A DNA stretch of 25,011 nucleotides from an uncultured Pirellulales bacterium (GTDB lineage Bacteria; Planctomycetota; Phycisphaerae; Sedimentisphaerales; Anaerobacaceae), in assembly GCA_964397865.1 (NCBI GenBank), contig CAYNKU010000002.1, forward strand, positions 1-25,011, written 5' to 3'. The position numbers and the translations under genes are program-made. The notes beneath the pieces are model-generated. The model made no database searches and was not told the origin of the DNA. It was given only the letters and a program-made list of their open reading frames with translations. Below, piece by piece: positions 1-25,011 of the stretch (position 1 is the first letter of the stretch; each line of letters starts with the position of its first letter).

Positions 1-1571
1 GTCTGTTGGTTCAGGACTATCTGTAACTGCTCTGTCACAGATATGAAAACATCATCCCAGCAGTTCGCTTTTGTTTGACGGAAAAGCTTCATAGTGGGAT
101 ACCATGGGCTATCAGATCTATCGAGCAGCCATCGCCAATCGGATGCGCAACACAGCAGCAGCCAAACCGGTTTTCCCATCGCCGCTGCCAAATGAGGTAC
201 AGAGGTATCGGTTGAGATTATCAGGTCCAAATTTTCGATAGCAGCGGCGGTGTCTGTGAAGTCTTCAAATTGCTCACCAAGATTTACCACCGGGACTTTG
301 CCGGCCAAGTCCGCTATCTGGTCAGCAGGTGTGCCCTTTTGCAATGCGAATAACTTTATACCATCGATTGCCGCCAGCGGTGCGAAATCCGCGAGTCTGC
401 ATGCGCGCAGGTGGTTTCTTTCGTAAACTGGAGAACCTGACCAGACAATACCCACTTTGAAATCGGGGCCTGAAAGCATTTCCTGCCAGAATTGTGCCTT
501 GTCCGGGTCGGCAAAGATGTATGGGACTACGTCGGTGATATTGTCGGTGGTTGTCTCGAAGATCTGCGGCAAATCCAGCAGGGATACATGCAGATCGAAG
601 TTTATTTGCGGTTTATTGTCGAACGACGCTTCCACGATCTCGTCCACACCGGTAAAACCGGTTAGAAGATTGTAAAGCGGTTTCCTTACCTCCAGAATCA
701 CAGTTCCGCCCCGGGCTTTAACCATAGGCAGATATCGCACAAAGTGGATGGTGTCGCCGAAGCCCTGCTCATAATGAACAAGCAGTCTTTTGCCGACAAA
801 CGGCCGGCCGTCCCAGCGTGGTTGCTCGTGGTGGTGAGGGTAGGTGAGAATTTTCAGGTCGCCGGATAATCGCCACTGGTACTCCTTGAAACCCTCCTCA
901 AACCTTCCGGCTACCAGAAGTAACAGGGCGAGGTTCCAGTGCGCCTCGGCATAATCCGGGTCGATCCGAATCGCTTGTCTATAATTTTCAATAGCCTGGT
1001 CGTATCGATTGTGTGCCGCGTGGATTGTTCCAAGATGATTATATGCTTCGGCATAATCCGGGGCGATTTCGATCGCTTTGCTGTAATTTTCGATGGCCTG
1101 GTCATCTTTGTTTTGCATATCGAGGCAATAGCCAATTGTATTATATGCCCAGGCATAATCGGGTTTGATCGATATCGCTTTTTTGCAGCTTTCAATGGCG
1201 TCGTCGAAACGTTTCTGTGCCTGCAAGGCCACTGCCATATTATGAAAGGCCTCGGCAAAATCAGGAGCAAGCCTGGTTGCCTGTTGATAGGCGTTAACAG
1301 CTTCGTCAAATTTTCCGAGTTGTTCACAGACAAGACCAAGGGTGTTATAGAACCGAGGCGCTTGTGAATTCGACGCAATTGCTCTTTCAATCAGTTCGAC
1401 AGCAAGGTGGTTTTGGTCCTTTTGGGCCGCAAGCACACCAAGTGAGTGCAGGACATCGGGATGGTCAGGATTGTTTTTTAGAATAGACTGATAGAGTTCT
1501 TCGGCCCGGGCGAGCCGGCCGGCCTGATGGTGCTGTACAGCAATTTTTATAGTTTCTGCTATATCAGGCAT
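1..1571 (-). CDS. TPR-repeat + GT-B (GT9-like / FlmG-like) glycosyltransferase, 3'-partial (open through the left edge, at least 523 codons)
   Basis: Hand translation from ATG 1571 (MPDIAETIKIAVQHHQAGRLARAEELYQSILKNNPDHPDVLHSLGVLA...) has no stop down to position 1, so it is missing from the ORF track. About 6 TPRs (PDYAEAYNHLG type), then RWDGRPFVGKRLLVHYEQGFGDTIHFVRYLP, KVGIVWSG, DFTDTAAAIENLDLIISTDTSVPHLAAAMGKPVWLLL, DWRWLLDRSDSPWYPTMKLFRQ. Starts 14 nt after the fliK stop. Confidence 0.92.
   Translation of the reverse strand, partial: MPDIAETIKIAVQHHQAGRLARAEELYQSILKNNPDHPDVLHSLGVLAAQKDQNHLAVELIERAIASNSQAPRFYNTLGLVCEQLGKFDEAVNAYQQATRLAPDFAEAFHNMAVALQAQKRFDDAIESCKKAISIKPDYAWAYNTIGYCLDMQNKDDQAIENYSKAIEIAPDYAEAYNHLGTIHAAHNRYDQAIENYRQAIRIDPDYAEAHWNLALLLLVAGRFEEGFKEYQWRLSGDLKILTYPHHHEQPRWDGRPFVGKRLLVHYEQGFGDTIHFVRYLPMVKARGGTVILEVRKPLYNLLTGFTGVDEIVEASFDNKPQINFDLHVSLLDLPQIFETTTDNITDVVPYIFADPDKAQFWQEMLSGPDFKVGIVWSGSPVYERNHLRACRLADFAPLAAIDGIKLFALQKGTPADQIADLAGKVPVVNLGEQFEDFTDTAAAIENLDLIISTDTSVPHLAAAMGKPVWLLLCCASDWRWLLDRSDSPWYPTMKLFRQTKANCWDDVFISVTEQLQIVLNQQ
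948..1262 (-). repeat. 102-bp period tandem TPR-coding repeats visible at DNA level
   Basis: Anchor GGCATAATC at 948, 1050 and 1152 and GGCAAAATC at 1254: exact 102-nt (34-codon) spacing. Confidence 0.9.
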
Positions 1572-1585
1572 TTATCCGCACACTG

Positions 1586-3412
1586 CTATATGAGCATATT
1601 TATAGAGTCATCAGTAATCTGGACCTGTGCCTCGGCGAAGCCGGTATAACCCTGCTCGCTTGTCAACCATTGATTAGCCTCGGTCCAACCGGGATTATTC
1701 GGGTGAGGGTCGTTGTCCGCACCGGTCTGGCCGTGGCCATGCTGTTCGCCAGAGGTGGTTGCCGACGATGCGTCCTTGAAAGCCTGCTGCTGATGTTGAT
1801 TTGTCAACATAACATCAAGCCTTTTTATCTGAACACCGTCTTCGGCAAGGTTTTGGAGTATCTGCGGTAAGGCGTTTTGTATTTCGGCTCTGGTCTGTGG
1901 TCTGCTTACTTCGAGCAATCCGGTGATTTTTCCATCCTGCTGGTGGAATTTTATAGTGACTTTTCCAAGTTCCGGGGGATTAAGGCGGATAGTAATCTGC
2001 TGCCCGTCCTGGCGCAAAGAAGAATGGATAGATTCCTGTATCTGTTTGCCAACATCGGTGGATGCCTCGCCGGGCAAAGTGCTACCGGCCGGCTTCGGAG
2101 CCGAGACATTGGATGGCTGTTGGGAAACTGGACTTTGAGCACCGTCTGAAGAGAATATCTGCTTGAAGGTCTCAGAAGAATTGTTTTTCAGGTCGGTATT
2201 AGCCGAGGAGCCGGTGTCTTTTATGTTGTTAGCAGAGACTATCTGCTTGGAGCTTAACTTTGTCAGGATGGATTCACTTGAGGTATTGTCGATATCAATC
2301 TTATCATCGGTATGCAGAGATTTGGAAAGTGTATGTGTATTTGAGATATCCTGCTGATTAGTATTGGCATTGTTGTCGGTCGGTTTATTGGCAGGCTGAA
2401 CGGGTTTATCCAAACCAAAGCTGTCGAGCTGGAATTTTTGGTCCGAGGATTTGTCGTGACCGGTCGGTATGTCGGTATTTAAAGGTGTTTTTTGATGGTC
2501 GGAGACAGCAGGCTTGTTCGTTAAGGCTGATTTTTCACCTGCAGCGGTCATAAGTGAGGGCGATTCTTTATCGCTAAAAGGTAAGATTTTTTGCCCATCG
2601 GAAACTGTGGAGGTGTTTGCGTTGGGTAGTTTTTTGTTATCCGCAGAAACCGTGGAGGTGTTTGCATCAAGTAGTTTTTCGTTGTCCGCAACTTTCTCGG
2701 GTGCAGTAGTTAGAATTTCGGTTATTGTTTTTTTGGCGATTGTCTGATTGGCAGGGTTATTTGCGACCCCCACTGCTTTGTTTGATACGGTAGGTTGGTC
2801 AGAGTTTTTGCCTTCTGCAGTGGAGCCGTCAGCAACAAGTGGTTTTCCAGAAACAATGGAAGCGATTTTGCTTGCGGTTTGGCTGCCGGGGGCAACAGCA
2901 GCAGCAGGGTCAGTTTGGCCCGGTTTGGCAGTTTGACTTTTAGTTGAAGGCGATCCGGAAGCTTTTAATTCCGCAAGCATTTGCGCAAGCTCTAAACCGG
3001 CCCCGGGCTCAAGAATCATTTTCTTTGTAACAACGGGTTTTTGGCCATGTTCTGTCATCTGCGTAAATTTAGCCAACCAGGCTTGTATTATCTGAGGCTG
3101 GATGGCTACAGGGCCGAGAGGGGCACTGTGATTTTGGTTTCCATTGTTTTCGGGGACGACCAGGCCAGTGGGAGGCTTTATTTTTTCGCCGTAAGCATGG
3201 GCAAACTGCTGTTGCTCACTTGCGGGGTTTTGGGGTGCATTAACCGTTGTATTATCGGTCGTTGCCGTACCGTCAGCAACAGCGTGGTTGTTGGTCGGTA
3301 CAGCAGGCAATTGCTTTGAGCCTTTGGCTGCTGTGCGTGCTGGTGAACCTGCACCAAAACCTCGCTGGCATGCTGGAGCATCCAAGAGTAGATTTGGCAT
3401 ACCAGTATTCAT
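1586..3412 (-). CDS. fliK: Flagellar hook-length control protein FliK (608 aa; the start may be the ATG at 3400)
   Basis: Long low-complexity S/T/N/K/P/Q-rich N-terminus. C-terminal Flg_hook-type domain QITIRLNPPELGKVTIKF...RAEIQNALPQILQNL...IKRLDV. A sigma54 promoter lies just upstream and predicts a TSS near 3416, which makes ATG 3400 an equally likely start. Confidence 0.9.
   Translation of the reverse strand: MNTGMPNLLLDAPACQRGFGAGSPARTAAKGSKQLPAVPTNNHAVADGTATTDNTTVNAPQNPASEQQQFAHAYGEKIKPPTGLVVPENNGNQNHSAPLGPVAIQPQIIQAWLAKFTQMTEHGQKPVVTKKMILEPGAGLELAQMLAELKASGSPSTKSQTAKPGQTDPAAAVAPGSQTASKIASIVSGKPLVADGSTAEGKNSDQPTVSNKAVGVANNPANQTIAKKTITEILTTAPEKVADNEKLLDANTSTVSADNKKLPNANTSTVSDGQKILPFSDKESPSLMTAAGEKSALTNKPAVSDHQKTPLNTDIPTGHDKSSDQKFQLDSFGLDKPVQPANKPTDNNANTNQQDISNTHTLSKSLHTDDKIDIDNTSSESILTKLSSKQIVSANNIKDTGSSANTDLKNNSSETFKQIFSSDGAQSPVSQQPSNVSAPKPAGSTLPGEASTDVGKQIQESIHSSLRQDGQQITIRLNPPELGKVTIKFHQQDGKITGLLEVSRPQTRAEIQNALPQILQNLAEDGVQIKRLDVMLTNQHQQQAFKDASSATTSGEQHGHGQTGADNDPHPNNPGWTEANQWLTSEQGYTGFAEAQVQITDDSINMLI
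2601..2690 (-). repeat. 45-bp tandem duplication (2 copies, 38/45 identical) inside fliK encoding ADNEKLLDANTSTVS / ADNKKLPNANTSTVS
   Basis: Units 2601-2645 and 2646-2690 aligned by eye; in-frame 15-aa repeat. Confidence 0.9.
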
Positions 3413-3426
3413 TTAGCAGTTATGTT

Positions 3427-3442
3427 TGCAATTACTGTGCCA
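3427..3442 (-). promoter_or_regulatory. sigma54 (RpoN) -24/-12 promoter for fliK and the TPR-GT gene
   Basis: Minus strand reads TGGCACAGTAATTGCA: GG (3441-3440), N10, GC (3429-3428). Matches the TGGCAC-N5-TTGCW consensus, about 15 nt upstream of the first fliK ATG. Confidence 0.85.
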
Positions 3443-3521
3443 GTATTGGTATCTGTAAACCCAATAAGCCATAAGCCTTTGTCAATAATACCCTTATGAG
3501 CATCAAATAATCGCCGCAATT

Positions 3522-3594
3522 AAAAATATCCCGGTGTTTTTTGTTACTGCGGTAAGATATTCCTGCATGTGGGAAAAAATTTCCGGATTTTTTG
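3522..3594. promoter_or_regulatory. Pair of quasi-palindromic A-tract/CCGG/T-tract elements; candidate enhancer (bEBP) sites shared by the divergent promoters
   Basis: AAAAATATCCCGGTGTTTTTTG (3522-3543) and AAAAAATTTCCGGATTTTTTG (3574-3594); CCGG cores 52 bp apart. Function is inferred only. Confidence 0.35.
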
Positions 3595-3761
3595 GGAATT
3601 CTTCTCCGCGGTCATAAGGGTGGGGTGTAAAAGGGTACGGCTGTAAGTGTATAGATTCCTAACAGCGTTGTTACGGTTCAAAAAATCGGGAGGGGTGATA
3701 AGTTCGGTTTTTTGAGCAAAACGGCCTATTTTCAGGCTTAAAAAGGTTGGGATCGAGTATT

Positions 3762-3777
3762 TGGCACGATAATTGCA
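3762..3777 (+). promoter_or_regulatory. sigma54 -24/-12 promoter for the flgB operon
   Basis: TGGCACGATAATTGCA: GG 3763-3764, N10, GC 3775-3776. Full match to TGGCACG-N4-TTGCW, directly upstream of flgB. Confidence 0.92.
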
Positions 3778-3824
3778 CATCTTTGAACACAAATATGGTT
3801 GCGCTATGCTTAATGGAGCCGAAA

Positions 3825-4184
3825 ATGTCCAAAATAAGCAATATAATCGAATTTCTTGAAGCCGGCATAAAGGCTGAAGGCATACGTCAAAAGGCTATCG
3901 CCAATAATGTTGCCAACCTTGAGACACCAGGGTACCGCAGGATCGATGTTAAGTTCGAAGAACTGCTTGCCAAGGCGCTGGATTCATCCGGCGCCGCAGA
4001 CCTGAGTGAGATCGAAGCCCAGATTTATCAGCCTAAAGAAACACAGGTAAAGTCAAACGGCAATGATGTTAACTTAGAGGCCGAGGTCGGCCATATGGTG
4101 AAGAATACTCTTCGTCATAAGGCATATATCCGGCTGCTCACAAAGAAATACAAACAAATGATACTTGCGATGCAGGTAAAGTGA
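3825..4184 (+). CDS. flgB: Flagellar basal-body rod protein FlgB (119 aa)
   Basis: RQKAIANNVANLETPGYRRIDVKF and NGNDVNLEAE motifs. The ORF-track start 3747 lies upstream of the promoter; GGAG at 3815-3818 supports ATG 3825. Confidence 0.95.
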   Translation: MSKISNIIEFLEAGIKAEGIRQKAIANNVANLETPGYRRIDVKFEELLAKALDSSGAADLSEIEAQIYQPKETQVKSNGNDVNLEAEVGHMVKNTLRHKAYIRLLTKKYKQMILAMQVK

Positions 4185-4245
4185 CAATTGATGATCAAAA
4201 AAAACTGTAGGAGAAACTAATTTTCCACAAAAGAGGTAAATTGAA

Positions 4246-4650
4246 ATGGAAGTTAACAATAGCTTTAGCCCAATAGATATAGCGATTTCGGGAATGAGGG
4301 CACAGGAAAAAAATGTAAGCATAATCTCCTCGAATGTCGCGAATGCTCAGACTACAGATGACGGCCGGGGACAGCCTTACCGCAGACTCGAGGCGGTATT
4401 TAAGACAGACGCCGACGATATCGGTGGCGTCAGCCTGGAGGATATAACGGCGGATATGAGTGATTTTCAGCAGATTTTGAAACCCGGTCATCCTGATGCC
4501 GATGAGCAGGGATATGTGACGATGCCTAATGTGAAATTAGGCCAAGAGATGATAAATTTGAATGTTGCAACGCGAGTATACCAGGCTAATGCCGCTGTTT
4601 TGAAACGTTACCAGCGGATGGTAGAAACAACGCTCGAACTGCTTAAATAA
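4246..4650 (+). CDS. flgC: Flagellar basal-body rod protein FlgC
   Basis: IDIAISGMRAQ...IISSNVANAQTT, PYRR, PGHPDADEQGYVTMPNV, EMINLNVATRVYQAN; SD AGAGG. Confidence 0.97.
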   Translation: MEVNNSFSPIDIAISGMRAQEKNVSIISSNVANAQTTDDGRGQPYRRLEAVFKTDADDIGGVSLEDITADMSDFQQILKPGHPDADEQGYVTMPNVKLGQEMINLNVATRVYQANAAVLKRYQRMVETTLELLK

Positions 4651-4663
4651 GGAGTAAAACGTA

Positions 4664-4987
4664 ATGGTTAATCTAAATCCTAATATAACTTCGATACATC
4701 CCGGGGGTAAAAGCGATTTTGCCGGGATTAACAAAACAGGCACTCCAGATGCCAAAAACAACAAATTTGCTGATACCGTTAAAGCGGCAGAGGATTCCAT
4801 ATCCAAGGTGGATGACCTTCAACAGGCATCAAATATGGCCATAAAGGATTTATTGACCGGCAAGAACGAGGATATCAATTCGGTGGTGTCAGCGATGGCT
4901 AAAGCGGATATGAGTTTCAAACTTCTTGTCGGTGTAAGGAATAAATTGATCGAGGCCTACAAACAGACAATGAAAATGCCTCTTTAA
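4664..4987 (+). CDS. fliE: Flagellar hook-basal body protein FliE
   Basis: C-terminal VVSAMAKADMSFKLLVGVRNKLIEAYKQTMKM; position after flgC; SD AAGGAG. Confidence 0.96.
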   Translation: MVNLNPNITSIHPGGKSDFAGINKTGTPDAKNNKFADTVKAAEDSISKVDDLQQASNMAIKDLLTGKNEDINSVVSAMAKADMSFKLLVGVRNKLIEAYKQTMKMPL

Positions 4988-5042
4988 TTGATTATTGATT
5001 ATTGGAAAGAGTAATAAAAAAGCGAATTAATGAAAGGATTCG

Positions 5043-6539
5043 ATGAGCTTTTTACAAAAGTTAAGTACGGTTTGGCAAAATTTGAGCGTAATTCAACGAG
5101 CTTTGCTGACAGCTATAGGTTTGGTATTTATTATTGTCGGCGGATTGCTCACCTATTGGGCTCGCATGCCGGATATGGCGCTGCTTTACTCGAATCTTGA
5201 CCCTGAAGAAGCATCCAAGATCACAGAGAATATTGGTGAGAAAGGGATTGTTTACAAATTATCAAACAGGGGGACAACTATCTATGCTCCGAAAGAAAAT
5301 ATCGCCCAGCTTCGGCTGGATATGGCAAAAGAAGGTCTGCCCGAAGGCGGCCAGAAAGGCTACGGGATTTTTGATAACGAGAAAATCGGAATCAGTCCGT
5401 TCGTACAGAATGTTAATTTGAAACGAGCTCTACAGGATGAACTCGCCAAGAGTATACAAATGATCGACGGCGTAAGTCACGCGCGAGTCCATATAGTCAG
5501 CACCGAGCAAAAGATTTTCACATCAGGAGAGTCGGAAACAAGCGCGTCTGTAGTTCTTCGCTTAAAAGCCGGTTACAGGCTCAGTGCCCTGAATATAGCG
5601 GCGATTACACATTTGGTAGCCGGCAGTGTCAAAGGGCTGAAATCCGGAAATATAACGGTCGTGGACAGCCAGGGCAGGCTGCTTTCCAACAAATCCGATC
5701 AGTCTATGGCAAGTGGGGCAGGGACTGTTGCTGACTACCGCGAGAGAGTGGAACAGAGTTTGGCAAATAAGGTCGAAGACATGCTTACCGCGGTTCTGGG
5801 ACCCGGCCGGGCTAAAGTTCGGGTCAGTGCCGAGATAGATATGACCAACATTAGTACAGTAACAGAGACATACGACCCAAAGGGAGTGGCAAGCAAGGAA
5901 GAAATTAAAGAAAAGAAAAAAACAGACGCTTCAGTCGCAACCGCCGAAGGTAATGCCACTCCAGGCGTGGAAGCAGATAATACGATTGTTACAGAGTTCG
6001 TTAACGGCAAGACTGTCAGGCAGGAAGTTATTCTGCCCGGAGAAATAAAATCTCTGGCAGTTGCGGCTGTAGTGGACTTATCCGTACCTGACAGCAACGA
6101 AGCACAAACCGGCGCGGAAGCCGCAAAGATAATGACACGATCGGATGTTGAAAGTCTTATTGAAAATGCTTTAGGTCTTAAAGTTAATGAGGGTGACTCT
6201 CTTGAAGTGGTTGAAGCCAGGTTCCATCGTCCGGCAGAGGCTTTGATCGACAAGGAAGAAGCCGGCGGGCTCGATTTTATCGCGATTGCCCGGCAAAGTT
6301 CGCTGGGAATTATGGCGATTTGCGCGTTGGTGGTTCTGAAAATATTCGGCGGGTCAAAGAAAAAAGCCTCAGCAGCAAATGCGCAATTGCCTGCGGGAAT
6401 CGGGGAAAACGCGGCTCTTTTACCGGCAGCAACAGAGGAATCGGAGACGTTGATCCTGCGCAGGCAGTTAGCCAGAAGTTTGCGAAGTAATCCAGAGCAG
6501 GCCAAACAATTATTCGCCAGTTGGTTCGAGGAAAGGTAA
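5043..6539 (+). CDS. fliF: Flagellar MS-ring protein FliF
   Basis: N-terminal TM, LYSNLDPEEASKI, GYGIFDNEKIGISPF, RALQDELAKSI, ARVHIV, SASVVLRL, ITVVDSQGRLLS, second TM, C-terminal NPEQAKQLFASW. Confidence 0.97.
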   Translation: MSFLQKLSTVWQNLSVIQRALLTAIGLVFIIVGGLLTYWARMPDMALLYSNLDPEEASKITENIGEKGIVYKLSNRGTTIYAPKENIAQLRLDMAKEGLPEGGQKGYGIFDNEKIGISPFVQNVNLKRALQDELAKSIQMIDGVSHARVHIVSTEQKIFTSGESETSASVVLRLKAGYRLSALNIAAITHLVAGSVKGLKSGNITVVDSQGRLLSNKSDQSMASGAGTVADYRERVEQSLANKVEDMLTAVLGPGRAKVRVSAEIDMTNISTVTETYDPKGVASKEEIKEKKKTDASVATAEGNATPGVEADNTIVTEFVNGKTVRQEVILPGEIKSLAVAAVVDLSVPDSNEAQTGAEAAKIMTRSDVESLIENALGLKVNEGDSLEVVEARFHRPAEALIDKEEAGGLDFIAIARQSSLGIMAICALVVLKIFGGSKKKASAANAQLPAGIGENAALLPAATEESETLILRRQLARSLRSNPEQAKQLFASWFEER

Positions 6540-6548
6540 GTTAAACAA

Positions 6549-7550
6549 GTGGTATTGACGGGTAAACAAAAAGCTGCGATGCTGCTAATGAGTCTCGATG
6601 CGGTAAACGCTGCCGAGCTGCTTAAAGGTTTAGAACCTGAAATGGTTCAGGAACTGGCGGTGGAGTTGGCGTATCTGGACGCATCGGGATTGCGAGACAG
6701 CATGCAAAGTACCGAAGTTGCCAAAGAGTTTTGTAATTTGCTGCAGCCCAAGAAAGGATTTCATCTTAAGAATTTTCTCGATACGATGTTGAGAAGCTCC
6801 GTGGGCGATGAAAAGACCGATCAGATACAGACTCAGATACAGAATTTGCTTCAAAAACGGGATCCGTTTATTTCGATTCGCTCGGCAGATTCTCAAACAT
6901 TGGCGTCAGTTTTAGGGGACGAGCACCCACAGGCAGTTGCGGTTGTTTTGTCGGAATTGCCGACCAGGAAAAGCTCAGAGGTTCTTGGTCTTTTGGGCGA
7001 AGGAGTTCGGCTTGGTGCTGTCAGCAGGATGACCGGCTCTGGTACTGTGACCGCTGAAGCGAAGAGACGAATAGCAGAGATGGTCTGTAAGCGTCTCGAT
7101 GCTCTTACTGCCAGTCGTGAAGATGGCGGAGTTCAAGAGGCGGGAGATCAGTCTTTAAGAAAAGTTGCAATAATTTTGCGAAATCTCGGTAAAGAACTTC
7201 GAGACGGTTTACTTGCCGCAATACAAGAAAAAGACACCGAAGCGGGAGAGAAAGTAACTAACCTGATGATACTGTGGGAAGACATTCCGCAAGTTGCGGA
7301 CAGGTCTCTGCAGGAAGCCCTGCGAGGAATCGAATCTCAGAAGTTGGCGCTGGCATTAGTCAAAGCTGATGAAACAATTATCGAGAAGATCAAGTCTAAT
7401 ATTTCCGAACGCGCAGCAGCAACAATAGATGAAGAAACCTCCCTGATGTCGGCACCCAAGAAAGATGATATTGCCAAAGCCAGGGAGGATATCGTTAAGG
7501 TTTTGCGTGAAATGAATGAAAAAGGCGAACTCAATTTTGTAGAAGAATAA
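6549..7550 (+). CDS. fliG: Flagellar motor switch protein FliG
   Basis: LTGKQKAAMLLMSL start, EHPQAVAVVLS, GG linker, torque helix NISERAAATIDEE; GTG start with an AAAGG-type SD. Confidence 0.97.
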   Translation: MVLTGKQKAAMLLMSLDAVNAAELLKGLEPEMVQELAVELAYLDASGLRDSMQSTEVAKEFCNLLQPKKGFHLKNFLDTMLRSSVGDEKTDQIQTQIQNLLQKRDPFISIRSADSQTLASVLGDEHPQAVAVVLSELPTRKSSEVLGLLGEGVRLGAVSRMTGSGTVTAEAKRRIAEMVCKRLDALTASREDGGVQEAGDQSLRKVAIILRNLGKELRDGLLAAIQEKDTEAGEKVTNLMILWEDIPQVADRSLQEALRGIESQKLALALVKADETIIEKIKSNISERAAATIDEETSLMSAPKKDDIAKAREDIVKVLREMNEKGELNFVEE

Positions 7551-7553
7551 TAA

Positions 7554-8135
7554 ATGGCTGATACATTTTCGGTCAATCTTACCAGGCCGATCAAGTCGGC
7601 GGCAATATTAGACGGTTTCAACAGCAATGCGGAATCGCCGATTATCGACGGGTCTGGTCCGGCGGCGAATGGCAATCAAGTCCAACCGGCAGAGTACCTG
7701 CGAGCACAAAAGCAGATGTTTGAAGATGTCTGCCGGACACTTCAAGGCCTGGTTGTTAAGCTCGATGAGTTTTATAATCAGCTTTTCACCGAGCAAAAGG
7801 AAGAAATCGCCAGGCTTTCGGTTGAAATTGCCAGGAAGATACTGATGCAAAAAGTCCGGGATGGTGATTATGAAATCGAATCGATTGTCAGAGAAGCGAT
7901 TAAAAATGCTCCTGCGCATCAGGATTTAGTCGTACATTTGAATCCTCAAGACCTGGCTGACTGTCAAAAAGTTCAGGCGGATAATGAGAGCGGGGATTTA
8001 GCCGGTATCAAGCTCGTTGCGGATCCTAATATTGGACGAGCAGAATGTTTGCTTGAGAGTCCAAAGGGAATAATCAAATCATTAATTGAAGAAAATCTCG
8101 AACAAATCGCCAAAGCGCTTGAAAAGGCGGAATGA
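7554..8135 (+). CDS. fliH: Flagellar assembly protein FliH (short, 193 aa)
   Basis: C-terminal FliH domain (LSVEIARKIL, LVVHLNPQDL, LVADPNIGRAECLLESPKGII); located between fliG and fliI. Confidence 0.9.
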   Translation: MADTFSVNLTRPIKSAAILDGFNSNAESPIIDGSGPAANGNQVQPAEYLRAQKQMFEDVCRTLQGLVVKLDEFYNQLFTEQKEEIARLSVEIARKILMQKVRDGDYEIESIVREAIKNAPAHQDLVVHLNPQDLADCQKVQADNESGDLAGIKLVADPNIGRAECLLESPKGIIKSLIEENLEQIAKALEKAE

Positions 8136-8139
8136 TTTT

Positions 8140-9561
8140 ATGGCTACAAGTGGAATGAAAGGACAGAACCTTCAAACCGGCCGGGATGCGTTTGCCGTGC
8201 CGGGAAAGAATTTGATCGATTTTGATAAATTTCATTCAGCCTTGCGCACAGTGAATTTACTGAATTGTCAGGGTACGGTGGTTCGGGTCTCGGGTTTGAC
8301 GGTTGAATCCAGCGGTCCGCAGGTGGGGTTAGGTGAACTTTGCGGCATAAATATTCGTGACGGTCGGCGAGTACTGGCGGAGGTTGTGGGTTTCCAGGCA
8401 GATCGGCTTATTCTGCTTGCTTTGGAGCGCATAGAAGGTATATCGCCCGGCGATACTGTAACCGCCAGGACCACTCCCCGTTATATCAGCTTAAGTGAGA
8501 ATGTGTTGTCAAGAGTATTGAACGGCCTGGGAGAACCTATCGATGGTAAAGGGCCGTTGGCTGGAACTGAGAAGAAAGCGTTGGATGCGAGCAGCCCGCC
8601 GGCATTGAGCAGGAAAAGGATTACCAAACCTTTGGCCTTAGGGATCAGGTCAATAGACGGTTTACTAACCTGCGGCAGAGGTCAACGAGTAGGTATCTTT
8701 GCGGGAAGCGGTATAGGCAAAAGTGTGCTTTTGGGCGATATCGCCAATTCAAGTGACGCGGATGTCAATATAGTGGCATTGATTGGTGAGCGCGGCCGGG
8801 AGGTTCGGGAATTTCTCGAGAGTGATCTTGGTTCCGAGGGATTAGCTCGGAGCGTGGTAGTAGTTGCGGCTTCGGATTCACCGCCGATTCAGAGGGTAAA
8901 GGCGGCATTCGTAGCCGTAACCATTGCCGAATATTTCAGAGACAAGGGTAAAACCGTTTTGTTCATGATGGATTCACTGACACGTTTCGCACAAGCTCAG
9001 CGTGAAATCGGACTTGCCGCCGGCGAACCACCGGCTACAAAAGGTTACTGTCCGAGCGTTTTTTCGCTGATGCCCAGACTTGTGGAGCGTTTAGGATGCG
9101 CTGAAAACGGCAGTATTACAGGAATCCTGACGGTACTTGTTGAAAACGACGATCTGACTGACCCGGTTGCAGATAGTGCCCGCAGCTTGTTGGATGGACA
9201 TATAGTTTTGTCGAGAAAATTGGCCGAGAGGGGTCATTTTCCTGCTGTGGACATTTTGGCGAGCATAAGCAGATTAATGCCCGCGGTGGTAAGCAAAGAA
9301 CATCAACTGGCAGCCCAGAAACTCAGGGAAATATATGCCACATACACCGATGCCGAGGATTTGATAAATATCGGAGCGCATTCACCAGGCAGTAACCGTC
9401 GTATTGACGGGTCGATCGCATTAATTGACAGAATAAGCAATTTTCTTGTTCAGGGCGTTAGAGAAAGAAGTAATTTTACCGAAACTGTCAGGCAAATGAC
9501 CATGATCACTCAATCGTGGAACGAATTGTTGAATGTTGATATTGTCGGAAACAAGAATTAA
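8140..9561 (+). CDS. fliI: Flagellar export ATPase FliI
   Basis: Walker A GIFAGSGIGKS, GERGREVREF, DSLTRFAQAQREIGL, ARSLLDGHIVLSR. The ORF-track start 8086 overlaps fliH, so ATG 8140 (or 8155) is preferred. Confidence 0.97.
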   Translation: MATSGMKGQNLQTGRDAFAVPGKNLIDFDKFHSALRTVNLLNCQGTVVRVSGLTVESSGPQVGLGELCGINIRDGRRVLAEVVGFQADRLILLALERIEGISPGDTVTARTTPRYISLSENVLSRVLNGLGEPIDGKGPLAGTEKKALDASSPPALSRKRITKPLALGIRSIDGLLTCGRGQRVGIFAGSGIGKSVLLGDIANSSDADVNIVALIGERGREVREFLESDLGSEGLARSVVVVAASDSPPIQRVKAAFVAVTIAEYFRDKGKTVLFMMDSLTRFAQAQREIGLAAGEPPATKGYCPSVFSLMPRLVERLGCAENGSITGILTVLVENDDLTDPVADSARSLLDGHIVLSRKLAERGHFPAVDILASISRLMPAVVSKEHQLAAQKLREIYATYTDAEDLINIGAHSPGSNRRIDGSIALIDRISNFLVQGVRERSNFTETVRQMTMITQSWNELLNVDIVGNKN

Positions 9562-10017
9562 ATGAAGCGATTTGTATGGCGATTGCAGCGTGTTCTTGAC
9601 ATAAAAGCAAAAGAAGAGCAAATGAAGAAAGCCCAGTTGGTTAAGCTGACCGAAAAACTTGCTCAGGCACAAAGTGAACTTTTGGCACAGACAAGAATAC
9701 TGGACAATATAATCGATGATTTAATAAAACAGGAACCCAAAAAGCGGTTAGGCAAACAACCGTTTTTTTTGAAGAGTTCCAAAACAAACGATGAGATAAT
9801 CGAGAAACTGAAAGAAAAGGTAAGTGGACTCGAATCGGCTCAAAAAGAAAAAATCGCTGAGGTTTTGAAGGTTAAAAGGTTTAAGGAAGGTTTGGAGAAA
9901 TTACGGGATGAAGCAAAAGCAAGGTTTATAACCGAGGCAGAAAGGCAGGAGCAAAAGGAGTTAGATGAAGGAACCACTGCCGGTTTTGCCCGAAAAAGAC
10001 AATGTGTGAGCTCGTGA
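9562..10017 (+). CDS. fliJ: Flagellar export protein FliJ
   Basis: MKRFVWRLQRVLDIK start, coiled coil, EQKELDE ending; abuts the fliI stop. Confidence 0.92.
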   Translation: MKRFVWRLQRVLDIKAKEEQMKKAQLVKLTEKLAQAQSELLAQTRILDNIIDDLIKQEPKKRLGKQPFFLKSSKTNDEIIEKLKEKVSGLESAQKEKIAEVLKVKRFKEGLEKLRDEAKARFITEAERQEQKELDEGTTAGFARKRQCVSS

Positions 10018-10045
10018 CAAAAATTAAAATTTAGGAGCATTAAAC

Positions 10046-10741
10046 GTGAATAAGAAACTAATTATAATCGCATTAGCCGGCGGTCTGTTAAGCTTTGGGG
10101 CGATGTTCGTATATGCCTGGCTTATCAAGCCATCTGCGCAAACCACGGAAGTCGAGGCGGCCCAGTCGATAGATGCCACAGAGGAACCTGTTATAAAAGT
10201 TCCTGAACCGCAAACTTCTGCCAATAGTACTGCCGGGATGATCGAGAGCAAAATGAAAAAAGCTATGACAGAAGAGCAGCTTAAAAGTCTTGTTTATGAG
10301 ATACGGACGAAAATTCAAGAATATGACAATAAGCTGGAAGACCTCAAACTCCGTGAGGAGAGATTACGAGTGGCCGGTGATATGTTGAAAAAGGATATTG
10401 AGCAGCTCGATAATTTACGAATCGAACTTGCTTCGACTGTTGCCGGTCTCAAGGCCCAACGGGACAACCTGCTAAAGAGCAGGGTTGAAATTGCAGAAAA
10501 GGAAAGAAACAACCTTGTGTCAATAGCCGCCACGTATGACAAGATGGACTCAGCCAGCGCAGGTAAAATACTGACAAATATGAGCCAGGGTCAAAATAAC
10601 AGTGCCGATGACGCCGTAAAAATCCTCCACTATATGTCCGAGCGAACCAAAGCAAAGGTGCTGGCTTCTATAGCTGAGACAGACTCTCCACTTTCAGCGT
10701 ATTTTTGTAAGAGGCTAAAACAGATAGCCGAGAAAGAATGA
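10046..10741 (+). CDS. Membrane-anchored coiled-coil protein with C-terminal MgtE_N-like helical domain (YlxF/FlbB/MotE-like flagellar protein)
   Basis: N-terminal TM (LIIIALAGGLLSFGAMFVYAWL), long coiled coil, then IAATYDKMDSASAGKILTNM...AVKILHYMSERTKAKVLASI. Same position after fliJ as Bacillus ylxF; SD AGGAG before the GTG. Confidence 0.75.
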   Translation: MNKKLIIIALAGGLLSFGAMFVYAWLIKPSAQTTEVEAAQSIDATEEPVIKVPEPQTSANSTAGMIESKMKKAMTEEQLKSLVYEIRTKIQEYDNKLEDLKLREERLRVAGDMLKKDIEQLDNLRIELASTVAGLKAQRDNLLKSRVEIAEKERNNLVSIAATYDKMDSASAGKILTNMSQGQNNSADDAVKILHYMSERTKAKVLASIAETDSPLSAYFCKRLKQIAEKE

Positions 10742-10745
10742 CTCT

Positions 10746-11516
10746 ATGGACATTGCAACAATAATAGGCGTTTTATTCGGTCTTGTTGTAGTAATCGGAG
10801 CTATTGTAGCCGGCGGCGGTGCCGCGATATTTTTTGATATTCCCGCTCTGGCAATAACAATAGGCGGTATGCTCTGTGCTACAATGATACATTTTTCTCT
10901 GCCACAGTTTCTGGGGATATTTTCCGTAATCAAGAAAACCATTATAACCAAGATACCGTCGCAATCAGACTTGATTCAGAAAATGGTCAATTATTCCGCT
11001 ATCAACAGGCGCGATGGGGCATTGGCTCTGGAGCAGGAACTTCGCAATGTAAACGATTTGTTCTTTGTCAAAGGCCTACAGATGCTCATAGACGGCCAGA
11101 ATCCCGATTCAATTCGGGAACTTATGTTACTTGAAATACAATATCTTCAGGAGCGCCATTCAAACGGTAAAAAGATTCTGGAATTTATGGGGGCAGCCGC
11201 CCCTGCTTTCGGAATGATAGGAACGCTTATCGGCCTGGTCCAAATGCTAAGAAATCTTGAGTCACCTGAAACGATTGGTGCGGGGATGGCAGTAGCCCTG
11301 TTGACCACATTTTATGGCGCCTTTGCCGCCAATTTGATTTTTATACCGCTGGCAGGCAAACTGGGGATTTATTCCAAAGCCGAGACGACGGCGATGGAGA
11401 TGATTACAGAAGGCGTCTGTGCTATTGCCCGCGGCGAGAACCCGACTGCCGTTCGCGAAAAAATGCAGGCATTTGTTTCCCAAAGCAGACGTGAAGAAGT
11501 AAAGGCAAATATATAA
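10746..11516 (+). CDS. motA: Flagellar stator A subunit MotA (PomA/MotP-like)
   Basis: MDIATIIG start, RRDGALALE rotor-contact segment, APAFGMIGTLIGLVQML, GMAVALLTTFYG, EGVCAIARGENP. Confidence 0.96.
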   Translation: MDIATIIGVLFGLVVVIGAIVAGGGAAIFFDIPALAITIGGMLCATMIHFSLPQFLGIFSVIKKTIITKIPSQSDLIQKMVNYSAINRRDGALALEQELRNVNDLFFVKGLQMLIDGQNPDSIRELMLLEIQYLQERHSNGKKILEFMGAAAPAFGMIGTLIGLVQMLRNLESPETIGAGMAVALLTTFYGAFAANLIFIPLAGKLGIYSKAETTAMEMITEGVCAIARGENPTAVREKMQAFVSQSRREEVKANI

Positions 11517-12208
11517 TGGTATGTGAGAGGAAATCACCGGAATCTGATGAGGAGGCAGGTGCGCCGGAATGGATGGTAACTTTCAGCGATTGTATGACGC
11601 TGCTGTTGACATTTTTTGTGCTTCTTTTGAGCTTTTCATCCTTCGACAATATAGAAGACCTTTTTAAATTGAAAACAGTTTTTAATGAGCAGCTTTCTTT
11701 CGGTTCGCAGGAAACCGATAAAGATTCGTTTTCTCCTGCGGAATCAACCCAATTTAACGACGATCTTGACAAGGGCAGCGAAAAGCAAACTTTAGAAAGA
11801 GGGGATAAGGACAACTTAAAAAAAGAAACAGAGACATCAAATTTTCACGATCGCAAGGTGTTTTTGATTTCATCGGACAAGGTTTTTTACGGTAACGGCA
11901 GAGCTCTTTCTCTGCAGGGCCGTAAAATTCTTTCTCTAATGGCATCGTTTTTAAAAGAGATGCCAAACCGTGTAGTTATCAGTGAAAATGGAGCGGATAA
12001 CGAGAGAATTGACGAGTATTTTGGTCTGCGGCGGGCATGGAAGGTAATGGAATATTTAACAACAAAACAAGGCCTTGACAAAGGACTATTCAGCATTTCA
12101 GCAGATTCGCTCCAAAAAACCGACAATAATGACCTGCAGAATAGTTCACAGGCAGAAACCGCCCGCACACTTGAAATTGTACTGCTTGAACGGAGCATTT
12201 ACAATTGA
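11516..12208 (+). CDS. motB: Flagellar stator B subunit, paralog 1 (MotB/PomB-like; degenerate OmpA-like domain)
   Basis: PEWMVTFSDCMTLLLTFFVLLLSFS with the essential Asp (codon 11588-11590), plug helix, OmpA-like C-terminus; ATG shares one base with the motA stop (TAATG). Confidence 0.9.
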   Translation: MVCERKSPESDEEAGAPEWMVTFSDCMTLLLTFFVLLLSFSSFDNIEDLFKLKTVFNEQLSFGSQETDKDSFSPAESTQFNDDLDKGSEKQTLERGDKDNLKKETETSNFHDRKVFLISSDKVFYGNGRALSLQGRKILSLMASFLKEMPNRVVISENGADNERIDEYFGLRRAWKVMEYLTTKQGLDKGLFSISADSLQKTDNNDLQNSSQAETARTLEIVLLERSIYN

Positions 12209-12939
12209 GCCGGAAACAGCAAACAGCCGAAACAAACCGTGCTAAAGTTCCCGCGTATATCGTTACCTTCTCGGATATGGTAACACTCTTGCTGACATTC
12301 TTTGTAATGCTTTTAACCTTGGCACATGTACGGGACCCTGAACTGTTTAATGTAAGCAGGAACACATTTATAGAATACATAGAAAACTATGGACTCGGGG
12401 TTCATAAGGGCAAAAAAATAACGCCGGAATTTGACAATCTCAAAATTAAATATTTCATAAGCAGCCCCGAGAAAGATGTTTCTTTCAGAACCATAGATGC
12501 AAGAGAAGAAGAGCTTCGTCGGATTTTCAAGAAGATAAGCGAGTCTATGAAAACCACACCTTCGCAGTTGGTGGCAAAGAAGGCCAATTTTTCAGTAACC
12601 AATATTAACTTTTCACCAGGGCTGACACAATTAAATGAGCCGGCCAAAAGGTTTTTAACACAGTTTGCCACAGATTTACAGGCAAGAGGTCAGCCCCAAG
12701 CGATAAAGCTTTATGTCCTCGGCCTGGCCACAGATGCCAAAAACCAACAGCAACAGTGGATATTATCAGCCAGACGGGCTCAGGCGGTGTCAGGGTTTTT
12801 GAATGGTATCTTACCTGCAGAGCTCCAATGGCCTGTTTATTCGTGGGGAGCGGGGCCGGGAGGCCTTTGGGTTGGTGAAAACAGCCTGGTTTCCGAAAAA
12901 TCACAAATCCTCATCGCAGTACTGAGGGGGGATGATTAG
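12205..12939 (+). CDS. motB: Flagellar stator B subunit, paralog 2 (MotB-like; degenerate OmpA-like domain)
   Basis: PAYIVTFSDMVTLLLTFFVMLLTLA with the essential Asp (12274-12276), OmpA-like WILSARRAQAV; TTG start overlaps the motB1 stop (TTGA). Confidence 0.87.
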   Translation: MSRKQQTAETNRAKVPAYIVTFSDMVTLLLTFFVMLLTLAHVRDPELFNVSRNTFIEYIENYGLGVHKGKKITPEFDNLKIKYFISSPEKDVSFRTIDAREEELRRIFKKISESMKTTPSQLVAKKANFSVTNINFSPGLTQLNEPAKRFLTQFATDLQARGQPQAIKLYVLGLATDAKNQQQQWILSARRAQAVSGFLNGILPAELQWPVYSWGAGPGGLWVGENSLVSEKSQILIAVLRGDD

Positions 12940-13072
12940 ATTTACCAAGTCCACTTTTATATCCCAGGGAAGCATTTACAACTGTCAAGTTTTTTAACAA
13001 TATTTGCTTTGGGACGATCGATTTCGGGCCAAAATCCGCCCTGACAGCATATTAATGCCTGTTTTTCGGTTT

Positions 13073-13088
13073 CGGCACGCTATTTGCT
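13073..13088 (+). promoter_or_regulatory. sigma54 -24/-12 promoter for fliO-fliP-fliQ-fliR-flhB
   Basis: CGGCACGCTATTTGCT: GG 13074-13075, N10, GC 13086-13087; in the only sizeable gap of the plus-strand cluster. Confidence 0.85.
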
Positions 13089-13130
13089 CAACCTGTATGT
13101 GTATAGGGATTATATGCAGGTACATTAGCT

Positions 13131-13601
13131 GTGGTAAGATATAAAAGAAAAATAATAGCCTCTCTGTTGGTGGTTTTGGTGGGCAGTGGAGTGATTTCTT
13201 TATGTTCCGGGCAAGCAGTTACAAAGACCCCGCCGCCTGCATTCGACAAGTCCACTTCTTTGTTTACGAGCGACCCGAATTTTTCTACAGGTTCAGACCG
13301 TAATCTTACTACCCGGGAGCTGTTCTACAAAATGATGTTCGCCGTTTTGCTTGTTGTTGCGATGGGGACAGCAGCGATTTATATTTCAAAAAAGCTCATG
13401 CCAAGGATTACCAACCTGTCCGGCAAAAAGATTCAGGTTTGTGAAACAGTTCACCTTGGGTCACGTAAAGCCGTACATCTTATTAAAATAGGCAATCGTC
13501 AACTTCTAATAGGCAGCACTAATGAGAGCATCAGTAAGCTTGCAGATGTAACAGACGCTTTGGCCGAAACAGATTTATCGGCAAAAACAGATATCGAATA
13601 A
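13131..13601 (+). CDS. fliO: Flagellar biosynthesis protein FliO/FliZ
   Basis: N-terminal hydrophobic segment, TM MMFAVLLVVAMGTAAIYI, then KIQVCETVHLGSRKAVHLIKIGNRQLLIGST; precedes fliP. Confidence 0.9.
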   Translation: MVRYKRKIIASLLVVLVGSGVISLCSGQAVTKTPPPAFDKSTSLFTSDPNFSTGSDRNLTTRELFYKMMFAVLLVVAMGTAAIYISKKLMPRITNLSGKKIQVCETVHLGSRKAVHLIKIGNRQLLIGSTNESISKLADVTDALAETDLSAKTDIE

Positions 13602-13609
13602 GGAAATTG

Positions 13610-14413
13610 ATGAACCGCGATATTAAAATATTTCTTTTAGTACTTATTTTTTTGCTGCCGGCTTGCATCTCTTTTGGGCAGACTGATACCACTTCTGAAG
13701 ATATCATCAAAGAGAACACAATACCAAGTATCGGCGACTTGGTAACGGTTATAGATAAAGCAACGGCAGCGGAGAGTCAAGGTAAAGACTGGTCAACACC
13801 TGTAAAACTTGTGATCATTTTTACCGGGCTGGCGATTTTGCCAAGCCTTTTGGTAATGATGACATCATTTACCCGGATAGTTATCGTTTTATCTTTTGTT
13901 CGCCGTGCCCTGACTACACAAACGATACCGCCTACTATTGCCATAATGGGTTTGGCGTTATTTCTGACCTTATATACGATGGCGCCCACCTTTTCAAAAA
14001 TCAACGAAACCAGCATACAGCCTTATCTCGCAAACGAGATGGATTTTCAGACGGCCGGAGCCCAGGCCGGCAGTTGTATGAAGGAATTTATGCTCCGGCA
14101 AACCCGAGAATCCGATCTGGCTGTTTTTGTGCAGATAGCCAAAATAAATCCTCCTTCGAGTCCTATGGATATCGGGATGCATGTAGTGATTCCGGCGTTT
14201 ATTATAAGTGAGTTTCGAACAGCATTCGAGATAGGGTGTCTTTTGTTCATACCATTTTTATTGGTGGATATGGTCATTGCGAGTGTTCTGCTCAGTGCGG
14301 GCATGATGCTGCTTCCGCCGGTGATGATTTCTCTGCCTTTCAAGCTGATACTGTTTATTCTTGTTGACGGCTGGGGTTTGTTGGCAAAGAGCCTCAGCCT
14401 GGGTTTTAGTTAG
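13610..14413 (+). CDS. fliP: Flagellar export gate protein FliP
   Basis: Signal peptide, LLVMMTSFTRIVIVLSFVRRAL, FMLRQT, PAFIISEFRTAFEIG, GMMLLPPVMISLPFKLILFILVDGW. SD AAGGA favours ATG 13610 over TTG 13607. Confidence 0.97.
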   Translation: MNRDIKIFLLVLIFLLPACISFGQTDTTSEDIIKENTIPSIGDLVTVIDKATAAESQGKDWSTPVKLVIIFTGLAILPSLLVMMTSFTRIVIVLSFVRRALTTQTIPPTIAIMGLALFLTLYTMAPTFSKINETSIQPYLANEMDFQTAGAQAGSCMKEFMLRQTRESDLAVFVQIAKINPPSSPMDIGMHVVIPAFIISEFRTAFEIGCLLFIPFLLVDMVIASVLLSAGMMLLPPVMISLPFKLILFILVDGWGLLAKSLSLGFS

Positions 14414-14439
14414 ATGTTAATTTTATAGGAATTTGGCGG

Positions 14440-14709
14440 ATGGACAGTAGTTTTATCTTGTATCTTGGTCGACACACTCTTGAGACAGCGCTTCTTTTGG
14501 CTGCACCGATTCTATTGACCTGCATGATAGTTGGTATAACCGTAACATTATTTCAGGCAGTTACATCTATACGCGATATGACGCTGACAATAGTGCCCAA
14601 ACTTCTGGCTGTGGGTGTAGTGACATTACTTTTCGGCGGCTGGATGATGGAGGTTCTACTTCGATTTGCCAACGAAATTTTCGGTCATATCCAGAATATC
14701 GGGCCGTAA
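14440..14709 (+). CDS. fliQ: Flagellar export gate protein FliQ
   Basis: LFQAVTSIRDMTLTIVPKL motif; 89 aa; two TM segments. Confidence 0.97.
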   Translation: MDSSFILYLGRHTLETALLLAAPILLTCMIVGITVTLFQAVTSIRDMTLTIVPKLLAVGVVTLLFGGWMMEVLLRFANEIFGHIQNIGP

Positions 14710-14712
14710 CTT

Positions 14713-15465
14713 ATGGAATTGATGACCGAAAAACTGCTCAGATTCGTAATGGTGCTGACAAGGATTTCAGCTTTTTTTGTAGTAGCACCCATCTTCAGTT
14801 GGAAAGCCATACCTATCAGAGTCAAAGCGGCGCTGGTTTTGCTAATAACGATTTTTTTCTCCATGACAACACCTCGCGGTGTTATTCCCGACCGAGCGTC
14901 TTTATTGGAGGCTATACTGCTGATAAGCAATGAAGCCGTTTACGGTTTTGCCCTGGGGTTGATTGTTGTTTTTGTGTTTACCGCAGTCAGATTCAGCGGC
15001 CGGATCATCGAACGCCAGATGGGTTTGGCGATGGCTAATGTTTTAGACCCCCTAACAGGTGAAAGATCCCAACCGCTTGGTATGTTTATGGAGATGGTAT
15101 TTATAATTTTGTTTTTCAGCGCTAACGGTCATCATTTATTTTTGTTAATTATTTCTCGAAGCTACGAAGCGTTTCCAGCAGGTTCTACACCAAGCGTACC
15201 TGTCCTTACCGAAGGAATAATTAAAGCCAGCTCAACGCTGTTAATAGTCGGGTTAAGGTTGTCGGGGCCTATATTGGCGGCATTTTTGCTGCTAATGATT
15301 GTTTTAGCGGTATTGGCGCGTATTGCCCCGGAAATGAATATTTTATTTATCAGTTTGCCTATGCGAGTAGGTTTGGGGCTGTTAATGGCGGGGATATTTT
15401 TGCCTATAATCTCCGAATTCGTCTCTGAATTTGCCGACTGGATGGGCAAATTGCTCCCGCTTTAA
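14713..15465 (+). CDS. fliR: Flagellar export gate protein FliR
   Basis: TRISAFFVVAPIF, RQMGLAMANVLDP, ARIAPEMNILFISLPMR; multi-TM. Confidence 0.97.
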   Translation: MELMTEKLLRFVMVLTRISAFFVVAPIFSWKAIPIRVKAALVLLITIFFSMTTPRGVIPDRASLLEAILLISNEAVYGFALGLIVVFVFTAVRFSGRIIERQMGLAMANVLDPLTGERSQPLGMFMEMVFIILFFSANGHHLFLLIISRSYEAFPAGSTPSVPVLTEGIIKASSTLLIVGLRLSGPILAAFLLLMIVLAVLARIAPEMNILFISLPMRVGLGLLMAGIFLPIISEFVSEFADWMGKLLPL

Positions 15466-15485
15466 CTGATATTCAGGACTAAGAT

Positions 15486-16553
15486 ATGGCAGACAAACCA
15501 GCGGCCGAAAGGACAGAACGGCCGACATCAAAAAAGTTATCAAGGGCAAGAACAAAGGGACAAGTGCCTCAGAGCCAGGAACTAATGTCTTTTATCTCGA
15601 TTCTTGTTCTGGTAGCAGCAATATTTTTTTCGGCACAGCGGTTAATGGATTACTTCACCTTGCTGATGTGGGAGGGTATGTCAGGGCAAACTCAAATTTT
15701 TGCTGACGCAGGCAGCTTTACAAATTTTGCCAATACTAAAATAATCGATTTTGTTGTGGTTCTCTGGCCTATTCTCCTGATACTTTCTGTAGGTGCTGTT
15801 GCCGGAAGCATTATCGTCTCCGGATTTAATTTTTCCACCGAAGCTGTATCGCTGAAATTCGATGCGTTAAATCCCGTAGGAGGCTTTGGGAGATTAGTAA
15901 ACGCGCGTTCTATGGTAAAACTGATTGCGTCTATCGCCAAATTACTTTTTGTTTCGCTGATCGTCTGGTTCTATCTGTCCGACAAGCTTGAGGCACTCGC
16001 CACTCTCAGATGGGCGTGGTCTCTGGGGATGCTTACCCTTATTGCAAAAATGATATTAGGCTTGTGCATACGTATTTGTATCGCGCTGATGATCATAGGG
16101 GTTGCTGACACGATCTACCAGAAGTGGAAGTACATCCAGGATTTGAAGATGACAAAACAGGAGGTAAAAGAAGAGCGCAAGCAGACAGAAGGTTTGCCGG
16201 AAGTGAAAAAACGGATCAGAAGGATCCAGTTTGAAATGGCTTTCAAACGTATGCTGCAAGAGGTTCCCAAGGCCAACGTGGTACTTGTAAACCCCGAGCA
16301 TGTGGCAGTGGCATTGCGTTATGACGCCAAAACAATGGAAGCACCGATTATGGTGGCTAAAGGCGCCGATCACCTGGCGGAAAAGATAAAAGAGATCGCG
16401 CGGGCTTATGGCGTGCCGATAGTAAGAAGGCCTGAATTGGCCAGGACGATATACTCAACGGTAGAACCCGGCGGTACGATACCGGAGGTTCTGTATGTGG
16501 CGGTGGCAGAGGTTCTGGCACTTGTTTATCGATTGAGGCACAGGAAAAGCTAA
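15486..16553 (+). CDS. flhB: Flagellar export switch protein FlhB
   Basis: ERTERPTSKKLSRARTKGQVPQSQEL, LKMTKQEVKEERKQTEG, autocleavage loop NPEH, APIMVAKG, PELAR, LYVAVAEVLA. Confidence 0.97.
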   Translation: MADKPAAERTERPTSKKLSRARTKGQVPQSQELMSFISILVLVAAIFFSAQRLMDYFTLLMWEGMSGQTQIFADAGSFTNFANTKIIDFVVVLWPILLILSVGAVAGSIIVSGFNFSTEAVSLKFDALNPVGGFGRLVNARSMVKLIASIAKLLFVSLIVWFYLSDKLEALATLRWAWSLGMLTLIAKMILGLCIRICIALMIIGVADTIYQKWKYIQDLKMTKQEVKEERKQTEGLPEVKKRIRRIQFEMAFKRMLQEVPKANVVLVNPEHVAVALRYDAKTMEAPIMVAKGADHLAEKIKEIARAYGVPIVRRPELARTIYSTVEPGGTIPEVLYVAVAEVLALVYRLRHRKS

Positions 16554-16563
16554 GCCCAATCTT

Positions 16564-18945
16564 TTAATATGACGAAACCAACAGGCCGGCAGCGGCGAGC
16601 TGGCCTTGTATCAGGGCCAATGTCTGTTCGAGGCGTGCAAACTGGAGTATTAATCTTTTCTCTCTTTGCTCCAGGCGGTATTCTTCATCTTCAATCTTAT
16701 CATCAAGATACTCCACCTGGTCTTCCATATGTTCCTGATCGAGCGGGATGGAGCCCACTTCCGCCTTTAGCATTCTGTCGATCGCATCTTCGATTTTGCC
16801 GGTAAAGCCTTGCTTGACATAAATGGTAGCTTCAGTAGTATGGTCATCAGTCAGTTCACTCGCATTGATAGTCAGTTGAAGTCCGCACTCGGGGTAATCA
16901 GGGTAACCGTTATCGTCGTTGAGAGTGCTGATGCCTGTGGCAATACCATCGCTATAAGACATAGTTCGGTAGCTTGATTCGCTTGACAGTTTTATTTTTA
17001 CCCATGCTATGGAACCGCTTTCTTTTCTTACCTGAACATTATAAGTACCAGCGGTGGTATAATCCGTGGCACCGCAGAATTCGATATAATCGTCCGTGTC
17101 GCTGCCGATATTCCTGGCCCCTATCAATTCAAGGACATCGTTATAATTTTCAGCTATTGCTTCGTTAAAATCGTTCTCATCGAAACTCAGCACCCCATCT
17201 TCATCAATTTCAAGGCCGATATTGAGCGGCGTCAGGAATTCATCGACATCCTCCAGAAAGCCGGCGGCTTGCTCGATAAGCGGTTCGCGGAATTGATATT
17301 GCAGTGTAGAAACGACATAATCACCCATTAATATGCCGGATTCTTCTTTAACTTCGTTATAATGGGTGATTTCTTTAATATTTTTGACGGCAAAATTGTA
17401 GGCAGCAACCATTTTATTTATCTTGTCTTTAACGGATTGTATGTCCCTGGTAAGAGTTATTTTCTCGCCATTGGCGTCGGTGGTATCGTGCAGGTGCAGT
17501 GTTACACCGCTGATTACATCATCGACTGTATTAGAGCTTCTGCTGATGTAGCCGTCACTGCCCGCGGTCGTTTGGGCAATGCTTGCGGTAATATCTGCCT
17601 CTCCGGCATCTTTCAAAGACGAGTTAATCATAATCAGGTCAACATCTCCCAATGAACTGTTAAAAGTAAACGTCATACCAGTTGAAACAGGGTCATTTGC
17701 AACGGTTATATCTCCTGAATCCACCGTGGAAAGAGCGTTTAGTGCATTTTGAATAGCCGTGTCATCCGCATTCCAGGCAATAGCCGCGGTTGTTTCTCCC
17801 CGGTAGGTTAAGGTGTACGTTCCACTTGCCGCGGCGGCACTAAGTGTTACAGTCTGCACTTCGGGAGTCGGGTCGGTTTTAGGGAATTCACCGAATTTGA
17901 TTTTCGAGTCTTGAGCAGTCTGGCTAAGTGTAAAATCATCTACCGTGTAACCTGCCAGACTGGCTACGCCATCGGTTCCGGCATTTGTCTGGCTTAAGGC
18001 GAGATTGCTTAAGGAGGTCTCTGACCCATCAGCTTCATAAGTTAATGTAATCGAAAGGCTGCTTACCCCATCCTCGCTGTCAGTCAGGACTATTTGGCCG
18101 TTTTCGAGAGTCGCCTTTGCGCGTCCGTCAAAGGCATCGTTAATTTCAGAAATAAGGTGGCCAAGCGTGGTCTGATCGGTTATTTCCAGCTCCAGTGGTG
18201 GTTCAATTATATCAACATCAAAATGGTCGGTGCCGTCTATTGAAATATAAGGAGAGCCCGTGCCCAGAGTCCCGGTGAACTGGTCAAGGTCTTCGATTTT
18301 AGTACTAAGCGTCGCGTTATCATTATTATATGTAAAGGCGCTGTTGGACTTCATAACTTCCGTATCACCTGAGTTGATTTTAATTTCGTAATCTGTGCCG
18401 GCATCGTTGCCGTTTAAGACCAGATGATACGCGTCATTATAGTATAGCAGACTGGCGGTAACGCCGGGGTTGTTGGGATCGTTATTTATCAAGCCGACCA
18501 TGTCCTCGAGGGTTGTTGTCGCGGTGGTTGTTATACTTGTTTCTTTATAGTTATACGAATAGATAAAGGTGCCGGCCCCAACGTAGTCCTCTTTATATTC
18601 GTGGCCGGTGGTGTGGACCCATCTTTCGGCATTTGCCAACTGGTTAATTACAACTGTGTGGCTACCTTCAAAAGCATTATTCGTCGCTTCGGCAGTCAAA
18701 TAATCATCATCACTTGTAGCAACATTAAAGGCCTTTAGTTCGTCGGAATCCGAAAGCGCTCTAACCGAGGTTCGTAAATTTGCGAGCTTGTCTGCAAGGG
18801 TGGTAAGGGCATCCTGTCTTTCTTCCCAGAGGTTTTTTCGTTCCTGCCATGTATTGATCGTACGGCGTTCGATAGCCATTAACTGCTCAATGAGAGAGTT
18901 CGTATCGATTCCGGTTTGAATCCCCGGAAGACGTAAAGTTGACAT
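16564..18945 (-). CDS. fliD: Flagellar filament cap protein FliD (HAP2), enlarged with inserted domains (793 aa)
   Basis: FliD_N (GIQTGIDTNSLIEQLMAIER; GSHTVVINQLANAE), FliD_C (RSSNTVDDVISGVTLHL; INKMVAAYN; IGLEIDEDGVLSFD), C-terminal coiled coil (LEQREKRLILQFARLE); SD AAAGGT. Confidence 0.95.
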   Translation of the reverse strand: MSTLRLPGIQTGIDTNSLIEQLMAIERRTINTWQERKNLWEERQDALTTLADKLANLRTSVRALSDSDELKAFNVATSDDDYLTAEATNNAFEGSHTVVINQLANAERWVHTTGHEYKEDYVGAGTFIYSYNYKETSITTTATTTLEDMVGLINNDPNNPGVTASLLYYNDAYHLVLNGNDAGTDYEIKINSGDTEVMKSNSAFTYNNDNATLSTKIEDLDQFTGTLGTGSPYISIDGTDHFDVDIIEPPLELEITDQTTLGHLISEINDAFDGRAKATLENGQIVLTDSEDGVSSLSITLTYEADGSETSLSNLALSQTNAGTDGVASLAGYTVDDFTLSQTAQDSKIKFGEFPKTDPTPEVQTVTLSAAAASGTYTLTYRGETTAAIAWNADDTAIQNALNALSTVDSGDITVANDPVSTGMTFTFNSSLGDVDLIMINSSLKDAGEADITASIAQTTAGSDGYISRSSNTVDDVISGVTLHLHDTTDANGEKITLTRDIQSVKDKINKMVAAYNFAVKNIKEITHYNEVKEESGILMGDYVVSTLQYQFREPLIEQAAGFLEDVDEFLTPLNIGLEIDEDGVLSFDENDFNEAIAENYNDVLELIGARNIGSDTDDYIEFCGATDYTTAGTYNVQVRKESGSIAWVKIKLSSESSYRTMSYSDGIATGISTLNDDNGYPDYPECGLQLTINASELTDDHTTEATIYVKQGFTGKIEDAIDRMLKAEVGSIPLDQEHMEDQVEYLDDKIEDEEYRLEQREKRLILQFARLEQTLALIQGQLAAAGLLVSSY

Positions 18946-19004
18946 TTTCGTCTACCTTTCTTTCATATTCAGATCTTCTACAAGATGCTCTGTTCTAAAG
19001 CTTA

Positions 19005-19031
19005 TTATCGCATAAAAAATCATTTACTTAA
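19005..19031 (-). promoter_or_regulatory. Candidate sigma28 (FliA) promoter for fliD
   Basis: Minus strand TTAAGTAA-N11-TGCGATAA vs consensus TAAAGTTT-N11-GCCGATAA (5/8 and 6/8, correct spacing), about 60 nt upstream of the fliD ATG. Confidence 0.55.
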
Positions 19032-19050
19032 CCACAAGTCAACCGGTCAT

Positions 19051-19110
19051 CCCAAAACCCTTAATTCCGCGATATCAGTATTGAAAACGCGGTTTTGCAT
19101 AGGTTTTGGG
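19051..19110. other. Nested inverted repeat (interrupted stem-loop) between the giant GT stop and the fliD promoter; possible terminator or processing structure
   Basis: CCCAAAACC (19051-59) pairs with GGTTTTGGG (19102-10); CCGCG (19067-71) with CGCGG (19088-92); inner TCA/TGA. No U-tract follows on the minus strand. Confidence 0.4.
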
Positions 19111-19132
19111 CCAGGTCATATTAATTATCCTT

Positions 19133-22100
19133 TTACTTATCACGTGTTGGAACCAACAGTTTTTGTTCGGCAATTTGCAGCAGTTTCGACTTATAATGAT
19201 CAGCATAGCGCTGAAAATAGTGTCCAAAGCCGGTCGTTGAGCTTCCGGCATGCTTACAAAAAGTTTTTACCAAATATTCATAATATCGCCGCTGTTTCAA
19301 AGGCTCATCTATATCTGCGATCTGTGGAAACAAGACTTGCGGCGGATAAATTGAGACCATCTCGTTGAGTGTATCGGCCATAATGCGATTTCTTGCTTCG
19401 AGTTTTTGAGAATTACTTTGCTGATGTCTTCTGTAAAAATACGCCGGGTTCTCATCGACTCGCTTGAAATTTATCTTCAGAGCATTTTTACACAAAAATA
19501 CAAAATCCTCGACGGTATCGAGTTCGTCATATAATCCGACCTTATCAAAGAGAGATTTTCTTTTCAGGCTTCCCGGATTTGGAATTGGTCCATAACTGTT
19601 GTCGAACAGAAAGGCCGGGAGAACGGAGTTATCCGTAAAGTCCATATAGCTCCATTTCCGGCCGGTTTGGCTGCCGGATTCGTCTACCAGGGTTAATTGG
19701 GCGGGGTAAAAATAATCTATCTGCGGATGATTTTGGGCGAAAGCCACCATTTTTTCGATGTAGTCCGGAGCGATGAAGTCGTCGGAATCAACACCTATAA
19801 GATATTCGCCCCTTGATTCAACGATCGCCCTGTTCATTCCGGAGGCAAAATTTTTGTGTTCCTTGTAGATATAGCGGATCCTGCTGTCCGAATACGAAGC
19901 TGTCAATTTTTTCGTCTCATCGGTACTGCCATCGTCAATAATCAACAGTTCGAAATTTTTATATGTTTGTAATAAAACAGATTCAATGGCCCGGCTGATA
20001 AACTTTTGTGCGTTATACGCTGCCATATATACGGTAACCAGCGGCTGTTCCGTCGTTTTTCCCTGATCCGCAAGTAAATTAAAAAGTTTGTCAAAATTGA
20101 CGTTTGCGTTGACCGCGAGCCACAGCAGTTTGTCTTCGGGCGCGCGGTTTTTTATATCAGAAGGTAAATCCAAGTCATCCAGCAATCCATTTTTATACAG
20201 TTTTGTTAATACTATAAGAAACTGATCAATATCCCTATGCGTCGCTCTTGTTTCTTTAACGGCCTCGCGGAATAGCTGGTCAAAATCCTGATTTGTTGAT
20301 TTGGCTAAAACGGCACTTCTTCTGTTCAGAGCGTTTATGCCCGCCTTTGCTCTCGACATTATTGCAATATTAACTTTGCTTTTAGAATGACAAATCGAAT
20401 CCGGCAGCTCTCTGTATAAATACAAACACTCATCGACAAATTTAAGTTTTGTCACTTCCTCCATTTTGTATACGATGTCAATGTCTTCGGCATATAAGAT
20501 ATTTTCGTCATAGCCTGGTGTTTTCAAATAATCGCGCAATTTAAAGGTTTTAAAATGGCTGACCACGTTTGCGTCAAGCGTTGTTTTGCCAGGCGGTATT
20601 GGCGCGCAAAAGCCGGGTCGTCTTCGGGTTAATACTTCGTCACAGTATGCGAACTGTGAGTATATAAGCCCGCAGTTGGGAAACTTGATGTGATAATCGC
20701 GCATTGTCTCAACCGCACAACGGGTCAGGCAGTCATCGCTGTCCAGGATACCGAAATATTCCGATCGTATATTGGCGATGGCTGTTTTTAGTGCAACTGT
20801 GTAGCCGCGGTTTTTCTCGTGCTGAATCAGCTTTATACGGCTGTCTTCGAGATATTTGTTGATTATTTCCAGGGAGTTGTCTGTGGAACAATCTTCGACA
20901 ATGATTAGTTCCCAGTTTTTGTACGTTTGATTTAATACGGAATCTATGGCGTGGGCAATATATTTTGCGTTGTTGTAATTGGCCGTAACAATGGAGAATC
21001 CCGGAGTTGTCTGTGTCTGCCGGGTTTTGTTTTCTGTCTTCTCGAAGTAAAGCTGTACTTCCTGGTGGCAGGCATTGGGGACAAAATTCGAGTATTTTTG
21101 TACATCGATTCTAATCCCATCATCGAACATCTCAGCGAGTCTTTCTGCTGAATATTTTTGCTCACTACCGGAGCGGTTATCCCAGACTGACTGAACTTTA
21201 TTTACAGGGTTACAAAACGTTATCGAAGACTCATAGCAGCAAAGTTTCGGCCGAACTTCGGCGTACGCTTTCGCATTTGTTGCCATCTTGTCTTCGAGCA
21301 CATTTGGATTAGCGAATTCCAGTTTATCGAGCAGTATTAGAATGTCACCGGTTTTATATACTGAACTTGACAGTTCCAGCGGATAACCAAAATCAAACTC
21401 GGCCTGTGTCCAGTCGTACTTCAATATGCCGTTACTCAACTGCTGGAATGTTGGCAATGCCTGACTGGTGTTACGCGAGTAGCAGTAAGTTGTATTTTTG
21501 CCTAATCTAAGTGAAAGGCCGATGGTATCTTTGTTTTCTTGCAGAGTTCTTACAACGTCGGCAAGATGAAAATCTTTCACAAACAAATTGTCGTCAACCA
21601 AAAACAGCACATAGTCCGATTTGTTGACAGTAGTCAATACCCGCTGTTTGAAGTCGGTTTCTTCGATAAATGATATATTGCTGAATTTTTCTTTGAGTTT
21701 GTTATATCGGCGTCGGTGTAACTGGTTTGTCGCTTTGTAAAGAACAGACAATTTTATCCGGCCGTTATCAATGCAATGCAAAAAGAAAGATTCGAGAGTT
21801 GCCTGAAGCTGCATAGCACGATCTTTGCTGAATATTAAGCCAATAGTGGTGTTTTTATTTTTAGTGACAGGTAATTCGCTGGCGGTTTCTGTGTAATTTT
21901 GCAGTGGGACAATGCTTTTTCCTGACTTATAATCTGCTGACTGTTTTAGAAAATCCCTGATTTCACAGGAAGCCGGCGCAAACCGACATGCATTTTTTGC
22001 CATTTTTTCAGCCAGTAATTTATCCCCACACTGATATGCCGCCTGGGCTATATACCATTGAAGCATCCAATGATCACAGTTTGAATTCAAAGTCTGAATA

Positions 22101-24325
22101 AACTTTGATTTTGCGTTTTCAAAAAGTCCCTTTTGAAAATACGCAAGGCCATGCCAGTAATTTTCAATTCCGGGATCGAGTTTTTGCATTTCCGCCGGCA
22201 GCTTAAAGGCGTCGAAAAACTTCTCATCCCACATAAGACGCCGCGGGTTTGGCAGATCTGTGGGGACAAAGTGGGCCCATTTCTGGAGTAATAATATTCG
22301 TATATCTCTATTGAAATCATAGCAATGTCTCGCTTTTTGCACATCCAGTATATTGTTATGAATGACAAAACTTTCGGGTAACGGGATGAGCTTCTTTTTG
22401 CTTTCATACAATTTGTAGCAAAAATCGGTATCAGCGCAATAGAATTTATATTGCTCATCCAACCCGTCGACCTCTCTGAAATGGTCCAACCTGATCAGGC
22501 CGTAATTCAACATCAATTTGTTGCCTTGGGCAAAATCGATTCCAAAGTCAATCCATTCGCGGTTGGTTGGTTTAGTATTTTTATAGAAGAAGATTCCGCC
22601 GGATACCCTATCTTCCTGTTCTTGTAGATACTTAACCGCATTAGTTATACAGTTTTCACTAAAGATAATGTCATCGCTGGCATACATTGCCCATTTGCCG
22701 GTAGCTTTCGAGAAGCCGAAGTTATAAAGCTGCGGCCAGGAATGCTTACCCGGCCCAAAGTATTCTGATTCACTGTAAAGTTTCGTAATATTATGTTTGC
22801 CTAATATCTCCAGTGTATTATCACTTGAGCCGCCCTCAACAACAATAATTTCATAAGTTATACCCCGGGTTGCTTTTTCCAAACTGGCGAGCATCTGGCC
22901 AAGCAGTTGAGCCCTATCCTTTGTGCAAAGTATAATACTGACATCATATTCTGCTTGTGTGGAATCTACATTTTGTTGGTTAGTCAACTCATTATAGGCT
23001 AATACTTTCTTTGAATTTTCAGCTTTTATAAACGCATCATTGACAACAATTTCCGGTACTTCCGCTAACGGTAATAATTTGACCTCTTTGGCTTTGCCCT
23101 GGTGTTCCTGCAGGCAACGCTCATATAAGTTTTGATACTGCCGGGCAATCACTTTGTGGTCAAATCTTGCGATCGCTGACTGGCGGCCATTACGACTGAA
23201 TTCGGCCCGCAATTGAGACTGTGTTGCCAATTTCTCCAATGCCCGGGCTGTTTGTGGTATATCTTCATACGCCGTCACGAAACCGTCTAAGCCGTCACGA
23301 ACCAACTCCGGTATGCCGCCGGTATTAAAAGTTACGATTGGAACACCGCAAGACAAAGCTTCAAGGATGACAAGCGGACAATTATCTGCGGTGGGTGTAT
23401 ATAAAAATATATCGAGCATGGAATAGGCCTGTGCAAGCCGGCTTTCGTCATTAATATGCGGTATATTAATAATTCCTGGATCGTTAGTATTAGAACTGCC
23501 TCCGATGTTGACAAAAACATGTTCAGGCAATCTGTCTTTTGAAGCATCAAAGACGGCTTGAGTGTGATTTCCACCCTTCCAGGGATTTTTGAATGTGCCT
23601 TCGTGTGCAACCGCTCCTATTGCCAGGATATTTGCAGGTATATTAAATTTTTTTCTGGCATCTTTTTTGTTGTAAGGTTTGAAGATATTTGTATCCACGC
23701 CATTGTAAATCAAGTCTACGGGGTGATTGCGCAGGATACTCCTTTGTACCTTATCTTCTAGCCATTTTGAGGGTACAACTATATTGAGAAATGAATTATC
23801 GTAAATCAGTTTTTTATCACGATAAAGCCGAGCACTTGAGTCGATATTCAGTCCAGGATAGGTTGATAAGTTGGGGCACTGCTGACAACCGGTTTCCCAT
23901 CCTGGGCAATCAAACGAATGCGCACAGTGGCCGGTGATCGACTGCATATCATGCAAAGTCCATACGGTTGGCTTTAGATGGGTTAGAGACGAAAGAGAAA
24001 AAGGATTAAAATAGTCGCCGTGCAAATTATGCAGATGCAGAATGTCAGCGGAGCGAACAAGGCGATTTTCCACCAACTTGTGGCTTCCCTGGTATCCATA
24101 ATAAAGCAGGCCCTGCTTTTGGCATATAGCGTATAAATATCTGTTAAGCTCTTTGGCAAATGAAAAAGTGTGTTCGGAATCACCGGTTTTCTTTCCGACA
24201 AGCATTTTCGAATCATGACCGGAATCGCGTTGGGCTTTGGCTAATCGCGCAGCCGCCTTTGCCGCCCCGCCACTACTATCGTAGGTATTTATATGAACTA
24301 TTGAAAGTTTGTTTTTGTTTCTCAT
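19133..24325 (-). CDS. Giant multidomain glycosyltransferase: GT4 (WcaC-like) - GT2 - TPR - uncharacterised GT-A-like module - GT2 - GT2 (1730 aa)
   Basis: GT4: GGAAKAA, ILHLHNLHG, VWTLHDM...TGHC, DNCPLVILEALSCGVPIV. GT2 starts VSIILCTKDR, FSIVTANYN, VTVYMAAYN with acidic motifs ASDD, DSDD, DSDD. TPR-like YWHGLAYFQKG / WYIAQAAYQCG. Additional module IFSKDRAMQL...FLVDD. Confidence 0.93.
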   Translation of the reverse strand: MRNKNKLSIVHINTYDSSGGAAKAAARLAKAQRDSGHDSKMLVGKKTGDSEHTFSFAKELNRYLYAICQKQGLLYYGYQGSHKLVENRLVRSADILHLHNLHGDYFNPFSLSSLTHLKPTVWTLHDMQSITGHCAHSFDCPGWETGCQQCPNLSTYPGLNIDSSARLYRDKKLIYDNSFLNIVVPSKWLEDKVQRSILRNHPVDLIYNGVDTNIFKPYNKKDARKKFNIPANILAIGAVAHEGTFKNPWKGGNHTQAVFDASKDRLPEHVFVNIGGSSNTNDPGIINIPHINDESRLAQAYSMLDIFLYTPTADNCPLVILEALSCGVPIVTFNTGGIPELVRDGLDGFVTAYEDIPQTARALEKLATQSQLRAEFSRNGRQSAIARFDHKVIARQYQNLYERCLQEHQGKAKEVKLLPLAEVPEIVVNDAFIKAENSKKVLAYNELTNQQNVDSTQAEYDVSIILCTKDRAQLLGQMLASLEKATRGITYEIIVVEGGSSDNTLEILGKHNITKLYSESEYFGPGKHSWPQLYNFGFSKATGKWAMYASDDIIFSENCITNAVKYLQEQEDRVSGGIFFYKNTKPTNREWIDFGIDFAQGNKLMLNYGLIRLDHFREVDGLDEQYKFYCADTDFCYKLYESKKKLIPLPESFVIHNNILDVQKARHCYDFNRDIRILLLQKWAHFVPTDLPNPRRLMWDEKFFDAFKLPAEMQKLDPGIENYWHGLAYFQKGLFENAKSKFIQTLNSNCDHWMLQWYIAQAAYQCGDKLLAEKMAKNACRFAPASCEIRDFLKQSADYKSGKSIVPLQNYTETASELPVTKNKNTTIGLIFSKDRAMQLQATLESFFLHCIDNGRIKLSVLYKATNQLHRRRYNKLKEKFSNISFIEETDFKQRVLTTVNKSDYVLFLVDDNLFVKDFHLADVVRTLQENKDTIGLSLRLGKNTTYCYSRNTSQALPTFQQLSNGILKYDWTQAEFDFGYPLELSSSVYKTGDILILLDKLEFANPNVLEDKMATNAKAYAEVRPKLCCYESSITFCNPVNKVQSVWDNRSGSEQKYSAERLAEMFDDGIRIDVQKYSNFVPNACHQEVQLYFEKTENKTRQTQTTPGFSIVTANYNNAKYIAHAIDSVLNQTYKNWELIIVEDCSTDNSLEIINKYLEDSRIKLIQHEKNRGYTVALKTAIANIRSEYFGILDSDDCLTRCAVETMRDYHIKFPNCGLIYSQFAYCDEVLTRRRPGFCAPIPPGKTTLDANVVSHFKTFKLRDYLKTPGYDENILYAEDIDIVYKMEEVTKLKFVDECLYLYRELPDSICHSKSKVNIAIMSRAKAGINALNRRSAVLAKSTNQDFDQLFREAVKETRATHRDIDQFLIVLTKLYKNGLLDDLDLPSDIKNRAPEDKLLWLAVNANVNFDKLFNLLADQGKTTEQPLVTVYMAAYNAQKFISRAIESVLLQTYKNFELLIIDDGSTDETKKLTASYSDSRIRYIYKEHKNFASGMNRAIVESRGEYLIGVDSDDFIAPDYIEKMVAFAQNHPQIDYFYPAQLTLVDESGSQTGRKWSYMDFTDNSVLPAFLFDNSYGPIPNPGSLKRKSLFDKVGLYDELDTVEDFVFLCKNALKINFKRVDENPAYFYRRHQQSNSQKLEARNRIMADTLNEMVSIYPPQVLFPQIADIDEPLKQRRYYEYLVKTFCKHAGSSTTGFGHYFQRYADHYKSKLLQIAEQKLLVPTRDK

Positions 24326-24344
24326 ATACAGGATATACTTATTT

Positions 24345-25011
24345 CTACGAGGTAGTTGCTGAAATACTCTGCGAGGACTTATATCCCAATAAACAATTTA
24401 AAATCTTTTGTTCTCTTTTAGAGACAGTTTGAGCTTCGAGAATACCTTTGTTTTCCGCCGTGAGCCATTCGGCAAATATTTGTCCCGGCCAGTTACGCAC
24501 CAATCTCCTCGGTACCGCATACGCATCATACGGCATTACTATCTCGCTTTGAATATTGGCAATACCTGCGATATAACCCGCTTCTTCAACAAATTGAGCC
24601 GTCTGAGTTGTAAAATCATCGGCTGTGCCATAGGGATAAGAAAAAAGATTAACGGGTTTATTAATCATCTTTTCAAGAAATCGCTTCGACATTATCATTT
24701 CATACAACTGTTCTTTAACCTGCAAAATACTCAATCTCGTATGGCTAAAAGTATGAGAGCCTATTTCAATGAGGGGGGAAGAACTTAATATTTTAAGCTG
24801 TTTTTGGTTTAGCACAAGATGAGTATCTCTTCCGACAAGGGGCATACCGGCCCAGACTACTAACATATCAACAATCTGGTTTACTTCTTCAACTTTTTTA
24901 TCCCGAAAAATGCCGCACAGTTGTTCATATGCCATAAAACGGCCCTGGTCGGTGGTTGTATCCCACTTTAAATTATTCTGCGAATCGTTTATACTTAAAA
25001 CATCAGGTAAC
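24345..25011 (-). CDS. Polysaccharide deacetylase (NodB/CE4 family), 5'-partial
   Basis: EIGSHTFSHTRL, FSYPYG, AGYIAG, AVPRRLV motifs. The frame stays open upstream of ATG 24935 to the window edge (LPDVLSINDSQNNLKWDTTTDQGRFM); ends 19 nt before the giant GT start. Confidence 0.88.
   Translation of the reverse strand, partial: LPDVLSINDSQNNLKWDTTTDQGRFMAYEQLCGIFRDKKVEEVNQIVDMLVVWAGMPLVGRDTHLVLNQKQLKILSSSPLIEIGSHTFSHTRLSILQVKEQLYEMIMSKRFLEKMINKPVNLFSYPYGTADDFTTQTAQFVEEAGYIAGIANIQSEIVMPYDAYAVPRRLVRNWPGQIFAEWLTAENKGILEAQTVSKREQKILNCLLGYKSSQSISATTS

Follow-up and report, generated by a model that had tools for sequence, protein, structure and literature searches.

The window analysed here, a stretch of 25,011 nucleotides of DNA, carries a flagellar stator operon in which a single motA gene is followed by two overlapping motB genes, motB1 and motB2. 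Our best explanation, in which we place about even confidence, is that B1 and B2 act as the two-subunit axle of one MotA5 unit, probably of the sodium type, with duties divided between them. We infer heterodimer co-assembly and a division of labour along the following lines. B1 and B2 would be co-translated, and each would seat a MotB membrane helix inside the MotA pentamer. In the most likely arrangement, one B1 and one B2 would form the axle of a single MotA5, joined via their OmpA-like periplasmic domains; B1 would retain the channel and the plug segment in their ancestral form, with B2 contributing a different cell-wall-anchoring head.

Organization of the stator operon

The operon sits in a flagellar gene cluster between fliF-G-H-I-J and fliO-P-Q-R-flhB. 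The features of the region are given below, where Asp+11 denotes the eleventh residue after the Asp of the transmembrane segment (TM).

3763-3776, plus strand: sigma54-type -24/-12 element, GGCACG-N4-TTGC, an exact pattern match heading the gene string from flgB to motB2
10046-10741, plus strand: open reading frame directly upstream of motA for a TM and coiled-coil protein, weakly FlbB/YlxF-like (NCBIfam collar_FlbB)
10746-11516, plus strand: motA, 256 aa, PomA/MotP-like stator A subunit (PF01618, 101.8 bits), ending in TAA
11516-12208, plus strand: motB1, 230 aa, with a TM carrying Asp25, a plug helix, a disordered linker and a divergent OmpA-like domain
11588-11590, plus strand: codon GAT for Asp25 of B1, the ion-coupling residue according to the alignment and the orthologues
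11621-11623, plus strand: codon for Leu36 of B1 (Asp+11), read from the sequence
12192-12195, plus strand: GGAG Shine-Dalgarno sequence of motB2, located 9 nt ahead of its TTG and within the conserved B1 C-terminus
12205-12939, plus strand: motB2, 244 aa, TTG start, with a TM carrying Asp24, a plug helix, an extra helix (99-115) and an OmpA-like domain
12274-12276, plus strand: codon for Asp24 of B2, from the Phycisphaerae B2 alignment
12307-12309, plus strand: codon for Met35 of B2 (Asp+11), read from the sequence
13074-13087, plus strand: sigma54-type -24/-12 element before fliO, in the 191-nt gap after motB2, marking the start of the next operon

The motB1 ATG opens with the final A of the motA stop codon TAA (11516), an overlap of 1 nt, and motB1 and motB2 share the 4 nt TTGA, with the motB1 stop codon TGA at 12206-12208 and the motB2 TTG beginning at 12205. 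Both overlaps, as well as the Leu and Met at Asp+11, had been reported in a first-pass annotation of this DNA and match the sequence to the base. The open reading frame upstream of motA reached an E value of 3e-4 and 20.6 bits against collar_FlbB, far under the cut-off of 110.

The sigma54 pattern matched three times in the window, where 0.16 matches are expected, and the pattern scan found no element between those at 3763 and 13074. Scans for sigma-70 promoters and terminators inside the operon gave weak consensus matches only and no clear internal promoter. Judging from this layout, B1 and B2 share one transcript and are predicted to be translationally coupled. A read-archive search located the region in metagenome DNA runs from marine sediment, the source of the DNA, and in no RNA run. 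No other flagellar-type MotA or MotB was found in the genome assembly, which is 86% complete; within that assembly, motA-motB1-motB2 stands as the sole flagellar stator operon of the organism.

Ancestry and divergence of the two MotB paralogs

All 47 Phycisphaerae loci examined show the same motA-motB1-motB2 synteny, and the triplet is therefore not a product of chance. The 4-nt overlap between the B genes recurs in 39 of these 47 relatives, and the motB2 start codon is TTG in 24, ATG in 14 and GTG in nine of them. Neither a motA-linked B1 without B2 nor a B2 without B1 was seen in the Phycisphaerae genomes sampled. Tandem motB pairs are also present in 28 of the 75 other Planctomycetota genomes that have MotB. 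Another family of the same order possesses one MotB only, of a third type, and the pair is therefore not indispensable for motility.

In the phylogenetic tree, B1 and B2 (50 rows each) fell on opposite sides of one branch (SH-aLRT 99), with mirrored subtrees. Once pairs found elsewhere in the phylum were included, all 58 second genes clustered with a support of 90.7. The phylogeny thus places the origin of the pair in one ancient duplication, with B1 and B2 co-inherited ever since. Over 24 residues around the TM Asp, B1 and B2 are 67% identical, whereas their periplasmic parts share about 20% identity. Asp25 of B1 is invariant in a 39-sequence alignment and in all 47 B1 orthologues, and Asp24 of B2 is invariant across the Phycisphaerae B2 set. 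Most of what the first-pass annotation had said of the pair is borne out by these data: an old duplication with both copies retained (two separate clades, and the triplet at every Phycisphaerae locus), a near-identical TM with its Asp, very different periplasmic parts and tandem motB genes that might be widespread in the lineage, which proved to be phylum-wide.

Gene conversion was considered as a cause of the TM likeness and rejected, as synonymous-codon identity is 0.44 within genomes versus 0.38 between genomes. The window's own B1 and B2 codons differ at most synonymous sites. The codon comparison indicates that the likeness is maintained at the protein level and not by conversion. What does separate the paralogs is Asp+1, where B1 has Cys and B2 has Met, together with the post-TM stretch Asp+15 to Asp+21.

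Both proteins exceed the Pfam cut-off for MotB_plug (24 bits), B1 with 52.2 and B2 with 40.4 bits. The matches to Pfam OmpA (cut-off 27.2 bits) are weaker, with 28.3 bits for B2 and 17.4 bits, under the cut-off, for B1. AF2 models of B1 and B2 each display a TM, a plug helix and an OmpA-like fold, the OmpA-like core of B1 at a pLDDT of about 90. Foldseek returned MotS-C, OmpA-C and MotB-C with either model and is therefore not discriminating. The profile match to Clostridium sporogenes MotB is at E 1e-24 for B1 and 2e-11 for B2. In B1 the loop is shorter, and the G-H-T-D and N..LS elements are missing. The idea that B1 is a dead PG binder and B2 the canonical one was dropped: the canonical Asp is likewise absent from planctomycete MotBs encoded in single copy, whose motif reads RGHA[TS]R, and the OmpA Arg is invariant in both paralogs, so that the argument from the PG-binding motif is weak.

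Arrangement of the B subunits and coupling ion

Complex prediction for B1 residues 105-230 with B2 residues 96-244 gave a score of 0.87, compared with 0.01 for the best of three controls; in the calibration, the mark was reached by 58 of 80 solved complexes and by two of 110 mismatched pairs. The score may reflect only memory of solved MotB-C homodimers, and a prediction of this kind, made on the periplasmic domains only, cannot tell a heterodimer from homodimers. Another line of evidence comes from Candidatus Brocadia (14 named loci and six genomes) and one further family, in which the channel Asp of B2 is replaced by Ser or Ala and that of B1 is always kept. The Asp-less B2 is under purifying selection, with a median dN/dS of 0.14 versus 0.20 for B1. 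Going by what is established for stators, a B2 homodimer without the Asp could not conduct ions. Co-inheritance, translational coupling, the predicted periplasmic complex and the Asp-less Brocadia B2 lend the heterodimer indirect support, with none of them decisive.

A more far-reaching version would make the MotB1-MotB2 axle obligate throughout the Planctomycetota, with B1 providing the ion-coupling Asp and the plug, B2 serving chiefly as wall anchor, and a single Asp sufficing. We put this forward tentatively, as a possibility that somewhat more probably fails than holds. Within this divided-labour reading, the unit could run on a single Asp, as would be implied by the Asp-less yet selected B2 of the anammox bacterium Brocadia. 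In E. coli, MotB Asp32 mutants are dominant-negative, which argues against one-Asp units in that system.

Because both paralogs in the window keep the Asp, the plug helix and the invariant Arg of OmpA, either might in principle function as a homodimer. A5B1B1 and A5B2B2 might accordingly be alternative stators that share MotA and differ in anchoring, by periplasmic head, load or envelope state, with mixed units being incidental; we regard this as rather unlikely. It would agree with the TM and the OmpA-like fold with its invariant Arg being present in both paralogs, and the possession of two stator sets is a familiar situation among bacteria. However, known alternative stators come with an A subunit each and are frequently subject to separate regulation or loss, whereas the B genes here share 4 nt and lack separate promoters, and neither motA-linked B was seen alone in the Phycisphaerae sampled. 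As the TMs are near-identical and the proteins co-translated, mixed dimers would form unless actively excluded, and the Asp-less Brocadia B2 would be unable to form a working homodimer. In favour of the homodimers and against a heterodimer, a chimera of either Aquifex B functions with MotA alone in E. coli (PMC4525482).

We also weighed whether one paralog is a MotB-derived accessory protein or regulator, for instance one modulating stator engagement as an anchor or plug, and does not generate torque. The loss of the B2 Asp in at least two lineages would fit this, as would the weak, sub-threshold OmpA match of B1 with its shorter loop and missing G-H motif. Still, the TM with its Asp is invariant in both paralogs of this lineage and fits a helix inside MotA5, and an accessory role within the ring would in practice equal the heterodimer model; we judge this explanation improbable.

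With respect to the coupling ion, the best NCBIfam matches of MotA are PomA and MotP, and it aligns with Clostridium sporogenes MotA (6YSF) at E 3e-59 and over the full length with Vibrio PomA at E 2e-54. Its Arg88 and Glu96, the rotor-facing pair, align with PomA R88/E96, and Thr160, Thr187 and Thr188 align with T158, T185 and T186 of PomA, the Thr triad of the Na+ site; the role of these three A-subunit residues in that site has been described (PMC10374538). At Asp+11, Leu36 of B1 and Met35 of B2, neither being Val, fit the sodium-type rule (PMC3457975), and the first-pass account of Val, Leu and Met at this position agrees with the same study. The stator is thus probably sodium-type, an assignment drawn from the Na+-type Thr triad in MotA together with the marine-sediment source.

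The Leu/Met contrast itself did not hold up as a difference between B1 and B2. At Asp+11, Leu outnumbers Met by 34 to 13 in the 47 B1 orthologues, and Met outnumbers Leu by 33 to 14 in the 47 B2 orthologues. Paired as B1/B2, the 47 relatives comprise 24 L/M, ten L/L, nine M/M and four M/L. With all four combinations present, Leu/Met is ruled out as a paralog marker, an outcome that the first-pass annotation had itself named as speaking against its proposal. Swappable Na+ and Na+/K+ subunits are without comparative support because the contrast is not conserved. That the B1 (Leu) and B2 (Met) stators differ in coupling ion, Na+ versus Na+/K+, is highly improbable: the M33L exchange studied in MotS of Bacillus alcalophilus (PMC3457975) affects this very position and the counts lean statistically that way, but every combination occurs, L/L is found in close relatives within the same family, the real paralog-separating residues lie elsewhere (Asp+1; Asp+15 to Asp+21), and part of the ion filter, the Thr triad, is in MotA and common to both B subunits.

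Relation to known stator systems

Current stator models presuppose a pair of identical MotB chains, with alternation between their two Asp residues. Two non-identical MotB chains that are always made together would make this assumption testable in a natural system, and the relatives in which one Asp has been dropped strengthen such a test. If the divided-labour reading is true, nature would offer a 5:1:1 flagellar stator with which the need for both Asp sites in the 5:2 rotary cycle could be tested directly. If the B proteins instead form alternative homodimers, the operon would be an ordinary one, with one more way to diversify stator anchoring. Within the literature collection searched, we found no description of a motB pair in Planctomycetes or anammox bacteria.

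Dual stators such as MotAB with MotCD, or PomAB with MotAB, resemble the present case in that more than one kind of B serves one flagellum. There, the two A genes occupy different loci and are regulated independently, and loss of either set can occur. Here, in contrast, there is one A gene with two overlapping B genes, and neither motA-linked B was seen alone.

Among solved structures, Clostridium sporogenes MotA5MotB2 (6YSF/8UCS) matches MotA, B1 and B2 best; the TM and post-TM motif of its MotB are closely similar to those of B1. It has, however, a single MotB, whose OmpA motif GHTD...N..LS..RA is complete in neither B1 nor B2. Vibrio PomA5PomB2 and Bacillus MotPS (8BRI, 9LJK; PMC10374538) share with our stator the Thr triad, the full-length PomA alignment and Leu or Met at Asp+11, and the MotS-C and OmpA-C folds match the periplasmic folds of both B proteins. 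In these systems one B gene supplies a homodimer, whereas here there are two B genes and the ion is assigned from sequence.

Myxococcus AglR5-AglQ-AglS combines one A-like with two B-like subunits, modelled as a heterodimer in the pentamer (PMC11761067), and would work like the arrangement proposed for B1 and B2. AglRQS differs in being of the TolQ/TolR type, non-flagellar and devoid of an OmpA-like domain, and its heterodimer is only predicted; MotA, B1 and B2 are not members of that family.

The published precedent is the motA/motB1/motB2 operon of Aquifex aeolicus (Takekawa et al. 2015, PMC4525482; 2016, PMC4987623), compared here by its published description. In both cases, one motA precedes two motB genes in one operon and the TM regions are alike. 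The identity of the periplasmic parts is 23% there and about 20% here, and the Aquifex stator is Na+-type, in line with the Na+-type signatures of the present one. Aquifex MotA, B1 and B2 were not co-expressed in these studies (PMC4525482, PMC4987623). The N-terminal/TM parts of the Aquifex proteins are 97% identical, whereas those described here are 67% identical over 24 residues around the TM Asp, carry fixed residues specific to each paralog, show no trace of conversion and belong to an old, phylum-wide orthologue pair. The layout of one MotA and two MotBs, so far discussed for Aquifex, is thus the usual state across much of a large environmental phylum.

Operon structure, gene neighbourhood and encoded proteins

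Re-reading of the sequence yielded the three open reading frames (ORFs) of the first-pass annotation with exactly matching coordinates, and the ion-coupling Asp and the eleventh residue behind it (Asp+11) likewise lay where it had placed them (Asp25/Leu36 in B1; Asp24/Met35 in B2). A GGAG motif read from the sequence lies 9 nt upstream of the motB2 TTG.

Stator genes and sigma54-type elements in the window
3428-3441, - strand: sigma54-type GGCAC-N5-TTGC -24/-12 element, exact match, before fliK
3763-3776, + strand: sigma54-type GGCAC-N5-TTGC -24/-12 element, exact match, at the head of the flgB string
10746-11516, + strand: motA ORF; the final base of its TAA stop is the first base of the motB1 ATG
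11516-12208, + strand: motB1 ORF
12205-12939, + strand: motB2 ORF; TTG start within TTGA, 4-nt overlap with the motB1 stop
13074-13087, + strand: sigma54-type GGCAC-N5-TTGC -24/-12 element, exact match, before fliO

The operon is embedded in a flagellar cluster of the order flgB, flgC, fliE, fliF, fliG, fliH, fliI, fliJ, a gene for a transmembrane (TM)/coiled-coil protein, motA, motB1 and motB2, followed after a 191-nt gap by fliO, fliP, fliQ, fliR and flhB. The three exact -24/-12 elements, compared to 0.16 expected by chance, suggest that the flagellar operons of the window may be driven by sigma54. As an exact-pattern scan of the window revealed no such element between 3763 and motB2, motA, motB1 and motB2 most likely close one long transcript as the end of the flgB operon. 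The 231-aa TM/coiled-coil protein (10046-10741, + strand) sits where YlxF/FlbB is located in Firmicute and spirochaete operons and resembles FlbB, the collar protein of spirochaetes, only faintly (20.6 bits; cut-off 110). No further flagellar MotA or MotB was found in the metagenome-assembled genome harbouring the window (86% complete, 350 contigs), which is assigned to Sedimentisphaerales (Phycisphaerae, Planctomycetota) by its named relatives.

MotA matched Pfam MotA_ExbB, with PomA and MotP as top NCBIfam models. B1 and B2 both passed the MotB_plug cut-off, and their OmpA matches were weaker (17.4 bits for B1, under the cut-off; 28.3 bits for B2). AF2 models built with 39-sequence alignments predicted a common plan of TM helix, plug-like helix and disordered linker, followed by an OmpA-like domain modelled with confidence, which in B2 is preceded by an extra helix (99-115). 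Foldseek searches with either model returned MotS-C, OmpA-C and MotB-C. The OmpA Arg is invariant in the alignments of both paralogs; in B1, the G-H motif is absent and the loop is shorter. We did not take this as a loss of wall binding by B1, because single-copy planctomycete MotBs also deviate from the canonical motif.

Distribution and history of the tandem motB genes

Exactly two MotB_plug matches 650-700 nt apart occurred in 20 of the 24 genomes of the window's family, the remaining four having none. This two-match pattern recurred in most of the order's other families; family f2 of this order has a single MotB. Across the class, the pair was present in families f7, f9 and f10 and one MotB in the others. 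We extracted 47 non-redundant B1/B2 pairs from Phycisphaerae. The synteny survey proposed in the first-pass annotation showed that the layout is kept, with motA directly upstream in all 47 pairs and a 4-nt B1/B2 overlap in 39. A motA-linked B1 without B2, or B2 without B1, was never seen in the Phycisphaerae sampled. In these pairs, the paralogs are told apart by Cys (42/47 B1) versus Met (47/47 B2) at Asp+1, by Trp (every B1) versus Tyr or Trp (B2) at Asp-6, and by F-S-S-F-D (B1) versus L/M-A-x-V-Q-D-P (B2) in the segment that directly follows the TM. Among other Planctomycetota, 28 of 75 sampled genomes with a MotB match have two within 1 kb, and in these pairs the B1 hallmarks stay in the first gene and the B2 hallmarks in the second. 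No description of a MotB1/MotB2 pair in Planctomycetota was found in the literature searched.

In a 121-sequence tree, B1 and B2 (50 rows each) each formed one side of a branch (SH-aLRT 99), their subtrees mirrored each other, and the single-copy MotBs made up a third group; the duplication thus appears old with both copies retained, as previously proposed. A second tree included the phylum-wide pairs and omitted eight rows (L162 and L170 as recent duplicates within their lineage, L161 and L179 as long branches). Here, all 58 second genes clustered (support 90.7), as did, weakly, all 57 first genes (32.7), deep nodes not being firm. These groupings would fit one old duplication followed by co-inheritance of B1 and B2. 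Gene conversion was rejected as cause of the TM likeness, codon identity at identical residues being 0.44 within versus 0.38 between genomes.

Three loci of the window's order (L031, L032, L034) carry Ser, Met and Ala instead of the usual T/L/T at Asp+3, Asp+6 and Asp+7 in B1 and B2 alike. From lineage to lineage the two paralogs thus vary in step, which would be expected of proteins that both have to fit one MotA. The single-copy Phycisphaerae loci L006, L007 and L012 (f2) and L061-L078 encode a MotB of the third type, apart from B1 and B2 in the tree; Asp+11 is Ile in the three f2 loci, and many single-copy loci have an OmpA motif of the RGHA[TS]R type.

Possible co-assembly of B1 and B2

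Because B1 and B2 are translationally coupled and share a TM that fits the MotA ring, mixed dimers would be expected to form unless excluded. The two periplasmic domains were predicted to bind each other with a score of 0.87 (best of three controls, 0.01), a pass that may stem from solved MotB-C homodimers already familiar to the predictor; 58/80 solved complexes and 2/110 mismatched pairs attained the mark in calibration.

In Candidatus Brocadia (anammox), Ser or Ala stands in place of the Asp in the B2 orthologue and B1 keeps the Asp, across 14 named loci plus 6 genome handles (Candidatus Brocadia and Brocadiaceae loci L167, L168, L180-L183, L190-L203). One further family (L184) has Ser in B2, and no B1 without Asp occurred in any pair examined. 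The Asp-less B2 is intact in all Candidatus Brocadia/Brocadiaceae loci examined and, with a median dN/dS of 0.14 compared to 0.20 for B1, under purifying selection. By established stator biology, a B2 homodimer lacking the Asp would be unable to conduct ions, so the Brocadia B2 must work with something else, and B1 in the same ring would be the simplest candidate. In the complete Brocadiaceae genome at L180 (G280:C1:355800-360300), the B1 gene falls into two ORFs of 122 and 120 aa beside an intact Asp-less B2, which may be due to a frameshift or a sequencing error or may mark a pseudogene.

Co-inheritance and coupling, the predicted periplasmic binding, the Asp-less Brocadia B2 and the AglR5-AglQ-AglS precedent favour co-assembly of B1 and B2 in one MotA ring, to which we give an even chance. 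Counting against such a heterodimer, both window paralogs look individually competent. Alternative homodimers of B1 and of B2 are considered less probable than the heterodimer. Family f2, which manages with one MotB of another type, was also counted against the heterodimer; that one copy has an accessory role we consider improbable. Phylum-wide conservation together with the Asp-less Brocadia orthologues makes the window's operon worth an experiment.

Ion preference and comparison with known stators

In agreement with the first-pass annotation, Asp+11 is Val in H+-type MotB and Leu in Na+-type MotS and PomB, while Bacillus alcalophilus MotS has Met there and loses K+ use upon M33L (PMC3457975). 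One of its two suggestions, swappable B subunits for Na+ versus Na+/K+ stators, was to fall if the Leu/Met difference lacked conservation, and on that count it is refuted: all four combinations occur in the 47 pairs (B1/B2: L/M 24, L/L 10, M/M 9, M/L 4), L/L being found in close relatives of the window. Leu versus Met is thus a tendency and no property of the paralogs, and that B1 (Leu) and B2 (Met) confer different coupling ions is highly improbable. MotA Thr160, Thr187 and Thr188 align with the Na+-site Thr positions of PomA, two of which are Ala in H+ stators (PMC10374538), and the window's DNA was detected in marine-sediment metagenomes. From these residues and the marine source, a Na+-type stator with both B subunits may reasonably be inferred.

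B1 is the more ancestral-looking copy; its profile match to Clostridium sporogenes MotB is the closer one (E 1e-24 versus 2e-11 for B2). The layout in which one motA is combined with two motB genes is already known from Aquifex aeolicus, whose describers noted that other bacteria usually carry one or two complete stator sets (PMC4525482); the window is a further case. Another planctomycete (L162, G269:C9:876600-881200) has tandem MotBs with identical N-terminal and TM protein and different periplasmic parts that are sisters in the tree, a recent Aquifex-like duplication separate from the old B1/B2 pair. In E. coli, chimeras of Aquifex B1 and of B2 are each functional together with MotA (PMC4525482), which counts against a heterodimer. 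Aquifex MotB1 by itself failed to co-purify with MotA, MotB2 by itself was insoluble, and MotA, MotB1 and MotB2 were at no point co-expressed (PMC4987623). The AglR5-AglQ-AglS motor, modelled with a mixed axle, offers a precedent for a putative B1-B2 axle (PMC11761067).
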